NCBI GenBank assembly: GCA_002773755.1
Contig: PFAG01000014.1
Coordinates: 6,634-70,633, forward strand
Direction of reading: 5' to 3'
Length of the DNA: 64,000 nucleotides
From: Candidatus Colwellbacteria bacterium CG10_big_fil_rev_8_21_14_0_10_41_28
GTDB taxonomy: Bacteria; Patescibacteriota; Minisyncoccia; UBA6257; Colwellbacteraceae
Shown here: one piece after another, positions 1 through 64,000 of the stretch
How the letters are laid out: each line of letters starts with the position of its first letter
Numbering within the stretch: the first letter of the stretch is position 1
Program-made: the position numbers and the translations under genes
The notes under the pieces: generated by a model
Told to the model about the DNA's origin: nothing
What the model saw: the letters and a program-made list of their open reading frames with translations, nothing else
Databases searched by the model: none

Positions 1-1
1 T

Positions 2-448
2 GATGAATTCTTGGGAGAATACCTTTCCCAAAAGGAGGGTCAGATTATAAATATAAGGGGAGAAGTTGTTGGGACTCATAGGGGTGCTCACTTTTATACA
101 ATTGGTCAAAGACATGGTCTCGGAGTCGCACTTAGTGAGCCTTACTACGTTTCAAAAATAGATGTGAATAAGAACACCGTTATTCTCGCTCCAGAAGATG
201 ATCCCTCACTTTTTGAAAGAGAAATAAAGATATCGAAGGTTAACATGGTTCCCAATCAAGAAACTCCTCAGAAAGTTCTTGTCCAGATTAGATATAGGCA
301 AGAACCTGTTTCTGCAATCTTATCCCAGAAGAATGGATCTTTTCATATAGATTTTGATAAGCCAGTTAAGTTTGTTGCTCCTGGTCAATCAGCAGTTTTT
401 TATAATCCAAAGGGTCAGCTAATTGGCGGTGGCATAATCAACAGTTAA
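2..448 (+). CDS. mnmA: tRNA 2-thiouridine(34) synthase MnmA, C-terminal fragment (5' end outside window)
   Basis: Frame is open from window edge; C-terminal MnmA-like sequence (GTHRGAHFYTIGQRHGLG, C-terminal beta-barrel part). Confidence 0.7.
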   Translation, partial: DEFLGEYLSQKEGQIINIRGEVVGTHRGAHFYTIGQRHGLGVALSEPYYVSKIDVNKNTVILAPEDDPSLFEREIKISKVNMVPNQETPQKVLVQIRYRQEPVSAILSQKNGSFHIDFDKPVKFVAPGQSAVFYNPKGQLIGGGIINS

Positions 449-523
449 ATTGACACTCTCCCAATAATGATTAGTATGTAAAGTCCACTGGAAGGTCCAG
501 GGGGAGTACATTGGGAGGAAGCG

Positions 524-694
524 TTGAATGACTTCGAGGAGCAGGAGCTCCGCAAGGACAAAGGCAGAAGGCATCGCCCCGCCTCAAAGGTTCTGAACCC
601 AGATTTCTATCTGGGAGATGACACCCCAGATGATCAGGAGATGGCGCAGTCTCATTCCGAGAGCATCAGTTCTGATCTGGAATCCGCGGAGTAG
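524..694 (+). CDS. candidate small acidic protein (56 aa, TTG start) in GC-rich island
   Basis: GGGAGG 5 nt upstream of TTG; 56 codons, very acidic/hydrophilic product; no homology recognised; alternatively region is ncRNA/leader. Confidence 0.25.
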   Translation: MNDFEEQELRKDKGRRHRPASKVLNPDFYLGDDTPDDQEMAQSHSESISSDLESAE

Positions 695-708
695 TCGCTC
701 ACTTCGAA

Positions 709-751
709 GGGCCTCGTTTTGGAATTTCCAAAGCGAGGCCTTTCTTTTTTT
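709..751 (+). terminator. intrinsic terminator (long GC stem GGGCCTCG..CGAGGCC followed by T-run)
   Basis: Inverted repeat GGCCTCGTTTTGG / CCAAAGCGAGGCC then TTTCTTTTTTT. Confidence 0.55.
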
Positions 752-768
752 GATACTATTTATTTTAA

Positions 769-2043
769 GTGCTTATACACGAAAAAGTTTTTTATGGAGG
801 GGTATTCTTTATATTAGGAGTGTTCGGGGCAGCCTTTGATATAAGCTTTTTGATATCAGTATCCCTTATGACTATTGCAGTCTTCTTACTTAAGGCAGAT
901 TTTAGATTTCGCTTAATATTAATACTTTTGTTTATCTTAGGTTCTTTTTATCTAAACTTTTATGAAAGCCTGAATAAAGTCAGAGTTGATTCTAGAGCAG
1001 AAGAATTAACGGGGACTATAATCTCAAAACCAGAATATAGATTAGAATATTCTCTCATAGAGGTTGAACTGGAAGATCCAAACAGTGGAGTAGTTAGAGT
1101 ATATCTTGAGCCAGGAAAATCTTTCAGATATGGAGATAAAGTTTCTATAGAGGGAGAGCTTACAACAACCAGTAGGGGAAACACTATAATATCTTTTCCT
1201 AAAAACATAATAAAAATCGAACCAGCTCAAAGAACTGTTAGAGGAACCCTCTTTTATATTAGAGATAGTCTTGTTTATAACTTAGAAAAGGTTTTGCCTG
1301 CTTCTAAGTCATCTTTAGCTGCGGGGATTTTGATTGGAGAAAGAACGGGTTTTACAAAAGAGTTTGAGGAATCTATGAGCGGGAGTGGAACTACTCACAT
1401 AGTGGCTCTCTCTGGATATAATGTTGCTGTAATTGTAGTAATACTTTCTTCCATATTCGGATATCTTTTAAATAGAAGGTGGGCTTTCTATGCTAGCCTC
1501 ATGGCTGTTCCACTTTTTGTAATCATGACTGGAGCAGAGCCGTCCGTGGTCAGGGCTGCTATTATGGGTCTCGTGCTTGTGTCAGCAGAGTATCTAGGCA
1601 GACAATATAGCTTTAAGAATATCTTAGTGCTAACTGCCCTAGCTATGCTTATATACAACCCCACCTTAATTATCAGCCTTAGCTTCCAACTGTCCTTCGC
1701 TGCTCTACTGGGGATCGTATACATATATCCTTGGTTGAGCGAAAAGTTTAATATATCTCAAGAAGGCTTTCTCTCTTGGAGAAAGAATGCTCTTCAAACC
1801 TTTTCTGCTCAGCTTGCTGTTACTCCCGTAATTCTTTTAGGAGTCGGCAAGATATCCCTCACTTCTCTTTTCGCAAACACGTTAATTCTTGAATTTATCC
1901 CCCTAACCATGCTCTTGAGTTTCATGGTGGCTACTATCGGATTTATATCTTTTCCAGTTTCTCAAGTAATCGGTTGGGGACTTAATCTATTATTAAGCTA
2001 TGAAGTATTCATTATTAATTTTTTTGGTTCTCTTTGGACTTAA
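769..2043 (+). CDS. comEC: ComEC/Rec2 DNA internalisation channel, N-terminal part (DUF4131-like OB region + competence domain)
   Basis: Polytopic membrane protein with ComEC competence-domain motifs (GERTGF..SGTTHIVALSGYNV..GAEPSVVRAAIMG). Confidence 0.75.
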   Translation: MLIHEKVFYGGVFFILGVFGAAFDISFLISVSLMTIAVFLLKADFRFRLILILLFILGSFYLNFYESLNKVRVDSRAEELTGTIISKPEYRLEYSLIEVELEDPNSGVVRVYLEPGKSFRYGDKVSIEGELTTTSRGNTIISFPKNIIKIEPAQRTVRGTLFYIRDSLVYNLEKVLPASKSSLAAGILIGERTGFTKEFEESMSGSGTTHIVALSGYNVAVIVVILSSIFGYLLNRRWAFYASLMAVPLFVIMTGAEPSVVRAAIMGLVLVSAEYLGRQYSFKNILVLTALAMLIYNPTLIISLSFQLSFAALLGIVYIYPWLSEKFNISQEGFLSWRKNALQTFSAQLAVTPVILLGVGKISLTSLFANTLILEFIPLTMLLSFMVATIGFISFPVSQVIGWGLNLLLSYEVFIINFFGSLWT

Positions 2044-2839
2044 TCTATTTGCTTGGAATCAGATACTCTATCCAGAGAATACAGATAACTTGAGGATTCA
2101 CATACTTGATGTGGGACAAGGGGATAGTCAGCTGATAGAGCTTCCTGGAGGAGTTCAAATATTAAGTGATGCCGGTCCGGGAAAAGAAGTTCTATTTGAG
2201 CTAGATAAAATTATTCCTCCGACAGATAGGTATATTGACCTACTCTTCATTTCACATCCTCAGGTAGACCATTTTGGAGGATTTACAGACGTTATAGATT
2301 CATATGATATCGGTCTAATAGTCTATTCAGGCATTGAGGGGAATAGTGACGCTTGGCAAGAATTTTCAGACAAGGTTGCGCAAAAAGGAATTCCTGTTGC
2401 GCACCTTAGTGCTCGGGATAAGATTCAATACAAAGATTCGCGTATAGACATCCTTTCCCCTGAAGACGAGCCGTATGGTGGGTTGAATGATAACTCGTTA
2501 GTCTTCCTCTTGGATTCAGAAGGCGCTAAAGCACTTTTTACAGGAGACATCGGTTTTGATGTTGAAAATAGACTTATCGAGAATGATCTGGATATAGATA
2601 TCCTTAAAGTCGCTCATCACGGATCAAGATACTCTAGTGGGTTAGAGTTTCTGAGAAAGGTCACCCCAAGGATATCTTTGATTGGAGTTGGGGATAATAA
2701 TTTTGGTCACCCTCACGGGAATACTCTCGGCAGATTAGTCTCAGTCGGCTCAGAGATATATAGAACAGATATAAATGGTCTCATATCCCTAGACATAGAT
2801 GACGGTATGGTTAAGATCGAAACAGAGAAAATTGAGTAA
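2000..2839 (+). CDS. comEC: ComEC C-terminal metallo-beta-lactamase domain encoded as separate overlapping ORF
   Basis: N-terminal TM then MBL motifs (HILDVGQGDS..HPQVDHFGG..AHHGS); overlaps upstream ORF by 44 nt in another frame. Confidence 0.65.
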   Translation: MKYSLLIFLVLFGLNLFAWNQILYPENTDNLRIHILDVGQGDSQLIELPGGVQILSDAGPGKEVLFELDKIIPPTDRYIDLLFISHPQVDHFGGFTDVIDSYDIGLIVYSGIEGNSDAWQEFSDKVAQKGIPVAHLSARDKIQYKDSRIDILSPEDEPYGGLNDNSLVFLLDSEGAKALFTGDIGFDVENRLIENDLDIDILKVAHHGSRYSSGLEFLRKVTPRISLIGVGDNNFGHPHGNTLGRLVSVGSEIYRTDINGLISLDIDDGMVKIETEKIE

Positions 2840-2873
2840 TCCCAATATTTCTCATATACTTCCTATTACATAA

Positions 2874-4268
2874 ATGAGAGTCTTAATTAAAGAGACACCC
2901 GAGCATATCGGAGAGAAAATAGAGCTAAATGGCTGGGTTGATACTAGGAGAGATCATGGCAAGCTCATTTTTATTGACCTTAGAGACAGGAGTGGGTTGG
3001 TCCAGGTTGTCTTCAACGGAAAGAACCAAGAAGCGTATAAAATAGCAGACTCCTTAAGGCCAGAGTGGGTTATTAAATTAGTTGGTGAAGTAAAAGAAAG
3101 ACCGGATGGTATGAAAAACAATGATCTCCCAACAGGTGGAGTGGAGATCTCTGTTGAGAAAATAGAGGTATTAAATGAATCCGAAACCCCTCCTTTCGAC
3201 ATCCATTCAGATGGATTGGATATCAATGAAGCCCAAAGATTAAAGTATCGATACCTAGATCTCAGAAGGCCAAGATTACAAAGAAACATAAAGTTAAGGT
3301 CTGAGCTTATCCAAAAAGCTAGAGAGATTCTTTTTGAAATGGATTTTACTGAGATAGAGACTCCGCTATTGAGTAAGTCTACTCCAGAGGGTTCTCGAGA
3401 TTTTATAGTGCCATCAAGACTATATCCAGGTAAATTCTTTGCTTTACCACAAAGCCCTCAGCAATATAAGCAACTTTTAATGACAGCTGGTTTTGAAAGA
3501 TATTTCCAGATTGCCAGAGCTATCAGAGACGAAGATTTAAGAGCAGATAGGGGGTTTGAGCATACCCAAATAGATATGGAGTTGAGCTTTGTTGACAGGG
3601 ATCAGTTTATGGCTATCGACGAAGAGCTTATGACCAGGGTTTTTGAGGGTCTTGGGTATAAGATCAAAGAAAAGCCATTCCCTGTTGTTACATACGAAGA
3701 GGCTATGGAAAAGCACGGGGCAGATAAATTCGATCTTCGAGGAGATAAGGATAAAGAGGACGGTGTATTGGCCTTTGCATGGGTTGTGGATTTCCCATTC
3801 TTCGAAAAAGATGATGGTGGTGGTTGGACCTTTACACACAACCCTTTCTCAATGCCAAAAGAAGAGTTTTTGGACGATTTCCTTAAAGGAAAGAATATTG
3901 AGAATATATTAACCACCCAATACGATCTTGTCTGCAATGGACTTGAGGTTGGTGGTGGAAGTATTAGGGCTCATAAACCAGAGATCCTTGAGTCAACCTT
4001 CAAGATTATGGGTTATGACAAAGAGACAATAGACGAGCAATTTGGATACATGCTTGAGGCTTTCAAATATGGAGCGCCTCCACATGGAGGAACGGCTCAC
4101 GGAGTTGAGCGTCTTCTAATGGCAGCAACTGGAGAAGAGTACTTGAGAGAAGTGCAGGCTTTTCCACAGTCTGGCACTGGTCAAACATCCGTAATGAATG
4201 CACCATCAGAAATTAGCAAGAAACAGTTGGAAGAATTGGGAATAGAAATTAAAAAGAAAAAGAAATAA
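2874..4268 (+). CDS. aspS: aspartate--tRNA ligase (short form, apparently lacking GAD insertion)
   Basis: N-terminal OB anticodon-binding domain, class II motifs, FALPQSPQQYKQLLM signature; 464 aa. Confidence 0.85.
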   Translation: MRVLIKETPEHIGEKIELNGWVDTRRDHGKLIFIDLRDRSGLVQVVFNGKNQEAYKIADSLRPEWVIKLVGEVKERPDGMKNNDLPTGGVEISVEKIEVLNESETPPFDIHSDGLDINEAQRLKYRYLDLRRPRLQRNIKLRSELIQKAREILFEMDFTEIETPLLSKSTPEGSRDFIVPSRLYPGKFFALPQSPQQYKQLLMTAGFERYFQIARAIRDEDLRADRGFEHTQIDMELSFVDRDQFMAIDEELMTRVFEGLGYKIKEKPFPVVTYEEAMEKHGADKFDLRGDKDKEDGVLAFAWVVDFPFFEKDDGGGWTFTHNPFSMPKEEFLDDFLKGKNIENILTTQYDLVCNGLEVGGGSIRAHKPEILESTFKIMGYDKETIDEQFGYMLEAFKYGAPPHGGTAHGVERLLMAATGEEYLREVQAFPQSGTGQTSVMNAPSEISKKQLEELGIEIKKKKK

Positions 4269-4270
4269 AC

Positions 4271-4873
4271 ATGGCAGATAAAAAAGAAAGAACACTGGTT
4301 GTTATAAAACCAGACGGAGTACAGAGAAGCTTAATAGGGGAGATTGTAAAGCGTTTTGAAAGAACCGGTCTTAAATTAGTTGGAGTTAAGATGTTTGTTC
4401 CAAAGGAAGATTTTGTTGAGGCTCATTATACCCTAGACCCAAACTGGAAAATGAATAATGGCACCAAGGTTATCCAAGCCGCTAAAGATAAGGGAATTAA
4501 ACCAAGAACAGAAGATCCAATTGAACAGGCTGATTTTGTATTGGGAACACTCAAGAAGTATTTAACTTCCGGTCCAGTCATAGCAATGGTCTGGGAAGGA
4601 CTTCACGCAGTCAAGATTGTCAGGAAGATTGTTGGCGGCACAGAACCACTAACATCTGATGTCGGAACAATCAGAGGAGACTTTGTTCTTGATTCATACC
4701 AGAAAGGAGATGAAGACAATAGGTCTGTTAGAAATTTGATCCACGCCTCTGGCTCAACTGAAGAAGCAGATATGGAAATAAAACACTGGTTTGAAGATTT
4801 TGAGCTCGTGAACTACAGATTAGTCCAAGAGGCAATCCTCTACGATGTAAATCTAGATGGAATTTTGGAGTAG
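4271..4873 (+). CDS. ndk: nucleoside diphosphate kinase (with internal insertion)
   Basis: N-terminus ERTLVVIKPDGVQRSLIGEIV..; NLIHASGS active-site region; 200 aa is longer than typical. Confidence 0.8.
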   Translation: MADKKERTLVVIKPDGVQRSLIGEIVKRFERTGLKLVGVKMFVPKEDFVEAHYTLDPNWKMNNGTKVIQAAKDKGIKPRTEDPIEQADFVLGTLKKYLTSGPVIAMVWEGLHAVKIVRKIVGGTEPLTSDVGTIRGDFVLDSYQKGDEDNRSVRNLIHASGSTEEADMEIKHWFEDFELVNYRLVQEAILYDVNLDGILE

Positions 4874-5124
4874 TTTCCACAATCTATTGATAGAATAAAT
4901 AAACTACTATAGATATAAAAATATGGATTTAAGAATAAATGGTCTGTTTAATTTTGTGCTCTTTACCCATCTCTTTACTAGGAGGTTAGTTTTTATCAAT
5001 AGGCAAATCTAAGAAGATAAATCCAAACTAAAGCCGACCTCCGTTCAAAGAAGAGGCCAGTTTTAGTTTGGGGAAATGTCTTCCTCAAGGCAGTACATAT
5101 ACAACCGATAGGGAGGTGAATAAC

Positions 5125-5373
5125 TTGGCGGTCAGAGTCAAAATTAAAAAAGATGGTGTAATGGTTCCCTGTCCAGTAAACGGACAGAAGATGATTCCCT
5201 TCGATAAGAGATGGTCTTCTGGACCAGTCACCATGATCATTATTCAGGGGAAGAAGGGCCGTCTTACGCTCCGAGTGGAACACACCAACACAGGCACCCT
5301 TATGTGTTCTGAAAAAGTACAGATCAACGAAACATACATAATCGGTCTCTGGGCCATCAATAAGAGCAGTTAG
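5125..5373 (+). CDS. hypothetical small protein (GC-rich island, start uncertain TTG/ATG)
   Basis: GGGAGGTG 6 nt before TTG at 5125; stop TAG overlaps SD of next ORF (coupling); no homology recognised. Confidence 0.35.
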   Translation: MAVRVKIKKDGVMVPCPVNGQKMIPFDKRWSSGPVTMIIIQGKKGRLTLRVEHTNTGTLMCSEKVQINETYIIGLWAINKSS

Positions 5374-5383
5374 GAGGGGCAAC

Positions 5384-5653
5384 ATGAGTATCGATGAAAG
5401 GAGTAGTCGAGAGCAGCAACGGTTGTTTCTGCTCGCAACCCACTACCAAAATAGGTATGGATCAGCAGAAATCGCAAAGGCAATCAGAGCCGAACCGGGT
5501 AGCGAAGAATTCACCCATTTCATGCAGCAAGAATTGGGAGTTATCGCCCCAAGAGTGACGAAGGCGGATACTCTCGAGGTTCAGAGACAACTTCGCGAGT
5601 GGAATAATTTTGGTCAGAGATCATTTGAGAAAAAAGAAAAAGAAAGGGAGTGA
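5384..5653 (+). CDS. hypothetical protein, 89 aa
   Basis: Strong SD GGAGGGG 6 nt upstream of ATG; helical hydrophilic product; followed by terminator. Confidence 0.5.
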   Translation: MSIDERSSREQQRLFLLATHYQNRYGSAEIAKAIRAEPGSEEFTHFMQQELGVIAPRVTKADTLEVQRQLREWNNFGQRSFEKKEKERE

Positions 5654-5664
5654 TATCGCTCAAC

Positions 5665-5694
5665 AAGGGGCATCAAGATCTGGTGCCCCTTTTA
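5665..5694 (+). terminator. intrinsic terminator GGGGCA..TGCCCC + TTTT
   Basis: Hairpin AAGGGGCA-TCAAGATCTGG-TGCCCCTT followed by TTTT. Confidence 0.5.
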
Positions 5695-5821
5695 CATTTT
5701 CTGGTATAATAAAAATGTTCCGCTCTTGGTACCGGATCAAATACTTTTTACGGGGATTTCTATATCATTTGGTCCCTTGGGATTAAATTGCGATCTCCCA
5801 CCTGGTTATCGCCGGGTTGCT

Positions 5822-5875
5822 AATGCGCGGAACATAAGAGAACCGCCCTTCGGGGCGGTTTTCTTATGTTTCTAA
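5822..5875. terminator. long near-perfect hairpin (18-bp stem, TTCG loop) downstream of rpmB; likely bidirectional terminator
   Basis: AACATAAGAGAACCGCCC TTCG GGGCGGTTTTCTTATGTT; U-tracts on both sides. Confidence 0.55.
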
Positions 5876-5890
5876 TCCTACTTAACCTAT

Positions 5891-6082
5891 CTAATTAACA
5901 GCCTTTTTGGCTAAAGTCTTAATACACTGTGTGCAGGCAACAATCTTCTTGCCCTCTAGGTCAGTGGTCTTTTGTAGGTTTGGATATTTTCTTACTTGTG
6001 GGGTTGGGTTGTAGTTGCCTCTCAACTTATGCCTCTTTCCAGCCATCTTTGATCCCTTGCCACAAATTGAACATTGCTTCAT
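5891..6082 (-). CDS. rpmB: 50S ribosomal protein L28
   Basis: MKQCSICGKG..RGNYNPT..PNLQK..CTQC (L28 C4 zinc-ribbon pattern); start chosen at second Met (track ORF extends to 6115). Confidence 0.7.
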   Translation of the reverse strand: MKQCSICGKGSKMAGKRHKLRGNYNPTPQVRKYPNLQKTTDLEGKKIVACTQCIKTLAKKAVN

Positions 6083-6093
6083 AGTATCCACAT

Positions 6094-6744
6094 ATGGATA
6101 GCATAGTGATTGCAATATTTCAACTAGTGGTTTTGTTATTTTCGGTGATAGTTCACGAAGTTTCTCATGGGTTAGCCGCTCTAAAGTTGGGAGATGATAC
6201 GGCCAAGAGATTAGGGAGATTAACCCTTAATCCAATTCCTCATTTAGATCCATTCGGCTCTTTGATACTTCCAGCTCTACTCTTCTTAACCAGTTCTCCG
6301 TTTATGATCGGTTGGGCAAAACCAGTTCCATACAATCCGGGTAGGCTATATAAAGATTTTAAATATGGTCCGCTTAAGGTTGCCCTAGCTGGACCTGCTT
6401 CGAATCTTATCCTGGCTATCATCTTTGCTATCCCAGCGAGATTACTGGTTGGGGTTTTGGATCCAGTCCTAATTGGATTTATGGGAATAGTTGTATTTAT
6501 CAACGTTCTACTGGCTCTATTTAACCTAGTCCCAATCCCACCTCTAGACGGGTCAAATATATTGACCATTCTTTTACCAGAGAAATACTCGAATATGATT
6601 CAAAGTGTTGGTATCTGGGGAATATTTATAGTTATATTCCTCCTATCTATGTTCTCACGCGTGCTTTTCTCAGGAGTTCTTAACCTTTCGGCCATAATGG
6701 CGGGGGAGGATGTCATCATTCAAGCATTTAGAATCCTCAGTTAG
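6094..6744 (+). CDS. site-2 protease family (peptidase M50) membrane metalloprotease
   Basis: HEVSHG (HExxH) within first TM, multiple TM helices, LDG motif (PIPPLDGS). Confidence 0.6.
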   Translation: MDSIVIAIFQLVVLLFSVIVHEVSHGLAALKLGDDTAKRLGRLTLNPIPHLDPFGSLILPALLFLTSSPFMIGWAKPVPYNPGRLYKDFKYGPLKVALAGPASNLILAIIFAIPARLLVGVLDPVLIGFMGIVVFINVLLALFNLVPIPPLDGSNILTILLPEKYSNMIQSVGIWGIFIVIFLLSMFSRVLFSGVLNLSAIMAGEDVIIQAFRILS

Positions 6745-6745
6745 A

Positions 6746-6775
6746 TTGACACAAATAAAGCTTGTTTGTTATATT
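6746..6775 (+). promoter_or_regulatory. candidate promoter of rpsL operon (TTGACA-18-TATATT) followed by leader hairpin
   Basis: TTGACA at 6746, TATATT at 6770; leader contains CCCGCC..GCGGGGG stem. Confidence 0.4.
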
Positions 6776-6830
6776 TAGCCTCGCTAACGTTAAGTCCCGC
6801 CTATAAAAAGCGGGGGTTAGCTATGTTTAT

Positions 6831-7250
6831 ATGCCAACAATTAATCAACTAATTAAAAAGGGTAGAGATAAGGCTACTAAGAAGAATAAAACTCCTGGCC
6901 TTTCTTTGGGTTTCAATACAAATAAGAATAGACCCATGACATACAACTCTCCATTTAAGAGAGGAGTTTGTCTTAAGGTTTTTACAACCACACCTAAGAA
7001 ACCTAACTCAGCCCTTCGAAAGGTAGCCAGAGTTAGGCTAACAAACGGACAGGAGGTAACTGCATATATCCCAGGAGAGGGGCACAACCTACAGGAGCAC
7101 TCTGTAATTATGCTAAGGGGAGGAAGGGTAAAAGACCTTCCGGGTGTTAGATACACCATTGTAAGAGGTGTTCTTGACTCGTCGGGTGTTGAGGGCAGGA
7201 AACAGAAGAGATCGAGATATGGTGTTAAGAAGCCTAAAGGAGATAAATAA
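6831..7250 (+). CDS. rpsL: 30S ribosomal protein S12
   Basis: [12 protein letters not shown].., [11 protein letters not shown], conserved C-terminus; operon context. Confidence 0.9.
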
Positions 7251-7717
7251 TGAGAAAGAATAGAAATTATAAAAGAGATCATAAACCTGATGCTAAGTAT
7301 GGAAGTGTAACCGCTGCCAGATTTATCAACTACATCATGAAAGATGGGAAGAAAACTATAGCCGAAAAAGTCTTCTATGATGCCCTTGATGAGATAACCA
7401 AGAGAACCAAGCAAGATGGAATGGAAGTCTTTGAAAAGGCTTTAGAAAACGTAACTCCAAAACAGGAAGTTTTCTCAAAGAGAGTTGGTGGTGCAAACTA
7501 CCAAATTCCAAGAGATGTTCGCCCTGAGCGTCAATTCATATTGGCTAGTCGGTGGATATTAACAGCCGCTAGAAGCAAGAAGGGCAAAGCTCTTGCACAA
7601 ATCTTGGCTGACGAACTTCTTGCCGCATACAACAATGAGGGAGATGCAATCAAGAAGAAACAGGATGTTCATAGAATGGCCGAAGCCAACAGAGCTTTCG
7701 CTCACTTTGCAAGATAG
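7250..7717 (+). CDS. rpsG: 30S ribosomal protein S7
   Basis: S7 family sequence; follows rpsL. Confidence 0.9.
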
Positions 7718-7722
7718 AACAC

Positions 7723-9816
7723 ATGGAAAGAAAATATCCTCTAGAAAAAGTTAGAAATATTGGAATTATTGCTCACATCGATGCGGGCAAGACAACCGTT
7801 ACAGAACGCGTCCTTTTTTACACCGGTATCTCACACAAAATAGGTGAGGTTCACGAAGGAGCTGCGGTCATGGACTGGATGGAGCAAGAGAGAGAGCGTG
7901 GTATAACCATAACCTCTGCGGCAACCACAACTTTTTGGGTTCCAACCTATGAAGATGGAAATAAGGAGAAAGAGCACAGAATTAACATAATCGACACGCC
8001 TGGGCACATCGACTTCACAGTAGAAGTTAAAAGATCTCTAAGAGTCCTAGACGGCGCTGTGGTGGTCTTTGATGGTGTTGCGGGGGTAGAACCTCAATCA
8101 GAGACAAACTGGCACTACGCAGACGAATATAAGGTTCCTAGAATATGTTTCATTAACAAACTGGATAGAACAGGAGCAAGCTTTGAAAAAAGCCTTCAAT
8201 CAATTAAAGATCGGCTAACAAGCAAAGCATATGCAATTCAGCTTCCAATAGGTCTCGAGGCAGACTTTGAGGGTGTAATTAATCTTCTTGAAAGAAGAGC
8301 CTATAAATTTGCTGGAGATATGGGTGAATTTCTTGAGCCAATGGAAATCCCCGAAGGCATGAAGGAGGAGGTTGAGAAGAGAAGAGCAGAGCTAGTTGAA
8401 GCAATAGCTGAAACAGATGATGCTTTGACTGAAAAGTTTCTTGAGGGTAAGGATATGGAGTTAGCTGAAATTAAGGAAGCTCTTAGGAAAGCAGTGCTCA
8501 ATGTCTCAATCGTTCCCGTATACTGTGGATCAGCTCTTAAAAACAAGGGCGTTCAACTGGTGCTAGATGCAGTTGTTGAATACCTTCCTTCACCACTCGA
8601 TATTCCTCCAGCGCCTGGGATTGATCCAAAGACAGAGGAGCCAATAACAAGAGGACCAAATGATGAACAGTTCGCCGCTTTAGCTTTTAAGGTAGCAAGC
8701 GATCCATACGTTGGAACCCTTACATACTTTAGGGTCTATTCCGGAAGTCTTGAAAAAGGAAGTTATATATACAACGCAACCAAGGAAACCCAAGAAAGAG
8801 TTGGAAGAATCCTTAGAATGCACGCAAATCACCGCGAGGAGGTTGATAAGATATTCGCTGGTGAAATTGGGGCTCTAGTTGGTCTTAAGGACACAACCAC
8901 GGGAGATTCTCTAACTGACCCAGATAGCCCTGTAATTCTTGAGAAGATGACCTTCCCAGAACCAGTTATTGAGCAGAAGATCACTCCAGCTACCAAGGCA
9001 GATCAAGAAAAGATGGGTATTGCTCTCAGAAAGCTCTCTGAAGAAGATCCAACCTTTAAGGTTAGCTCAGATCAAGAAACAGGAGAAACTCTTGTTGCTG
9101 GAATGGGAGAGCTTCATCTTGAAGTTATTGTAGACAGACTAAAACGTGAATTTAATGTTGAGGCCACAGTTGGTAGGCCTAGAGTTTCATACAGAGAGAC
9201 CATCACCAAAGCCGCTGAGGGAGAGGGAAAATATATCAGACAATCTGGTGGTCGTGGTCAATATGGACATGCCAAGCTCAGGATTAACCCAAGAGAGCAG
9301 GGTGAAGGTTTTGAATTCGTTAACTCGATTAAGGGTGGATCTATTCCACAAGAATTTATCCCAGCCGTTGAGAAGGGTGTTAGAGAAGCTCTTAACAAGG
9401 GTGTAATAGCTGGATATCAGCTAGTTGATATTGGAGTTGAACTATACGATGGAAGTTTCCATGAAGTTGACTCTGCGGAGGGAGCCTTTAAAATTGCCGG
9501 ATCGATGGCAGTTCAAGAAGCAGTTAAGGCAGCAGACCCAATTGTACTTGAGCCAATCATGAAGGTGCAGATTCTTACCCCTATGGAATTCTTTGGTGAT
9601 GTAACCGGAGACGTATCGAGTAAGAGGGGAAGAATTGAATCTATGGAAGACAGAGATACTATTAAGGTTGTAAATGCTATGATTCCATTATCAGAGATGT
9701 TCGGATACGCAACCAACTTACGTTCCATGACTCAAGGAAGAGGATCCTTCAGTATGGAATTCGCTCACTATGAACCTTTACCTAAGAACCTTGTGCAAGA
9801 GATTGCAGAAGGCTAG
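7723..9816 (+). CDS. fusA: elongation factor G
   Basis: G domain [21 protein letters not shown]; 697 aa; str operon position. Confidence 0.95.
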
Positions 9817-9823
9817 GATAGGG

Positions 9824-9852
9824 TTGACCCAAGTTCAATGGGTCTATAGAAT
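9824..9852 (+). promoter_or_regulatory. candidate tuf promoter TTGACC-17-TAGAAT
   Basis: Hexamers with 17-nt spacer 40 nt upstream of tuf ATG. Confidence 0.45.
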
Positions 9853-9891
9853 TTTGAAGGTCGAAAAAACAACATTCGTACGAATAAACAA

Positions 9892-11082
9892 ATGGCAGAA
9901 AAGTTTAATAGAGAAAAACCACACGTTAACGTTGGTACCATTGGTCATGTAGACCACGGTAAAACAACTTTGACTGCAGCCATCACACATGTCCTTGCAA
10001 AGAAAGGATTGGCCAAGGAGTCTCTCGTAGACGCAATCGACAAAGCTCCTGAAGAGAGAGCTAGAGGAATTACTATTGCTCTAGCACACATGGAGTATGA
10101 GTCAGAAAAGCGCCACTACGCACACATTGATGCTCCTGGTCACGCTGACTACATTAAAAACATGATTACTGGTGCCGCCCAGATGGACGGTGCAATTCTT
10201 GTTGTATCAGCAGCGGATGGACCTATGCCACAGACAAGAGAACACATTATTCTCGCCCGTCAGATTGGAGTTCCATCAATAATCGTATTCCTTAACAAGA
10301 CTGATCAGGTTGATGATCCTGAGCTTATTGATCTAGTTGAGGCAGAAGTCAGAGAGCTTCTAAGCAAATACGAATACCCGGGTGATGATGTCCCTGTAGT
10401 TAGAGGTTCAGCTCTTAAGGCTTTGGAATCAGAATCAATAGATAGTGAAGAGGCTAAGCCAATCTTAGATCTCATCAACTACATGGATGAATACATTCCA
10501 GAACCAGTCAGAGAGACTGATAAGCCATTCCTTATGCCCGTCGAAGACGTATTTACTATCGAGGGTAGGGGAACCGTTGTTACCGGTAGAATTGAAAGAG
10601 GTAGAGTTAAGGTCGGCGAGGAAATTGAGATCGTCGGAATTAAAGATACCCAGAAAACAACTGTTACTGGTGTAGAAATGTTCAACAAACAGCTAGACGA
10701 AGGTATCGCAGGAGATAACGTCGGTGTTCTTCTACGTGGTCTTAAGAAAGAAGACGTAGAGCGCGGACAAGTTCTTGCAGCCTCCGGGTCTGTTACTCCT
10801 CACACCGAATTCGAGGCAGAAGTATATCTTCTATCCAAGGAGGAAGGTGGTAGGCACACTCCAGTATTTCCTGGATATAAGCCACAGTTCTACATCAGAA
10901 CAACTGACGTAACAGGTGAAGTTACCTTGCCAGAAGGCACAGAGATGTCTATGCCAGGTGACACCGTAAACTTTAGTGTAAAGCTAATCCAGCCGATTGC
11001 TCTTGAAGAGAAGCAGAGGTTTGCTATCCGTGAGGGTGGTAAGACTGTAGGAGCTGGTGTTGTAACTAAGGTAATCAAATAA
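9892..11082 (+). CDS. tuf: elongation factor Tu
   Basis: [22 protein letters not shown]; 396 aa. Confidence 0.95.
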
Positions 11083-11092
11083 CTTCAAAGCA

Positions 11093-11422
11093 ATGGCCAA
11101 AAACGATGAAAACCAGAACAAGTTGAGACTAAGAGTAAAATCTTACGATCATCGTTTGCTTGATAAGTCCTGCGCACAAATCATTGAGGTTCTTGAACGC
11201 CAGAATGTTAAGGCAGTGGGTCCAATCCCACTTCCAACAGGATTCAAACGATATACTGTTAATCGTTCAACCTTTGTTCACAAAGATGCACGAGAGCAGT
11301 TCGAACTTCGTGTTCATAAGCGTTTGATAGACATTCTTAAGCCATCACCAAAGATCATTGAATCTTTGAGTGACTTGAACCTCCCAGCAGGAGTAGAAGT
11401 TGAAATAAAAACAGCCGGCTAA
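11093..11422 (+). CDS. rpsJ: 30S ribosomal protein S10
   Basis: KLRLRVKSYDHRLLD.. S10 family. Confidence 0.9.
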   Translation: MAKNDENQNKLRLRVKSYDHRLLDKSCAQIIEVLERQNVKAVGPIPLPTGFKRYTVNRSTFVHKDAREQFELRVHKRLIDILKPSPKIIESLSDLNLPAGVEVEIKTAG

Positions 11423-11441
11423 CTCTGGTCGACTGTAGATG

Positions 11442-11482
11442 CACAAAGCCTCGCCTTTTACGGCGGGGCTTTGTGTTTCTGC
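11442..11482 (+). terminator. intrinsic terminator after rpsJ
   Basis: CACAAAGCCTCGCC TTTTAC GGCGGGGCTTTGTG then TTTCTGCT. Confidence 0.55.
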
Positions 11483-11600
11483 TCAACTTGAAGCCCAATT
11501 CTAGGGATGGGTAGAGCATCCTATAACTTCCAGTTTTGATGAATTGGAGATAGTCACAATTAATTAGGGTTTATGTCAATAAAACAGAGTAGGGAAGTAT

Positions 11601-11629
11601 TGGACAATACAATCGACCTATTGTAATAT
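11601..11629 (+). promoter_or_regulatory. candidate promoter for rplC operon (TGGACA-17-TGnTAATAT) with ~60-nt hairpin-containing leader
   Basis: Hexamers at 11601 and 11624; leader has two small stem-loops each followed by U-run. Confidence 0.4.
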
Positions 11630-11689
11630 AAGCATCGCCTGTATTTAGGCGGTTTTACTTATTAAGGCCAGGTAAATGGCCCGTTTAAT

Positions 11690-12112
11690 ATGACCCAATT
11701 AGAAGGTAAAAAAATAAAGATGGGACAGATTTTCCATGAGGAAAATGTTGTTCCAGTAACCTTTGTAAAGCTTGCAGAAAAGCCTGATTTTGATATCGAG
11801 ATTGGAGCTAAGGTAAAAGTATCTGGTCTAAGTAAAGGAAGAGGTTTTCAGGGTGTAGTTAAGAGATATAACTTCAGGGGTTCTCCTAAGTCACATGGAA
11901 CTAAACACACCTTAAGGACTGGTGGATCAATTGGAGCCACTGGCCCACAAAGAGTGCTTCCTGGACAGAAAATGCCCGGCAGGATGGGAAACACAAAAGT
12001 TAATCTTAAGAATCTTGAGATTGCAGGATACGAGAAGGATCAAGGCCTTCTACTTATAAAAGGAGCTCTTCCTGGGGCTAAAGGATCAAAGGTAAGTATA
12101 TTCATTAAATAA
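11690..12112 (+). CDS. rplC: 50S ribosomal protein L3 (short form)
   Basis: GRGFQGVVKRYNF..SHG..HR.GSIG..PQRV.PG.KMPGRMG L3 core; only 140 aa. Confidence 0.8.
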   Translation: MTQLEGKKIKMGQIFHEENVVPVTFVKLAEKPDFDIEIGAKVKVSGLSKGRGFQGVVKRYNFRGSPKSHGTKHTLRTGGSIGATGPQRVLPGQKMPGRMGNTKVNLKNLEIAGYEKDQGLLLIKGALPGAKGSKVSIFIK

Positions 12113-12114
12113 TC

Positions 12115-12747
12115 ATGAAAGCCGATCTATACAACATAAAAGGAGATAAGGCTGGCTCAGTAGAGTTAGTTGAGCGTATCTTCGCTGAGCGTTGGAGTCC
12201 GAACCTCGTTCATATGGCCCTAAGAACCCAGGAGACAAATAAGAGAGAGAATTTTGCTCATACTAAGGATAGAAGTGCTGTCAGCGGTGGAGGAAGAAAA
12301 CCTTGGAGACAGAAGGGTACTGGTAGGGCTCGTCATGGATCAACCAGATCTCCAATCTGGGTAGGAGGAGGAGTAACTCACGGACCTCTTTCTGATAAGA
12401 AGTATTCTCTAAAGATAAACAAGAAAGCTAGACAAAAAGCCTTCTTCTCAATTCTTGCAAGAAGATTTAAGGACGGGGAGATTAAGATAGTTGAAAAAGT
12501 TTCTATAGATGAGCCAAAAACAAGACTCTTACTGGAAGCGTTAGAGATTTTTTCAAAGGATCTTAATGTACTGGTAATCGTTTCGGGAGAGCATAAGGAT
12601 GTTCATGCTGCTAGCAGAAACCTTAATAGGGTGAAGATAATGGATGCTAGGGGCTTGAATGTATATGATCTTTTGAGATATAAGACGATCTTGATCGAAA
12701 AAGATGCCGTAGACGAAATTAATACTCACTACAATGCAATCAAGTGA
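12115..12747 (+). CDS. rplD: 50S ribosomal protein L4
   Basis: GGGRKPWRQKGTGRARHGS.. L4 motif. Confidence 0.85.
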   Translation: MKADLYNIKGDKAGSVELVERIFAERWSPNLVHMALRTQETNKRENFAHTKDRSAVSGGGRKPWRQKGTGRARHGSTRSPIWVGGGVTHGPLSDKKYSLKINKKARQKAFFSILARRFKDGEIKIVEKVSIDEPKTRLLLEALEIFSKDLNVLVIVSGEHKDVHAASRNLNRVKIMDARGLNVYDLLRYKTILIEKDAVDEINTHYNAIK

Positions 12748-12988
12748 TCTTATAATTAAAAACCCTTTCATCAGCGAAAAGGCCACTGATCTCGCAGGCC
12801 TTAACAAGTACGTCTTTGAGGTACACAAGGATGCTAATAAAAAGCAGGTTGAGGAGGTTATTGAAGGAATCTACAAAGTAGATGTTGTTAAGGTGAATAT
12901 CATTAGAAATCGAAACAGAAAGGATTCATTCAAGAAAGCAATTGTAACCCTTAAGGATGGGCAAACCATTGATGTAGTCCCACACTAA
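12734..12988 (+). CDS. rplW: 50S ribosomal protein L23
   Basis: L23 family; operon position between L4 and L2. Confidence 0.85.
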   Translation: MQSSDLIIKNPFISEKATDLAGLNKYVFEVHKDANKKQVEEVIEGIYKVDVVKVNIIRNRNRKDSFKKAIVTLKDGQTIDVVPH

Positions 12989-12990
12989 AC

Positions 12991-13833
12991 ATGAAAAAGT
13001 ATAAACCATATACAGCTAGTAGAAGGCATATGTCCGTAGTGGAATACGGCTCTTTAAGTAAGGATAAGCCAATGAAGTCTGCTCTTAAGAAAATCCACAA
13101 GAAAGCTGGACGAAATAATCTTGGACGAATAACAACCAGACATAAAGGAGGTGGAGTTAAAAGACGATACAGAGATATAGACTTTAAACGTGATAAACAT
13201 GGTGTTGAGGGGAGAATTGAAGGCTTAGAATACGATCCATACAGAAGTGCTTTTATAATGAAAGTTGTATACCTAGATGGTGAAAGGAGATATCATCTTG
13301 CGCACGCTGGAGCTAAAGTTGCTGAAAAGATAGTTTCTGGGCCAGAAGCTCCGCTAAAAGAAGGAAACAGGATGCCCCTATTAAAAGTTCCAGTTGGATA
13401 TGAAATTCATGATCTAGAGCTAAAACCGGGTGGAGGTGGAAAGATAATTAGAAGCGCAGGAAGTTCAGCTCAAGTATTGAGTCATGATGGTAAATATAGT
13501 CAAATTAAGTTACCCTCAACCGAGGTTAGAAAAGTTATATCAACCAGCTATGGTACAGTTGGCCAGGTTTCAAATCCAGACCATGGTCTAACGGTAATCG
13601 GAAAAGCTGGTAGAAAGCGTAAGATGGGCGTAAGGCCAACAGTTAGAGGAACTGCTATGAACGCAGTAGACCACCCATTTGGAGGTGGTGAGGGTCGTCA
13701 GCCAATGGGTCGAAAGAGACCTAAAGATGTATACGGCAATGTAATTAAGGGGCCAAAGACAAGAAAGAAGAAAAAGTGGTCCACAAAACTAATTGTTAAG
13801 CGTCGCGCCAAGAGAAAAAGAGGTAAGAAATAA
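12991..13833 (+). CDS. rplB: 50S ribosomal protein L2
   Basis: L2 family motifs; 280 aa. Confidence 0.95.
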
Positions 13834-13835
13834 AT

Positions 13836-14123
13836 ATGAGTAGAAGTGCAAAAAAAGGTCCATTCGTGGATGAAAAGTTAATGAAGAAGATCGAGAAGGG
13901 TACGCCCGACGGAAAGACGGTTATTAAAACATGGGCACGTGCATCTTCAATCTCACCCGAGATGGTTGGATACAAACTTGGCGTACACAATGGAAGAGAA
14001 TTCATAGAAGTTTTGATATCGGAAGATATGGTTGGACATAAAGTTGGAGAATTTGCTCCAACTAGAAAATTTGCTAGACATGGTGGAAAGATTCAGAAAG
14101 AGATTGAAAAACAAGCTGCTTAA
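13836..14123 (+). CDS. rpsS: 30S ribosomal protein S19
   Basis: [12 protein letters not shown].. S19. Confidence 0.9.
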
Positions 14124-14132
14124 TAAGTAAAC

Positions 14133-14675
14133 ATGGCAAAAGCAACAACACAATTAAAAGAGGAGAGATCAGCAAGGGCATCTTTGCGTAATCTGAACGT
14201 ATCTCCTAGAAAAACCAGACTAGTGGTTGATTTGGTACGTGGATTAAGTGTCCCTGAAGCTATTGTTCAACTCCAAGTAATTAATAAGAGGGCTTCTGAG
14301 CCGGTTGAGAAGCTAATAAGATCTGCTGTTGCGAATGCCAGAGAAATGGGCCTTAACCAAGGGAAATTAATGATTGACCACATCTCTGTAGACAAAGGGA
14401 GGTCATTAAGGAGAGCAAGATTCCATGGTCGAGGTAGGGTGGGTATTATCCAAAAAGAACAATCTCACATAAATCTTGTTATTAAGGAGTCAGACAAAGT
14501 TAAAGAGGTAGATTTTGTGCTCCCAGTTAAAGAGAAGAAGGTTATCTCTTCAGCTCCGGCTCCAGTCAAAGATGACAATAAGCCAAAATCAGAGAAGGAT
14601 GATACAGAGAAGAAGATCAAGAAGAACAAAGATAAAGGTTTTGTAGATAAATTCTTTAGAAGAAAAGCTATCTAA
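14133..14675 (+). CDS. rplV: 50S ribosomal protein L22 with ~70-aa Lys/Asp-rich C-terminal extension
   Basis: L22 core (VSPRKTRLVVDLVRG..) then low-complexity basic/acidic tail. Confidence 0.85.
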   Translation: MAKATTQLKEERSARASLRNLNVSPRKTRLVVDLVRGLSVPEAIVQLQVINKRASEPVEKLIRSAVANAREMGLNQGKLMIDHISVDKGRSLRRARFHGRGRVGIIQKEQSHINLVIKESDKVKEVDFVLPVKEKKVISSAPAPVKDDNKPKSEKDDTEKKIKKNKDKGFVDKFFRRKAI

Positions 14676-14676
14676 T

Positions 14677-15333
14677 ATGTCTAAGAAAGTAAATCCAATT
14701 TCATACAGATTAGGGATAAACAAAAACTGGTTGTCCCGATGGATGCCTCCAAAAGGAGAGTTTGGTAAGTATCTTAAAGAAGACCAAGCTATAAGGGAGG
14801 TTATTAAAGAGCGCCTCGTTAGAGCTGGCGTGGCTAATGTGCAGATAGAAAGAACTCCAGATAGCTACAAGATAACCATCAAGGCAGCTAGACCAGGTAT
14901 CATAATTGGTCGTGGTGGAAAGGGGATAGAAGATTTAATCAAAGATATCCAGAAGGCTATTAAATCAAAGCCTCAGATCAATCTTAATGTTGAAGAGGTA
15001 AGAAGAACTGAGGTATCAGCTCCAGTGATGGCTAAAAACATCGCTTGGGATCTTGAGAGAAGGATGAGATATAGAAGGGTGCTCAAGAGACATCTTGATA
15101 TTGCTATGCAAAACAGAGAGATACAAGGAGCTAAGATCATGCTCGCAGGAAGATTAAACGGTGCTGAGATTGCAAGAAAAGAGCACCTTATGAAGGGAAA
15201 ACTTCCTTTAACAACCATCAGGGCCAATATCGATTATGGAGAGACAACTGCTGCAACCACATACGGATCAATCGGTATAAAGGTGTGGCTATACAAAGGT
15301 CAGATATTCGACGATAAAGAAAAAATAGTTTAA
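14677..15333 (+). CDS. rpsC: 30S ribosomal protein S3
   Basis: KH domain S3 sequence. Confidence 0.9.
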   Translation: MSKKVNPISYRLGINKNWLSRWMPPKGEFGKYLKEDQAIREVIKERLVRAGVANVQIERTPDSYKITIKAARPGIIIGRGGKGIEDLIKDIQKAIKSKPQINLNVEEVRRTEVSAPVMAKNIAWDLERRMRYRRVLKRHLDIAMQNREIQGAKIMLAGRLNGAEIARKEHLMKGKLPLTTIRANIDYGETTAATTYGSIGIKVWLYKGQIFDDKEKIV

Positions 15334-15338
15334 CTACC

Positions 15339-15755
15339 ATGCTTTTAATGCCTAAAAAAGTAAAACACAGAAAGTGGCACAAGGGCCGCTCTCGAAAGCG
15401 TGAGGTTGAAACAAGAGGAACAGACCTTAGCTACGGTGATTTTGGTGTTAAATCTCTTGGATCAGCTTGGTTAAATTCTCGTCAGATAGAAGCCGGCAGA
15501 AGATCAATAACAAACCATCTTAAGCGTGAGGGTCGTGTTTGGATCAGAGTGTTTCCAGATAAACCAATAACAAGGAAGGCCGCCGAAGTAGGTATGGGTA
15601 AAGGAAAAGGATCAGTAGATCATTATGTTTTTCCAGTTAAACCAGGAAGGATAATCTATGAAGTTGGTGGTGTTCCTGAGGATAAGGCAAAAGAGGCCCT
15701 TAGAAAGGCTGGTCACAAGTTGCCGTTTAAGACAAGATTTGTTACAAAAGATTAG
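15339..15755 (+). CDS. rplP: 50S ribosomal protein L16
   Basis: [12 protein letters not shown].. L16. Confidence 0.9.
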
Positions 15756-15763
15756 TTTCGATC

Positions 15764-15976
15764 ATGAAAAAGACAGATGTCAAAAAATTAGCAAAGAAAA
15801 CTACAGCAGATCTCAAGAAGGATCTACTTAGTTCACAATCAGAACTTCGTCAGCTTCGATCAGACTTAGCTATGGGTAAAGTAAAGAATGCTGATAAAGC
15901 TAAAGAGGTTAGAAAAAAGATAGCTAGAATTATGACTTTCATGAATCAACAAAAGGAAATATCGAAAAATGGATAA
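15764..15976 (+). CDS. rpmC: 50S ribosomal protein L29
   Basis: 70-aa helical protein in L16-L29-S17 position. Confidence 0.8.
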
Positions 15977-16271
15977 GGAAAAGATAACAAGAAAACTGAA
16001 GGGTATTATTAAGTCTGACAAGATGGATAAAACTGTTGTTGTTACAGTAACCACCAGAAAGAAGCACCCTAAATATCATAAATACTTTAGCTCATCAAAG
16101 AATTTCAAAGCTCATGATGAGAACAACCAATACAAAGAGGGTGATAGTGTTGTAATAGCCGAAACGAGACCCCTATCAAAAGAAAAGAGATGGGAGGTTA
16201 TTGAAATGATTAAAGAGAGTGCTCAAGAGACACCAGAAGAAGAAACACCAGAAGAAGAAACAGAATCATGA
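15969..16271 (+). CDS. rpsQ: 30S ribosomal protein S17 with acidic PEEET repeat tail
   Basis: S17 core ([16 protein letters not shown]..), C-terminal [14 protein letters not shown]. Confidence 0.85.
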
Positions 16272-16639
16272 TACAAGAAGGAAGTTTATTAAAAATTGCA
16301 GATAACTCAGGCGCCAAACTAGTGCGTTGTTTCAGAGTTCTTGGGGGGAGCAGAAGAAGATATGCAAGAATAGGCGATCTTATAGTTGTTTCAGTAAGAA
16401 GTGCAGAGCCAAGAAAACAGATTAAGAAGAAGGATATTGTTACAGCAGTTGTGGTTAGAGTAAAAGCCCCAACCAGAAGGAAAGATGGCACATACATCAG
16501 ATTTGATGAGAATGCAGCTGTTATTATCGATAAAGAGAAAAAGGAGCCAAAGGGAACAAGAATCTTCGGTCCAATTCCAAGAGAGATTAAAGACAAGGGT
16601 TTTACAAAAATAGCCTCAATGGCTCAAGAAGTTGTATAA
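16268..16639 (+). CDS. rplN: 50S ribosomal protein L14
   Basis: [17 protein letters not shown].. L14. Confidence 0.9.
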
Positions 16640-16955
16640 ATCTATGAAAATGAAAGTCAAAAAAGGAGATAAGGTTCAGATGCTTTCCGGAAAGGATAGA
16701 GGTAAGGCTGGCAAGATTATTAAAGTATTCCCTAAAGAAGGTAGGGTTGTTGTTGAAGATCTCAATTTAATCAAAAAGACTGTTAGGCCCAAGAAGCAAG
16801 GAGAGAAGGGGCAGATCGTTTCAATTCCATCAGCAGTTAGAATAGATAACGTTGGTTTCGTTTGTCCTAAGTGTAGTAAGCCAACCAGACTAGGAAACAA
16901 AACAGACGGAAAAGTAAAAGAAAGATATTGTAAAAAATGCAAGGCAACCGTTTAG
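16632..16955 (+). CDS. rplX: 50S ribosomal protein L24 with C-terminal CxxC..CxxC zinc ribbon
   Basis: KOW motif [18 protein letters not shown]; C-terminal CPKC..CKKC. Confidence 0.8.
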
Positions 16956-17443
16956 AAAAAATTGTAGTAGCAACAGGGGTTGGAAGATTGCGTCAGCAAC
17001 AGCAATTTGATTCTTCAATATACCCTGAAATAATCGAGGGTCTTGAGACAATAACTGGTCAAAAACCCTCACCAAGACCAGCTCGTAAATCTATCGCTGC
17101 CTTCAAACTTAGAGAGGGAAATATTGTAGGACTTAAGGTAACCCTAAGAGGAAAAAGAATGCGAGACTTCTTTAATAAGGTTGTTAACGTGGCTTTGCCG
17201 CGTGTTAGAGACTTTAGGGGTATAGATCCTAAGCAAATCGATAGAGAAGGGAATTTGACAATAGGCTTCAGAGACAATACCGTTTTCCCAGAGGTTTCAC
17301 CCGAAGATACCAAAAGAGCTTTCGGTTTCCAAGTAACCCTAGTTTCAGATGCGAAGGATTGGGACGAGGCCTACGACTTCTATAAGAGTCTAGGAGTTCC
17401 ACTCCAAGAGAAACCAGAGAAGGCTACTAAGAAGAAAAAATAG
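16937..17443 (+). CDS. rplE: 50S ribosomal protein L5
   Basis: L5 family sequence. Confidence 0.9.
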
Positions 17444-17445
17444 AT

Positions 17446-17631
17446 ATGGCAAGGAAAGCATTAATCATAAAATCGAATAAGAAGCCAAAATTCTCCAGCA
17501 GAATAGTTAGAAGGTGTTTTAAGTGTGGCAGGAGAAGGGGCTATATGAGAGATTTTGATCTTTGCAGAATCTGTTTCAGAGAGCTTGCTAGCAAAGGAGA
17601 GATCCCTGGAGTAAAGAAAGCATCTTGGTAA
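17446..17631 (+). CDS. rpsZ: 30S ribosomal protein S14 type Z (zinc-binding)
   Basis: 61 aa, [23 protein letters not shown]. Confidence 0.9.
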
Positions 17632-17632
17632 T

Positions 17633-18022
17633 ATGTATCACGACACACTAACAAGAATTAAAAACAGTTTAGCTAGAGGCCAGAGAAGGCTTAAGGTTCC
17701 ATACACAAGGTTTGATATGGATGTATTAGAGACTCTAGTTAAGGCGGGATACATTGAATCAGTTGAGAGAAAGGGAAGGGGGCTTAAAAGGGTTATAGAT
17801 ATCAAGCTTAAATACAATGACAAAAATTCTAAAGAGCCTTCAATCCTTGGAGTTAAGTTTATTAGTAAGCCATCAAGAAGGATGTATGTAGGATATGATG
17901 ATATTAAGAAATCCCACGATGGTTATGGACACTTCATCGTTAGCACTCCAAAAGGAGTCATGAATGGATATGAGGCTAGGAAGAATAAAGTGGGCGGACA
18001 AATATTATTTGAAATTTGGTAA
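17633..18022 (+). CDS. rpsH: 30S ribosomal protein S8
   Basis: S8 family sequence. Confidence 0.9.
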   Translation: MYHDTLTRIKNSLARGQRRLKVPYTRFDMDVLETLVKAGYIESVERKGRGLKRVIDIKLKYNDKNSKEPSILGVKFISKPSRRMYVGYDDIKKSHDGYGHFIVSTPKGVMNGYEARKNKVGGQILFEIW

Positions 18023-18570
18023 TCATGAGTAAGATAGGAAAAAAACCAATCGATATTCCAGAGGGAGTTGAGATAAAGATAGAGAAAGACAAGGTCCAGA
18101 TAAAGGGGCCTAATGCTACATTAGAGGTTCCTACTCTTATAGGAATAGAAATAAAGGAGGAAGATAATCAGATTATCTTCACTCCAAGGAATTCAACAAA
18201 GCAAACAGTTAGTAACTGGGGGACCTTAAGAGCCTTAGTTCAGAATGCCGTAGATGGTTCTAAGCAGGACTTTAGTAAAAAACTATTAATCGAAGGAGTT
18301 GGATATAGGGCTACTATGGAGGGGAAAAACCTCTTACTTAATCTTGGTTTTTCACATCCAATTAAGTTTGAGTCACCAGAGAACGTAAAAGTTGAGGTAG
18401 ATGGGAATGCAATAACAATTTCTGGACCAGAGAAGGCCTTAGTTGGTGAGGTGGCAGCAAACATTAGAAAGTTCCGCAAGCCTGAACCATATAAAGGAAA
18501 GGGTATCAGATATGAAGGAGAGATTGTTCGCAGAAAGGCTGGTAAGAAAGCTGTAGGATCAGGATCATAA
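18016..18570 (+). CDS. rplF: 50S ribosomal protein L6
   Basis: L6 two-domain sequence. Confidence 0.85.
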   Translation: MVIMSKIGKKPIDIPEGVEIKIEKDKVQIKGPNATLEVPTLIGIEIKEEDNQIIFTPRNSTKQTVSNWGTLRALVQNAVDGSKQDFSKKLLIEGVGYRATMEGKNLLLNLGFSHPIKFESPENVKVEVDGNAITISGPEKALVGEVAANIRKFRKPEPYKGKGIRYEGEIVRRKAGKKAVGSGS

Positions 18571-18574
18571 AAAC

Positions 18575-18922
18575 ATGAATAGAGAACAGAAAAAAACACA
18601 ATTGAATAGATTCCTTAGGTCAAGAAGGACCAGAGCCAAAGTCATGGGCACTAAAGAGCGTCCAAGAATCTCTGTATATAAGAGCAATAGGTCTTTAGAG
18701 GTTCAATTAATTGATGACACGGAAGGGAAGACTTTAGTTCATGTTAAAAATGATGATAGCGGGACAAAGTCAGAGCAGGCCACCAAAGTTGGTCAGGAGC
18801 TAGCCAAAAAAGCTCTTGATGCTGGTGTAAAGAAGGCAATTTTCGACAAGAGAAGCTATAAATATCACGGTAGAGTAAAGGCTGTAGCCGAGGCAGCAAG
18901 AGAAGCAGGATTAGATTTCTAA
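18575..18922 (+). CDS. rplR: 50S ribosomal protein L18
   Basis: L18 family; position after L6. Confidence 0.85.
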   Translation: MNREQKKTQLNRFLRSRRTRAKVMGTKERPRISVYKSNRSLEVQLIDDTEGKTLVHVKNDDSGTKSEQATKVGQELAKKALDAGVKKAIFDKRSYKYHGRVKAVAEAAREAGLDF

Positions 18923-18923
18923 T

Positions 18924-19403
18924 ATGGTATATAAACCCCAAAAAAAATCAGATAGAAGAGAAAAGAAAGCTGTTAGTGAGTTTACAGAACAGGTTATTGA
19001 TCTTAGGCGTGTAACTCGTGTTATGGCTGGAGGTAAAAGATTTCGTTTCAGAGCAACGATAGTTCTTGGCGATCAGAAGGGAAGGGTTGGCGTTGGCATA
19101 GGAAAGGGTGTTGATGTTGAAGGAGCAATTAGCAAAGCAAAGACACAGGCCAAAAATGATATGATCAGGGTCCAAATTAAGGATGAAACAATTGCGCACA
19201 AGGTAGAGGCTAAATATTCAGCTGCCAAGGTGTTAGTTAAACCAGCTACTCAAGGACATGGTCTTTTAGCAGGAGGTTCTCCTCGAGTTGTGTTGAGACT
19301 TGCAGGTGTTCAGAATGCAACAGCAAAGTGTTTGAGTAATACAACAAATAAGTTAACCAATGCTCTTGCGACCATAGAGGCATTAAAGAAATTAAAAGCT
19401 TAA
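18924..19403 (+). CDS. rpsE: 30S ribosomal protein S5
   Basis: S5 dsRBD + C-terminal domain. Confidence 0.9.
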   Translation: MVYKPQKKSDRREKKAVSEFTEQVIDLRRVTRVMAGGKRFRFRATIVLGDQKGRVGVGIGKGVDVEGAISKAKTQAKNDMIRVQIKDETIAHKVEAKYSAAKVLVKPATQGHGLLAGGSPRVVLRLAGVQNATAKCLSNTTNKLTNALATIEALKKLKA

Positions 19404-19405
19404 TC

Positions 19406-19678
19406 ATGCAGTTACACGAACTTAATCCTGAACATAAGAATAAGACCAAGAAGAGAATTGGCAGAGGCGGAAAAAGAGGAACTTATTCTGGTAGAGGAAT
19501 GAAGGGACAGAACGCCAGAGCAGGAAGGAAGCTTAGACCAGCAATAAGGGATCTAATTCAGCAATTACCTAAACTTCGTGGTTCAAAGAACTTCGGACCT
19601 AGGCATAAAAAGAAAAAGAGGGTAAGCTCAGATAGTAGTCCAAAACAGGAGAAATCAGAGCAAAAGGATGTTCAATAA
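19406..19678 (+). CDS. rplO: 50S ribosomal protein L15 (truncated, 90 aa); follows S5 directly - no L30 gene
   Basis: N-terminal L15 motif KKRIGRGGKRGTYSGRGMKGQNARAG; C-terminal half replaced by basic tail. Confidence 0.7.
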   Translation: MQLHELNPEHKNKTKKRIGRGGKRGTYSGRGMKGQNARAGRKLRPAIRDLIQQLPKLRGSKNFGPRHKKKKRVSSDSSPKQEKSEQKDVQ

Positions 19679-20939
19679 ACTAGCGAAGCTATTCAAGTAC
19701 GAGGATCTAAGAAAAAGGGTTATGGTAATAGCCCTTATTCTTTTAATCTTCAGAGTTCTAGCCAATATCCCTATCCCAGGAGTAGATCAGACTGCTCTTA
19801 CTAATTTTTTCTCAGGAAACCAATTCTTTGGCTTCCTTAACATCTTCTCTGGAGGAGCCCTATCCAACCTATCTATAGCTATGCTTGGTCTTGGGCCATA
19901 CATCACGGCTATTATTATCATGCAGCTTCTAACCATGGTATTTCCAAAGCTAAAAACTCTTTACTACGAAGAGGGAGAGATAGGGAGAGCTAAGTTCAAT
20001 AGATATTCAAGGTATGCAACCGTTCCACTAGCTATATTGCAGGGATACGGGTTTCTGAAACTTCTTGCTGCCCAAGGAGTTGTTCCTAATTTAGATTTTG
20101 GATCTATGCTGCTTAACGTAATCGTTATAGTTGCTGGATCTATGGCTCTAGTTTGGTTGGGAGAACTGATTGATGAACAGGGATTGGGAAATGGTGTTTC
20201 TATTCTAATTATGGCCGGTATCGTTAGTGGGCTTCCGCTAGCAATCAGAAATGCCGTTATTAGTTACACTCCAAGCGCCATACCAACGTATATAGCTTTT
20301 GGGGTATTGGCATTGGTTGTTATTGCGGGAATAGTCTTATTGAATGAGGGAGAGAGGAAAGTTCCAATCTCATATGCAAGAAGGGTTAGGGGAAATAAAC
20401 TTTATGGAGGAGTTTCTAGTTATCTACCATTCAAGGTTGGTCAGGCTGGTGTTATCCCAATCATTTTCGCAATATCACTATTACTTTTCCCACAACTTTT
20501 TGGACAGATCATCGCAACTTTCTCGCCAGCAGCAGGAGGAGCAATTAACGAATTTACAGCATCATTTGCGGCTAATCAGATTGCCTATGGAAGCGCCTAC
20601 TTTATTCTGGTTTTCGTCTTCACCTATTTCTATATAGGGGTAACCTTTGATCCTGAAGAAATCTCAAAGAACCTTCAGAGAAATGGTGGATTTATCCCTG
20701 GGATTAGACCAGGACACCCAACAGCACAGTATCTAAAGAGTATTGTTTCTCGTATTACTCTTTTTGGAGCACTTGCTCTTGGCTTTATTGCAATCTTACC
20801 TATTATCACGCAGACAGTTACGGGAACCGCTGCCCTCACAATCGGAGGAACATCTATCTTGATTGTTGTTGCAGTTGCTCTAGATATGGCTAAGAAGATT
20901 GAGTCACAAGTAACCGTTAGGGAATACGAAGGCGTCTAA
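19668..20939 (+). CDS. secY: preprotein translocase SecY
   Basis: 10-TM SecY sequence; operon position. Confidence 0.9.
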   Translation: MFNKLAKLFKYEDLRKRVMVIALILLIFRVLANIPIPGVDQTALTNFFSGNQFFGFLNIFSGGALSNLSIAMLGLGPYITAIIIMQLLTMVFPKLKTLYYEEGEIGRAKFNRYSRYATVPLAILQGYGFLKLLAAQGVVPNLDFGSMLLNVIVIVAGSMALVWLGELIDEQGLGNGVSILIMAGIVSGLPLAIRNAVISYTPSAIPTYIAFGVLALVVIAGIVLLNEGERKVPISYARRVRGNKLYGGVSSYLPFKVGQAGVIPIIFAISLLLFPQLFGQIIATFSPAAGGAINEFTASFAANQIAYGSAYFILVFVFTYFYIGVTFDPEEISKNLQRNGGFIPGIRPGHPTAQYLKSIVSRITLFGALALGFIAILPIITQTVTGTAALTIGGTSILIVVAVALDMAKKIESQVTVREYEGV

Positions 20940-21502
20940 TGATGCAGGCAGTAATAGTTAGTGGTCCTCCCGGATCAGGTAAATCAACTCAAGCCAAGAG
21001 GTTGGCTGAAAAACACTCTCTGACTCATTTTGATACAGGCAGTTTTCTTCATGAAATTCCAGAGTTCGAAAAGACCATAGCGGAGGGGGATATAATCGAT
21101 TCCAGAAAAATCTTACCCTTAGTAAGAGAGAAAATTTTTGAGATATCTAAAGACAATGGAATTGTCTTAAGTGGTTCTCCGAGAACTACCCTGGAAGCTA
21201 TGGGAGATAGCGAAACAGAAGGTATCATGAAAATCCTTGAGGGTATATATGGGAAAGAAAACATTCATGTATTTAAAATAGAGATCCCAGAAGAGGTATC
21301 CATAGAAAGGAATAGTAAAAGAACCGATCACAGGGCTGACGATAAACTTGATGTTATAGTCCACAGGCTTAAAGAATATAGGGAAGACACTATGCCTATG
21401 TACGAAAAAATAGAAGAGTCTGGGTACAATCTATATAAAATAGATGGCACACCATCAAGAGAAGAAGTTTTTGATCAAATAGAGGCACAACTTAATGAGT
21501 AG
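20939..21502 (+). CDS. adk: adenylate kinase
   Basis: P-loop GPPGSGKSTQ, GSPRT (G[FY]PRT-like), LID-region RxxDD. Confidence 0.8.
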   Translation: MMQAVIVSGPPGSGKSTQAKRLAEKHSLTHFDTGSFLHEIPEFEKTIAEGDIIDSRKILPLVREKIFEISKDNGIVLSGSPRTTLEAMGDSETEGIMKILEGIYGKENIHVFKIEIPEEVSIERNSKRTDHRADDKLDVIVHRLKEYREDTMPMYEKIEESGYNLYKIDGTPSREEVFDQIEAQLNE

Positions 21503-22262
21503 TTCTTTTGTTAAATCGCCAGAGAAGATAGAAAAGATCAAACACTCTGGTCGTATTTTGGGCTTTGCTCTTAAGAAACTAAGAGAGCATGTTGCCCCTG
21601 GGGTTAGCCTTCTTGAGCTAGAAGATCTTGCGAGAGAAGTTATAGAAGAGCATGGTGGTAAGCCAGCCTTCCTCGGATATCAACCATACGGAGCTGAGGA
21701 ACCTTTCCCTTTTGCTCTCTGTACATCAGTTAACGATGTTATTGTGCACGGTAGGCCATATGACCTTGTTCTTAAAGATGGGGATATTGTCTCTTTAGAT
21801 TTGGGAGTTAACTGGAAGGGAGGCATTAGCGACGCTGCTATATCTATTGGTGTTGGAAAAGTTTCAAAGCAAGATCAGAAGTTAATACAGGTAACCAAAG
21901 AAGCCTTGGAGGAGGGGATTAAGGTAATTAAGGCGGGAAAGACAACTGGAGATATTGGACATGCAATAGAGAAGAAAATTCTCTCTGGTGGTGGAAAGAT
22001 TATCCATAGTCTTACTGGTCACGGTGTTGGTGATAAGGTTCATGAAGATCCACCTATATACAACTATGGAAGTCCTGGAAGTGGAGTTACCCTAGAAGAG
22101 GGAATGGTTATAGCGATTGAGCCTATGGTCTCTTTTACCAGTGGCTATATTAAACAGTTAGAGGATGATAGCTACGCCACCATGGATGGCAGTAGATCGG
22201 CCCATTTTGAGCATACAGTACTTGTTAGGAAGAACTCTGGAGAGATATTAACTAAAGGCTAG
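21495..22262 (+). CDS. map: type I methionine aminopeptidase
   Basis: Pita-bread fold motifs; ends the ribosomal superoperon. Confidence 0.85.
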   Translation: MSSSFVKSPEKIEKIKHSGRILGFALKKLREHVAPGVSLLELEDLAREVIEEHGGKPAFLGYQPYGAEEPFPFALCTSVNDVIVHGRPYDLVLKDGDIVSLDLGVNWKGGISDAAISIGVGKVSKQDQKLIQVTKEALEEGIKVIKAGKTTGDIGHAIEKKILSGGGKIIHSLTGHGVGDKVHEDPPIYNYGSPGSGVTLEEGMVIAIEPMVSFTSGYIKQLEDDSYATMDGSRSAHFEHTVLVRKNSGEILTKG

Positions 22263-23580
22263 GGGACATATCGAAGGTAGATAGGTTCTTGCTTGTCGCA
22301 ATATATATAAGATCAGCATCACCATCATAGTGGAATGTTCTGGCATCTTCTGAAATTAATTCTTTAGAGATTGGAGCCTCTTTGTCTATCTCCCAGAAAT
22401 ACAATTTATTGTCCGTTCTTACTAAAAGGTGGGCATAATCCCTATACCACTCCAGTTGAGAAAAGTTTCCCTCAAAACTTCCTATATCAATAATCTTTGT
22501 TTCATTTCGCTTCTTTCTATATATAGAAATACTAGAGTTACCTCGTATCATGGCAATTTGTTCTCCGCCTGGAGATAAATAGAAATCTACAATATCTTCA
22601 GCAATTTTTTCGAGGTTTGTCGAATATAGGTATAGTTCATTATTATCAGTCAAAAGAAAGGTTCCTGTGGCGGATAGTCTTATTTTTTTATACGAACCGA
22701 ATTCACTGGTCTCTTCGGAAAATTTTAGAGTTGTTGAATTATTAGTTTTGGGGTCATAGACCATAACAGTTCCTTCGTTATTAATATAAGTCACAAGATC
22801 ATCCTCCTGAATTGAGAATTCGTTTGTGTCAGAGGTAATTAGATCTATCCCTAGATCATCTGTATCTAAGTAGTAGATAGCTCTTTCAGTTGAGAGTATC
22901 ATTTCTCTCCCATCACCAATCAAAGCTGCTTTAGACAAATCAACTTCACCAGGGAGATCTAAGACAGACTCTTTGAGATTATTAAAGACTAGTGTCACGT
23001 TAAGCTGATTTTGTAGCGTAAAAGCGTTTACTAAGTAATAGTTATCCGTAGTAATACTTTTTGTTAGAGCAATTCCATTCCTTTTATTGTCAACAATTCT
23101 ATGTCCAAGTACCTGTTCGTCATTAATCCACACGCCATTATTATTTTGAAAAATAATCTGCTCATCTCCAAGAATAGAAAAGTCTGAGACAACTTGATCT
23201 ATAAATAGTTCCGGCGATATGTCTGGGACTAAAACCACTGAGTCAAATGTAGTTACTGTCTCTGGGAGGACAACGGGATTTTTCTTCCACTTCCTATACC
23301 CCTCTCTTGTAACCAAAAGTTCGTGAACATCTGGAACAAGGTTAGTAATCAAAGTTCCTCTCTGGAGAAGACCCGACTGATTCTTAACAGCAGCATCATT
23401 CAAGAGTATCTCTGCATCTGTCGGGATGCTTGAGATGTATATACCGCCAGTTTCATTAAAAGAGAAAGATGCAAAATCAAAATTGAATCCTCTAGAATTT
23501 TGGATTATAAGAACACTCGCCAAAAGAAAAAGGAGAGTAAATGAATAAAATATGAATCGTCTGGTCTTAATAGACATCAA
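22252..23580 (-). CDS. hypothetical membrane-anchored extracytoplasmic protein (PEGA-like N-domain + beta-rich region)
   Basis: N-terminal TM; GGIYISSIPTDAEILLND..LVTREGYRKWK resembles PEGA domain; no enzyme motif. Confidence 0.55.
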   Translation of the reverse strand: MMSIKTRRFIFYSFTLLFLLASVLIIQNSRGFNFDFASFSFNETGGIYISSIPTDAEILLNDAAVKNQSGLLQRGTLITNLVPDVHELLVTREGYRKWKKNPVVLPETVTTFDSVVLVPDISPELFIDQVVSDFSILGDEQIIFQNNNGVWINDEQVLGHRIVDNKRNGIALTKSITTDNYYLVNAFTLQNQLNVTLVFNNLKESVLDLPGEVDLSKAALIGDGREMILSTERAIYYLDTDDLGIDLITSDTNEFSIQEDDLVTYINNEGTVMVYDPKTNNSTTLKFSEETSEFGSYKKIRLSATGTFLLTDNNELYLYSTNLEKIAEDIVDFYLSPGGEQIAMIRGNSSISIYRKKRNETKIIDIGSFEGNFSQLEWYRDYAHLLVRTDNKLYFWEIDKEAPISKELISEDARTFHYDGDADLIYIATSKNLSTFDMSPSL

Positions 23581-23597
23581 AACATATAATAGAAGAC

Positions 23598-24863
23598 GTG
23601 AAATTCATTGTAAACGGCGGGAAACAGCTCAGCGGAGAAATTGATGTGAGGGGATCTAAGAACGCAGCTACTCCAATTCTTGCTGCAACCCTATTAACAG
23701 ACAGAACTTGTGTCATAAAAAACCTTCCACTAATAGGAGATGTTTTGATAGTTATCAATATTCTAGAGGAACTAGGTGCCGACATTGAGTGGATTGATGA
23801 AAGAAGCATCAGAATCAAGAACAATGAATTTGATCCTTTTGATCTTCCTCGTGATCTTGTCCGCAAGATTAGATCATCCATTCTTTTAATAGGTCCCATC
23901 TTAGCTAGATACGGCAAGATCAAGCTTAATACACCAGGAGGTTGCCACATTGGTGTCCGACCGATGGATGCACATTTTGATGCCTTCAAAGATCTTGGCT
24001 TTAATGTTGATTACGATGAAAAAGAAGATCTATACACGGTTCAAAAAGGCGGAGAATCTCTGAAGAAGATAACTCTTAAGGAGTTCTCTGTTACGGCTAC
24101 AGAAAACCTTTTGATGTATGGAGCAATGAACCCAGGTCTTCAGATTGAAATTGCCGCAACTGAACCGCATGTCGTTGATCTCGGTAAGTTCATCTCTAAA
24201 TTAGGGGCTGAGATAGAGGGCCTTGGAACTCATGACATAAAAGTAAACAAGGGGATTGATGCAGGAGGAGGTGATGTGGAACATAATATAACCAGCGACT
24301 ACATAGAAGCAGGGACATATATTGTTCTTGCAGCAGCCACAAAGAGTAATTTGAGAATTAAGAATGTTCCAGTAGGTGATTTGGTCATACCCCTTTTAAA
24401 GTTAAGAGAGTCTAACCTTATCTATGAAATAGATGGAAAGGATGTCATTGTAAAAGGAGCCGAATCCGAATTAGTTTCTCCTGGAAAGATAATGACTCAA
24501 CCTCACCCCGGATTTCCTTCAGATCTACAGGCTCCCTTCGGAGTATTAGCGACTCAAGCTAGGGGAACCACAAAAATCTTTGACACTCTTTATGAGGGAA
24601 GATTAAAATACCTTTACGAACTTGATAAGATGGGTGCGGCTGTTGAGATACTTGGCCCACACAGGGCGATCATAAAAGGCCCTAAACATTTACACGGTAA
24701 GAATGTCGAAAGCCTTGATTTAAGAGCAGGAGCAACATTAATAATTGCTGCCCTTGTTGCCGAGGGAGAAAGCACTCTCCATGGTGTGGAACAGATAGAT
24801 AGGGGATATGAGAAGATAGAAGAGCGTCTCAGTGCGATCGGAGCAGATATTAAAAGAATATAA
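23598..24863 (+). CDS. murA: UDP-N-acetylglucosamine 1-carboxyvinyltransferase
   Basis: MurA/EPSP-synthase fold sequence; GTG start likely. Confidence 0.9.
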   Translation: MKFIVNGGKQLSGEIDVRGSKNAATPILAATLLTDRTCVIKNLPLIGDVLIVINILEELGADIEWIDERSIRIKNNEFDPFDLPRDLVRKIRSSILLIGPILARYGKIKLNTPGGCHIGVRPMDAHFDAFKDLGFNVDYDEKEDLYTVQKGGESLKKITLKEFSVTATENLLMYGAMNPGLQIEIAATEPHVVDLGKFISKLGAEIEGLGTHDIKVNKGIDAGGGDVEHNITSDYIEAGTYIVLAAATKSNLRIKNVPVGDLVIPLLKLRESNLIYEIDGKDVIVKGAESELVSPGKIMTQPHPGFPSDLQAPFGVLATQARGTTKIFDTLYEGRLKYLYELDKMGAAVEILGPHRAIIKGPKHLHGKNVESLDLRAGATLIIAALVAEGESTLHGVEQIDRGYEKIEERLSAIGADIKRI

Positions 24864-24867
24864 ATAG

Positions 24868-25878
24868 ATGTTAACTAGAAAAATAGGAATTGATTTAGGA
24901 ACAACTAACACTGTTGTTTTTGTTCCCGGAAGGGGATTTATCATAAACGAACCAACAATCGTTGCTTTAAACGAACAAGACAATAGCGTTCTGGCTGTTG
25001 GAAGAGAGGCAAAAGACATGGTGGGTAAGACTCCTGGAGATATAAGGGCCTACAGACCTCTTAAAGATGGTGTTGTTGCAGACTACTACATAACAAGAGC
25101 TATGCTTAAATACTTTATAAGCAAGGCGGTTGGTAGCTTTAATCTAATTAGACCAGATGTGGTTATATCAGTCCCAGCAGGGATAACTGCAACTGAAAGA
25201 AGGGCAGTTAAAAACGCTGCAGTAGAGGCTGGGGCAAAGAATGCCCACCTAGTTAAAGAGCCTCTTCTTGCTGCACTAGGAGCTGGAATAACTATTAATT
25301 CATCTTCAGGCAACATGATTGTTAATATCGGCGGAGGGACAGCTGAGGTTGCTGTTATCTCTCTCGGAGGAATTGTTACCTTCTCAAGTTTAAGAGTTGC
25401 TGGTAATAAATTTGATACATCTATAATGGAGTATGTTAAGAAAAACTATTCCGTATCTATCGGAGAACAGACTGCAGAGGCAGCCAAGATTGCTATTGGA
25501 ACAGCTGTACCAACTAAATCAAAACTAGAATTTCGAATCAGAGGAAGAGATTTGGTTACTGGTCTACCAAAAGACCTTAACATAACATCAAATGAAATTG
25601 CAGAGGCCATTAATCCACTTCTAATGGATATAGCATCATCAGTTCAGGGAGTATTTAACGAAACTCCACCCGAGCTTGTTGCAGATGTTATGGAAAAAGG
25701 AATCATTCTCTCTGGAGGAAGTTCTGGGTTAAGGAACATAGACGAGTTCTTTAAGAGACTGTTAGGGGTTCCGGCGTACGTTGCCGAAGATGCGATTCTT
25801 TGTGTAGCAAAAGGAACAGGACTGATCTTAGACCACCTAGATGTATACAAAAAAACACTTCTAAGCAAGAACCGATAA
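24868..25878 (+). CDS. mreB: rod shape-determining protein MreB (copy 1)
   Basis: IGIDLGTTNT.. actin-like ATPase. Confidence 0.9.
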   Translation: MLTRKIGIDLGTTNTVVFVPGRGFIINEPTIVALNEQDNSVLAVGREAKDMVGKTPGDIRAYRPLKDGVVADYYITRAMLKYFISKAVGSFNLIRPDVVISVPAGITATERRAVKNAAVEAGAKNAHLVKEPLLAALGAGITINSSSGNMIVNIGGGTAEVAVISLGGIVTFSSLRVAGNKFDTSIMEYVKKNYSVSIGEQTAEAAKIAIGTAVPTKSKLEFRIRGRDLVTGLPKDLNITSNEIAEAINPLLMDIASSVQGVFNETPPELVADVMEKGIILSGGSSGLRNIDEFFKRLLGVPAYVAEDAILCVAKGTGLILDHLDVYKKTLLSKNR

Positions 25879-25879
25879 A

Positions 25880-26707
25880 GTGATTCTAGGTCATTCCGAA
25901 AAGATTAAGATATTCAAAGACCTTGCTGACAAGGATGGCCTTTCACACGCATATCTTTTCTATGGCCCAGAACAGGTTGGGAAAAATCATTTTGCCAAAG
26001 CTCTCTCAGCATATCTGGAACATGGTGAATTCGAAGAATCCAAAAGGCTTCTTTCAGAAACCTTGACTGTTCTTCCGGGAGAGGATAAGGATAGTATTGG
26101 TATAGATGAGGTTCGTGTGGCTAAAACTTTTTTGTATCGTAAGCCTGTTAACTCAGAAAAAAGATTAGTTATTATAGATAACTCTGATTTATTAACCTCG
26201 CAAGCTCAAAATGCTATTTTGAAGATTACCGAAGAACCTCCAAAAACAGGAATCATAATCCTGATTACAAAAAACCCCGATACACTGTTACCAACTTTGA
26301 GATCAAGAGTTCAGCAAGTATATTTTTCTCGCCTCAAATCAGATGATCTTAAAAACTTTCTTAAAAAAGAGAGGGGTCTAGCTGATGATGAAATCGAAAG
26401 AATTGTTAAGCTCTCTTTTGGTAGGCCAGGGAGAATGTTTGATTTGATTGACACAGATAAGTATAAGGATCTTCTGAAGATCTTTAATAATCTTAAAAAA
26501 GATTCTAAAGTTAAGAGGAGCACTATCGAAGAGATTTCAAAAGAGGGGGACTATAGAGAATTATTAGACTATCTAATAGCAGTTCTTTCCGAGAAGCCTT
26601 TAGAAAACTATAAACTGTTGGCTAAGATAATGGATGCCAAACAAAAGATGGGTGATTATTCCACAAACAAGAGACTTCAGTTAGAATCAGCATTATGGAA
26701 CATCTAG
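25880..26707 (+). CDS. holB: DNA polymerase III delta-prime subunit-like AAA+ clamp-loader protein
   Basis: HAYLFYGPEQVGK.. , SRVQ box, 275 aa. Confidence 0.6.
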   Translation: MILGHSEKIKIFKDLADKDGLSHAYLFYGPEQVGKNHFAKALSAYLEHGEFEESKRLLSETLTVLPGEDKDSIGIDEVRVAKTFLYRKPVNSEKRLVIIDNSDLLTSQAQNAILKITEEPPKTGIIILITKNPDTLLPTLRSRVQQVYFSRLKSDDLKNFLKKERGLADDEIERIVKLSFGRPGRMFDLIDTDKYKDLLKIFNNLKKDSKVKRSTIEEISKEGDYRELLDYLIAVLSEKPLENYKLLAKIMDAKQKMGDYSTNKRLQLESALWNI

Positions 26708-27228
26708 AAAAAGCTAAAGAACAATTTAAATCAGTTATAGAATCTCTTAAGGCAGAGTTTACAAACATAAGAACTAATAGACCTAATCCTAAGATGATCG
26801 AGGATATAGAGGTTGAATATATGGAGCGGCCCACCCCCATCAAGCACATTGGCTCAATTGGTGTTGAGCCACCACGAAGTCTTCTAGTTAATGTTTGGGA
26901 TGAGAGTGCCGCAAAGGGAGTTGCCAGTGGTATAGAAAAAGCTAGTCTGGGGTTTGGAGTGTCTGTCCAGGGGAAAACCATCAGGGTGAATCTTCCAGAG
27001 CTAACTCAAGAGAGAAAAGATGAATTAATGAAGATTGTTAAAAAGACTGCCGAAGAATTCAAGATAAGAATGAGAACCCAAAGAGAAGACATTAGGAAGG
27101 CTATTAAAGAAATCAAAGACGAAGATGATCGCTTTAAGGCAGAGGCAAAACTTCAAGACATCGTAGACGGGTTTAATAAAGAAGTTGATCAGCTTGTTGA
27201 TTCTAAGGAAAAGGAAATAATGGAATAG
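26695..27228 (+). CDS. frr: ribosome recycling factor
   Basis: RRF family sequence. Confidence 0.9.
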   Translation: MEHLEKAKEQFKSVIESLKAEFTNIRTNRPNPKMIEDIEVEYMERPTPIKHIGSIGVEPPRSLLVNVWDESAAKGVASGIEKASLGFGVSVQGKTIRVNLPELTQERKDELMKIVKKTAEEFKIRMRTQREDIRKAIKEIKDEDDRFKAEAKLQDIVDGFNKEVDQLVDSKEKEIME

Positions 27229-28224
27229 ATGATAACCCTAATAACAATTCTTTTAATTGTCATTTTAGTATTTGGCCATGAATTTGGTCATTTTATTGCA
27301 GCTAAAATATCTGGGATAAGAGTTGATGAGTTTGGAATAGGTTTTCCTCCAAAAATATTCTCAAAAAAATGGGGAGAGACTGAATATAGTATTAACGCAA
27401 TACCTTTTGGTGGCTTCGTTAGGATTCATGGAGAGAATTCAACTGATGTAGACGAGGATCACTCGAGAAGTTTTTCTATTCAACCATTCTACAAAAAAGC
27501 TTTTGTCATAATCTCGGGAGTGGCTATGAATTTCCTATTGGCTTGGGTCGCCTTCTCAATTTTCTTTAGTGTTGGGATATCAAATACTCTAATCATCCAA
27601 GATGTTGTCTCTGGTAGTCCTGCTGATGTTGCTGGTTTCGAGCCAGGGGAAAGAATTCAAGGATTCACGGATGGAGATGAATTCATCGCGTACATAGATT
27701 CCAACCTAGGCAAAGAAATCCTGCTTAACGAAAGGACAGTAACACCAAGAGAGAACCCTCCAGAAGATGAGGGAGCTCTGGGAATAGTTTTTGCTCCAAT
27801 TGAAGTGGAGGCCATTGGCCCACTCCAGAGTATTGGGGAAGGCTTTAAGATGACTATTGAGTTAACATGGCTCATAATCCTAGCCTTTGGATCTTTAATA
27901 GCGTCCATCTTTACAGGAAATACTGAAATAGTTGGGCAAGTTGCGGGTCCGATTGGCGTATTCAACTTAGTTAGAGAGGGCTCTGCTCTTGGATTAGGAC
28001 CACTTATGCAGATAATGGGGTTAATCTCTCTTCATCTAGCTGTGCTTAACCTAGTTCCTTTTCCGGCCCTTGATGGTGGAAGGCTTCTTTTTATAGCCAT
28101 AAGGGACTTCTCTAAAGGAAAAATCCTTACTGAAAAGACTGAGGCTATCGTTAACACCATTGGATTTGGTATATTAATTTTACTTATGGTTCTGGTGACT
28201 ATTAGAGATATAATAAATTTGTAA
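27229..28224 (+). CDS. rseP: RIP metalloprotease RseP (M50, PDZ-containing)
   Basis: HEFGHF in TM1, PDZ region, C-terminal LDGG. Confidence 0.75.
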   Translation: MITLITILLIVILVFGHEFGHFIAAKISGIRVDEFGIGFPPKIFSKKWGETEYSINAIPFGGFVRIHGENSTDVDEDHSRSFSIQPFYKKAFVIISGVAMNFLLAWVAFSIFFSVGISNTLIIQDVVSGSPADVAGFEPGERIQGFTDGDEFIAYIDSNLGKEILLNERTVTPRENPPEDEGALGIVFAPIEVEAIGPLQSIGEGFKMTIELTWLIILAFGSLIASIFTGNTEIVGQVAGPIGVFNLVREGSALGLGPLMQIMGLISLHLAVLNLVPFPALDGGRLLFIAIRDFSKGKILTEKTEAIVNTIGFGILILLMVLVTIRDIINL

Positions 28225-29441
28225 TGAAACAGTCTCATTTATACACAAAGACAAGAAAAACTCTTCCAAGTGGAGAGGTTGCTAAAAATGCACAACTTTT
28301 AATCAAAGCAGGATATATTCACAAAGAACTCGCTGGAGTGTATGCATTCTTACCACTTGGCATAAGGGTCATGAATAAAATAGAGGACCTTATTCGCAGC
28401 CATATGGATAAGATAGGAGGCCAAGAGATACTGCTCTCATCACTTCAAGATCCAGAGCTTTGGAAAAAGAATAATCGTTGGGATGATGATGATGTTGATA
28501 TCTGGTTTAAGGATAGAGATGAAAGAATTGGTTTTGCCTGGTCCCATGAAGAACCAATGATATCGATGATCGAGCACCATGTCTCTTCATACAAAGACCT
28601 TCCTGTATATGTGTATCAATTCCAGAACAAATTTAGGAATGAGCCAAGGGCCAAAAGTGGACTTCTAAGAGGAAGAGAATTCATTATGAAAGACCTATAC
28701 TCCTTCACTAAGAATCAGGATGAATTAGATGAATTCTACAGAAAGATCACAGATGCTTATAAAGAGATTTTTAATGTTGCTGGGATAGGGGATCAAACCT
28801 ACTACACTTTTGCTAGCGGTGGAGCCTTTACAGAGTTTAGTCATGAGTTCCAAACCCTAAGTGATGCTGGTGAAGATACTATATATATCGATAGGGATAA
28901 GAAAATTGCCATTAACGAAGAGGTGTACTCAAAAGAAATAGTGAAAGAGCTTGGACTAGATGAGAAAAAACTGGAGAAAGTTAAATCAATTGAGACGGGA
29001 AATATCTTCAAATTTGGAACTGGATATTCAGAGAAGCTTAACCTCAAATACAAAGATGCAGATGGAAAGGATCAGTTTGTATATCTTGGTAGCTATGGAA
29101 TCGGTCTCAGCAGATTAATGGCAACTGTGGTTGAGGTTCTTTCAGATGATGGTGGCATCGTTTGGCCAGAGAGCATCAGCCCATTCCAAGTTCACCTAAT
29201 CGAACTTACGGAAGGCTTAGGAGAGGATCTATACCAAAAATTACTGGATAATAATATTGAAGTTCTCTATGATGATCGACAGATTGGAGCTGGGGAGAAA
29301 TTTAATGATGCCGATTTGATTGGAATTCCATGGAGGTTAGTTGTTAGCGAAAAAACAGATGGCAAAGTTGAGATCAAAAACAGGTCAGAGAAATCAGCTC
29401 AATTAATTACTAAAGATGAAGCTATTAAAAAATTTATATAA
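28224..29441 (+). CDS. proS: proline--tRNA ligase (short form without editing insertion)
   Basis: N-terminal ProRS motif (AGYIHKELAGVYAFLPLGIRV), class II core, C-terminal anticodon-binding domain. Confidence 0.75.
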   Translation: MKQSHLYTKTRKTLPSGEVAKNAQLLIKAGYIHKELAGVYAFLPLGIRVMNKIEDLIRSHMDKIGGQEILLSSLQDPELWKKNNRWDDDDVDIWFKDRDERIGFAWSHEEPMISMIEHHVSSYKDLPVYVYQFQNKFRNEPRAKSGLLRGREFIMKDLYSFTKNQDELDEFYRKITDAYKEIFNVAGIGDQTYYTFASGGAFTEFSHEFQTLSDAGEDTIYIDRDKKIAINEEVYSKEIVKELGLDEKKLEKVKSIETGNIFKFGTGYSEKLNLKYKDADGKDQFVYLGSYGIGLSRLMATVVEVLSDDGGIVWPESISPFQVHLIELTEGLGEDLYQKLLDNNIEVLYDDRQIGAGEKFNDADLIGIPWRLVVSEKTDGKVEIKNRSEKSAQLITKDEAIKKFI

Positions 29442-30462
29442 AAGTGTTGGAATAGATTTAGGGACAACTAATTTTCTTGTATATCTCAAAAATAGAGGAA
29501 TTGTAGTAGACGAGCCTACTCTAGTAGCCATCAACAATAGAACCAACCAAGTATTAGCCATAGGAGAAGAGGCAAAGAAGATGCTCGACAGGACTCCTGC
29601 TCATGTAAGACTTGTAAAACCACTTAGTGGGGGAGTTATTTCAGACTTTGAAGTTACAGAAGAAATCATAAAATATTTCCTAAGAAAGATTAGTGAAAAA
29701 AGTCTTTTCTCAAGATTCCATGTTGCTGCTGTTAGTATTCCAACCAACCTAACAGAGGTAGAAAGAAAATCGGTTGAAGATGCAGTTCTTTCGGCTGGAG
29801 CTACCAAAGTCCTTTTGGTTGAAGAGCCAATAGCTAGCGCAGTTGGAACTAGGCTACCGATTGAGGAAGCAACGGCTAACATGATTGTCGATATTGGAGG
29901 GGGAACTACCGAGATATCAATCATATCTGTTGGAGGAGCGGTTGTTTCGAAGAGTATTAAAATCGCTGGAAACAAATTCAACGAAGATATAATTCGATTC
30001 ATTAAGAATGAGTACAAATTATTGATAGGGGAGCCAACTGCAGAGAATCTTAAAATTAATGTTGGTTCAGCTATCCCAATAGAAGATAAGCTTGAGATGA
30101 AAGTCCGTGGAAGAGATATGTCGACCGGCCTGCCCAAAGAGATAACCGTTAGAGACATCCAGATAAGATCTGCTATGCAAAAATCGATTAAGAGTATAGG
30201 AGAAACTGTAAAAAATATCTTAGAAGAGTCTCCTCCTGAACTAGTGGGAGATGTCTTGGAAAGAGGGATCTTTCTCTCTGGTGGAGGGGCACTATTAAGA
30301 GGGATGGATAAATTTCTAGAAAAGGAAACTCAAGTTGATGTAACAGTTGTAGATGATCCATTAACTTGTGTCGTGAGGGGACTGGGGATAATCATCGAAG
30401 ACATTCCTCGATACGAAACAATTCTTTCAAACCAAGAAAAGCCAAAACCAATTAATCTATGA
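29416..30462 (+). CDS. mreB: rod shape-determining protein MreB (copy 2), heads mreBCD-mrdA cluster
   Basis: VGIDLGTTN.. actin-like ATPase; second paralog. Confidence 0.85.
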   Translation: MKLLKNLYKSVGIDLGTTNFLVYLKNRGIVVDEPTLVAINNRTNQVLAIGEEAKKMLDRTPAHVRLVKPLSGGVISDFEVTEEIIKYFLRKISEKSLFSRFHVAAVSIPTNLTEVERKSVEDAVLSAGATKVLLVEEPIASAVGTRLPIEEATANMIVDIGGGTTEISIISVGGAVVSKSIKIAGNKFNEDIIRFIKNEYKLLIGEPTAENLKINVGSAIPIEDKLEMKVRGRDMSTGLPKEITVRDIQIRSAMQKSIKSIGETVKNILEESPPELVGDVLERGIFLSGGGALLRGMDKFLEKETQVDVTVVDDPLTCVVRGLGIIIEDIPRYETILSNQEKPKPINL

Positions 30463-31124
30463 TCAAACCAAGATCAGTAATATGGGGTCTAACTATCTTG
30501 GCAGTGGTCCTAATTGTTGTTTTTGGATACAGAACAAAGCTGAGTTTGAGTAATGGTCTTGCCTCTGTGACCTCTAATATAAATCCCTTCAGTAGTCTTG
30601 AAAATCAAATAAAAGATCTTGAAGCTGAGAATTTAAGCCTTAGGGCCAGACTCTTAGAACAAGAAGTTTCTTCTGAAGATCAGATAAAAGTTTTCTCGAC
30701 ATATCCATTTAATAACAGGAGTGAAATTGCTATAGACGGGGGAAGAAATATCGGAATAGAGGTTAAGGATGTGGTTATTACTAACGGCAATATCCTTGTT
30801 GGAATAGTAAAAAGTGTTTCTAAGAGCACTAGTATAGTAACAACTATTTTCGATCCAACATTTGAAACTCCTGTTAGACTTGGCTCCTCTCAAATAGATG
30901 CCTTAGCTGTAGGCGGAAATATTCTTAAAGTTGATCTAATTCCAAAAGATACAGAAGTCAAAGTCGGTGATCTTGTTGTTAGCGCAGATAAGGATCTACC
31001 ATATGGCCTTACATTAGGAACAATCAACTCAATCGATGAGGGTAAGGAAGATGTTTTCAAAAGCGCTGATATAAGTCCAGGATTTGAAATAAAATCTCTT
31101 AGGAATGTCAGTATTTATCGTTAG
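30459..31124 (+). CDS. mreC: rod shape-determining protein MreC
   Basis: N-terminal TM, coiled coil, beta-rich C-domain; position after mreB. Confidence 0.65.
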   Translation: MIKPRSVIWGLTILAVVLIVVFGYRTKLSLSNGLASVTSNINPFSSLENQIKDLEAENLSLRARLLEQEVSSEDQIKVFSTYPFNNRSEIAIDGGRNIGIEVKDVVITNGNILVGIVKSVSKSTSIVTTIFDPTFETPVRLGSSQIDALAVGGNILKVDLIPKDTEVKVGDLVVSADKDLPYGLTLGTINSIDEGKEDVFKSADISPGFEIKSLRNVSIYR

Positions 31125-31551
31125 TCTTTTAGCCTCATATCTATTTGGACTGATCCAGTTTCAAAATATATTAGTCTTCTTTGGAGTTAAGGCTAATCTG
31201 CTACTAGCATTAGGGATAGCCTATGGAATTCTAGAAGAAAATTGGCTTAGAAGAATTCTTCTAACCTTTTCTATAACCGGGATAATATCTTTCTATATCA
31301 TTCCAGATGGAACACTTTTCATATTCGCAGCCGGTATTCTTCTTGGTTTTGCCCTTATAGATTATCTCCCTTGGGCTAAAGAAATTAACGGAACGGTAGC
31401 TATTATCTTAATCACACTAGCTCTTAATCTAGATGCAGTAAGTATTATTAGAATATCTATTGCTTCAATAATAAATGTTGGTTCCTTCCTTGCTATATAT
31501 AAATTGATAAAATATATAGACGGGAAACTTAATCCCTATAGGTATCTATAA
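31105..31551 (+). CDS. mreD: MreD-like membrane protein
   Basis: Small polytopic membrane protein between mreC and PBP2. Confidence 0.4.
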   Translation: MSVFIVSLLASYLFGLIQFQNILVFFGVKANLLLALGIAYGILEENWLRRILLTFSITGIISFYIIPDGTLFIFAAGILLGFALIDYLPWAKEINGTVAIILITLALNLDAVSIIRISIASIINVGSFLAIYKLIKYIDGKLNPYRYL

Positions 31552-31554
31552 AAA

Positions 31555-33405
31555 ATGAAGAAAAGCTTTAAAAGAGAAATCCATTTTGAAGAAGTGGTGG
31601 CCGATACCATATCTGCTCCATACCTAAACAGGGTTGAGAAACCAATTAGCCAAAACGTCTTTTATATCTTTTTTCTTGCCTTCGTACTCCTTGGCTCAAT
31701 TTTTGCGATCAGAACAACTGTGCTCGCTGGTATCAATGGAGATTCATACAAGGAGCGAGCCAACAGCAACATTAATCAGAATATTCCCTTAATTGCTCCT
31801 CGGGGAATCATTACGGATAGAAATGGAGAACCGCTAGTAGAGAATCAGGCAGTTTTCAGCGTTTTCTTAAATGTTGATCAAATGGTTTTAAATAATGAGC
31901 GTGACGAGGTTCTAAGAGCTACTAAAGATATATTGGGAATTGAAAGCGCGGATGTTTTGAGACTGATTGAAGATACTAATCTTGAAGACTACAGCGATAT
32001 TATAATTGCTCGTGAGGCAACCAGAGAACACGTCTTGGAGGTTAAGGGGTTGAATCTAACCTCTCTTAATGTAGAAGAGAGTTTCAAGCGAGACTACAAA
32101 GAAGAGGCTTTCTCTCATGTTGTTGGGTATGTCAGTCTTGCATCAAAGGAGGATCTTCGAGACAACGAGAGTATTATTTTAAACGAGTTTGTTGGAAGAG
32201 ATGGGTTGGAGCTTACATACGACAATGTTTTAAGAGGGGAGAATGGTTCCGTTACTCTGGCTAGAAATTCCATAGGGGATATAGACGAAATCCTTAAAAC
32301 AAAAGATCCAGTTGTTGGAGAAACACTTCAGACAACCATAGATGCCGATCTCCAAAGATATTTTTATGAACGTATGGGTGAGGGCCTTAGGTTGTTAAAC
32401 AGGAAAAGAGGCCTGGGTATTGCTATAGACCCAAGAAATGGAGAAATCCTTTCTTTAATCAGCTATCCATCCTTCGATTCGAATGATGTTTCCCCATATC
32501 TTAACGATAAAGACCTCCCTCTCTTTAATAGAGCTGTCTCTGGTGTATATAATCCGGGCTCAACAATAAAGCCTTTTCACGCAACAGCTGCCTTGAATGA
32601 AGAGATTATCGACCCGAGTAAAGAGATCTACTCAGCTGGGTATATAGAAATTCCTAACCCATACTTCCCAGACCAACCGAGTATCTTTGTAGACTGGAAG
32701 GCACATGGGTGGGTTGATATATATTCCGCTCTAGCCAAATCAAGCAACATCTATTTCTATGCCATAGGGGGAGGATTTGAAGACCAAGAGGGGTTGGGAA
32801 TAGATCGGTTAAATAAATATTGGAGAACTTTTGGTTTTGATAAAAAAACTGGGATAGATCTACCGAATGAATCAAAAGGGTTCCTACCTAATCCGGATGA
32901 GAAGGAAAACAGGACCGATATAATCTGGAGATTAGGAGACACATATAACGTATCAATAGGCCAAGGAGATCTTTCCATAACGCCCCTAGAGCTCGTTGCT
33001 GGAATCTCAGCCCTAGTTAACGATGGAATCGGATATACCCCTCACCTGCACAAGAAAACAGTTCCAGAAATATTCATCAATATTTCAGAAATGAAAAACA
33101 AGCTCGAAATAATTGATAAGGGGATGCAAGACACAATATATAAGCCATATGGAACCGGGAATCTCCTCCAGAACATTCCAATGATAATTGGTGGTAAGAC
33201 TGGTAGTGCCCAGGTTTTTGGGAATACTCAAACCAATGCTCTCTTTGTGGCATATGCAGCAAAAGATGAAGAGAGTAAACCAGAGATACTCATTTTGGTT
33301 CTAGTCGAAGATGCAAAAGAGGGGAGTCTTAACACTGTTCCAATAGTGAAAGATGTTCTTGAATGGTATTATGACAACAGAATAAAAACCGATGCCCAAG
33401 AGTAA
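31555..33405 (+). CDS. mrdA: penicillin-binding protein 2 (class B transpeptidase)
   Basis: Dimerisation + transpeptidase domain, KTGS motif. Confidence 0.8.
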   Translation: MKKSFKREIHFEEVVADTISAPYLNRVEKPISQNVFYIFFLAFVLLGSIFAIRTTVLAGINGDSYKERANSNINQNIPLIAPRGIITDRNGEPLVENQAVFSVFLNVDQMVLNNERDEVLRATKDILGIESADVLRLIEDTNLEDYSDIIIAREATREHVLEVKGLNLTSLNVEESFKRDYKEEAFSHVVGYVSLASKEDLRDNESIILNEFVGRDGLELTYDNVLRGENGSVTLARNSIGDIDEILKTKDPVVGETLQTTIDADLQRYFYERMGEGLRLLNRKRGLGIAIDPRNGEILSLISYPSFDSNDVSPYLNDKDLPLFNRAVSGVYNPGSTIKPFHATAALNEEIIDPSKEIYSAGYIEIPNPYFPDQPSIFVDWKAHGWVDIYSALAKSSNIYFYAIGGGFEDQEGLGIDRLNKYWRTFGFDKKTGIDLPNESKGFLPNPDEKENRTDIIWRLGDTYNVSIGQGDLSITPLELVAGISALVNDGIGYTPHLHKKTVPEIFINISEMKNKLEIIDKGMQDTIYKPYGTGNLLQNIPMIIGGKTGSAQVFGNTQTNALFVAYAAKDEESKPEILILVLVEDAKEGSLNTVPIVKDVLEWYYDNRIKTDAQE

Positions 33406-34393
33406 TACTTCAGAGCTAAGACAAGATTTAACATCAGGAGACTGGGTAATATTTGCCGCTAGTAGGGGTAAAAAGCCTAACGATTTTGCTAAAAAAACTA
33501 ATATAAAGAGACAACCAAGGGCTTCTTGTGTTTTTGAAAATCCTAAAAAGGCTGGTGGGGGAGTTTTAATTTCTTCATATCCAGATGGCGAGAGAAAATG
33601 GAGGGTTCAAGTTGTTCCAAACAAATATCCTGCAGTTCAAGTAAGCTCCGGAAAAGCTACTCTTAAAAAAGATGGATTTTTTAACTCTATAAAGGGGTAT
33701 GGTCATCACGAGCTTGTAATAACGAAACATCACCATAAAAATTTCCCAAGACTTGATATCAATGATGCATATCTACTCTTCACCGTATTTAAAGAGAGAT
33801 ATCTAAATATCGCTAAAGACAAGAATAGTAGATACATTTCCATCTTTCATAACTGGGGGCCAAAGGCGGGTGCTTCGATCTATCATCCTCACTATCAAAT
33901 AATCTCTACTCCTGTAGTTCCTCCAATCTCAGCACACAGCCTTGATAATGCAAAAATCTTTCACGAAAAGATGGGTCTTTGTGCACACTGCACTCAAATA
34001 GACGAGGCAAAACGCTCCAAGAATAGAGTTATCCATGAAGACGAACTCTCCATTGCCTTTGCCCCATATGCGGTAAAAGAACCTTTTGAGTTTAGAGTCT
34101 CTCCAAAGGGTCATACTCCTTTTTTCGAACAATCCACAGAATATGAGATCCATTCAGTTGTCCAAAGTCTCTCTATGGCTCTCAATAAGCTTGAGAAAAC
34201 TCTTAAGGGTGTAAATTACAACTTCTATATCCACACCGCTCCAGTTAAAGACAGAAAGAAATATGGATATTATCACTGGCATCTTCAAGTTGTCCCAAGG
34301 GTTAATCTCTCAGCCGGATTTGAATTAACAACTGGCATAGAGGTTAACTCAGTGCTACCAGAAATAGCAGTCAAAGAGTTAAACAAAAACTAA
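33392..34393 (+). CDS. GalT-family (HIT superfamily) nucleotidyltransferase/phosphorylase
   Basis: Zn-site CxxC/HxH-like residues and HPHYQ (cf. HPHGQ of GalT). Confidence 0.55.
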   Translation: MPKSNTSELRQDLTSGDWVIFAASRGKKPNDFAKKTNIKRQPRASCVFENPKKAGGGVLISSYPDGERKWRVQVVPNKYPAVQVSSGKATLKKDGFFNSIKGYGHHELVITKHHHKNFPRLDINDAYLLFTVFKERYLNIAKDKNSRYISIFHNWGPKAGASIYHPHYQIISTPVVPPISAHSLDNAKIFHEKMGLCAHCTQIDEAKRSKNRVIHEDELSIAFAPYAVKEPFEFRVSPKGHTPFFEQSTEYEIHSVVQSLSMALNKLEKTLKGVNYNFYIHTAPVKDRKKYGYYHWHLQVVPRVNLSAGFELTTGIEVNSVLPEIAVKELNKN

Positions 34394-35025
34394 TGATAAG
34401 TAGCATCCTGGAAACACTTTCTCAGTTTATTTTAGCCACCATTGAAGCTTGGGGTTATTGGGGTGTTTTTTTTCTTATGTTCCTAGACAATGCAAACATC
34501 CCAATCCCTTCTGAAGTCATCATGCCCTTCTCTGGTTTTCTAGCCTTTACTGGAACATTCTCATTTTGGCCTGTTGTTTGGGTTGGTACTGCTGGAAGTC
34601 TTTTTGGTTCATGGCTTTCATACTATATGGCCATACATTTCCATAGATGGACTGAGAAATGGATGCAGGGAACAATTGCATACGAAACTAGTAAGAAGTG
34701 GTTTGAAAAATATGGGGTAGCAGCCGCTTTTTGGGGAAGATTAATTCCTGGAGTTAGGACCTTTATTTCATTCCCAGCCGGAATGTTCAAGGTTAACTTT
34801 GCGAAATTTTCTATATATACATTTATAGCCTCCTTCATTTGGGCACTTATTCTCACGTATCCTGGATACTATCTCGGAGAGAACTGGGAATCACTTGGAC
34901 CAATAGTTCATAAATACGATGTTCTAATACTTGGTATAATTGTTGCAGGAGGGGCTGCAGCTTTTTGGCTCCATCATGGAAAAAAGAAAAATGACAAAGC
35001 TAGTAGTAGCGAATTGGAAACTTAA
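34393..35025 (+). CDS. DedA family membrane protein
   Basis: DedA/SNARE-associated motif region (GRLIPGVRTFISFPAG). Confidence 0.7.
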   Translation: MISSILETLSQFILATIEAWGYWGVFFLMFLDNANIPIPSEVIMPFSGFLAFTGTFSFWPVVWVGTAGSLFGSWLSYYMAIHFHRWTEKWMQGTIAYETSKKWFEKYGVAAAFWGRLIPGVRTFISFPAGMFKVNFAKFSIYTFIASFIWALILTYPGYYLGENWESLGPIVHKYDVLILGIIVAGGAAAFWLHHGKKKNDKASSSELET

Positions 35026-35707
35026 TCCACTGGGCCTCAAAGAGGCTATCTCTTTGGCTAAAAGAACAGATCTTAAAAATGCCATAATTTGCCCCCCCTT
35101 TATCTTTATCGAAGAGGTGGGTAAAACCATTAAAAGGGCAAAGTTAGGCGCTCAGGACGCGTTTTGGGCCAATATTGGAGCATATACAGGCGAAGTCTCT
35201 ATAGATCAGTTAAAAAGACTCAAAGTTAAGTATATAATCGTCGGGCATAGCGAAAGAAGAAAAGAGCTAGAAGAAACTGACGCTATGATTAATCTCAAAA
35301 TTAAGACAGCAGTTCGCGAAAAGGTAACCCCAATTCTTTGTATCGGAGAAAGTAAATCTATTTACAAAAAAGGAATTAAGGCAACGGAGAATCATCTCAA
35401 GAAGCAGTTAACTAAGGACTTGAGTGGTGTAAAGAAGAGGTCTAAATTGATTGTGGCTTATGAGCCAATTTGGGAAATCGGGAGCAAAAGAGCTGATACT
35501 CCTCAGAGATCGATTAAGATGGTTGGGTTTATTAGAGAGACTTTAGATAAATTGGGACACCGGGGTGTTAAAATTCTATATGGAGGTTCTGTACATGGAG
35601 ACAATGCGAACATCTTCTTGGACGAAAAGAATATAGACGGAGTTTTAGTCGGTGGGGCAAGTCTCAAACCTCATGATTTTAGAAAAATAGTTGATGAAGC
35701 TAAATAA
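34991..35707 (+). CDS. tpiA: triosephosphate isomerase
   Basis: ANWKLN, GHSERR, AYEPIWEIGS, YGGSV; overlaps dedA 3' end. Confidence 0.85.
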   Translation: MTKLVVANWKLNPLGLKEAISLAKRTDLKNAIICPPFIFIEEVGKTIKRAKLGAQDAFWANIGAYTGEVSIDQLKRLKVKYIIVGHSERRKELEETDAMINLKIKTAVREKVTPILCIGESKSIYKKGIKATENHLKKQLTKDLSGVKKRSKLIVAYEPIWEIGSKRADTPQRSIKMVGFIRETLDKLGHRGVKILYGGSVHGDNANIFLDEKNIDGVLVGGASLKPHDFRKIVDEAK

Positions 35708-36296
35708 TATTCAAATAGCTCTTATTGCTTCACTTTTAGTAGGGCTACTTACGATACCAACCATTAACAACCTTCCTCTTCCTGAAGCCATTAAATCATT
35801 TGGAACTTTTAAGGTTGCTATCTCTTTAGGCCTCCTTACTCTCATTGGATATCTAGTTGCAGAGGTCCTATCCAAATGGGTCGCCATATTCAAGGAGCTT
35901 GGTAGGTTCGCAGTTGTTGGAGTATTGAACACCGTTTTAGATTTTGCCATCTTCAATCTTCTAATAAGTTCTTTTGCAATTTCAGAGGGACCTCTCGCTA
36001 GTCTATTTAAGGGAGTTTCTTTTATAGTAGCTGTCATAAACAGTTACTACTGGAATAAATATTGGACTTTTGATTCGCACAAAGTTGTTAAGGGTAAAGA
36101 GTTTATTCAATTCATAATAATCAGCCTCGTAGGATTTGGCATTAATGTTGGAACCTTCTCTCTAGTTGCTAACCTGATTGGAGCTCCAGAGAATATCGAC
36201 CCAACCACTTGGGCCAATATTGGAGCTCTTGTCGGAACTTTCGCTGGCCTTGCCTGGAACTTCATCGGATATAAACTTGTCGTTTTTAAGAAATAA
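35691..36296 (+). CDS. GtrA-family membrane protein
   Basis: RFAVVGVLNTVLDFAIFN..YYWNKYWTF GtrA-like. Confidence 0.55.
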   Translation: MMKLNNIQIALIASLLVGLLTIPTINNLPLPEAIKSFGTFKVAISLGLLTLIGYLVAEVLSKWVAIFKELGRFAVVGVLNTVLDFAIFNLLISSFAISEGPLASLFKGVSFIVAVINSYYWNKYWTFDSHKVVKGKEFIQFIIISLVGFGINVGTFSLVANLIGAPENIDPTTWANIGALVGTFAGLAWNFIGYKLVVFKK

Positions 36297-36370
36297 GTAT
36301 AGTATGTTCCGGAGTGAGTTAACTCTTTAACGATGATATCGGCTGAAGAGTTCTCCCGAGCCTACATTGA

Positions 36371-36407
36371 TTAGCCTCCGCCTCGCGCGGGGGCTAATCT
36401 TTTTTGT
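36371..36407 (+). terminator. intrinsic terminator (TTAGCCTCCGCC..GCGGGGGCTAA + T6)
   Basis: GC-rich hairpin followed by TCTTTTTT. Confidence 0.5.
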
Positions 36408-36412
36408 ATAAT
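36405..36412 (+). promoter_or_regulatory. extended -10 (TGTATAAT) only 8 nt upstream of pgk ATG (leaderless mRNA candidate)
   Basis: TGTATAAT at 36405-36412; ATG at 36421. Confidence 0.35.
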
Positions 36413-36420
36413 GAGTCCAT

Positions 36421-37491
36421 ATGAATTACCTCATCAGAGTCAATCTTGATATTGATCCAGACAAGACTAAAAATAACCCACGCTTCAAAGAGGTGGTCGA
36501 AGTAATCGATGGTTTTGTTAACCAATCCGATAAGGTTATTCTTCTAGCCCATAGGGGCAGGCCAAAAGGAGTTCAAAAGAAACTATCTCTCGAACCATTC
36601 ACTGATAAAATAAAAAATGCTACAGGTCAAAATATTAAGTTCTTCGGTGGTTTTGAGTTTAAAGAGATACGAAGGGAAATAGAGAAAGGTAGTGAAAGGG
36701 TGTATCTCCTCGAGAATTTAAGATTCTTAAATGGTGAAGTCAAAAACAGTAAAGGGTTAGCAAAGAAGCTTGCATCTCTAGGAGATGAATATATAAATGA
36801 TGATTTCGGAACAAGTCACAGAGCCCACGCCTCAATCTCAGCAATAACAAAATATCTTCCTAGTCAGATCGGTCCTCACTTCAAAGAAGAGATCAGCTTT
36901 CTTAAATCCTTTACAGAGAAACCGCTTAGACCACTCATTCTAGTTGTTGGTGGAGCAAAATCCGAGGACAAATTAGCTGTCGTTGAAAGTCTATTGGACA
37001 ATGTGGACAAAGTTATTCTAGGAGGTGGCCCAGCCAACACGCTTCTCAAAGCAAGCGGGGTTGATGTTGGAGGCTCTATATATGATCCAAAGTTAGCTAA
37101 AAATATGGGTTGGCTTATTAATCATCCTAAAGTATCTCTTCCAATAGACTGGAAAGAAAACAGAGGAAGAATTCTTGATGTCGGCCCAGATACAATAAAG
37201 ATGCACACCAAAATATTGGAAGAGGCTAACTCTGTAATCTGGAGTGGCCCAATCGGTTTTTTTGAAAAAGAAAAATTTAGTGCAGGCACAGAAAATATTA
37301 TCGACTCTCTTACAAAAATAAATCCACCGATTTCTTTAGTCGGAGGAGGGGATACTGTCGCAAGTCTCAATCTACTAAGCTCTAAGAAGCTCCCCGAAGA
37401 ACTTCACATTTCAACTGGAGGGAGTGCTATGCTAACCTACCTAGCAGGCAAAGAGCTTCCAGCTCTTACAGCTCTAGACCAAAATGTATAA
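36421..37491 (+). CDS. pgk: phosphoglycerate kinase
   Basis: PGK motifs incl. RAHAS and C-terminal GGGD..ST.GGA. Confidence 0.85.
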   Translation: MNYLIRVNLDIDPDKTKNNPRFKEVVEVIDGFVNQSDKVILLAHRGRPKGVQKKLSLEPFTDKIKNATGQNIKFFGGFEFKEIRREIEKGSERVYLLENLRFLNGEVKNSKGLAKKLASLGDEYINDDFGTSHRAHASISAITKYLPSQIGPHFKEEISFLKSFTEKPLRPLILVVGGAKSEDKLAVVESLLDNVDKVILGGGPANTLLKASGVDVGGSIYDPKLAKNMGWLINHPKVSLPIDWKENRGRILDVGPDTIKMHTKILEEANSVIWSGPIGFFEKEKFSAGTENIIDSLTKINPPISLVGGGDTVASLNLLSSKKLPEELHISTGGSAMLTYLAGKELPALTALDQNV

Positions 37492-38056
37492 CTTTAAAGA
37501 CTCAGGAAATAGAAATAGAGATCTCTGTTTTTTTGATCTCGAAGCAACAGGCTTAAGTGCTTATTCTGAGATATTAGAAATCGGAGCTATTAGAATAGAA
37601 ACAGACAGCCTTAATATTATGGAAGAGTTTTCTACTAAAACCCTACCTGAGAGGATTGAGACAGCTGATCCAGAAGCACTCGAAGTAGTTGGCTATGACG
37701 AAAAGGTTTGGAAAAAAGAAGCTATTCCAATTAAAGAAGCTTTGGAAAAATTCTTGGTATTCGCAGAAGACTGTGTTCTAGTGGCTCACAACCTTCCATT
37801 CGATTGGATGTGGCTCCAAAGGTCTCTTGAAGATAATGGACTTAATCCCACCTTCTTCTATCACGGGTTAGATACAATTTCCCTAGCATGGCTAAAGACT
37901 CAGCAGGATAAGATCAAAACTGGTTTGAGTCTAAAAAATCTTTCAAGACAGTTTGATATAGATATGGGTACCCATCACAATGCCCTAGAGGATGCTAAAA
38001 CGGCATACAATATTTTTGTTAAACTAATAGAGACAGATGAAGAAGCTGATAATTAA
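37484..38056 (+). CDS. DEDDh 3'-5' exonuclease (DnaQ/epsilon-like)
   Basis: FFDLEATGL (Exo I), HNLPFD, HNALEDA (Exo III). Confidence 0.7.
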   Translation: MYNFKDSGNRNRDLCFFDLEATGLSAYSEILEIGAIRIETDSLNIMEEFSTKTLPERIETADPEALEVVGYDEKVWKKEAIPIKEALEKFLVFAEDCVLVAHNLPFDWMWLQRSLEDNGLNPTFFYHGLDTISLAWLKTQQDKIKTGLSLKNLSRQFDIDMGTHHNALEDAKTAYNIFVKLIETDEEADN

Positions 38057-38444
38057 TACAGATGGAGGTTCCAGAGGAAACCCTGGTCCAGCAGCACTTG
38101 GCGCTGTAGTGGGGGATAAGGAATATTTTCAGAAGCTTGGGAACACAACTAATAATATTGCAGAATATTCTGCCGTAATTTTCGCTCTCAAAAAAGCTAA
38201 ACAGTTGATCGGTAAAGATAAGTGTAAAGAAACTGAAATAGATCTAAGAACTGATAGTGAGCTTTTGTGTAAACAACTTAATGCAGAGTATAAGATAAGA
38301 GACGAAGATCTTATTCCACTATTTATAGAAGTCTGGAACTTAAGACAAGACTTTGGAAAAGTTAATTTCATCCACGTTAGAAGAGAGAACAACAAAGAAG
38401 CTGATAGGTTAGTTAACAGAGCTCTAGACGATTTAGGTATATAA
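38037..38444 (+). CDS. rnhA: ribonuclease HI
   Basis: TDGGSRGNPGPAA..NN.AEY.A.. RNase H fold motifs. Confidence 0.8.
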   Translation: MKKLIINTDGGSRGNPGPAALGAVVGDKEYFQKLGNTTNNIAEYSAVIFALKKAKQLIGKDKCKETEIDLRTDSELLCKQLNAEYKIRDEDLIPLFIEVWNLRQDFGKVNFIHVRRENNKEADRLVNRALDDLGI

Positions 38445-38484
38445 AAGTTAAGAGTCCCCACAGCGATTTCTTGCTGTGGGGACT
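38441..38484 (-). terminator. hairpin AGTCCCCACAGC-GATTTCTT-GCTGTGGGGACT downstream of minus-strand small ORF
   Basis: 12-bp perfect stem; on minus strand followed by CTTAACTTTTAT. Confidence 0.45.
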
Positions 38485-38520
38485 CAGAATACAAGGAGAG
38501 ACGAACTCTCCGGCTTGAGG

Positions 38521-38652
38521 TTCAGGACTTTCTGATAACTCGCAGTGTGCGAGTGTTCCGATCTCGCTGGCACATGTACGCGAGCATCCACCCGATGCCA
38601 ATGAGGCACAGGACGGTTAGAACGATGACGTTGACGAGGCCGGGATCAATCA
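38521..38652 (-). CDS. 43-aa small membrane peptide (MIDPGLVNVIVLTVLCLIGIGWMLAYMCQRDRNTRTLRVIRKS)
   Basis: GGGAGG 6 nt upstream of ATG; single TM helix plus Arg-rich tail; below the 60-aa ORF-track cutoff; GC-rich island. Confidence 0.4.
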
Positions 38653-38852
38653 TGATCTACCTCCCTCTGAATCATTCCTGGTGACTGCCAGGTCGAGCCC
38701 ATTGTCTCGGTTGAGACGAGCTTTTCTACGCACCAAATTTGTTGATATGCAGGAAAGCTCATCTCAAATACTGAACCTCTATGGAGTCAAAGAACTTACT
38801 AGAAATAGTGCAACATTCCTGAGTAGATGTCAAAAATAGAGGCTAATTCTAT

Positions 38853-38880
38853 TTACATAAAAAGCCCGTTGTGGTATAAA
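38853..38880 (+). promoter_or_regulatory. rnpB promoter TTTACA-16-TGgTATAAA
   Basis: Near-consensus -35/-10 with extended TG, ~8 nt before predicted RNA 5' end. Confidence 0.5.
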
Positions 38881-38883
38881 TGG

Positions 38884-39290
38884 GGTGAGGTAATTCAGGC
38901 AATAGCCTTCTTTTTTTACCCGATATTGCTCTGTAACGATTGATCTTTACCTAAAGGGTAATAATAAAAGAGGGAGGAAAGTCCGGACACCTACTTGGTT
39001 TTCCAGGTTAAAAAGGTAGCGGGTAATACCCGTCGTGCGAAAGCATAGGGGTGCGAGCAGAGACGCTGCAATATCGAGAGATACGCAGGAGCCCGATCCC
39101 AACGTAGACGGCTCAACTCAGTTATAGGGATAAAAGACTGAGGTGAAACGGCTAAATCCCTACCCAGGTGCAAGGCCGAGCTCCGACATTCGGAGAGTGC
39201 CGCTAGAACTATTGAGCAATCATTAGTCCAGATAGATTATTGCCACCTTCTTCGGAAGGGACAGAATCCGGCTTATGAATTGCCTCCAAA
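38884..39290 (+). ncRNA. rnpB: RNase P RNA (bacterial type A), ends approximate
   Basis: Universal P4 motifs GAGGAAAGTCCGG.. and ..ACAGAATCCGGCTTAT; GNRA-type elements; GC-rich relative to surroundings. Confidence 0.85.
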
Positions 39291-39336
39291 GGGGGTTATC
39301 CCGGCTCCGGCTGAGATGGCCCCCTTTGGATTTTTA
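39286..39336 (+). terminator. intrinsic terminator after rnpB (CCAAAGGGGG..CCCCCTTTGG + T5)
   Basis: 10-bp stem followed by ATTTTT. Confidence 0.55.
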
Positions 39337-39362
39337 GGACTTTGCTTTTATACTTTTAAAGT

Positions 39363-40112
39363 ATGTCAAAATATTACACCCCAAAAAGAAGCAGAAATAT
39401 ATATGAGCCTGGCTCAGAAGAACCATTTAAGTTAAGTAGGTCTAAGGTAGACATGTACCTAGAGTGTCCTAAATGTTTTTATATAGATAGACGTCTTGGA
39501 GTCGGCAGACCACCAGGATATCCTTTTAGTCTGAACTCAGCAGTCGATACACTCTTAAAGAAAGAGTTCGATACTCACAGAGCAGAGAAGAGCGCTCATC
39601 CACTAATGGAACAATATGGAGTTAACGCCATTCCATATCAGCACAAAGATATAGATGTTTGGAGAGAGAACTTTACTGGTGTCCAATATTACGATCCTGA
39701 TCTTAATTTAACCCTTACTGGAGCCGTCGATGATGTGTGGGTTAACCCAAAGGGAGAGTTAATCGTTGTTGATTACAAGGCAACCTCAAAAGATGGAAAG
39801 GTATCCCTAGATGCAGAGTGGCAAATTGGCTATAAGAGGCAAATGGAGTTTTACCAATGGCTTCTTAGAAAGAACGGTTTTGATGTTTCAGACACGGGAT
39901 ACTTCGTATATGTAAATGGAAGAACCGATCTTGAAGCTTTTGATGGAAAACTAGAATTCGAAGTTGATCTAATCCCATACACAGGGAATGATTCTTGGAT
40001 TGAACCAACTCTGAAAGAGATTAAAGAATGTCTGGATGGTGATGCCATCCCTAAATCCCACGAAGATTGTGACTACTGCGGATACAGAGAAGCAGTAAAT
40101 GACGTAACCTAG
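39363..40112 (+). CDS. PD-(D/E)XK nuclease family protein with Cas4-like Cys cluster
   Basis: IVVDYKATSK (D..D/ExK), N-terminal C..CxxC and C-terminal CxxC (ECPKCF, CDYCGY). Confidence 0.6.
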   Translation: MSKYYTPKRSRNIYEPGSEEPFKLSRSKVDMYLECPKCFYIDRRLGVGRPPGYPFSLNSAVDTLLKKEFDTHRAEKSAHPLMEQYGVNAIPYQHKDIDVWRENFTGVQYYDPDLNLTLTGAVDDVWVNPKGELIVVDYKATSKDGKVSLDAEWQIGYKRQMEFYQWLLRKNGFDVSDTGYFVYVNGRTDLEAFDGKLEFEVDLIPYTGNDSWIEPTLKEIKECLDGDAIPKSHEDCDYCGYREAVNDVT

Positions 40113-41098
40113 TTTTCTAGAAGGTTACTTAGAACCTCTATCAGCTCCTCTTTAACCTCTGCTAAACTTTTATCCTCTACCACAAATGCGGCTGCTCTTT
40201 CGTGACCTCCGCCTCCAAAATGTTTCGCTGCTTTTTGAGCTACCGGAACATGTGCACGCATAGAACACCTTATTAGCTCTCCCGTATCACTTAAGGTTGC
40301 AGCTACCTCAACTCCTTTAAGCCACTGAATGTCATAAACAATTAGGTCAGAGGGTCTTAGCCTGCTCTCATATTTATCCATCTCCTCCTTAGTTATCTGA
40401 ACTATCCCTATAGTTCCATTTCTATACAACTCGATTCTATTAATCAGTTTTGCTTTATATTTGATTAGATCTAGGTCATATCCAGCAGCTCTATCATGAT
40501 TTCTCTTTATCTCATAGATACTGCTTCCTAGGGCCACTAACTCAGATACACTTCTTAAGTCTTTTTCTTTAACTCTTGGAATCGTCAAAAAGAGAGTGTC
40601 TAGCATAATGGAAGTCATTAACATATCTGCTATCTCTTTATCTATCTTCCAGCCCAGCTCTTTTGCTATATCAAAAACCATCTGTCCCGTTGCTGGAGCA
40701 TCTGGGTCAATTATTTCTAAATCAGAGAAGGGGATTTTATTATCCTCTTCAGGAATATGGTGATCTATTATTACAAAAGGTCTCTCTTCAAATAGCTCTC
40801 TATATTCGTTAAGTGATATGTCTGCCTCTTTTAGTCCTCCTGCATCTACTAAGATGGCTAAATCGAAGTCTGTAGGGAATTGATCCGTAACCTTTTCTAT
40901 ATTAGGAACAAAAGACAGGTTCTCTTTAATCTTTTGAGAAGTGTAAACGATTGCCTCTTTTCCCATATCCTCAAAAATCCTCTTTAAAGCTAAAGCTGAT
41001 GCAAGAGAGTCGGCATCAAGTTTATTAGGCTGAGGGAATACTATTTTTTTAGAATCTCTAAGTATCGTCTCTAACTTCTTCGATTTCTCGGTATACAT
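40109..41098 (-). CDS. nrnA: DHH/DHHA1 phosphoesterase (NrnA-like oligoribonuclease/pAp phosphatase)
   Basis: DHH motif (VIIDHH), DHHA1 GGGH at C-terminus. Confidence 0.7.
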   Translation of the reverse strand: MYTEKSKKLETILRDSKKIVFPQPNKLDADSLASALALKRIFEDMGKEAIVYTSQKIKENLSFVPNIEKVTDQFPTDFDLAILVDAGGLKEADISLNEYRELFEERPFVIIDHHIPEEDNKIPFSDLEIIDPDAPATGQMVFDIAKELGWKIDKEIADMLMTSIMLDTLFLTIPRVKEKDLRSVSELVALGSSIYEIKRNHDRAAGYDLDLIKYKAKLINRIELYRNGTIGIVQITKEEMDKYESRLRPSDLIVYDIQWLKGVEVAATLSDTGELIRCSMRAHVPVAQKAAKHFGGGGHERAAAFVVEDKSLAEVKEELIEVLSNLLEN

Positions 41099-41610
41099 TA
41101 CTTCTTAATCTTGTTAAGAATTTTGTAGGCGGATTCCTTAATCAGTTTTATCCCTTTGAACTTCTTAGACTCATCTATCTTCTCAATTAACTTAAATGGG
41201 TGAAGGTTGTGATAGTTTCCAGTAATTGTACTCTCTACCTTTTTATCTAAAGGACTTGGGATAGCTTTCTTAATATGATTCTTTATATGAGATGGAGTAA
41301 ATAGATATACAGAAGCTATATCATTCTTTCCACTAATTTCGTTAAGATGCTTTTGAAGGATTTTAATGAAATCATCTTCCAGCTTCTTCTTATTTTTTTC
41401 TAAAACAAAACCGGCGCCAATAGTTCTACCAAACATTCCTTTTTGCATAAAGCCCTCTTTATCTGAATAGCTTTTCTCTTCAAGTTTGAAGTGGTCAATC
41501 TCATCAATATCTCCATCATGAGCTAGAAAAAATTTTGACTCTCTAGTCCCAGAAACGATCAATAGAGCTTTCTGATTTTTAAATTGAGATAAATCTTGAG
41601 ATATATTCAT
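41098..41610 (-). CDS. hypothetical protein, translationally coupled upstream of nrnA
   Basis: Stop/start overlap ATGA with nrnA; Lys-rich 170 aa; no motif recognised. Confidence 0.5.
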   Translation of the reverse strand: MNISQDLSQFKNQKALLIVSGTRESKFFLAHDGDIDEIDHFKLEEKSYSDKEGFMQKGMFGRTIGAGFVLEKNKKKLEDDFIKILQKHLNEISGKNDIASVYLFTPSHIKNHIKKAIPSPLDKKVESTITGNYHNLHPFKLIEKIDESKKFKGIKLIKESAYKILNKIKK

Positions 41611-41716
41611 ACTTTTATATTAATAATTCCTTCTCTCAAAAGCAAAGTATCCCGGGTGACTTTATGCCAAAATTACTCTTTGTTCTCCATAAGATCTTGG
41701 TGTAATATGTGTATAT

Positions 41717-42079
41717 ATGGTAAATCAAAATCATTCTCCGCTAACAGATATTCTAATCACGTGGTTAGTCTCAAGTTTAGTCATCTTGGCTGCAGCATAT
41801 ATCCTACCCGGAGTAACGGTAGATACATTTTTGGCTGCGCTAGTAACAGCTATTGCCTTAGGAGTGGTTAACGCATTCTTAAAACCAGTTCTAATCCTCT
41901 TAACCCTACCTATAAACCTCCTCTCATTGGGACTATTTACCTTAGTTATAAATGCGGGATTAATTATGCTAACTGCCATTATCGTCCCTGGATTTCAAGT
42001 AGATGGATTCCTTTGGGCACTACTTTTCGGAATAGTACTTTCGCTAACATCTGCTCTTCTACCAAGTAGTAGGGGATAG
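41717..42079 (+). CDS. small 4-TM membrane protein (DUF360 / phage holin-4-like)
   Basis: 120 aa, four hydrophobic helices, pattern reminiscent of DUF360 family. Confidence 0.45.
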   Translation: MVNQNHSPLTDILITWLVSSLVILAAAYILPGVTVDTFLAALVTAIALGVVNAFLKPVLILLTLPINLLSLGLFTLVINAGLIMLTAIIVPGFQVDGFLWALLFGIVLSLTSALLPSSRG

Positions 42080-42146
42080 AGACTTTTTCTTTTGAGGTTG
42101 ATGGGGTTGCTTATACCCCATTTTTCGTCTTAAATGGTTAAGGAAT

Positions 42147-42217
42147 TGCCGGATGGTGTAATGGTAGCACGCCAGGTTCTGGCCCTGGAAATTGGGGTTC
42201 GACTCCCTGTCCGGCAG
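42147..42217 (+). tRNA. tRNA-Gln (anticodon CTG)
   Basis: Cloverleaf: acceptor TGCCGGA/TCCGGCA (U1-A72), anticodon loop TTCTGGC, T-loop TTCGACT, discriminator G; CCA not encoded. Confidence 0.8.
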
Positions 42218-42294
42218 CAAAATAGGGATTCCAAAGTAACAAAAGAGGCCCTATGAGAGAAGAGTGCACTGCACCCTTTTTTATTTTAAATATT

Positions 42295-43788
42295 ATGTCA
42301 GAGAAAGGAGAAGTAATAGCAAGATTCAATAATGTATCTTTCGAGTATAGCGCTAATAAGCCCATACTAAATGAGGTTAGCTTTAGTGTACGTTTGGGAT
42401 CAAAGATGACACTTATGGGGCAAAATGGTGCTGGAAAGAGCACCTTATTCCAGCTTATTACAGGAGAACTTGTCCCCGCTGAAGGAAATGTGACCCTAGT
42501 GCCAAGGCTCTCTATAGCAATCTCTCGTCAAGCTATTCTCCCTGGGGAACTTAATCTGACAGTACGAGATTTCTTTCAAAAATGTTTTGTTGAAAAGGTG
42601 TATGACATTGATCCACGTATAGATAAAATTTTAGATGTAGTAAATCTACACGCACCCAAAGAAAAACTTATTAAAGATTTTTCTGGAGGGCAACAGGCAC
42701 GACTTCTTTTAGCATCTGCTCTAATTCAAGATCCCGACTTGCTACTTCTTGATGAGCCAACAAATAATTTGGATAAAGATGGTATTGCCCATCTGACACA
42801 GTTTCTGATTGACTATAAGAAAACAATCATCGTAATTTCTCACGATGCAGATTTTTTGAATGCATTTACTGAAGGGGTGTTATATCTTGATGTTTTCACT
42901 AAGAAAATAGAGCGATATGCAGGTAACTATATAGACGTGGTAGATCAGATTTCAGCACGCGTAGAAAAAGAACGCAGAAAGAATGCGGCGCTTGAAAGAC
43001 ATATTCAAGAGAAGAAGGATAAGGCCAACTTCTTTGCGAATAAGGGGGGTCGCATGAGGATCTTAGCTAAACGTATGCGTGAAAGTGCAGCAGAGGCAGA
43101 GGCTGAAAAAGTAGATGTGTGGCGTGAAGATAAGGCCATTCGAAACTTTAATATAGATGTTGGACAGAGCCACATTGGTGAAGTCTTGAACATAAAATCA
43201 ATTTCCATTATTAAAGATCATAAACCAGTTAGATGTGTGGCTAACATCTCTTTAGTTAAGAAGAGGCATCTACTTCTTGTTGGGCCAAATGGAATCGGTA
43301 AAAGCACGCTACTCGAGCACCTAGCAAATGACACGGAGGAGGGAGCAAAAATCGCAAAGGGAGTAAGGGTTGGTTACTATCGACAAGACTTCTCAATGCT
43401 TAATCCCGAAGAGACTGTATATATGACCCTGAAGTCGGCAGGAGACGAATCGGACGAACAGAAACTGCGTAGTACTGCAGCGGGATTTCTTATCACAGAC
43501 GACATTATGCGCACAAAGATAGGAAGCTTATCTGAGGGACAAAAAGGTCTCGTTGCATTTGCGCGGCTCGTATTGATTAAACCCAACTTACTTATATTGG
43601 ATGAGCCTACAAATCATATAAACTTCCGTCATTTACCCGTTATCGCAAGAGCACTTGATCAATATGAGGGGGCGATGATTCTTGTCTCTCATGTACCAGA
43701 ATTTGTTAAACAAATCCGCATTGATGAGACCCTTGATCTTGAACAACTGAAGCCAGCTAAGGAGCCTAAGAATAGTTTAAAAAACTAA
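42295..43788 (+). CDS. ABC-F family ATPase (two tandem ABC domains, no TMD)
   Basis: Two Walker A (GQNGAGKST, GPNGIGKST) and two LSGGQ-like signatures with linker. Confidence 0.8.
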   Translation: MSEKGEVIARFNNVSFEYSANKPILNEVSFSVRLGSKMTLMGQNGAGKSTLFQLITGELVPAEGNVTLVPRLSIAISRQAILPGELNLTVRDFFQKCFVEKVYDIDPRIDKILDVVNLHAPKEKLIKDFSGGQQARLLLASALIQDPDLLLLDEPTNNLDKDGIAHLTQFLIDYKKTIIVISHDADFLNAFTEGVLYLDVFTKKIERYAGNYIDVVDQISARVEKERRKNAALERHIQEKKDKANFFANKGGRMRILAKRMRESAAEAEAEKVDVWREDKAIRNFNIDVGQSHIGEVLNIKSISIIKDHKPVRCVANISLVKKRHLLLVGPNGIGKSTLLEHLANDTEEGAKIAKGVRVGYYRQDFSMLNPEETVYMTLKSAGDESDEQKLRSTAAGFLITDDIMRTKIGSLSEGQKGLVAFARLVLIKPNLLILDEPTNHINFRHLPVIARALDQYEGAMILVSHVPEFVKQIRIDETLDLEQLKPAKEPKNSLKN

Positions 43789-43848
43789 AGAATACACTAA
43801 GAGTGATGGTACGCTCGAGGAACCCAGCAATCTGATATACTTTGATTA

Positions 43849-45096
43849 ATGGACACTAAGTCTATCACTCACGATATTACCTATCACCCCAATAAAAGGA
43901 TGGATCTTTTTCGGGCCCTTGCCGTAGCTGAACAGGAAGCCATCTTCGAACACCTCTCTCCCCATGTACGTCAGAGCATTTTAGTTAACCTCAAGGACGG
44001 TGAGATGATTGATCTATTGGACCAAATGGATCTACAGCAAGCAGAGAATACTCTGGCTGTTCTAAAAGATGAGCGACGCAGGAAGAAGTTGATTAATAGG
44101 GTCAAAAGTGAGCTAAAAGAAAAGGCAGAGTATTTTTTACGATTCCACCCCAAAGCAGCAATTTCACTTCTAAATTTCAACTACCTCCTTCTTGATGGTG
44201 GCACTAACATTAGCCATGCAGCAGATGCTATAGAAGAGCACTATAAGGAGATCGGCAAACTCCCCGAAGTCTTAGTCCACGAGGACGGCAAGCTAGTTGG
44301 AGAGATTCCACCATCAGCTCTTATTCGTGAAAGCAACAACAAACTCGTTAAAAACTTTGTGAATCCAGTAAAGACCATCTCTTATCAGGCAGAGATTCAA
44401 GAGATTGCCGATCTTTTCAATAAAACCAAGCACAGCAAGCTGGCCGTCCTAGACAGAGATGGAAGTGTCATCGGAATTATATACTCAGATGATGCCCTCG
44501 CTTTAATAGGGGATAGGTCAGCCAGATTTTTATACGACTTTGCTGGTGTTGCTGATGTGGAGCGTTCTTTTGATAGTGTGGGAAGTAAGGTAAAGAATCG
44601 CTACAAGTGGCTGATTATAAACCTAGGGACTGCTTTTTTGGCAGCATCTGTAGTGGGACTATTCGAAAATACCCTTAGTCAGTTGGTAGTGCTCGCTATA
44701 TATATGCCTGTTGTAGCGGGTATGGGAGGTAACGCGGCAACTCAAACATTGGCCATCATCGTGCGAGGCATAACAATTGGAGAGATAAGCCTAAAAAACA
44801 GCCTACCCGCTATATCAAGAGAGGTTGGAGCTGGATTAATAAATGGTGCTATCAATGGTTTAATAGTGGCCTTGGTCGCCACCTTCTGGAACGGGAGCGT
44901 CCTTTTGGGGCTTGTCCTAGGAGTTGCAATGATTGTGAATCTTGTTATCGCAGGCTTTTTCGGTGCTCTCATCCCTCTTGCCATGAAGGCTTTAGGAAAA
45001 GATCCAGCAACCTCAGCCACCATCTTCATAACTACAGCTACTGATGTTTTTGGATTTCTAGCTTTCCTAGGGTTAGCAACCATAGTTTTATTGTAA
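43849..45096 (+). CDS. mgtE: magnesium transporter MgtE
   Basis: MgtE N-domain, CBS pair, C-terminal TM domain with GGNAATQ motif. Confidence 0.85.
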   Translation: MDTKSITHDITYHPNKRMDLFRALAVAEQEAIFEHLSPHVRQSILVNLKDGEMIDLLDQMDLQQAENTLAVLKDERRRKKLINRVKSELKEKAEYFLRFHPKAAISLLNFNYLLLDGGTNISHAADAIEEHYKEIGKLPEVLVHEDGKLVGEIPPSALIRESNNKLVKNFVNPVKTISYQAEIQEIADLFNKTKHSKLAVLDRDGSVIGIIYSDDALALIGDRSARFLYDFAGVADVERSFDSVGSKVKNRYKWLIINLGTAFLAASVVGLFENTLSQLVVLAIYMPVVAGMGGNAATQTLAIIVRGITIGEISLKNSLPAISREVGAGLINGAINGLIVALVATFWNGSVLLGLVLGVAMIVNLVIAGFFGALIPLAMKALGKDPATSATIFITTATDVFGFLAFLGLATIVLL

Positions 45097-45182
45097 TTTC
45101 ATCAAAGAATATAGCTAAATAAGAGAACTCCTGATATAGTTTATTGCTCATGCCTCTAGTGCATGACTTTTTTTATAAAAAC

Positions 45183-46946
45183 ATGGGAATAAGAAACATA
45201 GCCATAATCGCCCACGTTGATCATGGGAAAACAACCATAACAGACGCTCTCATGCGCCAAACTGGTGCAACCTCTGGTGAGTCAGTCAGCATGGATAGTA
45301 ATGCGCTTGAAAAAGAGCGTGGGATCACCATATATGCCAAAAATGCATCTATGTTCTATAAAGACACAAAAATCAATATCGTTGACACTCCAGGGCACGC
45401 TGATTTTGGTTCTGAGGTTGAAAGAGTTCTCAGATCAATAGATTCAGTATTGTTAGTAGTTGATGCTAGTGAGGGACCAATGCCGCAAACTAAGTTTGTT
45501 CTAAAGAAATCTCTAGATATAGGGCTAAAACCACTTGTAGTTATTAATAAGATAGACAATCCCGCAGCAAGACCTGAAGAAGTTCACGAAGAGGTGCTCG
45601 AACTCTTTATGGATCTTGGTGCGAGCGATGATCAGCTTAATTTTGAGACCGTATACACAATTGGTAAAGATGGTATAGCTAAGAAAAAGCTTGATCAGGA
45701 CTCTAAAGATATGACGCCTCTTCTTGATGCTATATTAGAAAATATCGAACCAGCTCCATCAGAATCGGGTAAAACCCTCTTAATGCAATCATTCAACCTA
45801 GATTATGATGACTATCTAGGTCGCCTTGCTATAGCTCGAATATACGAAGGAACCGTAAGAAGTAAGGATCAGCTATTTATTAAAAGAATAGATGGATCTG
45901 TCCAAAAAGGTACTGTTACTAAAATATTCACCTTCGAAGGCTTCACTAGAAGAGAGGTTGATTCGGCTGCGGCAGGGGATATCGTGGTAATAGCAGGTTT
46001 CCCAGGTGTATATATTGGAGACACCATGACAACGGATGAATCCGCAGAGCTTCTCCCACACATTGCCGTTGATGAACCAACCATCTCCCTAGCCTTCATG
46101 GTTAACAACTCTCCTTTCTCGGGCAGAGAAGGAAAGTTCGTCACAACCTCTCAGATAAAAGAAAGATTAGAAAAAGAGTTAGAAGTTAATGTTGGTATCA
46201 AAATAGATTTTTCTCAATCAGATCAATATACGGTATATGGTCGTGGAGAAATGCATATAGCCATTCTCCTTGAGAATATGCGTAGAGAAGGATATGAGCT
46301 TCAAGTCTCTCAACCGCACGTAATTCTAAAAGAAGAAGATGGAAAAACTCTTGAGCCATTTGAGGAGTTGATAGTAGATGTCCCCGAAGAACTCACAGGA
46401 ACTGTAATTAAAAAGGTTTCTCAAAGAAAAGGTGTGCTAGCAGAAATAAAGAAGCTTCAAGTCGAATCTAGACTAATATTTGAAATCCCAACCAGAGGTC
46501 TTTTAGGTTTCCGCTCAGAACTATTAATAGATACACGCGGTGAAGGAGTAGCCTCATCAAGAGTAATGGGCTTCAAACCGCACGTGGGTGAAATCAACCG
46601 TCACGAAGTCGGTTCAATGGTATCGATGGCAACCGGCAAATCTTTGGGGTATTCGTTATTTAATCTTCAAAACAGAGGAATTTTATACATAGGACCAAAC
46701 ACAGAGGTCTATGAGGGTATGGTTATAGGAAATGTTAGTAAGGGAATAGATATGGCTGTTAATCCAACCAAAGGAAAACAGTTAACCAACATGAGGGCTT
46801 CTGGAAGTGATGATGCATTAATCCTGACACCACCATTAAAGTTAACCCTAGAAAGAGGATTAGAGATAATTGCAGACGATGAGCTCCTAGAAATAACTCC
46901 TCAGGCAATAAGATTGAGAAAAAAGGTACTAAAACAAAGGGTTTAG
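45183..46946 (+). CDS. typA: translational GTPase TypA/BipA
   Basis: [24 protein letters not shown]; EF-G-like domains. Confidence 0.9.
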
Positions 46947-46952
46947 AAACCC

Positions 46953-47060
46953 TTGACATATATATAGCAGTTGCTATAATACACTCGTTCATTAAAGACT
47001 CCGGTCTTTGATGGACATATGAAGAAATCGCCTCCGGGCGATTTTTTCACGTCTATAGAT
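46953..47060 (+). repeat. 108-bp module copy 1: consensus promoter (TTGACA-16-TATAAT) + ~60-nt hairpin RNA + intrinsic terminator
   Basis: 103/108 identical to 48715..48822; -35 46953-58, -10 46975-80, terminator AATCGCC-TCCGG-GCGATT + T6 ending 47047. Confidence 0.75.
46987..47048 (+). ncRNA. candidate small RNA (copy 1) with two stem-loops exposing CUCCGG / CCUCCGGG
   Basis: Predicted from promoter and terminator; hairpin 1 AAAGAC-UCCG-GUCUUU, hairpin 2 is the terminator. Confidence 0.45.
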
Positions 47061-47068
47061 CTCAGTTT

Positions 47069-47965
47069 CTAATCGAAGATACTAATTAGGTATTCATCTA
47101 TACCCCTTTGGCTCATATCATAAAACCCGATCCCTTGTTTGTGTAATTCCTTAGCAAGCTCTACTCCGACAAACCTCCAATGCCAGGGTTCGAATATGTA
47201 ATAGCTGTTGTCCTCTGAGTAGGATAGGACAAAGCCGTATTTATAAGCATTCTCTTGTAGCCATTGGTAGGCTTCTGTATCTCCAAATCCATTTAGACCT
47301 CCTCCCAAATTCTTAGTTGTGAAATCAATAGTTGTTCCAAGTTGGTGCTCTGAATATCCCTGATCAGCAGAGAAGGCATTGGCGCCACTGCCATATGTAA
47401 TTGAGTAACCCGACTTAAGTGCTCCTTGAGTGCCATATGATCTATATGCAGAAACTATCCACAAAGTAACCCCATCGTCAGCAGCATCTTTTATCACATC
47501 CTCTAAATAGGGAAGCACCTTAGCATGAACCTCTTTGGGCTTACTTTCATCATATAAATAGGTGAGGGGAATATTATCTAAATCTTCTGGTACGTAATGT
47601 TCATTCAAGAAATAAATCTTAGAATATTTCTGAAGAAGTTCTTCGTCTGTTTTGCTAAGCTTATCTAATATAAAAACTTGACCTGCGATATCTTCGAACT
47701 GGTTCCTAAGTTGGCCAACATATTCCTCCTTATCATTCAACTCTGCAGAAAGGTTTTCTTTCTCTTCTTTGGTTGTCTCTAGATTCTCAGTAGTTATACC
47801 AAGTTCGTCCTCTAGTTTAGCAACCCTGCTTCTTAAAGAGTCATTTTGAGTATCTAAATCAACATATTGGTAATATCCAAAACCAATAAAACCAAGCAAT
47901 ATGACTATCACTCCAATTAAGATTCCCATAGGAATAAACCTCTTTAGATTCTTAATATCTTTCAT
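47069..47965 (-). CDS. M15B (VanY-like) D-Ala-D-Ala carboxypeptidase, membrane-anchored
   Basis: SAYRSY..SEHQLGTTIDF VanY-type motifs; N-terminal TM + coiled coil; start placed at internal Met (track ORF extends to 48076). Confidence 0.65.
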   Translation of the reverse strand: MKDIKNLKRFIPMGILIGVIVILLGFIGFGYYQYVDLDTQNDSLRSRVAKLEDELGITTENLETTKEEKENLSAELNDKEEYVGQLRNQFEDIAGQVFILDKLSKTDEELLQKYSKIYFLNEHYVPEDLDNIPLTYLYDESKPKEVHAKVLPYLEDVIKDAADDGVTLWIVSAYRSYGTQGALKSGYSITYGSGANAFSADQGYSEHQLGTTIDFTTKNLGGGLNGFGDTEAYQWLQENAYKYGFVLSYSEDNSYYIFEPWHWRFVGVELAKELHKQGIGFYDMSQRGIDEYLISIFD

Positions 47966-48041
47966 CAACCAAATTCTATCACAAACAGTTGTATAGATAA
48001 TATTTTGTATAAGAACACGCACTCCCTTATAATAAAGACAG

Positions 48042-48431
48042 ATGAAGGGATATATAGACAATATAGAAAAAGTCACTAAGGAAAATAACGCGTATAGAAA
48101 AGTTCTATATACGGGTAGATACAGTCAGCTAGTTGTAATGAGTCTTAAGCCAGGAGAAGAAATTGGTAATGAGGTTCATGGCCTAGACCAATTTATACGA
48201 ATAGAGCAGGGGACTGCTAAAGTAATTTTTAACAATAAAGATGAGCATGAAGTATCGGATGACTGGGCGATAGTTATTCCAGCCACAACCTGGCATAACG
48301 TAATTAATATTGGTGATAATGATTTAAAGCTCTATTCAATCTACTCACCCCCAGAGCATAAAGAAGGGACTGTTCACGAGAACAAAGAAGATGAACAAGA
48401 GGAGCACTTCGACGGAGAAACTACAGAATAG
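48042..48431 (+). CDS. cupin domain protein
   Basis: Cupin motifs G(X)5HXH-like (GNEVHGLDQFIRIEQG..), acidic tail. Confidence 0.55.
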   Translation: MKGYIDNIEKVTKENNAYRKVLYTGRYSQLVVMSLKPGEEIGNEVHGLDQFIRIEQGTAKVIFNNKDEHEVSDDWAIVIPATTWHNVINIGDNDLKLYSIYSPPEHKEGTVHENKEDEQEEHFDGETTE

Positions 48432-48436
48432 CTAAA

Positions 48437-48718
48437 ATGATGAAATTCTTATGGGTTTTAGTTGGATCGCTAATGCTCATCGTCATGGGCCTATATCTCA
48501 TGCCCTCAAAAACATCCGCTCCAGTAACTCCATATATGGACTTTGATTTTGGAAGTAAGATTGTATATACAACCGATCTCCAAACACCAAAAGAAGCTCT
48601 TATAGAACATTGCGACTTGAGAGGAGGAGTATTTAATGAGTGTGGCAGTATATGTGAGCCGGATGTATTTACTTGCGCCTCAGTATGCGCCTATACATGC
48701 GAGGGAATAGGGGGTTGA
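48437..48718 (+). CDS. small secreted/membrane-anchored Cys-rich protein (93 aa, 6 Cys in last 40 aa)
   Basis: N-terminal hydrophobic segment, C-terminal CxxxC-rich region; stop codon TGA lies inside the -35 of repeat copy 2. Confidence 0.45.
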   Translation: MMKFLWVLVGSLMLIVMGLYLMPSKTSAPVTPYMDFDFGSKIVYTTDLQTPKEALIEHCDLRGGVFNECGSICEPDVFTCASVCAYTCEGIGG

Positions 48719-48822
48719 CATATATATAATAATTGCTATAATATACTCGTTCATTAAAGACTCCGGTTTTTGATGGACATATGAAGAAATCGCCTCCGGG
48801 CGATTTTTTCACGTCTATAGAT
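48715..48822 (+). repeat. 108-bp module copy 2 (promoter + small RNA + terminator)
   Basis: Same architecture as 46953..47060; differences confined to promoter spacer, TSS region and one stem position (C->U keeps G-U pair). Confidence 0.75.
48749..48810 (+). ncRNA. candidate small RNA (copy 2)
   Basis: As copy 1. Confidence 0.45.
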
Positions 48823-48849
48823 TTATAAAACACATAGCCAAACGTGATT

Positions 48850-48885
48850 CAGCCCTGCTAATAGATTTCTCTAGAAGCAGGGCTG
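48850..48885. other. 10-bp perfect hairpin CAGCCCTGCT..AGCAGGGCTG with GATTTCT in loop, 24 nt downstream of minus-strand small ORF
   Basis: Inverted repeat seen directly; loop shares GATTTCT with hairpin at 38453..38484. Confidence 0.4.
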
Positions 48886-48911
48886 TTAGGTTGATGGCTC
48901 ATTCTCTTTGG

Positions 48912-49022
48912 TCACCTGCTACTGATCCTCTCGTAGAGGTATGCGATGGCAACTACTGCCAAGAGCAGAGTCAGCCCAGTCGCATACGAGGCCGGTGGTC
49001 TGGTCGCCAGAGTGAAGAACAT
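48912..49022 (-). CDS. 36-aa small membrane peptide (MFFTLATRPPASYATGLTLLLAVVAIAYLYERISSR)
   Basis: GGAGGAG 4-6 nt upstream of ATG; TM helix + charged tail; antisense to a weaker plus-strand ORF from the track. Confidence 0.35.
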   Translation of the reverse strand: MFFTLATRPPASYATGLTLLLAVVAIAYLYERISSR

Positions 49023-49167
49023 CAGACTCCTCCGATTGTACTGGACATGGGGCTTCCTACTCCCCATCTTAATTTGAAAATACAATTAATTAATACGTTA
49101 GTCAAAAAGAAAAAGTGGATGATATAATTTTCATATGGATGAAGTAGATTTTAAGAATAAGAAATAG

Positions 49168-50280
49168 ATGGATAGAAAGGACTTAATTCAAATAGCAGTA
49201 ATAGTTGGTGTAGCCATACTAGTTACAGTAGGTGTGGTTTCGTTCGTAGCTCTTAGTCAAAAAGAATCAACACCAATCAATCCTATTAATATTGGCTCGC
49301 AATCGAAAGCTGACCTATACACCCCAGCGATAGATATATCTTCACCGGATGGATTCATTAATACTGATCCAATTAACATAAGTGATCTAGTAGCCGACAG
49401 CAAAGTTGTTCTACTCGATATATGGACATACTCCTGCATCAACTGCCAGAGAACTCTTCCATATCTTAATGCTTGGCATGAAGAATATGCTGATGACGGA
49501 TTGGTAATAATAGGTCTTCACACACCTGAATTTGAATTTGAAAAAGATATAGCGAATGTTAGAAGGGCTGTAGAAAAATATGGTATAGAATATCCAGTTG
49601 TCCTAGACAACGACTATTCAACATGGAATGCATATGGAAATAGATATTGGCCACGTAAATATCTAATCGATATAGATGGATACGTTGTATATGATCACAT
49701 AGGAGAAGGGGGTTACGAAGAAACAGAAAAGGCCATCCAAGCTGCTCTAGCAGAAAGAGCCAAGAGATTAGGAGAGGAACTGGATGAAATGAGTGGAGCT
49801 AAGGTAGAAAATGCAGAAACAGTTGATCCAAGAACAGTTAAGACTCCAGAAACATATATTGGATACTTAAGAGTAAGTAACATGGCTAATCTTCCATCAG
49901 AAGAGTGCTTTGATTCAAGCTGTCAGCTCGATGCTCCAGATAGACTATCTCTCAATGATTTTGCTCTGGATGGTGTTTGGAAAATAGGTTCGGAGGGAGC
50001 AACCCTAGAAAGCACTACGGGTTCAATATTTATTAAGTTCTCGGCCAATAAGGCAAATCTAGTACTAACATCAGAAACATCTGTTCTGGGCCAAATCTAT
50101 TTAGATGGAGAATTAGTGGGCGAAGCTAGTAGTGGTTCAGACGTAGTGTCTGGAACAATTAAGGTAATGGATAATGATCTATATAATCTCATAGACCTAA
50201 GAGGGGAGCCTGGAGAACATCTTCTTGAGATCAGATTTCTTGAACCTGGAGTCTCAGCCTTTGCCTTTACTTTCGGATAA
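49168..50280 (+). CDS. membrane-anchored thioredoxin-fold (TlpA/redoxin family) protein with extra C-terminal domain
   Basis: N-terminal TM; redoxin region with CxxC (SCINCQ); ~170-aa C-terminal beta-rich domain of unknown function. Confidence 0.7.
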   Translation: MDRKDLIQIAVIVGVAILVTVGVVSFVALSQKESTPINPINIGSQSKADLYTPAIDISSPDGFINTDPINISDLVADSKVVLLDIWTYSCINCQRTLPYLNAWHEEYADDGLVIIGLHTPEFEFEKDIANVRRAVEKYGIEYPVVLDNDYSTWNAYGNRYWPRKYLIDIDGYVVYDHIGEGGYEETEKAIQAALAERAKRLGEELDEMSGAKVENAETVDPRTVKTPETYIGYLRVSNMANLPSEECFDSSCQLDAPDRLSLNDFALDGVWKIGSEGATLESTTGSIFIKFSANKANLVLTSETSVLGQIYLDGELVGEASSGSDVVSGTIKVMDNDLYNLIDLRGEPGEHLLEIRFLEPGVSAFAFTFG

Positions 50281-50282
50281 AG

Positions 50283-51128
50283 CTAGTTTAGAGAAATAGG
50301 TTTTTTCCCTTCAACTTGTATCTCTTCTAATACGAGCTTGATACCGTCTTTCTTGGCATCTAATATTTTTGTTCTCTTGCCATCCATAAATGTATAAACT
50401 CCTGGCTCAGGATTTAGTGCCCTTATTTTCCTTAATATGCTTTCAGTCAACCTGTCATCTCCTATAAGAGCATTCTCTAAATCTTTCTCTTTAATAAAGG
50501 CATCATCTGTTTTAAAAAAACCAGAATACGTTGCTTCTGTGTGGTTTTGACTAACTGGATGCAAGGAACCATCTATATATTTAGGTATCTCTTCTAGACA
50601 AAGCTCTATGGCTACATCGATTATCTTATCCGTAAGTTTTTTTAAATTATCTTTGCCTATAAGCACCTTTTTGGAGGCAATAATTGGACCGTTATCCATC
50701 TTTTCGTCTAGAAGATAAAGGGTAACTCCAGTATGAGCTTTCCCATCCAGTATAGCTGTTCTAATAGGGGATGGGCCTCTCAGCTCAGGTAAGAGTGATG
50801 GGTGAATCCCAATAATACCCTTGGGGAAGATATCAATAACCTCTTTTGGGATTATCTTGTTATAGGCTAGAACTAATCCAAACTCATAATCTCCAAATTC
50901 TTCTTTCGCTAAGCTCGATAATTCTTTCTTATCTTTTGGTTGATAGACCTTTGTGTCAAACTTATTGTCGAGAATGAACTTCTTAGTAGACGGAGGAGCA
51001 ATAACTCTATCTCTACCAACTGGCCTATCTGGATTACAAACCAAAGCCCCAGGAACTATATCTTTTTCAACAAGTCCTCTTAAAACAGCACTGGCTATAT
51101 CGGGGGTTCCAAAGAATACGAATTTCAT
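50283..51128 (-). CDS. fmt: methionyl-tRNA formyltransferase
   Basis: Formyltransferase N-domain (HPSLLP..RG) + C-terminal domain. Confidence 0.8.
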   Translation of the reverse strand: MKFVFFGTPDIASAVLRGLVEKDIVPGALVCNPDRPVGRDRVIAPPSTKKFILDNKFDTKVYQPKDKKELSSLAKEEFGDYEFGLVLAYNKIIPKEVIDIFPKGIIGIHPSLLPELRGPSPIRTAILDGKAHTGVTLYLLDEKMDNGPIIASKKVLIGKDNLKKLTDKIIDVAIELCLEEIPKYIDGSLHPVSQNHTEATYSGFFKTDDAFIKEKDLENALIGDDRLTESILRKIRALNPEPGVYTFMDGKRTKILDAKKDGIKLVLEEIQVEGKKPISLN

Positions 51129-51129
51129 T

Positions 51130-51615
51130 TTAAGAATTATGTAGTTCAGCTCCCTTAGCTAGTCTGTCTATAAACAGATGTCCATTGAGATGGTCAACCT
51201 CATGCTGAAAGATAACAGCCAGCATTCCCCAAGCCTTCACCTTAACTTGTTTTCCACTCTTATTTTGAGCAATCAAAGTTATTTTGGCTAATCTCTCTGT
51301 TAATCCAAAATTTCCAGGGATACTAAGACAACCTTCTGCTGTTTCTTCAACCTCATCGCTAGAAGATTTCTCTATCTTGGGATTAAAAAACACATAGAAC
51401 TTTCCCTCCCATTGGGCTACAAAAACACTAGCGTCTAACCCGACCTGGTTTGCGGCAAGGCCAATACCATCTGCATCATTCATCGTCTTTCTCATCTGTT
51501 TTATCAGATCATCTATCTCTTTCTTGGATAGACTATCAAAATCAAAAGGTTTAACCTTCTTTCTTAAAAACTTTTCTTCTTCTTTATTTTTTACCTTTAG
51601 AATCTTCTTCATCAC
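51130..51615 (-). CDS. def: peptide deformylase
   Basis: GCLSIPG, QHEVDHLNG motifs. Confidence 0.85.
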   Translation of the reverse strand: MMKKILKVKNKEEEKFLRKKVKPFDFDSLSKKEIDDLIKQMRKTMNDADGIGLAANQVGLDASVFVAQWEGKFYVFFNPKIEKSSSDEVEETAEGCLSIPGNFGLTERLAKITLIAQNKSGKQVKVKAWGMLAVIFQHEVDHLNGHLFIDRLAKGAELHNS

Positions 51616-51871
51616 TGTATAGAACCTTCATAAAGTATGCTCCTTTATTTTCTACATTCTCTCTTTCGGCTATCGATTTAGCTAGTCTAAGCAGTTTATC
51701 TTTTGAATACTCTTTGGCAAGTTTCATATATAAAGATTTATGAGAGTCGTCTTGGAGTATCTCGGCAAGCTCAAGGCCTACCAACTGATGCTCTGAATAA
51801 ACCTTAGAATCTTTAGAGCGTTTCTTAAGTTCTGCTATGTAATCTGGGACTGCATTCATATCAATTGCCAT
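51584..51871 (-). CDS. hypothetical protein (95 aa)
   Basis: ORF overlapping def start by 32 nt; no motifs. Confidence 0.35.
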   Translation of the reverse strand: MAIDMNAVPDYIAELKKRSKDSKVYSEHQLVGLELAEILQDDSHKSLYMKLAKEYSKDKLLRLAKSIAERENVENKGAYFMKVLYSDEEDSKGKK

Positions 51872-51906
51872 TATATCAGATGACGTTTACAATTTAGCAG
51901 TAATAG

Positions 51907-53154
51907 ATGCTTGATAGAAAAGATCATAAGAATATCAAAAACGCTTTTTTTGTTTCAGCCATTATAGTTTCTCTAATCTTGAGTTGGAGTGGCTTCTACT
52001 TTCTCGGTTTAAATACTGGCCTGCAAGAGCCCAAGAATATAAGAATAAACAACGTCTCTGACACAAATCCAGAGGCCAATGTCGGCTCTGTTAGCTTTAA
52101 CACATTCTGGGAAGCTTGGGATAGATTAAAGAGTACCCATCCCGATGCAAATGAGATTGAAGATATAGATCTTCTATATGGAGCTATTAGCGGATTAGCT
52201 GGGACTTTTAATGATCCAAACACTGTCTATTTCAACCCAGGGGACTCGCAAAAGTTCAATGAGGATATAAATGGATCTTTTAGTGGAATAGGCGCTGAAA
52301 TTGGAATGAGAGACGATGTGCTGACGGTTATAGCCCCTCTTAAAAATAGTCCCGCAGAGAGAGCAGGCCTTAGGGCAGGAGATGTAATCGCTGAAATAGA
52401 TGAAAAGGATACATCAGATATGACTGTAGACGATGCGGTTAAATACATCAGGGGTCCATTCGGCACAAAAGTTGTTTTGAAGATATTCAGAGAAGGAGAA
52501 CCTGATCCAATTGATATAACAATCACCAGGGATACTATAAATATCCCAACCATAGAAACTCAAATTCTTGAAGGAGACATTCTTTATATACAACTATATA
52601 ACTTCACAAGTTCATCTCCGCAGCTATTCAGACAGGCACTTCTCGCAAACTCTCTAACTAATTCAAAGGGTTTGATATTAGACTTCAGGAACAATCCAGG
52701 AGGATTTCTTTCAGCAGCCGTTAATATATCCGGTTGGTTTATAGAAAAAGGAGAAACCGTTGTTTCAGAGAAGTTCGGCTCAGGAAGCGAAAGGATCTTA
52801 ACCTCATATGGGAATGCTGCGCTTAAAGAGTTTCCTGTCGTTGTTTTAGTTAACGAAGGATCTGCTTCTGCATCAGAAATTGTTGCGGGAGCTCTTCAGA
52901 CACAAAATGGCACTAAACTAATTGGTCAAACCACCTTTGGAAAAGGAACTGTTCAAGAGCTTCAGGACTTGAGTGATGGCTCTACGCTCAAAATAACCGT
53001 TGCCAACTGGCTTCTTCCAGATGGAACCCTAATTGAGAAGAATGGTATCAAGCCCGACTATGAAGTTGAAATAACAGAAGAAGACTTTTTGGATGGAAAA
53101 GATCCTCAGCTAGAAAAAGCGATAGAGGTATTAAGAGAAGAGATAAACAAATGA
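51907..53154 (+). CDS. ctpA: C-terminal processing protease (S41, PDZ-containing)
   Basis: PDZ domain + S41 catalytic region (GSASASEI.., K in TFGKGT). Confidence 0.8.
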   Translation: MLDRKDHKNIKNAFFVSAIIVSLILSWSGFYFLGLNTGLQEPKNIRINNVSDTNPEANVGSVSFNTFWEAWDRLKSTHPDANEIEDIDLLYGAISGLAGTFNDPNTVYFNPGDSQKFNEDINGSFSGIGAEIGMRDDVLTVIAPLKNSPAERAGLRAGDVIAEIDEKDTSDMTVDDAVKYIRGPFGTKVVLKIFREGEPDPIDITITRDTINIPTIETQILEGDILYIQLYNFTSSSPQLFRQALLANSLTNSKGLILDFRNNPGGFLSAAVNISGWFIEKGETVVSEKFGSGSERILTSYGNAALKEFPVVVLVNEGSASASEIVAGALQTQNGTKLIGQTTFGKGTVQELQDLSDGSTLKITVANWLLPDGTLIEKNGIKPDYEVEITEEDFLDGKDPQLEKAIEVLREEINK

Positions 53155-53603
53155 AAGTAGTCTTACTCGAAAATATAAAACACCTAGGTCAGAAGAATGA
53201 GATTAAAGATGTCTCCATCGGTTATGCTAGAAACTTCTTAATCAAAAGGGGACTAGCCAAACCAGCTGACAAATCTGCAATCAATGAAGTTGAGGAAATC
53301 AATAAGACTTCGTCTGAACAAAAAGAAGTTGTAAAAGGAGCCCTGAAAACTCTCCAAGATGAGACCAAAGAAAATCCAATAAAGATTTCTGTTAAGGCTG
53401 GTAAAAGGGGAGAGGTCTTTGGCTCAGTCAAAGATGTGGATATATTGAATACCATATACAAAAAATTCCCAAAGATAAAAGCTGAAAAGATTAAAGTAGA
53501 TATGAATAAACCCCTAAAAGAGCTAGGGGTTCATGAAATTCAACTTATGAGTGGGGGGAAGACCCTATCAACCGTTAAGATTGAAATAGTCCCCGAGGCT
53601 TAA
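53151..53603 (+). CDS. rplI: 50S ribosomal protein L9
   Basis: [31 protein letters not shown].. L9. Confidence 0.85.
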
Positions 53604-53878
53604 GCAGCTAGCACCTCTACCATCTTGGCGGTACGTTTCTTACCGTCAAACTTAGTCTTGGTCTTATTTTTAAAATTAACCACGCCATCAACAGCGGCGT
53701 ATAAAGTGTCATCGCTACCCTTATTAACATTCTGACCTGGTAGGTACTTTGTTCCTCTTTGTCTAACGATGATTTCACCAGCACCAACTTTTTGACCATC
53801 AAAAAGTTTAACGCCTAAACGTTTTGAAGCTGATTCTCTTAAGTTTTTTGCTGATCCTCCTGCCTTTGTATGTGCCAT
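53600..53878 (-). CDS. rpmA: 50S ribosomal protein L27
   Basis: [38 protein letters not shown]. Confidence 0.9.
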
Positions 53879-53944
53879 AATTCAATACTTCTTATCGGGA
53901 AAAGTATGTATTAAAATATACTTAATGTCAATTTAGATCTACAG

Positions 53945-54073
53945 ATGAAACCCAAACTAAAAATAGCCATATTTATAGTGCTCACAACTCTTTTATCCTT
54001 TGCTATTGGATATATCTTGGGCAACGAAGATAGTAGGGCGCCTATTCTAATAGATGTAGAAAAAACAGAATAA
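53945..54073 (+). CDS. possible 42-aa small membrane protein
   Basis: ATG ORF with one TM helix; no SD; weak. Confidence 0.2.
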   Translation: MKPKLKIAIFIVLTTLLSFAIGYILGNEDSRAPILIDVEKTE

Positions 54074-54112
54074 AACCCTTATCATATTCACGGCACATCA
54101 AGAGGAGGAACT

Positions 54113-54487
54113 TTGCAGAGAGAACTAAAGATCCAATACGACAAGAGTCGGGAAATCCTCTCTTACGAGGTTTTCAATTCAAAAAATGGAAGGATCGTCC
54201 GCAAAGAGTCGATCCCAGCCAAACCTCGACAGGCTCTTCGTTTCATCTCGGGACTTCTCTCCAGTGGAGTGATGAACGTAGATGAGAAGATTTCCTTTTA
54301 CGAGAGGGTCATCAGCCTTTCTCGTGGAGAGAAAATCGACGAAGGGGCCAGGGGAGATGTGGAATACTTCTTTCTTGGAGCCCTAACAAGGATCTCTGAG
54401 TCTGGAGGAGTCTTCTCAAACTGCGACATGTCGATGGCTTTGACCTTGAGGAATAAGCTTGAAGCATTGACCACACCTGCTCGGTAA
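54113..54487 (+). CDS. hypothetical protein (124 aa, TTG start) in GC-rich island
   Basis: GAGGAGG immediately upstream of TTG; stop codon lies in stem of 12-bp perfect hairpin. Confidence 0.45.
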   Translation: MQRELKIQYDKSREILSYEVFNSKNGRIVRKESIPAKPRQALRFISGLLSSGVMNVDEKISFYERVISLSRGEKIDEGARGDVEYFFLGALTRISESGGVFSNCDMSMALTLRNKLEALTTPAR

Positions 54488-54523
54488 TCGGTATCACCAA
54501 TTTGGTATCCCTTACCGAGCAGG
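54476..54523 (+). terminator. 12-bp perfect hairpin CCTGCTCGGTAA..TTACCGAGCAGG overlapping stop codon
   Basis: Inverted repeat seen directly; no strong U-tract, so terminator vs RNA-stability element uncertain. Confidence 0.4.
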
Positions 54524-54561
54524 GCTACCAATTAGTAGGAAGCGTTATAATATTTCTATAT

Positions 54562-55728
54562 ATGAAAAAAGTTGTTTTTCTTACTCTATCTACACTAGTT
54601 CTGACCAGTTTTTTTATACCAATAATTGTTGCTCAAGAGAGTAGGGCTGAAATAAATTTCTTCTACAGTGAAACCTGCCCACACTGTCACGAAGAGAGTA
54701 AATTCCTAGATACTCTAGAAGAAGATTATGGTGATCAGATACAGGTAAATAGATATACGGTAAGTGATCCGATAAGAGATTCTGGAAATCTTGCTCTGGT
54801 TAGAAATTTTGCAGAGGAAGCCGGAATAGGGGAGAGTGTTGGATTAGTTCCAATAACCTTCATTAGCGATGATGCATATGTGGGATATACAGATAAGGCT
54901 GTGCCACCAGGAATCTATCCTGCTATAGCAACACCCGAATCAATCATGGCCTCTATAGAGGAGATTGTTGGCCCACTTGAAAGGAAAGAGGGGAAATCCG
55001 GATTATTCGCCAATATAGATTATGAAAATTATTCTCTCCCAGTCCTAGCCGCCCTAATGGGATTCCTGGATGGTTTTAATGTCTGTTCATTGGGAGCTCT
55101 CATAATCATCCTTGGATTAGTTCTCCAGCTCCAATCAAGACGTAAGATTATGCTTTATGGTGGAATATTCATATTTACCACAGCTCTTATATATGGGTTT
55201 CTTATAAATCTTTGGTATCAATTTTTCACAGTTGCAGAAGGTTATCTTGGAATATTAAGACCACTTATAGGTATCCTTGGTGTTGTTGGAGGAGCATATT
55301 TTATAAAAGAGTTCTTCCGTCTAAGAAATGTCGGCCTGGTTTGTAAAACAACTGGAGCCTCTTTCATAGACAAGATGACAAAGAGAACTGAGAAGATATT
55401 TAACAACCCACACAATATTTTATATATAGCAGGAGGGGTGCTGTTGTTTGCAGCCATTATTACATTAGTTGAGTTTCCATGCTCGGCCGCAGTTCCAGTC
55501 GCTTTTGCTGGACTACTTGCAGAACAGGGGATTGGAAATGCCGCTAGTCTTGGATTAATGGCAATTTTCATCTTTTTCTATCTCTTAGATGAAATAATTG
55601 TCTTTGCCCTAGCTGTCTGGAAAATGAGAATAGTCTCAAGTTCACCAGAGCTCACAACTTGGGCAACTCTTTTAGAAGGACTATTCCTTTTGGCTCTAGG
55701 CATTTATTACATCTCTTCAATCTTATAA
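54562..55728 (+). CDS. thioredoxin-like (CPHC) domain fused to CcdA/DsbD-type membrane thiol-disulfide transporter
   Basis: Signal/TM, CPHC motif, then multi-TM region with Cys in TM helices (FNVCSLGAL, EFPCSAAVP). Confidence 0.6.
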   Translation: MKKVVFLTLSTLVLTSFFIPIIVAQESRAEINFFYSETCPHCHEESKFLDTLEEDYGDQIQVNRYTVSDPIRDSGNLALVRNFAEEAGIGESVGLVPITFISDDAYVGYTDKAVPPGIYPAIATPESIMASIEEIVGPLERKEGKSGLFANIDYENYSLPVLAALMGFLDGFNVCSLGALIIILGLVLQLQSRRKIMLYGGIFIFTTALIYGFLINLWYQFFTVAEGYLGILRPLIGILGVVGGAYFIKEFFRLRNVGLVCKTTGASFIDKMTKRTEKIFNNPHNILYIAGGVLLFAAIITLVEFPCSAAVPVAFAGLLAEQGIGNAASLGLMAIFIFFYLLDEIIVFALAVWKMRIVSSSPELTTWATLLEGLFLLALGIYYISSIL

Positions 55729-55875
55729 ATCCGCTGTGCAAAGAATGTGAACCGCACTAAGAGAAAGAGAAAAAAGCTTTTATAGAGGCCCTTCGGCCAT
55801 AACAGGACCCCCCCACAGACAACTTGAGAAGAGACCTGTGCTGGGTCCTTCTCATATATGGAATATGCAAAAAGC

Positions 55876-57120
55876 TTATTCGTACCTTAGGGCCTCTATA
55901 GGATCTTTCTCAGCAGCTTTTTTGGCTGGATAGAGTCCGAAAACTAATCCTACAAGACTGGTTACACCAAGACCCAAGAATACGGCTGAGATAGGGAAGG
56001 TAAAAGTCCAAGCCGGAGCAACGGTTTGAGCGAGCACAAGCGATATTAAAAAGGCTAAAGTACCTCCAAGGATTATCCCAATCACACCACCTATGCTAGT
56101 AAGAAGCACAGCCTCGAATAGGAATTGATTCATAATATTTTTCTTTGTAGCCCCAACTGCTTTTCTCAAACCAATTTCTCTAGTTCTTTCAGTTATTGAG
56201 ACAAGCATGATATTCATGACCCCAACTCCACCCACAACCAAAGCAATAGCAACAACGGAAGAGAGGAATGCTGTAAGGCTTCCAATGATAATCTGTATCT
56301 GATCGGCTAAACCCTGCTGACTGACAGCAAAAAAGTCATCTTTATCTGGATCAGTTATCCCATGAGCTTCCCTCAAGGTTCTCGTAACATCTTCTATTAC
56401 ATATTCAACCATATCAGCACTTTTTGCAGTTAGAATAATCTCATGGTAATAATCTATCCCTAAGATATAAGTCATAGCAGTGGTGTGGGGGACTATAACC
56501 AAATCATCTATATCAAAAAAGGCGACTTGTCCTCTTGGCGCAAGAGAGCCAACAACCTTAAAACTCTGGTTTTTGATTCTAATACTTTCTCCAATAGGAC
56601 TCTTATCTCCAAAAAGCTCTTCCTTAACCTTGCTCCCGATAACAGCAACATTTGCCTTTTGCCTTGTATCGCTCTCATCAAAAAGAACTCCTTCCTCTGG
56701 ATATGCATCGAATGAATCGATGAAGAAATCTGCTGCACCTCCGATGACCATAGGTCTGTATGTATCACCTCCATAAGAAACACTTCCGGGAACGATGACA
56801 AAAGGGGACACCTCAATAACATCTGGAACATTACTCTTTTTTCTTAGTAGATCTACATCTCTATCTTTCAAAGAATCTCCCAAAAGAGTTTCGGCCACAT
56901 CGGTTGGCCCAGTAGGCTCTTGGCCAGGTCTTACCACAACAGTCTCTGCACCAAGTCCTCCAATTTCGCCCAAAATTAGGTTCTCAGCACCCTTTCCTAT
57001 CGACATCATCATTATTATCGAAGCAATGCCAATGAGCACTCCTAGGACGGTTAAGAAAGATCTCGATTTATTAACCCACAAAGCCCTATACGAAGTTCTT
57101 GCTATGTGTTTAATAGACAT
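55876..57120 (-). CDS. ABC transporter permease, MacB/FtsX family
   Basis: N-terminal TM, large periplasmic domain, C-terminal FtsX 3-TM bundle. Confidence 0.75.
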   Translation of the reverse strand: MSIKHIARTSYRALWVNKSRSFLTVLGVLIGIASIIMMMSIGKGAENLILGEIGGLGAETVVVRPGQEPTGPTDVAETLLGDSLKDRDVDLLRKKSNVPDVIEVSPFVIVPGSVSYGGDTYRPMVIGGAADFFIDSFDAYPEEGVLFDESDTRQKANVAVIGSKVKEELFGDKSPIGESIRIKNQSFKVVGSLAPRGQVAFFDIDDLVIVPHTTAMTYILGIDYYHEIILTAKSADMVEYVIEDVTRTLREAHGITDPDKDDFFAVSQQGLADQIQIIIGSLTAFLSSVVAIALVVGGVGVMNIMLVSITERTREIGLRKAVGATKKNIMNQFLFEAVLLTSIGGVIGIILGGTLAFLISLVLAQTVAPAWTFTFPISAVFLGLGVTSLVGLVFGLYPAKKAAEKDPIEALRYE

Positions 57121-57810
57121 CTATTTACTAATCTTCTTATCTTCTTCAATTAAACCATCTCGAAGTTTGATCATTCTTCTTGAATAAGCCGCTATTTCTT
57201 CTTCGTGGGTTACTATAACAATCGTCTTACCCTCTTTGTTTAGATCAGTGATGATGCTCATAAGATCTATACCTGCCTTTGTATCCAAATTACCAGTTGG
57301 CTCATCTGCAAAAATAACGTCTGGATCATTAACCAAAGCTCTCGCTATAGCCACCCTCTGTCTTTCTCCTCCAGAAAGTTGACCAGTCTCATGTTCCAAG
57401 CGATGCTCGAGATTAACTGCCTTGATGGCTTTAACAGCCATATCACTCCATTCAGACTCCTTAACATCTGAATATATGAGAGGAAGCTGAACATTCTCCA
57501 AGACGGTCGTCCTTGGAAGAAGATTGAAGGTCTGAAAAACGAATCCAAGACTCTCGTTTCTTAAGTTAGCTAGCTGAGTTTCATCGTATTCATCGATAGT
57601 TTTTCCATCAAACTCATAAGTTCCTTCTGTCTGCCTATCAAGCATACCCAAGATGTGAAGTAGGGTAGACTTCCCAGACCCGGAGGGACCCATGATAGAT
57701 ACGAACTCTCCTTTTTCTATCTCCAAAGAAGCATCTTTTAAGGCAACGGTCTCTACCTCGCCACTGCCGTACACTCTCTTTAGATTAGTCGCTTTGATCA
57801 GTTTAGACAC
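57121..57810 (-). CDS. ABC transporter ATP-binding protein (MacB/LolD type)
   Basis: GPSGSGKST, LSGGERQR, DEPTGNLD. Confidence 0.85.
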   Translation of the reverse strand: MSKLIKATNLKRVYGSGEVETVALKDASLEIEKGEFVSIMGPSGSGKSTLLHILGMLDRQTEGTYEFDGKTIDEYDETQLANLRNESLGFVFQTFNLLPRTTVLENVQLPLIYSDVKESEWSDMAVKAIKAVNLEHRLEHETGQLSGGERQRVAIARALVNDPDVIFADEPTGNLDTKAGIDLMSIITDLNKEGKTIVIVTHEEEIAAYSRRMIKLRDGLIEEDKKISK

Positions 57811-57821
57811 AGAGATATAGA

Positions 57822-59369
57822 TTAATTTCTAGAGAAGATAACAATTGTCTCTCCCTCAGAAAGACCCGATTTAATCTCAACATCTCCACTAACCCCCTCG
57901 ATTCCAACTTCGACCTCAACCTCTTCAATATTCTCTCCAACAATCTTCCTAACTATCATTTTCCCATCCTTTTCTATAACAGATCTAGTTGGAACTATTA
58001 ACACATCCTCTGCGCTATCGATTATTATATCCACATTAGCTGTCATACCAGACTTGATTCGATCATCCGGATCAACGAACCCTAAAAGGGTTTTATATGT
58101 TGAAACTCCTTCAATGAGGGTTTCTGCTGGATCAATAAATATTACCGTTGCCTCAAAGATATCCTCGCTGGTATATGCGTCTAGGGTAACTTCAGCAACA
58201 TTATCCAGGCCAATCATAGATATGTCAGCTTCGGTAACAAAAGTTTCAATCTCAAAATCAGACACCGACATCATAGAGAGTAGGGGAGTATTAGAGCTAA
58301 CCGTTTCTCCAACCTTAGGATCTATCTTAGTTACAATTCCACTAAATGGTGCTCTTATTCTAGTCTTCTCGATCTCAGCTAATATTGCATTAACCCTAGC
58401 TTGAGCACTATTAACCCTCTGCTGTTGGAGAAGTACGTCCTGATAGTCATTTCCCTGAGAAAGACTTTCTGTTTCTGCTTGACGATATGTTCTCTCAACA
58501 GATCTTAGACTATTTAGAGAAGTGGTTAAGCTATTCCTAGCAGTTGATACACTAGACTTAATTGAAGTTAGGAGGTGCTGTTCATTATATTCAGAAAGAA
58601 CAGTATCAATCGAAACTAATAGATTGATCGATTGGTTAAGAGCCGTCTTTGCTTCAGATATCACTTGGTCCAAGTTGTCTTGATCTATTCCAGAAGAGAT
58701 ATAGCTATCTAAACTGTCTATAGACTCCCTTAGGTCTATGAACATCCACTTGAGATCAAGTCTAGTTTCTATATCAACCGTTATGTTATATGACTGACCA
58801 CCAGAAATAACTGCATGCCTGAAAGTGGGATACTTACTGTCCAGATCATCAAAGAATTGATCGATAGTCGAGCTAACCTCGCTATCTACAGAGGTATATA
58901 CCTCCTCAATTTCATCAATTAAGTCATTAAGAGAATTTTCCAGATCAGCCTCACTAGTAGATGGAGCTTCTAAAAGTTTAAGCTTTTCAATCTCTAGGTT
59001 TGCTAAGGCCTCATTATAGTCCGCAGAGAGATCTCCATTACTAAGAGATAATAGAGTCTCACCTCTACCAACCTCTTCCCCAACAGATACGTAAATATTA
59101 TTAACTCTTCCTCCACGCTCAACTGAAAGATCAACTTGCTCAGTTGGTTTAATTTTTCCTGTCACATCAACCAGGCTAACCACGTCGCCGCGCTCAACAT
59201 AACCAGTTGTATATCCCATTAAGGGATTCTTACTGAAGTAGTTGAAGGCCACTATCCCCAAAATTGCGACACCAACTAAAGTTAAGACACCCTTTGATGT
59301 CTTAAAGAAATTAATCTTCTTTGCACTTGAATTGATAAGCTTCTTCAGCCCCTTAGAACTAAGCTTCAT
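57822..59369 (-). CDS. HlyD-family periplasmic adaptor (membrane fusion protein) with long coiled coil
   Basis: N-terminal TM, biotinyl/lipoyl-like halves, extended helical hairpin, C-terminal beta-barrel. Confidence 0.7.
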   Translation of the reverse strand: MKLSSKGLKKLINSSAKKINFFKTSKGVLTLVGVAILGIVAFNYFSKNPLMGYTTGYVERGDVVSLVDVTGKIKPTEQVDLSVERGGRVNNIYVSVGEEVGRGETLLSLSNGDLSADYNEALANLEIEKLKLLEAPSTSEADLENSLNDLIDEIEEVYTSVDSEVSSTIDQFFDDLDSKYPTFRHAVISGGQSYNITVDIETRLDLKWMFIDLRESIDSLDSYISSGIDQDNLDQVISEAKTALNQSINLLVSIDTVLSEYNEQHLLTSIKSSVSTARNSLTTSLNSLRSVERTYRQAETESLSQGNDYQDVLLQQQRVNSAQARVNAILAEIEKTRIRAPFSGIVTKIDPKVGETVSSNTPLLSMMSVSDFEIETFVTEADISMIGLDNVAEVTLDAYTSEDIFEATVIFIDPAETLIEGVSTYKTLLGFVDPDDRIKSGMTANVDIIIDSAEDVLIVPTRSVIEKDGKMIVRKIVGENIEEVEVEVGIEGVSGDVEIKSGLSEGETIVIFSRN

Positions 59370-59416
59370 ATAACCTAATATTACTCTAATTGCCCGATTT
59401 TTCTAGACCATATATC

Positions 59417-59441
59417 AAAAGATCCTCTTAGTAAGAGGATC
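59417..59441 (-). terminator. intrinsic terminator (GATCCTCTTA..TAAGAGGATC + T-run on minus strand)
   Basis: 9-bp perfect stem then TCTTTTGATAT on minus strand. Confidence 0.5.
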
Positions 59442-59448
59442 AAAATCC

Positions 59449-59542
59449 TGGAGTCGAACTCCGTCTATATGGTAACTCCCAACGAGGGAAACGTGATTGC
59501 AAGCAATCCAATACTACACATACAGACGGAGCTCAACTCCCG
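59449..59542 (-). other. ~94-nt structured element between tRNA-Glu and terminator (22-bp imperfect inverted repeat enclosing 47 nt)
   Basis: GGAGTCGAACTCCGTCTATATG vs CATACAGACGGAGCTCAACTCC (19/22 complementary); does not fold as tRNA. Confidence 0.3.
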
Positions 59543-59617
59543 TGGGGATGACAGGATTTGAACCTGCGACCTCTGGCTTGAGAGGCCAGCGTGCACTCCA
59601 AACTGCACTACACCCCC
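59543..59617 (-). tRNA. tRNA-Glu (anticodon CTC)
   Basis: Minus-strand cloverleaf GGGGGTG..CATCCCC acceptor, anticodon loop CTCTCAA, T-loop TTCAAAT, discriminator A. Confidence 0.75.
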
Positions 59618-59673
59618 GAATTAGAAGAAAGAACAGCCCGGACCTCTTTTATACTAAAAAATAGCTACCCTTG

Positions 59674-60447
59674 TCAATCAGAATAACCCAACTTTTTTAG
59701 AATACTGGAATGTTCCCACTCCCAAAGCTTTTTGGCCCCCAAGAAAGCTTCGTAATCTTCTCTCCAGTGGGGGAACTCTCTCAACTGAACAATTCCTTCA
59801 ACATCAGACCATTCATGATCGCAATTTTTATAGTCAAAACCATTAGAAGGGTAGGGGGCACGCACCTTTTCTCTACCACCCTTAGTTCTTCTTCTCGCCC
59901 CACAAATTAAGCATCTTTCATTTTGATCAATTCTTAAAATCCATCTCGTTTGCAATGTCTTATATTCTTCCTGTAGGGGAGGGTAGTATGCGCCAGTTTG
60001 TAAATTGTAGTCTCTATATATCCCTTGAGAAGTTTTTATATCCATAACCCCAAACTTTCCATCAATTAGAGCTAGGGCGTCTGAGGTTCCAGCATACCTA
60101 TCTTTATAGTTAACCACCCTTCGCTCAACCCATTCCGGATCAACTTCAATCTTTCTCTCTTCTAGAAATCTTTGGAAGGCTTCTATAGACGGACGTATAT
60201 CATCACCGAAAGTAGGGGACTGCCCTGTTAGAATAGCCTCACAAGCTTCGTGAACTCGAGTACCCTCATCTGCAGATCTATTTTTTATTTCCTCAGCCTC
60301 TTCAAAGTTATTTAATTCTGCATAATATCGATACAAAGCCGGCTTCGCTTTTATATTTAAAATAGAAGTAACCCGGGGATACCAAACTCCATTGATATCA
60401 TATCCGTTTTTTTCTCTAAACTTATCTGAGCTAAGGTTATTCCACAT
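59674..60447 (-). CDS. PD-(D/E)XK nuclease family protein with CxxC..CxH insertion
   Basis: ALIDGKFGVMDIKTS (D..D-x-K), upstream acidic Glu (HEACEAIL), Zn-ribbon-like CLICG..CDHEW; start at internal Met. Confidence 0.5.
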   Translation of the reverse strand: MWNNLSSDKFREKNGYDINGVWYPRVTSILNIKAKPALYRYYAELNNFEEAEEIKNRSADEGTRVHEACEAILTGQSPTFGDDIRPSIEAFQRFLEERKIEVDPEWVERRVVNYKDRYAGTSDALALIDGKFGVMDIKTSQGIYRDYNLQTGAYYPPLQEEYKTLQTRWILRIDQNERCLICGARRRTKGGREKVRAPYPSNGFDYKNCDHEWSDVEGIVQLREFPHWREDYEAFLGAKKLWEWEHSSILKKLGYSD

Positions 60448-60592
60448 CTTTACATACAAAAAGCCCCCAGAGGTCAATTTTAGACCTCATTTTAACCACA
60501 TTATTATTAGAGGGGAGTACACTCTAGACCTTAGAGAATACATTATGTCGCAAAACCATTGTTATACGACAGTTATCAATACATCCCCCGTA

Positions 60593-60919
60593 CTACTCCC
60601 TTTCCTTTAAGAGTTGCTCTAACTTTCTAAAAGTTAGGTAGGCAAAAGGTGCAGCTACTAGAAGATATGATAACCCTCCAGCTACATCTCTCTTTGCTTG
60701 GTTATAGTCAACTTCACATTGCTGATCGACTGACTTAGAATCCTCCCCTTCTCCCAAGGGGACTGTCTCATATCTTGGACCATAACAGTTGTCTACCTTA
60801 AAGACATATGTTTCGAGTCCTGCATTAACCATTCTTCCGCTTGAGAAGATTACGGTTACGGTGCTGATCACGAAGATAGCAGCAATCGCAATCGAAAAAA
60901 CTATTTTGAATATTTTCAT
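60593..60919 (-). CDS. hypothetical membrane protein (108 aa)
   Basis: N- and C-terminal hydrophobic helices; no motifs. Confidence 0.4.
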   Translation of the reverse strand: MKIFKIVFSIAIAAIFVISTVTVIFSSGRMVNAGLETYVFKVDNCYGPRYETVPLGEGEDSKSVDQQCEVDYNQAKRDVAGGLSYLLVAAPFAYLTFRKLEQLLKERE

Positions 60920-60934
60920 AGTACAAAGATTATA

Positions 60935-62242
60935 CTACATATAATTCTCTGGGTTAATGGTTGGGCCAATTGGCACTAAACCAGTTGCAGGAGGAATCGA
61001 GAAAAGTCCGCCCTGTTCCCTATTGCTAGATAGCATCCATCCACCGGGAGGGGTTGCATACAGGCCAAAGTGAAGATGTGCTCCTGTTGAAAATCCAGTA
61101 TTACCCACATACCCTATCACCTCTCCCCTCTTAACTCCTTGTCCAGCAGAAACTTTACTAGCTGAAAGGTGGGCATATATCGTGGTTAAACCATTACCAT
61201 GATCTATCAGAATATATCTTCCATATTGGTAGTAAAGACCGTTGTAATCCACTCTAGCCACCACACCATCTCGAGCAGCGATCACTGGGGTTCCAGCAGG
61301 AGCCCCAATATCTGTTGCGTTATGAGGTCTTCCTCTATAGTAGGCCGTAGAATAGGCTGTCTCTCCATAATGTTGAGTTAGAACACCCGTTCTTAATCCA
61401 GCTGAATTAACTACAGGCCAACTAAGAAAACCTGGTTGCCTTGATGGCAAGTTGGAAGCATCAAATCTGTCGCCCAAAGCCTTCTCAATATCAGCAATCT
61501 CGCTCATCAAATCCTGTTGCTCCCTATCAAGTTTTGTTAAATGCTGTTGATAGAGACTCTCTTGTTGCTCCGTAACAGAAAGCAAATCATTCTTTTGGCC
61601 CTTCTGATCATCTAAAACTATTTTCTTCTGTTCTAGTGTCTGACTTTCGATCTTAAGTTCGTCTTTCTTAGAAGAGCTAACAACAATAGTGCTAGTCAAC
61701 TTATTTTGGAGTTTTACCAACTCCCCTACCTCATCGGCTAAATCTTTTTGGATATTTCTCAGTGCATTAAACTCAAAGACGCTATCAGCCAAAGTATCTT
61801 GACTCAACATCGTACTCAAAAGATCTATGTCTCCATCCCTAGTCTGGAGATTTCGGAGCACCTCCCCTACTGCTTCAGATTTTCTATTGGCCTCGGCCCG
61901 GACATCTGCAACAGTCATGTTTAGTGAGGAGATTTCATAAGTTAACTTTTCTATTGTTGTTTTACTATATTCAATTCCAAGTTCTGCCTGTTCGATAGAT
62001 GCATCAATCTGTCCAATAGCATTTTGAAGTGTTTGCTGCTGGCCATCCAAAACTTCTATACGAGCCTGTGTTTTTTGGATTTCTTGATTGATCTTTTCAA
62101 CCTCTTTTCTCTTCTCCTCAATTATGTCTTGGATCTCATTAGCCTCTTGGGCTATACCAGGGACTGGAAATAAAAATAGGCCCGCCATAAGTGCAGCAGT
62201 TAAAACAACCCTTACCCTCATGTTTCGTCTAATAAGTTTCAT
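60935..62242 (-). CDS. M23 family peptidoglycan DD-metalloendopeptidase with N-terminal coiled coil
   Basis: Signal peptide, long coiled coil, HxxxD (HNATD) and HxH (HLHFG) M23 motifs. Confidence 0.8.
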   Translation of the reverse strand: MKLIRRNMRVRVVLTAALMAGLFLFPVPGIAQEANEIQDIIEEKRKEVEKINQEIQKTQARIEVLDGQQQTLQNAIGQIDASIEQAELGIEYSKTTIEKLTYEISSLNMTVADVRAEANRKSEAVGEVLRNLQTRDGDIDLLSTMLSQDTLADSVFEFNALRNIQKDLADEVGELVKLQNKLTSTIVVSSSKKDELKIESQTLEQKKIVLDDQKGQKNDLLSVTEQQESLYQQHLTKLDREQQDLMSEIADIEKALGDRFDASNLPSRQPGFLSWPVVNSAGLRTGVLTQHYGETAYSTAYYRGRPHNATDIGAPAGTPVIAARDGVVARVDYNGLYYQYGRYILIDHGNGLTTIYAHLSASKVSAGQGVKRGEVIGYVGNTGFSTGAHLHFGLYATPPGGWMLSSNREQGGLFSIPPATGLVPIGPTINPENYM

Positions 62243-63653
62243 TTGGAACAGATATCTTTCTAAGAGCTATATCTATCCTCGAAAGACTTTGCTCTTTTCC
62301 TAACGCCTCCATTATCTCAAAAGGTCCTGGAGACCTGTCATTCCCAGAAAGAGAAACTCTTAGCGGCCACAGCCACTCCCCTTTTTCATTCTCAGGAATC
62401 AAATCCATAATTTTTCCTTCAAGAACATCTCTCTTAAAATCTTTATCAGGAACCTTCTCTAGTACTTCTTTTGTTTTATTAAGATTAATTTCAACCTCCC
62501 CGAAATTCATCTCTTTCCATTTTAATAGATCTGCCCCATATGTTGGAATATCAAAATAAAATCTTAACTCATCTTCTGCCTCACTGCCCTTACTAATTCT
62601 TCCCTTCAAAGGATTCATCATTGCCTCCTTGAGTTCCCAATCAGAGGAAACAGTACCCCTAACTATCTCTATTATCTCTTTAGGAGAGGCCTCTTTCATA
62701 TAGTGTTTACCTAACCAATTAAGCTTATCTATATCAAAAACAGCTCCCCCTTTCTGTACCCTATCTAGAGTAAACTCATTTATAACTTCCTCCCGTGTCA
62801 TAACCTCCCTATCCTCCTTCGGATGCCAACCCAAGAAGGCAAGAAAGTTGAACATTGCATCTGGAAGATATCCTTGCCTCATATAGTCAGACAAAGCAAC
62901 GTCGGAGAACCTCTTACTCATTTTGCTCTTGTCTGGATTAAGAATCATTGGTAGGTGAGCAAATTCAGGAAGATCAAATCCCATAGATTCCATTAAAAAG
63001 ATCTGCAATGGAGTATTTGAGATATGGTCCTCTCCCCTGATTACATGTGTCACTTCGTTTAATGAATCGTCAATCACAACAACAAAGTTATACAGAGGGT
63101 TGTCCAAGTCTCTTGCCACAACAGTATCTCCAATTAAAGTCCCATCGAAAGTAATCTTGCCCCTTATCAAATCGTCAAAAGATACCTCTCTATCTGGTAT
63201 CTTAACTCTAATCACATAACCCTCTCCACCGTCAACTCTTTCTTTTGCCTCTTCCGGCTTAATGGACCTGCACCGACCAGAATATTTCGATGCTAATCCC
63301 TGCGAAAGATGTGCCTCCTTCTCTGCTTCAAGCTCTTCTTTTGAACAGAAACAATAATAAGCTTTATTCTCTTCTAAAAGTTTCTCTAAATATTCTCTAT
63401 ATATCTTTTTCCTATCACTCTGCCTAAAGAAATCATCCCACTCCAGACCAAGCCAGGTTAAGCCTTCTTTTATGTCTACCTCATACTCTTCTTTTGATCT
63501 TTCTGAATCTGTATCCTCAATTCTTAAGACAAATTCTCCTCCGTTAGCCTTAGCGAACAACCAATTAAAAAGTGCTGTTCTAGCGCCACCAATATGAAGT
63601 GGTCCAGTTGGAGATGGAGCAAATCTTACTCTTATCTTTTTATCTTTAGACAT
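62229..63653 (-). CDS. gltX: glutamate--tRNA ligase
   Basis: HIGGARTALFNW (HIGH), KMSKR motif. Confidence 0.9.
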   Translation of the reverse strand: MSKDKKIRVRFAPSPTGPLHIGGARTALFNWLFAKANGGEFVLRIEDTDSERSKEEYEVDIKEGLTWLGLEWDDFFRQSDRKKIYREYLEKLLEENKAYYCFCSKEELEAEKEAHLSQGLASKYSGRCRSIKPEEAKERVDGGEGYVIRVKIPDREVSFDDLIRGKITFDGTLIGDTVVARDLDNPLYNFVVVIDDSLNEVTHVIRGEDHISNTPLQIFLMESMGFDLPEFAHLPMILNPDKSKMSKRFSDVALSDYMRQGYLPDAMFNFLAFLGWHPKEDREVMTREEVINEFTLDRVQKGGAVFDIDKLNWLGKHYMKEASPKEIIEIVRGTVSSDWELKEAMMNPLKGRISKGSEAEDELRFYFDIPTYGADLLKWKEMNFGEVEINLNKTKEVLEKVPDKDFKRDVLEGKIMDLIPENEKGEWLWPLRVSLSGNDRSPGPFEIMEALGKEQSLSRIDIALRKISVPNETY

Positions 63654-64000
63654 TACTTATATTTTAGTAATATCTGAGCCAAATTTGAAGCTGCATCTGG
63701 TATGTGTAAGCTATTGGCCGCGAGACCCACCTCTAATAGCCTATCAGGATCGTTAAGTAATTCTGTAACTGTATTAATCAGACTTCTTTTAGAAAGATTA
63801 GTCTCCTCCATCATTATGGCGGCATGAGCACTTACAAAAACCTCAGCATTTACCTTCTGATGATCATTGGCAGAAGTTGAAAGAGGGATAAGTATTGATG
63901 GCTTTGAAAAAGCTGCTATCTCAAATACTCCTGAGCCAGACCTACTAATAACAATGTCTGCCGCTTGGAGTGCAATCCTAATGTCTTTCTGAAAGTAATC
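63653..64000 (-). CDS. murG: MurG glycosyltransferase, C-terminal fragment (5' end outside window)
   Basis: C-terminal MurG motif region ..ADIVISRSGSGVFEIAAFSKPSILIPL..NDHQKVNA..; stop overlaps gltX start (TAATG). Confidence 0.7.
   Translation of the reverse strand, partial: DYFQKDIRIALQAADIVISRSGSGVFEIAAFSKPSILIPLSTSANDHQKVNAEVFVSAHAAIMMEETNLSKRSLINTVTELLNDPDRLLEVGLAANSLHIPDAASNLAQILLKYK

Follow-up and report, generated by a model that had tools for sequence, protein, structure and literature searches.

Several described RNA genes and elements come close to the locus analysed here. DapZ- and MicL-type small RNAs are encoded at gene 3' ends, with a promoter of their own and a terminator in common with the mRNA; they are Hfq-dependent and have a single-stranded seed. 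RsaE and RoxS are C-rich-loop small RNAs that mask Shine-Dalgarno (SD) sites and expose unpaired runs of 3-4 C, while RatA and SR4 are 3'-overlapping antitoxins. The attC site of integrons is a single imperfect hairpin with R''/R' core sites (GTTRRRY), extrahelical bases and an integrase nearby. In the par layout, convergent promoters and a common bidirectional terminator are combined with an antitoxin of ~40 nt and a second complementarity at the initiation site (PMC7472228).

The duplicated module that we describe here, found in a window of 64 kb (the whole stretch of DNA that was analysed) from a Candidatus Colwellbacteria (Patescibacteria) genome, resembles most of these systems in part. 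As in DapZ and MicL, its promoter lies at or just past the end of an upstream coding sequence and its intrinsic terminator is common with the upstream mRNA, but its RNA would be nearly all double-stranded and the window holds no Hfq context. The RNA is short, two-hairpin and terminator-ended with C-containing loops, like RsaE and RoxS; unlike theirs, however, these loops are UCCG tetraloops in a host genome without SD usage. With par (Fst) RNA II, RatA and SR4 it shares a strong promoter, a short RNA, a convergent neighbour and a putative common bidirectional terminator, so that the terminator stem-loops would be complementary. In contrast to par (Fst) RNA II, no recognisable Fst/Ldr-type toxin lies near the module, the candidate being an orphan peptide; the second complementarity is statistically unconvincing and copy 1 stands opposite a normal 298-aa enzyme gene. 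Its second hairpin (HP2) has, at both loci, the GC core, upstream A-tract, downstream U-tract and position between convergent genes of an ordinary bidirectional intrinsic terminator, yet a consensus promoter and another perfect hairpin come before it in the unit, all of which is duplicated.

Results

A repeat search of the window found one repeat family with two 108-nt copies, 95% identical at a spacing of 1762 (Table 1). Alignment agreed with the original prediction on the two direct repeats and on the placement of their five differences: three in the promoter spacer, one in the discriminator (+1 region) and one in the stem of the first hairpin (HP1), where G-C becomes G-U. At all five positions copy 1 has G or C and copy 2 has A or T. 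The flanks are unrelated on either side of both copies, and the repeat starts exactly with the -35 hexamer, which argues for a small-RNA gene. The repeat is no assembly artefact, since both copies, with the five differences unchanged, recur in independent assemblies (two from ENA); in three further assemblies (two from JGI, one from Logan) the contigs are short and break within the repeat, leaving partial copies at their ends. Samples containing this population are ENA ERZ27293400 and ERZ27293414 and JGI 3300004209 and 3300004210.

Table 1. Features of the duplicated module and its surroundings (positions in the window)
Feature	Position	Strand	Remarks
typA/bipA	45150..46946	+	ends 6 nt upstream of copy 1; HP2 is its sole plausible terminator
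Module copy 1, 108 bp	46953..47060	+	promoter, HP1, HP2/terminator, 12-nt tail
Promoter, copy 1	46953..46980	+	-35 TTGACA 46953-46958, 16-nt spacer, TG 46972-46973, -10 TATAAT 46975-46980
Perfect palindrome TATAGCA-GT-TGCTATA (TATAGCAGTTGCTATA)	46963..46978		overlaps extended -10; copy 1 only; read from sequence
HP1, copy 1	46987..47016	+	13-bp stem, UCCG loop, -16.3 kcal/mol; starts at predicted +1 G46987
Short ORF MKKSPPGDFFTSIDLSF, copy 1	47019..47072	+	stop codon past terminator
HP2, copy 1, intrinsic terminator	47020..47049	+	13 bp, -18.5 kcal/mol, U6 47042-47047
vanY-type M15 peptidase gene, 298 aa	47069..47965	-	convergent on copy 1; stop codon 8 nt from repeat end
Cupin gene and small Cys-rich secreted-protein gene	48042..48718	+	operon ends within copy 2
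Module copy 2, 108 bp	48715..48822	+	103/108 identical to copy 1
Promoter, copy 2	48715..48742	+	-35 TTGACA 48715-48720, -10 TATAAT 48737-48742
HP1, copy 2	48749..48778	+	one G-C to G-U; -13.7 kcal/mol
Short ORF MKKSPPGDFFTSIDL, copy 2	48781-48828	+	stop codon past terminator
HP2, copy 2	48782..48811	+	same terminator as copy 1, U6 48804-48809
GC-rich orphan region	48854..49105	-	convergent on copy 2
Hairpin in GC-rich region	48889-48854	-	
Putative 51-aa ORF in GC-rich region	49067-48915	-	one hydrophobic helix
Promoter-like TTGACT-17-TATTTT in GC-rich region	49105-49077	-	

Selection on the hexamers and stems, as had been proposed from the pattern of differences, draws weak support from their clustering: four of the five fall among the 22 promoter bases outside the hexamers, and the concentration in spacer and discriminator has P = 0.006, a value for a partition picked post hoc with the data already seen. 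That the differences spare the hexamers and mostly the transcribed part also speaks for a small-RNA gene. On the other hand, all 12 hexamer bases would be spared by chance with P of about 0.5, and there are no compensatory changes between the copies, nor any covariation, as no homologues were found. The 12-nt tail past U6 is perfectly conserved too; selection could explain this, but recent duplication or gene conversion could do so just as well, and the clustering is accounted for equally well by a gene-conversion tract or a recent duplication.

The textbook TTGACA-16-TATAAT promoter reported earlier for each repeat scores 12/12 in both copies, and these are its only two matches in the window (0.09 expected by chance). 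Each promoter has, in addition, the TG that makes its -10 an extended one (TGnTATAAT), which counts for a small-RNA gene. Hexamers of the sigma-70 type at spacings of 16-18 nt are likewise found at the host RNase P RNA gene (TTTACA-17-TGnTATAAA) and tRNA-Glu gene (TTGACA-18-TATAAA), and by its sequences the organism is evidently a user of such promoters. In support of a small-RNA gene, the RNase P RNA has its 5' end 7 nt past the -10; applied to the module, the same rule puts the predicted +1 on the first base of HP1. A point against is that a full-consensus promoter may escape poorly. In copy 2, the 93-aa ORF upstream ends on the TGA within the -35 hexamer. The spacer palindrome of copy 1, a possible operator, is destroyed in copy 2 by the three spacer differences.

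The RNA predicted from this start (G46987 in copy 1, G48749 in copy 2) would be ~60-62 nt long, which upholds the ~60-nt segment proposed before. Folding of both copies gave two stable hairpins each, as anticipated, at -36.9 kcal/mol for copy 1 and -34.3 kcal/mol for copy 2 (z = -8.95 and -7.43), and none of 200 shuffles was as stable. The two hairpins ending in U6 were thus seen again, but not in their first dimensions: each stem is perfect and 13 bp long rather than 6, and both loops are 4-nt UCCG tetraloops with a C-G closing pair. A linker of 3 nt (AUA) separates them. Because of G-U pairs (three in copy 1, four in copy 2), the + strand is far more stable than the - strand, by 14-18 kcal/mol (-36.9 vs -22.7); this argues for a small-RNA gene, as does the two-hairpin MFE structure, which makes up 58% of the ensemble and agrees with the centroid. 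In contrast, the predicted RNA has almost no single-stranded bases and so few for pairing in trans, which counts against it.

HP2 has the form of an intrinsic terminator, with a 6-bp GC core (AUCGCC/GGCGAU) that an upstream A-tract lengthens to 13 bp with the A/U tracts paired, a UCCG loop and U6, and it may be usable from both strands. It is among only about five convincing intrinsic terminators in the window, a further argument for a small-RNA gene; one terminator scan missed it, probably because its U-run lies inside the fully extended stem, judging from the stated criteria of the tool. HP1 would be finished before HP2 is synthesized, and when the 3' arm of HP2 is blocked its 5' arm has no partner. 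As there is no competing alternative fold, termination is expected to be constitutive. A regulated attenuator or riboswitch leader was rejected on the lack of an alternative antiterminator fold, the 58% share of the MFE structure and the convergent gene after copy 1. At the level of sequence, then, the anatomy of promoter, short structured transcript and terminator stands.

Both copies lie between convergent genes and would provide their only good terminator. The architecture of the module is unlike that of the organism's protein genes, which are leaderless or operon-internal and lack SD motifs, and this again favors a small-RNA gene. The module appears to be confined to this species. A covariance-model search, suggested together with the original prediction as a check, covered 81 kb of the organism's own 116.7-kb contig and, from Patescibacteria loci, another 1.3 Mb or so, and found only the two copies, both above 100 bits; all other matches, at 28.5 bits or less, were generic terminators, and fuzzy string matching over 1.35 Mb turned up no further copy. 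There was no family in Rfam 15, either at the gathering threshold or at E <= 10, where only sub-threshold, terminator-like matches appeared (the best being STnc130 at 24.8 bits, threshold 55, and RNAI at 22 bits, threshold 47). No module lies downstream of typA in 80 GTDB-species typA loci (best 82% identity), nor after typA of a further relative with 89% TypA identity. Homologues of vanY are at best 65% identical and stand in other gene contexts, and Trx-like relatives in JGI reach at most 61% identity on a partial match and about 50% across most of the protein. An exact pattern of the 30-nt core had no match in JGI metagenome contigs, a weak negative, since JGI contigs that do bear the core were missed as well and the collection is thus only a subset. 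Two exact patterns had none in viral contigs, and positions 46940-49170 had no blastn match in phage and plasmid collections. Such a lack of homologues counts against the small-RNA gene reading. Two further readings were also considered and rejected on anatomy: a dispersed MITE or REP repeat, since the flanks are without terminal inverted repeat or target-site duplication and there are just two copies in 81 kb; and an integron attC site, since the module has two separate perfect hairpins, HP1 starts with GTTCATT rather than GTTRRRY and the gene lists contain no integrase.

Discussion

We suggest that each 108-bp unit may be a self-contained, constitutively expressed small-RNA gene, a proposal drawn from sequence for which we see roughly even prospects. 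RNA polymerase with the housekeeping sigma factor would bind the full-consensus promoter (-35, TG and -10) and initiate at the predicted G. The first 30 nt would fold immediately, placing HP1 at the extreme 5' end, where a hairpin is a classic protection from 5'-end-dependent decay. Three nucleotides after HP1, HP2 and U6 would end transcription, unregulated because no fold competes, and the product would be an RNA of ~60-62 nt with two UNCG-capped hairpins and hardly any single-stranded bases. HP2 would also terminate the upstream gene on the same strand (typA at copy 1, the cupin/Cys-rich operon at copy 2), and its complement the convergent gene (vanY at copy 1, the minus-strand transcript of the GC-rich region at copy 2); the complement has just UUUCUUC as its U-tract, and the hairpin of the GC-rich region may stop the minus-strand transcript first. 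Since HP2 is common to both neighbours, the small RNA would lie inside the 3' end of one and be an exact complement of the other's 3' end. As our best guess for its role, we infer that it might be a cis-antisense, 3'-overlapping RNA whose effect on the convergent transcripts comes from duplex formation followed by cleavage, or from colliding polymerases; a scan of the window for other targets found nothing prominent apart from its own antisense. The copies would have been born of a duplication or recombination and now bracket the vanY-cupin-Cys-rich segment, and copy 2 looks like a decaying copy.

The main rival, which we consider unlikely though far from negligible, is that the selected function is solely that of a bidirectional terminator or 3'-end stabiliser (HP1 and HP2 together) for the convergent genes, the promoter being a relic or chance passenger: the unit would have been copied when recombination inserted or duplicated the vanY-cupin-Cys-rich segment, and its promoter would have yet to decay. 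At each copy a + strand stop codon does come immediately before the module, a convergent transcript lies 8-90 nt away, and there is no other good terminator; generic terminators of like design (A-tract, UNCG loop, U-tract) occur elsewhere, for example at 5829-5872; and relatives lack the module. The conservation running into the tail beyond U6, and a 12-nt hexamer set that five differences per 108 nt leave untouched about half the time, fit this rival as well. It does not readily explain, however, a 12/12 promoter with TG whose +1 falls on the first hairpin base, a -35 that is the exact start of the repeat, or the crowding of differences among the non-hexamer promoter bases. Another reading is that the module codes for a peptide of 15-17 aa (MKKSPPGDFFTSIDL in copy 2), or for a leader peptide whose stall at PPG over the terminator governs read-through. 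The ORF is unbroken in both copies, its Pro-Pro-Gly codons fall exactly on HP2, and residue 15, just beyond the repeat, is Leu in both by different codons (CTC in copy 1, TTA in copy 2). The original prediction had noted that this ORF lacks a ribosome-binding site; since SD motifs are not enriched in the organism, lacking one is normal for the genome and says nothing against the ORF. The ORF is instead disfavored because its stop codon comes after U6, by 22 nt in copy 1 and by 16 nt in copy 2, so that the terminated RNA has none, and because its AUG sits within the 3-nt linker, flanked by 13-bp hairpins of -16 and -18 kcal/mol. This AUG is 38 nt from the -10, as against 7-10 nt in operon-first genes of the genome, an antiterminator fold is absent, and copy 1 has no co-oriented gene downstream. 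The ORF is probably not translated, and we find a peptide function very improbable.

A type I toxin-antitoxin-like pair seems to us improbable too, with copy 2 as the antitoxin RNA, in the layout of par Fst/RNA II or txpA/RatA, and copy 1 as a second gene for the same RNA. Here a strongly promoted short RNA would converge on a hydrophobic-peptide gene (the 51-aa ORF, or the same frame from M16), with the bidirectional terminator in common. The minus-strand ORF has its single hydrophobic helix, a promoter-like site of its own and a near-leaderless AUG; GGAGG, rare in the genome, stands 6 nt before the internal AUG (M16); three 7-mers of the candidate initiation region complement the small RNA (P about 0.006 for a 60-nt target, estimated from the 7-mer match rate); and the par layout is itself a described one (PMC7472228). 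Against this, neither ORF of the GC-rich region showed homology, the 51-aa peptide having no Pfam match and 0 homologues among 1.84 billion representatives, and the region folds more strongly on the + strand (z = -4.75 vs -3.0 for the - strand). An additional hairpin lies between the ORF and HP2, and the gene opposite copy 1 is that of an ordinary peptidase. The duplex of the small RNA with the initiation region, at -29 to -31.5 kcal/mol against a background of -20 +/- 5, is just about 2 sd over background and outside the 25 best segments of the window. The same GGAGG, and the occurrence of CUCC and CCUCC in the module, are what speaks for the earlier view that the small RNA would use C-rich loops to pair with the GGAGG SD sites of many mRNAs, a view we can hardly credit. 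The UCCG tetraloops leave just two C unpaired and the remaining C lie in stems. Furthermore, the organism does not use SD sites: 10 of 76 genes in the window (13%) have an SD motif upstream, vs 12% in background controls. The module RNA does not resemble a ribosome-binding-site mimic.

Thus, a small-RNA gene, species-specific and found in one species only, remains an unproven candidate. Patescibacteria have tiny genomes, and if transcribed, the module would join a very small number of candidate regulatory small RNAs from Patescibacteria genomes. Because the organism does not use SD sites and many of its genes look leaderless, the usual action of small RNAs, the masking of ribosome-binding sites, would not apply. 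A bolder idea, to which we give little credence, is that the module supplies the RNA half of a cis-antisense or type I toxin-antitoxin-like system. At copy 2 this RNA might neutralise a hydrophobic-peptide gene that is convergent, SD-bearing and horizontally acquired, and at copy 1 it might tune a cell-wall peptidase; to our knowledge, there is no earlier description of such RNA-based regulation in the reduced, largely leaderless Patescibacteria (CPR) lineage. The module is, moreover, a clean natural minimal transcription unit, complete with consensus promoter, 5' hairpin from +1 and terminator, and might be used to probe how promoters and terminators work in an uncultivated lineage.

Results

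The two 108-bp copies (103/108 identical by alignment, direct orientation, spacing 1762 nt) share similarity from the first T of TTGACA to 13 nt past the terminator U-run (U6), and their flanking sequences are unrelated. The repeat is not an assembly artefact, because both variants and the identical five differences recur in two ENA assemblies; two assemblies from JGI and one from Logan also contain parts of it, their short contigs breaking within it. Contigs L003, L004, L093 and L094 of same-population short-read assemblies end inside the repeat, and L003 joins the copy-2 variant to the right flank of copy 1, probably an assembly-graph artefact.

TTGACA-16-TATAAT occurs at two sites in the 64-kb window, only in the two copies (0.09 expected by chance), and the perfect promoter described in the original prediction stands, with an extended -10 TG in both copies. 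The organism uses sigma-70-type promoters: its RNase P RNA gene (TTTACA-17-TGnTATAAA) and tRNA-Glu gene (TTGACA-18-TATAAA) carry them. The Rfam match to RNase P RNA begins exactly 7 nt past the -10, and the +1 of the unit was assigned by this distance. A palindrome overlapping the extended -10 of copy 1, disrupted in copy 2 by three spacer differences, may be an operator specific to copy 1.

RNA folding of both copies confirmed two hairpins ending in U6, but with stems of 13 bp, about twice the length first proposed. Both hairpins (HP1 and HP2) are capped by a C(UCCG)G tetraloop, and almost no bases are unpaired. The 67-nt stretch folds at -36.9 kcal/mol in copy 1 (z = -8.95) and -34.3 kcal/mol in copy 2 (z = -7.43), the MFE structure making up 58% of the ensemble and being identical to the centroid. 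Owing to G-U pairs (three in copy 1, four in copy 2), folding of the + strand is favoured over that of the - strand by 14-18 kcal/mol, an asymmetry pointing to a + strand transcript.

The GC core of HP2 and U6 form a canonical intrinsic terminator, one of only ~5 convincing terminators in the window; an initial scan missed it, probably, on our reading of its criteria, since the U-run lies within the fully extended stem. HP1 is complete ahead of HP2 synthesis, and folding with the HP2 3' arm blocked found no alternative partner for the 5' arm. Termination at HP2 should thus be constitutive, and regulated termination by an antiterminator was ruled out for want of a competing fold. Because the copies lie between convergent transcripts, HP2 would serve at both loci as terminator of the upstream same-strand gene, and the convergent transcript would have its nearest terminator in the HP2 complement.

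Table. Features of the repeat, its surroundings and related loci
Feature	Coordinates	Description
Copy 1	46953-47060	Starts 6 nt past typA stop codon; ends 8 nt before stop of convergent vanY-type peptidase gene
Copy 2	48715-48822	Starts inside stop codon of small Cys-rich secreted-protein gene, last in cupin operon; faces GC-rich orphan region
Predicted +1	G46987 (copy 1), G48749 (copy 2)	First base of HP1
HP1		GUUCAUUAAAGAC-UCCG-GUCUUUGAUGGAC; 13 bp; -16.3 kcal/mol (copy 1), -13.7 (copy 2)
Linker HP1-HP2		AUA, 3 nt
HP2		UGAAGAAAUCGCC-UCCG-GGCGAUUUUUUCA; 13 bp; -18.5 kcal/mol
Palindrome	46963-46978	TATAGCA-GT-TGCTATA (TATAGCAGTTGCTATA); perfect 7+2+7; copy 1 only
Inverted repeat	46937-46954	AAGGGTTT-AG-AAACCCTT; spans typA stop codon, reaches first two bases of copy 1 -35; outside the 108-bp repeat
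GC-rich orphan region	48854-49105	~48% vs 40% genome average; between copy 2 and Trx-like gene
ORF, + strand	within 48854-49105	78 aa; COT88_01560 at NCBI
ORF, - strand	within 48854-49105	51 aa; one hydrophobic helix
Genes with -10 hexamer 7-10 nt before ATG (examples)	36421, 43849, 45150, 47965-, 48042, 54562
TATAAT	49123-49128	6 nt before 10-codon ORF
10-codon ORF	49135-49167	MDEVDFKNKK and stop; stop directly adjoins Trx-like ATG (TAGATG)
Second GC-rich island and signals after it	4990-5872	Two small ORFs after strong SD motifs, atypical for genome
SD motifs of island	near 5126; 5384	GGGAGGTG before TTG; AGGAGG before ATG
Terminator after island	5664-5694	Follows the island
Extended -10 after island	5702-5710	TGGTATAAT
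Strong terminator after island	5829-5872	~120 nt on from extended -10
GC-rich orphan ORF, L006	8000-8250	Zinc-ribbon-like, 58 aa
GC-rich orphan ORF, L086	5030-5218	Charged, 62 aa

Shine-Dalgarno (SD) motifs precede 13% of 76 long ORFs in the window, against 12% of random 15-mers, and thus show no enrichment. Of the 25 genes preceded by a gap of at least 35 nt, 8 (about a third of operon-first genes) have a -10-like hexamer ending 7-10 nt ahead of the ATG; such spacing is a signature of leaderless mRNAs. Together with the lack of SD enrichment, this suggests that leaderless initiation is common in the genome. The 10-codon ORF could be a leaderless mini-ORF delivering ribosomes to the Trx-like gene by termination-reinitiation, and the segment at 4990-5872 could represent a further, foreign-derived small orphan transcription unit.

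No Rfam family matched the unit. A covariance model based on both copies recovered these and no further member in ~1.35 Mb, comprising the window, 81 kb of the 116.7-kb metagenomic contig on which the window lies, 80 typA loci (GTDB species), 50 Trx-like loci and vanY loci; remaining matches, none above 28.5 bits, are generic terminators that combine an A-tract, UNCG loop and U-tract. TypA of the window is 100% identical to a protein assigned at NCBI to Candidatus Colwellbacteria bacterium CG10_big_fil_rev_8_21_14_0_10. The related typA loci are all from Patescibacteria, and downstream of typA in relatives at 89% and 82% TypA identity the sequence differs and holds no unit. A short way past typA, two relatives (L006, L086) also have small GC-rich orphan ORFs, which are related neither to one another nor to the window's GC-rich region. 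Blastn against phages and plasmids gave no match, and pattern scans found no unit in viral or JGI contigs, the JGI negative being weak as that scan missed contigs in which the core is known to occur. Within the searched loci the unit would therefore seem species-specific.

Discussion

The best-supported reading, to which we give roughly an even chance, is that constitutive transcription of the unit yields a ~60-nt double-hairpin RNA that is specific to the species and whose terminator also serves the neighbouring genes. Its main rival, which we consider unlikely, would make the unit a bidirectional terminator that was duplicated passively and whose promoter is a relic. The five differences are all transitions in which copy 1 has G/C and copy 2 has A/T. 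Their positions are those first described: the spacer holds three, the discriminator one and HP1 one (G-C to G-U). Four of the five lie among the 22 promoter bases outside the hexamers (P = 0.006; 0.003 if only G/C sites are counted, the partition being chosen post hoc). The proposed purifying selection on hexamers and transcribed segment would account for this pattern, but a gene-conversion tract or recent duplication would do so just as well, given that the 12 nt following U6 are likewise identical. No compensatory changes separate the copies, so the evidence for RNA structure is thermodynamic. The broken palindrome and the uniform change toward A/T suggest that copy 2 is decaying.

Copy 2 could also belong to a par-like type I toxin-antitoxin arrangement (layout described in PMC7472228), as the convergent 51-aa ORF encodes one hydrophobic helix and, on the - strand, GGAGG, rare in this genome, stands 6 nt ahead of an internal AUG. 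However, this peptide has no detected homologues, the region's long imperfect hairpin is more stable on the opposite, + strand (z = -4.75, against -3.0 for the - strand), and the additional complementarity exceeds background by only ~2 sd; we regard this reading as improbable. The ORF on the + strand likewise has no detected homologues.

The original proposal that CUCC/CCUCC loops pair with GGAGG SD motifs was rejected: the C bases sit in UCCG tetraloops and stems, and the genome makes no use of SD motifs. The short ORF through the unit, first described as having no ribosome binding site, is disfavoured by a terminator preceding its stop codon, by an AUG squeezed between two stable hairpins and by the 38 nt from the -10 to this AUG in a genome whose operon-first genes are leaderless.

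As for the double-hairpin RNA itself, masking of many mRNAs in trans is unlikely, because almost no bases are free to pair. Any RNA from the unit would necessarily be complementary to the 3' ends of the convergent transcripts, predicted to be its sole guaranteed interaction partners. Functional claims are speculative. We suggest that the unit most likely adds an unconserved new member to a well-known class, namely small RNAs that combine their own promoter with a neighbour's terminator.

Follow-up and report, generated by a model that had tools for sequence, protein, structure and literature searches.

The repeats and the genes between them

The sequence analysed here, a 64-kb stretch that we refer to as the window, comes from an uncultured groundwater bacterium, Candidatus Colwellbacteria (Paceibacteria, CPR). 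Two direct repeats of 108 nt, lying 1762 nt apart from start to start, bracket genes for a VanY-like peptidase, a cupin and a Cys-rich protein (Table 1), and every item of this anatomy described in the initial annotation is present in the sequence. The two copies differ by 5 mismatches (95% identity), and their similarity ends abruptly at both edges. The longest uninterrupted identity between them is 55 nt, or 79 nt with a population variant of copy 1, which makes it reasonable to say in general that homologous recombination can act on direct repeats of this kind. No other repeat of at least 40 nt occurs in the window, and a 23-mer from the repeat is found twice, against 0.00 occurrences expected. 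Target-site duplications, terminal inverted repeats and microhomology were sought at the edges of both copies, and none were found. The duplication is not an assembly artefact: contig L004 (ERZ27293414), assembled independently from a different sample, contains the two copies with the three genes between them, in unchanged order.

Table 1. Features of the locus (window coordinates; E values are from Pfam).
Feature	Position	Strand	Basis or detail
typA/bipA translational GTPase, left flank	45144..46946	+	GTP_EFTU 7e-52, BipA_C 4.5e-42
Terminator-like hairpin (AAGGGTTTCTAAACCCTT then TGTTTTAG)	46937..46954	-	Terminator scan and minus-strand fold
Repeat copy 1, predicted small-RNA gene	46953..47060	+	-35 TTGACA 46953-46958; extended -10 TGCTATAAT 46972-46980
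Copy 1 hairpins	46987-47016 (1); 47020-47049 (2, predicted terminator)	+	Followed by U-run and 10 nt
VanY/LdcB-type (LAS, M15B) peptidoglycan carboxypeptidase, membrane-anchored, 298 aa	47069..47965	-	VanY 9.2e-30
Promoter-like TTGTAT-17-TATAAT	48005..48033	+	Read from sequence; ends 8 nt before cupin ATG
Small cupin, 129 aa	48042..48431	+	Cupin_2 2.1e-13
Cys-rich protein, 93 aa	48437..48718	+	N-terminal membrane helix, ~60-aa Cys-rich extracytoplasmic domain, 6 Cys
Repeat copy 2, predicted small-RNA gene	48715..48822	+	-35 48715-48720; -10 48737-48742
Copy 2 hairpins	48749-48778; 48782-48811	+
GC-rich structured spacer, copy 2 to TlpA-like gene	48823..49167
TlpA-like membrane-anchored thiol:disulfide oxidoreductase, right flank	49168..50280	+	CINC motif, C-terminal Thioredoxin_10

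The enclosed genes are divergent, with the peptidase gene on the minus strand and the cupin and Cys-rich genes on the plus strand. The assignment of the former as a membrane-anchored VanY-like M15B carboxypeptidase is borne out by a profile match that covers positions 3-131 of 132 (129/132) and by an N-terminal membrane helix, with a coiled coil between this anchor and the domain. Both metal-site motifs, SEHQLGTTID (SxHxxGxxxD, H-x6-D) and EPWH (ExxH), are present in the translation. The protein thus resembles the LdcB/VanY LAS family (MEROPS M15B) in its VanY domain, its metal-site motifs and its N-terminal anchor, and differs in its coiled-coil linker; its specificity may be LD or DD. With the alternative start at 48022 that some gene callers choose, the protein has 317 aa. 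Among 7429 homologues, the best non-self matches are 55-65% identical, have the same architecture at 283-307 aa and belong to Paceibacteria; homologues in this identity range number in the hundreds and are abundant in Kaiser-, Campbell-, Wolfe- and Zambryskibacteria.

The plus-strand gene next to it encodes a cupin, as had been proposed, with homologues that are 49-55% identical in other Paceibacteria loci and 74% identical in a co-occurring organism (L079). From its spacing, the promoter-like sequence upstream would yield a near-leaderless cupin transcript. The Cys-rich ORF begins 5 nt past the cupin stop, and the two genes therefore probably form one operon. This pairing is not a conserved unit, since a cupin gene occurs in just one of ten metagenome loci with the Cys-rich domain, and there it lies 3 kb off. 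The Cys-rich product had been described as a secreted peptide; the ORF and its Cys content stand, and the product, which has an N-terminal hydrophobic helix, is more probably anchored in the membrane than freely secreted. It has no match in Pfam, and its domain nevertheless belongs to a genuine and widespread family (399 clusters at E<=1e-3) with the conserved pattern KIVYT..C..RGGxFNECG..VCAYTC, found also in larger proteins fused to SLH, Gmad2 and GerMN domains. A functional link between the Cys-rich protein and a redoxin, considered on account of a Giovannonibacteria homologue, was dropped because the redoxin beside that homologue is of the cytoplasmic peroxiredoxin type.

On the left flank, the typA stop codon lies 6 nt before copy 1, and the encoded protein shares 100% identity with TypA of Ca. 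Colwellbacteria bacterium CG10_big_fil_rev. On the right flank, the TlpA-like gene matches Thioredoxin_10 (4.2e-31), AhpC-TSA (3.7e-12) and Redoxin (5.4e-12). The spacer before it contains a hairpin (48850-48886) and a rod-like plus-strand fold (48890-49025), and has no match in Rfam. Its minus strand carries a 36-aa hydrophobic ORF (MFFTLATRPPASYATGLTLLLAVVAIAYLYERISSR; 49022 down to 48912), to which we return below.

A predicted double-hairpin RNA in each repeat copy

Each copy opens with what is predicted to be a sigma-70-type promoter with a TG extension, TTGACA-16-TGnTATAAT, that fits the consensus at 12/12 positions. Perfect TTGACA-N16-18-TATAAT sites are found nowhere else in the 64 kb, where 0.05 would be expected against these two. 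As had been pointed out, the stop codon of the Cys-rich ORF (TGA, 48716-48718) falls inside the -35 box of copy 2. The predicted RNA of ~63 nt would start directly after the promoter, and nearly all of it consists of two 13-bp helices with UCCG tetraloops, the second of which forms a predicted intrinsic terminator together with the U-run that follows. The plus-strand folds are strong, with -36.9 kcal/mol (z -9.1) for copy 1 and -34.3 kcal/mol (z -8.4) for copy 2. The corresponding minus-strand values are -22.6 (z -3.5) and -16.2 kcal/mol (z -1.5), weaker because G-U pairs turn into A-C mismatches, and this strand specificity of the modelled fold favours a plus-strand RNA. One of the differences between the copies lies in a stem, where G-C is replaced by G-U and the pair is kept; the other four are in the promoter spacer or near the start site.

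Such an RNA would have hardly any single-stranded sequence and rigid 4-nt loops, which is atypical for a base-pairing regulator. Two other functions were considered for it and discarded. A small ORF within the RNA (MKKSPPGDFFTSIDL...) lacks a ribosome-binding site and reaches its stop codon only after the terminator. An attenuator was rejected because pairing of the first hairpin's 3' arm with the 5' arm of the second is limited, by eye, to ~5 bp, which cannot compete with 13-bp stems.

Searches for relatives of the RNA were negative. No Rfam family was found at the gathering threshold or at E<=10, where only chance-level matches appeared (RNAI, E 0.35; STnc130, E 0.73). Searches by blastn, nhmmer and a covariance model found no homologue in 915 kb of related loci, which amount to 2-3% of each relative's genome, and the two copies in the window were the sole matches of the covariance model in the window and these loci combined. 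A two-anchor pattern scan gave 0 matches in metagenome and viral collections, the metagenome set being one that evidently did not contain the JGI samples carrying the organism. Perfect promoters in other CPR loci are followed by sequences unrelated to the RNA. As no homologue was found outside the species, conservation of the structure rests on the one compensated position.

The surroundings of the copies suggest what these RNAs might do. Each copy would sit in a gap between convergent transcription units: copy 1 between typA and the peptidase gene, and copy 2 between the cupin/Cys-rich genes and the 36-aa minus-strand ORF of the spacer, where convergence is putative. In this position, the hairpins of each copy would end the plus-strand unit to its left, and the small RNA made from it, with its predicted ends, would run antisense to the minus-strand transcript on its right, at the 3' end of that transcript. 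The earlier observation that copy 1 points antisense at the 3' end of the peptidase gene is correct, in that the peptidase stop codon (47069-47071) begins 9 nt past the end of the repeat. Copy 1 would be antisense to the peptidase transcript itself because the only good minus-strand terminator lies past copy 1; this hairpin, which takes in the typA stop codon as well as the first 2 nt of copy 1, is the best candidate, as judged from the scan and the modelled fold, for the end of that transcript.

Origin of the pair and standing of the interval

We lean, with modest confidence, towards the view that the repeats are siblings, two copies of a single small-RNA gene, and that the DNA between them is ordinary native chromosome. 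The pair would have arisen by duplication of the 108-nt gene unit, and selection on the RNA together with occasional gene conversion would have kept the copies alike. Under the same view, the peptidase, the cupin, the Cys-rich protein and the TlpA-like oxidoreductase would constitute a cell-envelope neighbourhood and not a mobile unit. We know of no mechanism that readily copies an exact promoter-to-terminator unit to a site 1.76 kb away, and this counts against our preferred explanation.

The three genes had been considered as a possibly inserted or mobile cassette, and this part of the initial annotation found no support. The interval has a GC content of 0.381 (genome 0.399+/-0.017), its tetranucleotide distance is at the 71st percentile, its codon fit is 0.754 (peptidase) and 0.745 (genome 0.733+/-0.025), and its GC3 is 0.338 (genome 0.332+/-0.031). 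No integrase, transposase, IntI or other mobility gene was found within 10 kb on either side, where the genes are housekeeping or envelope genes. Together with the widespread peptidase homologues and an arrangement that is fixed in same-species contigs, this gives the three genes the appearance of native cell-envelope genes. Across eight same-species read sets, the contigs are 100% identical throughout the interval while the flanks carry SNPs, and all but one of the junction-crossing contigs have the reference order. An integron with attC sites, a MITE and a CRISPR-like array were each ruled out on anatomy.

A past insertion, in which a circle or fragment bearing the three genes together with a copy of the RNA gene integrated in Campbell fashion, by recombination with an RNA gene already present between typA and the TlpA-like gene, is in our view unlikely. 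The geometry would fit, with a complete unit on each side, and a circularly permuted 1762-bp unit is self-consistent, its two divergent transcription units converging on one shared terminator module. Such separation has a precedent in one E. coli strain, in which an insertion element lies between omrA and omrB (PMC4211561). The nearest relative, with a TypA 89% identical, has neither the repeat module nor any of the three genes downstream of typA. Synteny in relatives, however, breaks on both sides of typA and not at the cassette alone: in this genome and in the next one (TypA 83% identical), the neighbours of typA differ on both sides, and gene order in these relatives is too scrambled for the proposed synteny comparison to decide the matter. 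No genome with a TypA identity above 89% is present in the collections, and exact-protein look-ups for TypA and the Cys-rich protein, aimed at another NCBI assembly of the species, recorded nothing. Insertion is further opposed by a composition and codon use indistinguishable from the genome, by genes that are typical, vertically distributed members of Paceibacteria gene sets, by the lack of a recombinase or other mobility gene within the 10 kb, and by the absence of an empty-site allele from the contigs of the eight same-species read sets. Among GTDB genomes, the TlpA-like homologues reach at most ~50% identity and have no conserved neighbourhood, and the closest peptidase homologues (64%) lie in unrelated contexts. 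Peptidase or cupin genes do occur 1-6 kb from TlpA-like genes in 6 of 50 distant relatives (L012, L015, L016, L028, L029, L059), which hints weakly at an old neighbourhood.

The population data bear on a second alternative, that RecA-type recombination is still excising the 1762-bp unit as a circle, or amplifying it in tandem, in a fraction of the population. In one JGI contig (L002; 3300004208, 1603 bp), the 3' end of the Cys-rich ORF runs into a copy-2-type repeat and then into the peptidase-side flank, with both sides 100% identical to the window. This is exactly the junction expected of a circle or a tandem duplication, and the uninterrupted identity between the copies (79 nt in the T variant described next) would be available for exchange. 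Position 47006 of copy 1 is polymorphic (C/T), the T allele being the state of copy 2. This allele was seen in two contigs of different sample origin, one a k141 megahit contig and the other from JGI; the copies may thus exchange sequence. Against this stand the facts that the junction is seen in one short contig only and that a short-read assembler would produce an identical sequence over an exact repeat of 55-79 nt, so that a mis-join explains L002 equally well. A k141 megahit contig (L066) that ends 1 nt from the end of L002 has the normal junction of typA, copy 1 and peptidase, and the nearly shared end points to a common read set or a common coverage gap. Contigs of other samples simply stop inside the repeat, and the reciprocal product, a deletion allele joining typA, one repeat and the TlpA-like gene, was absent from the contigs of the eight same-species read sets. 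The excised or deleted forms that had been anticipated are accordingly represented by this one ambiguous circle-type junction and by no deletion allele, and we regard ongoing recombination as very improbable.

A third proposal, that the 108-nt unit belongs to a genome-wide family of promoter-plus-hairpin repeats comparable to Correia, REP or BIME elements, would be in keeping with a compact unit that carries promoter and terminators and lies in intergenic gaps, and the copy count covers 64 kb of the genome. But there are just two copies in these 64 kb, 1.76 kb apart and free of terminal inverted repeats or target-site duplications, their structure is specific to one RNA strand, and the 915 kb of related loci, the metagenome subset and the viral contigs gave no matches, all of which makes a dispersed element highly doubtful.

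Relation to known systems

Antisense RNAs that overlap at 3' ends are a feature of the type I toxin-antitoxin pairs txpA/RatA and bsrG/SR4. The present locus is similar in that a strongly promoted small RNA is convergent on the 3' end of a protein gene and a hydrophobic ORF lies opposite copy 2. In an arrangement of this type, copy 2 would pair with the 36-aa ORF through a 3' overlap, and copy 1 would act likewise on the peptidase mRNA. The ORF is preceded by GGAGGA at a distance of 5 nt and by a promoter-like site (49105-49077), it lies in a highly structured region, both copies of the RNA gene converge on a minus-strand unit, and their promoter is very strong, as that of an antitoxin would be. 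The candidate toxin, however, is unsupported by homology or codon use, with a very poor codon fit of 0.48, no Pfam match and no detectable homologue, and the plus strand of its region folds even better. RatA and SR4 are much longer than the present RNA, the overlap is putative, as the ORF stop and the small-RNA end are ~100 nt apart with a strong hairpin between them, and 4-nt loops of the UNCG type are poor sites for kissing contacts. A toxin-antitoxin-like role is, on balance, quite unlikely.

Two mobile systems share part of the architecture. Islets at tRNA, tmRNA or small-RNA genes are blocks of genes bounded by direct repeats (attL/attR) that match the RNA gene; here there is no integrase within 10 kb, the composition is native, no empty site was seen in the same-species contigs, and the repeat comprises an entire gene, promoter included, in place of a 3' fragment. 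Integron cassettes likewise consist of genes bounded by ~100-nt repeats that can form hairpins. An attC site, however, is one imperfect stem with extrahelical bases, and cassette ORFs are promoterless and co-oriented, whereas each unit here has two separate perfect hairpins and a promoter, there is no IntI within 10 kb, and the three genes lie in both orientations with putative promoters of their own.

Our preferred explanation, sibling copies of a small-RNA gene, has closer counterparts. Sibling small RNAs that arose by duplication are well documented and may be tandem, distal or separated by inserted DNA (PMC4211561). The present pair resembles PrrF1/PrrF2, OmrA/OmrB and AbcR1/2 (PMC4211561) in being near-identical and close together, each copy with its own predicted promoter and intrinsic terminator. 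It differs in that the RNA is predicted, belongs to no Rfam family, is almost fully double-stranded and lacks an obvious seed, in that it is known only from one uncultured CPR species, and in that the copies are not tandem but have three genes between them.

A bolder version of this explanation is that the twin units represent, in this CPR bacterium, a small RNA of a new class, a constitutively and very strongly transcribed double hairpin of ~63 nt without a free seed. Its targets, in cis as well as in trans, would be the 3' ends of transcripts from convergent envelope genes. We consider this rather unlikely. If it were true, the RNAs could, for example, form RNase III substrates with the transcripts of the LdcB-like peptidase and the small membrane peptide, the bracketed genes would be regulatory targets in place of a cassette, and a side effect of the repeats would be that the 1.76-kb unit is occasionally amplified or lost, as L002 may show.

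Since the bracketed genes appear to be ordinary residents, the locus should be left out of any count of mobile cassettes. The value of this result is mainly corrective, in that circular-looking contigs here can be put down to the effect of an exact repeat of 55-79 nt on short-read assemblies. CPR/Patescibacteria cells have tiny genomes and few transcription factors, and to our knowledge their regulatory RNAs are almost unexplored. A duplicated, strongly promoted structured RNA beside genes for peptidoglycan remodelling and disulfide handling thus offers a concrete candidate for metatranscriptomes.

The repeat unit as a probable RNA gene

The two 108-nt direct repeats are spaced 1762 nt apart, differ by 5 mismatches and constitute the sole repeat of at least 40 nt in the 64 kb (a 23-mer from the unit was observed twice against 0.00 expected). 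Similarity between the copies stops abruptly at both ends. The first bases of each copy form a TTGACA box, followed by a 16-nt spacer and then TGCTATAAT. Both sites carry an extended -10 TG, and no further perfect sigma-70 consensus occurs in the window (two observed, 0.05 expected). Starting about 7 nt past the -10 box, the sequence forms two 13-bp helices in succession, both capped by a UCCG tetraloop, and the second helix leads into a U-tract. The plus strands of the copies fold at -36.9 and -34.3 kcal/mol (z -9.1 and -8.4), whereas the minus strands fold much more weakly (-22.6 and -16.2 kcal/mol; z -3.5 and -1.5) because plus-strand G-U pairs turn into A-C mismatches. This asymmetry favours reading the element as a gene for a plus-strand RNA rather than as a DNA palindrome. 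The promoter spacer accounts for three of the five differences between copies and the start site for one; the fifth, in hairpin 1, changes G-C to G-U, and the base pair is therefore retained.

The repeat RNA matched no Rfam family at the gathering threshold, nor any at E<=10; RNase P RNA and two tRNAs are the sole above-threshold families in the window. In 915 kb of relatives' loci, neither blastn nor nhmmer nor a covariance model revealed a homologue, and pattern scans of metagenome and viral collections returned 0 hits, a weak negative given that the metagenome collection evidently lacks samples holding the host. A 20-bp hairpin with a UUCG tetraloop at 5829-5872, inside the 440-nt intergenic region 5654-6093, is the only other UNCG-looped stem of at least 10 bp in the window besides the repeats' four (an 8-bp stem lies at 23860). 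It was matched weakly by the small-RNA covariance model (E 0.12) and could form the 3' terminus of a further non-coding RNA.

Features in and around the repeat pair, with Rfam-detected genes of the window
Feature	Position	Strand	Remarks
RNase P RNA (bacterial class A)	38887-39290		Rfam, 120.6 bits
tRNA gene	42147-42217		Rfam
typA/bipA	45144-46946	+	Left flank
Copy 1	46953-47060		108-nt repeat
VanY/LdcB-type peptidase, membrane-anchored, 298 aa	47069-47965	-	Between copies; Pfam VanY 9e-30
Cupin, 129 aa	48042-48431	+	Between copies; Cupin_2 2e-13
Cys-ORF, 93 aa	48437-48718	+	N-terminal helix, six cysteines, no Pfam hit
Copy 2	48715-48822		108-nt repeat
Strong hairpin	48850-48886	-
36-aa hydrophobic ORF	49022 down to 48912	-	GGAGGA 5 nt upstream
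Promoter-like site	49105-49077	-
TlpA-like redoxin	49168-50280	+	Right flank; Thioredoxin_10 domain
tRNA gene	59543-59617		Rfam

Probable resident DNA between the copies

The initial annotation described a 1.65-kb three-gene cassette bracketed by small-RNA direct repeats, a reading that is partly supported by our analysis. The repeats do bracket the three named genes, and the stop codon of the Cys-ORF (TGA 48716-48718) does fall within the -35 hexamer of copy 2. Recombination between the repeats is conceivable, and they carry one possible trace of exchanged sequence (see below), but nothing marks the genes as inserted or mobile. Four lines of evidence, namely composition, gene affinities, the lack of mobility genes and population data, lead us to say that the bracketed DNA is ordinary resident DNA.

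The GC content of the interval is 0.381, against 0.399+/-0.017 for windows of equal size, its tetranucleotide distance lies at the 71st percentile, and its GC3 is 0.338 (vs 0.332+/-0.031). For codon fit, the peptidase and cupin genes score 0.754 and 0.745, respectively, where 40 long ORFs give 0.733+/-0.025. What stands out locally in composition is not the three genes but the 345-nt spacer on the right side of copy 2. Genes for integrases, transposases or other mobility functions are absent from the 10 kb on each side.

Homologues of the peptidase run into the thousands. The best non-self matches share 55-65% identity and the same 283-307-aa architecture and come from Kaiser-, Campbell-, Wolfe- and Zambryskibacteria and other Paceibacteria; given that the nearest-relative TypA is only 83-89% identical, this profile resembles that expected of a vertically inherited gene. 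The Cys-rich domain of the 93-aa ORF and of proteins P0244-P0392 (KIVYT..C..RGGxFNECG..VCAYTC) represents a widespread family that lacks both a name and a Pfam model and comprises 399 clusters at E<=1e-3. Its members are stand-alone, membrane-anchored proteins of ~90-110 aa or larger proteins in which the domain, sometimes in repeated form, is fused to SLH, Gmad2 and GerMN domains; these fusions mark it as a cell-envelope domain. A cupin 74% identical to that of the window, compared to 49-55% in other Paceibacteria, is encoded by a co-occurring organism (L079 2469-2852, JGI sample 3300004210), with a Cys-rich-domain gene 3 kb downstream and otherwise no synteny.

Synteny in relatives says little about insertion, as gene order changes not only at the bracketed segment. 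In the closest TypA relatives (89% in L061, 83% in L062/L063) typA is preceded by a DEAD-box helicase gene and followed by unrelated genes, so that order differs on both sides; the nearest peptidase homologues likewise lie in unrelated contexts, as do TlpA-like homologues in GTDB species genomes, at no more than ~50% identity. Peptidase or cupin genes occur 1-6 kb from TlpA-like genes in 6 of 50 distant loci, just modestly above chance, and the order is TlpA-cupin-x-peptidase in L029 and def-fmt-peptidase...TlpA in L059; this gives slight indication that the neighbourhood is old. TlpA-like/Thioredoxin_10 homologues at ~38-50% identity (loci L011, L018, L038, L043, L045, L048, L050, L058) come not only from CPR bacteria but also from DPANN archaeal MAGs (Nanoarchaeia, Micrarchaeota, Aenigmatarchaeota, Woesearchaeota, AR5), which suggests cross-domain exchange among small-celled symbionts, or binning errors.

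The window belongs to the ENA metagenome contig k141_982717 (ERZ27293400, 116.7 kb) and encodes a TypA sharing 100% identity with the protein of 'Candidatus Colwellbacteria bacterium CG10_big_fil_rev'. This places the host, at ~40% GC, among the Paceibacteria within the CPR/Patescibacteria. By exact-protein look-up we recovered same-species contigs from eight read sets (ERZ27293400, ERZ27293412, ERZ27293414, ERZ27293386, JGI 3300004208, 3300004209 and 3300004210, and SRR6240789). Across these contigs positions 47061-48714 are 100% identical, with a few SNPs in the flanks, and one contig (L004) crosses both copies and the three genes with order unchanged. Deletion alleles joining typA to the TlpA-like gene through a single repeat were looked for among these contigs and none was seen.

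Possible sequence exchange between the copies

Position 47006 of copy 1 (offset 54) is polymorphic, being C in the window and L004, and T in L066 (megahit k141, ERZ27293412) and L008 (JGI 3300004209). T is the copy-2 state and converts the hairpin 1 G-C pair to G-U. Since T is linked, within one k-mer-sized stretch, to upstream copy-1-specific bases and to the peptidase-side flank, we regard this as a genuine allele; either a short tract of gene conversion or an ancestral polymorphism would fit. The T allele leaves 79 nt of uninterrupted identity between copies.

A 1603-bp JGI contig, L002, runs from the 3' end of the Cys-ORF through a full copy-2-type repeat into the peptidase-side flank, the gene order predicted at the junction of a circle or tandem duplication. 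A short-read assembler crossing a 55-79 nt exact repeat would yield an identical contig, L066 stops 1 nt from the end of L002 (48392 vs 48391) and has the normal junction, and contigs from other samples break inside the repeat; L002 is therefore ambiguous. The shared end of L002 and L066, inside the 3' end of the cupin gene, suggests common reads with a coverage gap, or a graph branch at 48392-48550. L008 is a 1762-bp cycle with a terminal overlap of 60 nt. Positions 1-13 of another ENA contig, L010, are an Illumina adapter (GCTCTTCCGATCT), an assembly contaminant.

Proposed sibling RNA genes at convergent transcription units

The closest known kind to the twin repeat genes is the sibling small-RNA pair. 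Such pairs (PrrF1/2, OmrA/B, AbcR1/2) are thought to come from gene duplication and may be tandem, distal or, as for omrA/omrB in one E. coli strain, split by an insertion element (PMC4211561). Three other kinds were rejected: an integrase-mediated islet, given no integrase within 10 kb, a repeat that is a whole gene and native composition; an integron cassette, given no IntI within 10 kb, no attC anatomy and divergent genes with their own promoters; and a MITE/REP-type element, given no terminal inverted repeats, no target-site duplication and just two copies seen in the 64 kb.

Convergent transcription units would flank each copy. The typA gene stops 6 nt short of copy 1 and lacks its own U-tailed terminator, and the cupin and Cys-ORF, spaced 5 nt, end as a pair inside copy 2, making the two hairpins of each copy the obvious candidate stop signals for these plus-strand units. 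A promoter-like TTGTAT-17-TATAAT (48005-48044 region) stops 8 nt ahead of the cupin ATG with no Shine-Dalgarno in between, and the cupin/Cys-rich transcript may be leaderless. On the opposite strand, the peptidase stop codon begins 9 nt past the end of copy 1. Read in reverse, hairpin 2 makes only a weak terminator, and the sole good terminator on the minus strand is situated right after copy 1, at 46954-46937 (AAGGGTTTCTAAACCCTT then TGTTTTAG); were the peptidase transcript to end there, it would complement the small RNA fully at its 3' end. Since the small RNA leaves hardly any sequence unpaired and its tetraloops are rigid, classical seed-pairing is unlikely; more plausibly it pairs with a convergent transcript of full complementarity, or a protein binds its helices.

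The spacer at 48823-49167 raises another possibility for copy 2. Its GC content is 0.44-0.52 (vs 0.40 for the genome), its two long ORFs have poor codon fit (0.57 and 0.48), its plus strand contains a ~135-nt rod fold (48890-49025, z -4.4), and no Rfam family matches it. The spacer might hold a structured RNA of unknown kind or a gene resembling type I toxins. The minus-strand promoter-like site, 36-aa ORF and hairpin are all directed at copy 2, and copy 2 with this ORF as a type I toxin-antitoxin pair is possible but weak, as the ORF has a codon fit of 0.48 and no homologue, and overlap of its transcript with the repeat RNA is uncertain.

On balance, we lean with modest confidence towards a pair of sibling small-RNA genes, each also serving as a terminator module and potentially as a 3'-antisense partner for convergent envelope genes; we infer small-RNA expression, transcript ends and any regulatory effect from sequence. 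The novelty is modest: a previously undescribed, duplicated double-hairpin RNA gene, with a predicted strong promoter, in a CPR bacterium.

Follow-up and report, generated by a model that had tools for sequence, protein, structure and literature searches.

A GC-rich island in a Candidatus Colwellbacteria contig probably carries a mini-gene for a 36-residue membrane peptide

Introduction

Bacteria of the Candidate Phyla Radiation have tiny genomes, and their annotation is poor. In a 64,000-nucleotide stretch of contig PFAG01000014.1 from Candidatus Colwellbacteria bacterium CG10_big_fil_rev_8_21_14_0_10_41_28 (hereafter, the window), a short minus-strand ORF near 49 kb raises the question of whether it is a gene and, if it is, what kind of product it encodes. 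An initial annotation, made from the letters alone, had described it as a mini-peptide locus next to a small RNA (sRNA) module and had grouped it with a locus at 38.5 kb as two diverged members of one small-element family. Here, we report a computational analysis of the 49-kb locus, of its relation to the 38.5-kb locus, and of the readings that could account for it.

Results

The 49-kb island contains a short ORF with a strong SD between two hairpins

Translation of the minus strand returned the 36-codon ORF that the initial annotation had reported, and the GGAGGAG described ahead of it was also present. The elements of the locus are as follows.

48846..49067, GC-rich island from the composition profile and an island scan, about 220 nt with about 55-57% GC in a window of 39.9%
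49022..48912, minus strand, 36-aa ORF with the product MFFTLATRPPASYATGLTLLLAVVAIAYLYERISSR and a TGA stop codon at 48914..48912
49033..49027, minus strand, SD GGAGGAG, 4 nt upstream of the ATG (6 nt from the GGAGG core)
49077..49105, minus strand, promoter-like site TTGACT-17 nt-TATTTT from a consensus scan (9/12 matches), a consensus match alone
49047..49067, minus strand, hairpin of the 5' untranslated region, AUGGGG-AGUAGGAAG-CCCCAU, in the minimum-free-energy fold
48850..48885, minus strand, 3' hairpin whose perfect 10-bp stem leads into an inner helix of 4 bp (UAGA/UCUA) that closes a 4-nt loop

The island lies over the predicted transcript, 5' hairpin through 3' hairpin, and not over the promoter, and its GC content is similar in the 5' untranslated region (0.54) and in the ORF (0.56). 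From the putative promoter, the mRNA is predicted to start at about 49070. The -35 element of this promoter overlaps that of the promoter predicted for the divergent thioredoxin-like gene (49099-49128, plus strand). An extended, 57-aa version of the ORF has an alternative TTG start, which lies upstream of the predicted mRNA start, and the 36-aa reading is therefore favored. In the predicted fold, the SD lies partly within a weak 6-bp hairpin, AUCGGA-GGAG-UCUGAU, which spans the SD and the AUG.

The perfect 10-bp hairpin reported downstream of the ORF was confirmed, with a folding energy of -24.7 kcal/mol on the minus strand and a z score of -6.7 against shuffles; the gap between the two, given earlier as 24 nt, is in fact 26 nt after the stop codon (48886-48911). 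In the mRNA sense, the apex of this hairpin reads A-GAAA-U, a GNRA tetraloop. Inspection of the tails on both strands revealed no U-tract after it.

The encoded peptide has a single predicted membrane helix at about residues 13 to 30, with a hydropathy maximum of 2.04 in a 17-residue window, and its aromatic and charged C terminus reads YLYERISSR. A stretch of the product reads ...PPASYATGLTLLLAVVAIAYLYER.

NCBI has annotated the opposite strand of this island instead.

48891..49127, plus strand, 78-aa ORF antisense to the mini-gene, hypothetical protein COT88_01560, judged spurious

The initial annotation had dismissed this ORF as well, and we agree that it is spurious: it extends beyond the island into the AT-rich promoter that belongs to the following gene. 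Its composition is unlike that of the host, yet non-periodic, and COT88_01560 forms a singleton cluster for which no homologue was found. It is the only database entry for a protein from this locus.

Two further islands contain small ORFs

Intergenic GC-rich islands are few in the window, comprising two tRNAs, the RNase P RNA (38887-39290), the 38.5-kb and 49-kb loci, and a third island at 460-745. The RNA genes (RNase P RNA and tRNAs) are likewise islands, of 53-57% GC. The two islands that were compared with the 49-kb locus contain the following features.

38450..38735, minus strand, first mini-peptide locus, a GC island with the architecture of the 49-kb locus
38653..38522, minus strand, 43-aa ORF with the product MIDPGLVNVIVLTVLCLIGIGWMLAYMCQRDRNTRTLRVIRKS and the SD GAGGGAGG at 38667..38660
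38452-38485, minus strand, 13-bp 3' hairpin of the 38.5-kb locus, with a U-rich tail behind it that is confined to the minus strand
460..745, plus strand, third GC-rich island from the island scan, with a TTGACA promoter box at 451-456
524..694, plus strand, 56-aa ORF of the third island, acidic and non-membrane, with the SD GGGAGGA at 513-519
598-615, plus strand, internal hairpin of the third island, with an apex that includes GATTTCT
707-745, plus strand, terminator of the third island, downstream of the 56-aa ORF

The 43-aa peptide of the 38.5-kb locus ends in QRDRNTRTLRVIRKS, and the transcript predicted there folds with a z score of -7.8. A GNRA tetraloop was also considered for the 38.5-kb hairpin and was rejected, since the predicted minus-strand fold retains an 8-nt loop. 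A 93-aa call by JGI over the 38.5-kb island crosses an in-frame TGA at 38646-38648 and can therefore be obtained solely by reading TGA as sense. Such an alternative genetic code was rejected, as TGA terminates 4 of the 42 long ORFs. Just beyond the window lies a further GC-rich block with a 150-aa GC-rich ORF.

Composition and translation signals of the island ORFs

Hydrophobic ORFs are easy to obtain by chance in AT-rich DNA and hard to obtain in GC-rich DNA. In dinucleotide shuffles that were scored for an SD, an ORF of at least 30 aa and a 17-residue window with a mean hydropathy of at least 2.0, the combination of SD, ORF and membrane segment appeared in 0.1% of the shuffles for the 49-kb island and in 0.05% of those for the 38.5-kb island. 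An SD with an ORF of at least 30 aa was in itself found in 12% of the 49-kb island shuffles, and a membrane-type ORF of any kind in <1% of the island shuffles.

The GC contents of the three codon positions (GC1/GC2/GC3) were 0.47/0.53/0.69 for the 36-aa ORF, 0.53/0.40/0.72 for the 43-aa ORF at 38.5 kb, and 0.62/0.36/0.64 for the 56-aa ORF of the third island. GC3 was thus higher in all three than in the host genes, for which it was 0.334 ± 0.031 with a maximum of 0.424 (n = 52 genes). With the three island ORFs combined, the differences between codon positions were significant (chi-square p = 6e-5), while for the 36-aa ORF by itself they were not (p = 0.14). GC3 > GC1 > GC2 was the order seen among the membrane peptides and after pooling; the 56-aa ORF has GC1 and GC3 values that are nearly the same.

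The translation signals of these ORFs also stand apart from those of the host. Predicted SD/anti-SD duplex energies were -9.5, -12.7, and -10.2 kcal/mol for the 36-aa, 43-aa, and 56-aa ORFs, respectively, compared to -8.4 kcal/mol for the best of 52 long host genes. The SD is weak or absent in most of these host genes, and only 7 of the 52 have a GGAGG-like core. Furthermore, both membrane peptides end on TGA, as opposed to 4 of 42 host ORFs (p = 0.016). Permutation of synonymous codons gave a weak trend toward greater mRNA stability (z = -1.0 to -2.2), with z = -1.0 for the 36-aa ORF. The match between the GC-rich part and the transcript fits selection for a stable, structured mRNA, for which this permutation trend is weak.

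The features of the 49-kb locus are thus present in the sequence, and their co-occurrence is statistically improbable. We conclude that the minus-strand 36-aa mini-gene is probably real; with the sequence statistics of one strain as its support, it is for now a lead and no more.

The island ORFs are orphans in the libraries searched

A word-indexed search of 5.8 billion protein clusters with the 57-aa extended ORF and the 43-aa peptide returned no match, and not even a self match, indicating that neither ORF has ever been called as a gene. With phmmer, the 36-aa peptide gave 0 matches among 1.84 billion representatives. No homologue was found in Pfam, NCBIfam, PHROGs, PADLOC or PDB sequences, where the 43-aa peptide produced only sub-threshold hydrophobic noise and where, in Pfam and NCBIfam, the 36-aa peptide had nothing at E ≤ 10. 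The three unexplained islands had no match at the gathering score among the Rfam 15 covariance models, and at E ≤ 10 nothing credible was returned over 48600-49250. SRP RNA, 6S RNA, and tmRNA were considered as identities of the islands and rejected, as Rfam and ARAGORN gave no matches.

For comparison at the DNA level, we used 80 loci from Patescibacteria genomes, reached via BipA, and 50 metagenome loci, reached via the thioredoxin-like neighbor. The closest BipA relative was 82% identical and had neither synteny nor islands, and the closest thioredoxin-like metagenome relative was 50% identical. With blastn and tblastn, neither the two peptide loci nor the sRNA nor the third island gave more than chance-level matches in these 130 loci. 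A small ORF with an SD and a membrane segment was found 13 times in the 130 other Patescibacteria loci compared to 36 times in reversed-sequence controls, and none of these was GC-enriched; the architecture of the mini-gene is therefore not general in Patescibacteria. Distant blastn against plasmids yielded a single chance match, back-translated patterns had 0 matches in viral contigs, and no flanking direct repeats or target duplications were found around the locus.

The window sequence belongs to the 116.7-kb metagenomic contig ENA ERZ27293400 k141_982717. Exact-protein look-ups with four neighboring genes led only to contigs that are identical across both loci. The four assemblies covering the 49-kb locus are identical there, with single SNPs at 38758 and 47006, outside the ORFs.

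A convergent sRNA is a weak candidate regulator

As the initial annotation had noted, the peptide gene adjoins the second copy of an sRNA module, and the two are convergent.

48715..48811, plus strand, sRNA module copy 2, with a perfect TTGACA-16-TGnTATAAT promoter at 48715-48742
46953..47049, plus strand, sRNA module copy 1, with 95% identity to copy 2 across 108 nt, flanked by the stop codon of BipA and the 3' end of the VanY-like gene

The predicted RNA of about 63 nt (48749-48811) folds into a pair of 13-bp hairpins with UCCG loops, at -34.5 kcal/mol (z = -8.3); the second hairpin is an intrinsic terminator (48782-48811). Copy 1 has no adjoining peptide gene.

In its 3' half, the sRNA carries the sequence UGAAGAA-AUC-G-CCUCC, which has complementarity to the peptide mRNA at the SD, the AUG, and codons 2-3. 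This complementarity to the region from the SD to codon 3 (49013-49037) was marginal in cofold and alignment tests (p of about 0.02-0.045), and RNAduplex with genomic controls gave p = 0.05 for the sRNA against the peptide mRNA. The sRNA gene (48758 and 48774) and the translation start region (49024 and 49042) also have two direct repeats of 7 nt in common, AGACTCC and TGGACAT, with spacings of 9 and 11 nt, respectively; alignment of the 5' half gave p = 0.09. Nothing comparable was found between the sRNA and the 38.5-kb locus. For the two transcripts to overlap, the mRNA would have to read through the 48850-48885 hairpin. A consensus scan found no antisense promoter inside the 49-kb or the 38.5-kb island. 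On its predicted pairing, the 63-nt sRNA is a weak candidate regulator of the peptide mRNA.

The 49-kb and 38.5-kb loci share an architecture and no significant similarity

The shared architecture on which the proposed family was based is borne out, as both loci are GC islands with a minus-strand ORF for a single-TM peptide and an unusually strong SD. Each has, in addition, a small 5' hairpin and, at the 3' end, a very strong one with AGAAAUC (mRNA sense) at its apex. The reported likeness of the stems holds as well, with ..CCCTGC.. and ..CCCCACAGC.. in the two hairpins. The heptamer GATTTCT, said to lie in the loop of each hairpin, is indeed present on the plus strand at the apex of both (48864-48870 and 38465-38471), but at 49 kb it is not contained within the loop: it takes in all four loop nucleotides and reaches into the stem, by two bases before the loop and one after it.

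The proposal that the two loci are diverged members of one family did not survive a proper alignment, in which neither the DNA local score (p = 0.14) nor the comparison of the peptides (p = 0.24) was significant; BLASTP of the 36-aa against the 43-aa peptide gave no alignment at E ≤ 100. The search for further copies that had been suggested found none of either locus in 79 kb of contig and the 130 other Patescibacteria loci, and there was no third membrane-peptide locus in the 79 kb. The only element shared by the two hairpins is the 7-mer (p of about 0.04 by hairpin shuffling), and GATTTCT is a common heptamer, with 35 occurrences in the window against 22.6 expected.

When the 36 GATTTCT sites of the 79 kb are ranked by the stability of the local fold, the top three prove to be the ones inside the three GC islands. 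Each of these reads GATTTCT on the plus strand and sits at the apex of a hairpin, regardless of the direction of the small ORF. This coincidence may be due to chance or to a shared signal.

On these sequence comparisons, the family claim fails on the grounds that its authors had themselves named, a lack of further copies and a similarity that does not hold in alignment, and the individual mini-gene does not. The best explanation treats the 38.5-kb locus as another gene of a like functional kind that is unrelated to this one, and not as a diverged copy.

Discussion

A type I toxin-like, RNA-controlled gene for a membrane-active peptide is, tentatively, the single most likely reading of the 49-kb locus. 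The locus would then be a self-contained minus-strand mini-gene, in which the promoter-like site at 49105-49077 would give rise to a GC-rich, strongly folded mRNA of about 225 nt made up of the 5' hairpin, the very strong SD, the 36-codon ORF, and the stable 3' hairpin. The product would be a single-pass membrane peptide, probably with its N terminus out and its C terminus in, and with an aromatic and charged C-terminal tail. Its synthesis would be controlled at the RNA level by the structure of the mRNA itself, and the convergent 63-nt sRNA may add to this control, given that its 3' half can pair with the start region. That the gene is transcribed and translated, that its product inserts into the membrane and is toxic, and that the sRNA controls it are what we infer from the features described above.

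The protein features used by Fozo et al. (2010) to search for type I toxins, i.e., fewer than 60 aa, at least 10 hydrophobic residues in 15, and a bulky or charged C terminus, are present in both the 36-aa and the 43-aa peptide (PMC2887945). In the 36-aa peptide, 11 hydrophobic residues fall within the 15-residue stretch LTLLLAVVAIAYLYE. It had no match at E ≤ 10 to the Pfam families of type I toxins (Hok/Gef, TisB, Ibs, Ldr, and others). In toxins of the Fst/Ldr type, the membrane helix contains a P/D/S/T-xxx-G motif, and a conserved Trp marks its junction with the charged tail (PMC7472228); the 36-aa peptide has no Trp, and its S12-xxx-G16 precedes the helix.

In its layout, the locus resembles par of Enterococcus faecalis plasmid pAD1, which has convergent promoters, a shared bidirectional terminator, and two direct repeats, DRa and DRb, that span the start of translation (PMC7472228). 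The likeness lies in an mRNA of about 230 nt, a single-helix peptide of about 33 aa with a charged C terminus, a convergent promoter for a small RNA (in par the antitoxin RNA II, against the Fst mRNA RNA I), an intramolecular stem-loop over the SD, and, less certainly, short direct repeats that may give rise to RNA complementarity over the translation start (PMC7472228). At 49 kb, by contrast, the terminator of the sRNA is separate and lies 38 nt beyond the 3' hairpin of the mRNA, with no demonstrably shared, bidirectional one. The peptide has no sequence match to the Fst or Ldr models, the sRNA complementarity is marginal, and the host is a Patescibacterium, whereas that of par is a Firmicute. 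In the type I systems txpA/RatA and bsrG/SR4 of Bacillus subtilis, the 3' ends of the convergent RNAs overlap, over tens of nucleotides. The tail-to-tail arrangement of a small hydrophobic toxin gene with an sRNA gene and the highly structured toxin mRNA recall the 49-kb locus, but there an overlap requires read-through of the 48850-48885 hairpin, and the sequences are dissimilar.

The candidates of Fozo et al. (2010), such as ZorO and YhzE, are similar in that they are short intergenic ORFs missed by annotation, with a membrane segment and a bulky or charged C terminus, and in that more than one such locus can occur per genome (PMC2887945). They differ in that the two loci described here are neither tandem nor similar to each other, and the sRNA is predicted from sequence. 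Taken together, these comparisons suggest that the 36-aa gene is a new orphan among small hydrophobic peptide genes that may be toxin-like, a function we infer.

A possible, if rather unlikely, alternative is that the peptide is a real small membrane protein and not a toxin, serving as a benign accessory or regulatory subunit, with an mRNA that is structured for stability only. Non-toxin proteins of this kind, such as AcrZ, MgtS, KdpF, and CydX of model bacteria, are conserved within lineages and usually encoded in or near the operon of their partner. They share with the 36-aa peptide a length of 30-50 aa, a single membrane helix, and frequent absence from annotation. The identical coding evidence supports this alternative as much as the toxin-like reading, an antitoxin RNA is not demonstrable, and the peptide gene is divergent from a membrane-anchored thioredoxin-like gene with which it has a promoter region in common. 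Accessory subunits of core complexes are conserved as a rule, however, whereas the 36-aa peptide is an orphan of foreign-like composition with no conservation even in the closest available genomes (82% BipA identity, no synteny). Its composition, TGA stop, and SD are all unlike those of host genes, and one unusual RNA architecture recurs in two unrelated peptide genes. These points speak against a benign subunit.

We consider it unlikely that the island encodes a structured RNA without coding function, on one strand or the other, in which the ORF is fortuitous. On the plus strand, such an RNA could extend from the GAUUUCU-capped hairpin to the hairpin at 49047-49067 and arise by read-through from the strong sRNA promoter. 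The folds are in keeping with this, as the plus strand folds slightly better (-94.5 kcal/mol, z = -4.6) than the minus strand (-87.5 kcal/mol, z = -3.2), and so are the GC content of the known RNA genes of the window, the GATTTCT at a hairpin apex in all three islands in one chromosomal orientation, and the lack of a significant codon-position pattern in the 36-aa ORF alone. A membrane-type ORF with a strong SD is, however, very improbable by chance in GC-rich sequence and yet occurs in two islands, and the combined codon-position pattern is significant. In addition, no Rfam family was recovered even at the relaxed E-value threshold, the island contains no plus-strand promoter, and a strong terminator stands between it and the sRNA promoter.

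Slightly less likely still is that GC-rich DNA was acquired horizontally and that the island is what remains of it, a relic devoid of function that has retained an ORF and hairpins by accident. The foreign-like GC3, SD strength, and TGA stop would be expected of such a relic, the locus is an orphan in every library searched, and a second GC-rich block lies just outside the window. Against this, the 49-kb locus is a full putative expression unit from the promoter-like site through the 3' hairpin, all three islands are complete, and neither flanking target-site duplications nor similarity to phages or plasmids was found. As for the proposal that the 38.5-kb and 49-kb loci are diverged copies from one family of small repeated or mobile elements, it is favored by the common architecture and the apex heptamer AGAAAUC, nominally significant when only the hairpins are shuffled (p = 0.04), but is highly improbable in view of the non-significant DNA and peptide similarity, the lack of additional copies across 79 kb, the absence of terminal repeats and target duplications, and the frequency of the heptamer in the genome.

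What makes the 49-kb locus notable is its GC-island signature and its Patescibacteria host. A full-text literature search found no paper naming both type I toxin-antitoxin systems and Patescibacteria. A bolder and improbable proposal is that the islands, at least three in 64 kb, form an unrecognized class of GC-rich, self-contained mini-genes with foreign-like strong SDs and with GATTTCT-capped hairpins that all face one way on the chromosome. Two of the islands would code for single-pass membrane peptides unrelated to each other, with the duplicated sRNA as regulator and the hairpin apex as recognition signal. If that were true, no type I toxin-like (or otherwise selfish or mobile) small-peptide modules would have been described in Patescibacteria before them. 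If both mini-genes are real, annotation pipelines miss small membrane peptides in these genomes, and at 49 kb NCBI called a spurious antisense ORF instead. GC-rich islands in an AT-rich genome would then offer a simple heuristic for finding genes of small proteins as well as RNA genes, and the episymbiotic bacteria of the Candidate Phyla Radiation may hold RNA-controlled membrane toxins or other small membrane effectors.

A third GC-rich island and a shared hairpin apex

Besides the islands of the 36-aa mini-peptide gene and of the 38.5-kb locus, which encodes a 43-aa ORF, we found a third GC-rich island, for which there was no existing annotation and no family was matched.

460-745, plus strand: third GC-rich island, with a TTGACA promoter box, the Shine-Dalgarno sequence GGGAGGA and a strong terminator at 707-745
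524..694, plus strand: 56-aa acidic ORF of this island, GC3 0.64

Each of the three islands has the heptamer GATTTCT at the apex of a hairpin (at 602, 38465 and 48864), on the plus strand in every case, irrespective of the direction of the small ORF, and these three sites were the best-folding among its 36 occurrences in 79 kb. The three island ORFs also carried the strongest Shine-Dalgarno sites in the window. Across the window, strong Shine-Dalgarno sites were mostly absent from the host genes; the best candidate start was taken for each ORF, yet a GGAGG-like core preceded only 7 of the 52 long host ORFs.

Divergent arrangement of the peptide genes

Back-to-back promoter-like sites were observed at 49077-49128, one for the mini-peptide gene (minus strand) and the other for a thioredoxin-like gene (plus strand); the -35 hexamers of the two sites, TTGACT and TAGTCA, overlap. 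The peptide gene of the 38.5-kb locus was also divergently oriented, in this case from the RNase P RNA gene.

38887-39290, plus strand: RNase P RNA, class A, 120.6 bits
38484-38762, minus strand: JGI-called 93-aa ORF over the 38.5-kb island (601-879 of L145 and 818-1096 of L146, two JGI-called copies of the region)

The RNase P RNA has a large insertion of approximately 45 extra nt in the first hairpin after P1, typical of the divergent RNAs of the Candidate Phyla Radiation. The JGI-called ORF contains an in-frame TGA (38646-38648), so the call must take TGA as sense. It looks like an artefact of the caller's genetic code rather than a genuine gene.

Sequence beyond the window edges

Just past the window end (contig 97776-98375; L137 4136-4735) lies a 600-nt GC-rich block, reaching 59% GC, which comprises the beginning of a GC-rich ORF of 150 aa that matched nothing in Pfam, and a GC-rich intergenic stretch of approximately 380 nt. 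The block held no tmRNA or tRNA, and its sole Rfam match, the L2-Alphaproteobacteria leader, was sub-threshold (20.8 bits versus a gathering score of 37.8). Upstream of the window (L135 3097-5843), a DUF8128 protein is followed by a VirD4/TraG-like coupling ATPase; in the sister assembly (L136), the sigma-70-like gene adjoining this pair is broken up into two ORFs.

The duplicated sRNA module

48437-48718, plus strand: 93-aa protein (81-aa as called); membrane or signal segment at the N-terminus, Cys-rich sequence CDLRGGVFNECGSICEPDVFTCASVCAYTCEG at the C-terminus
46953-47049 and 48715-48811, plus strand: two copies of the sRNA module, 95% identical across 108 nt

The stop codon of the 93-aa protein, which had no match in Pfam, and the -35 box of sRNA copy 2 overlap. 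The sRNA module matched nothing in Rfam, and no relatives were found among 130 other Patescibacteria loci. Its promoter is a perfect TTGACA-16-TGnTATAAT, and the RNA of approximately 63 nt is predicted to fold into two 13-bp hairpins, each with a UCCG cap (-34.5 kcal/mol, z = -8.3). The RNAs of the two copies differ at a single stem position (T/C at 48768 versus 47006), which replaces a G.U with a G-C pair.
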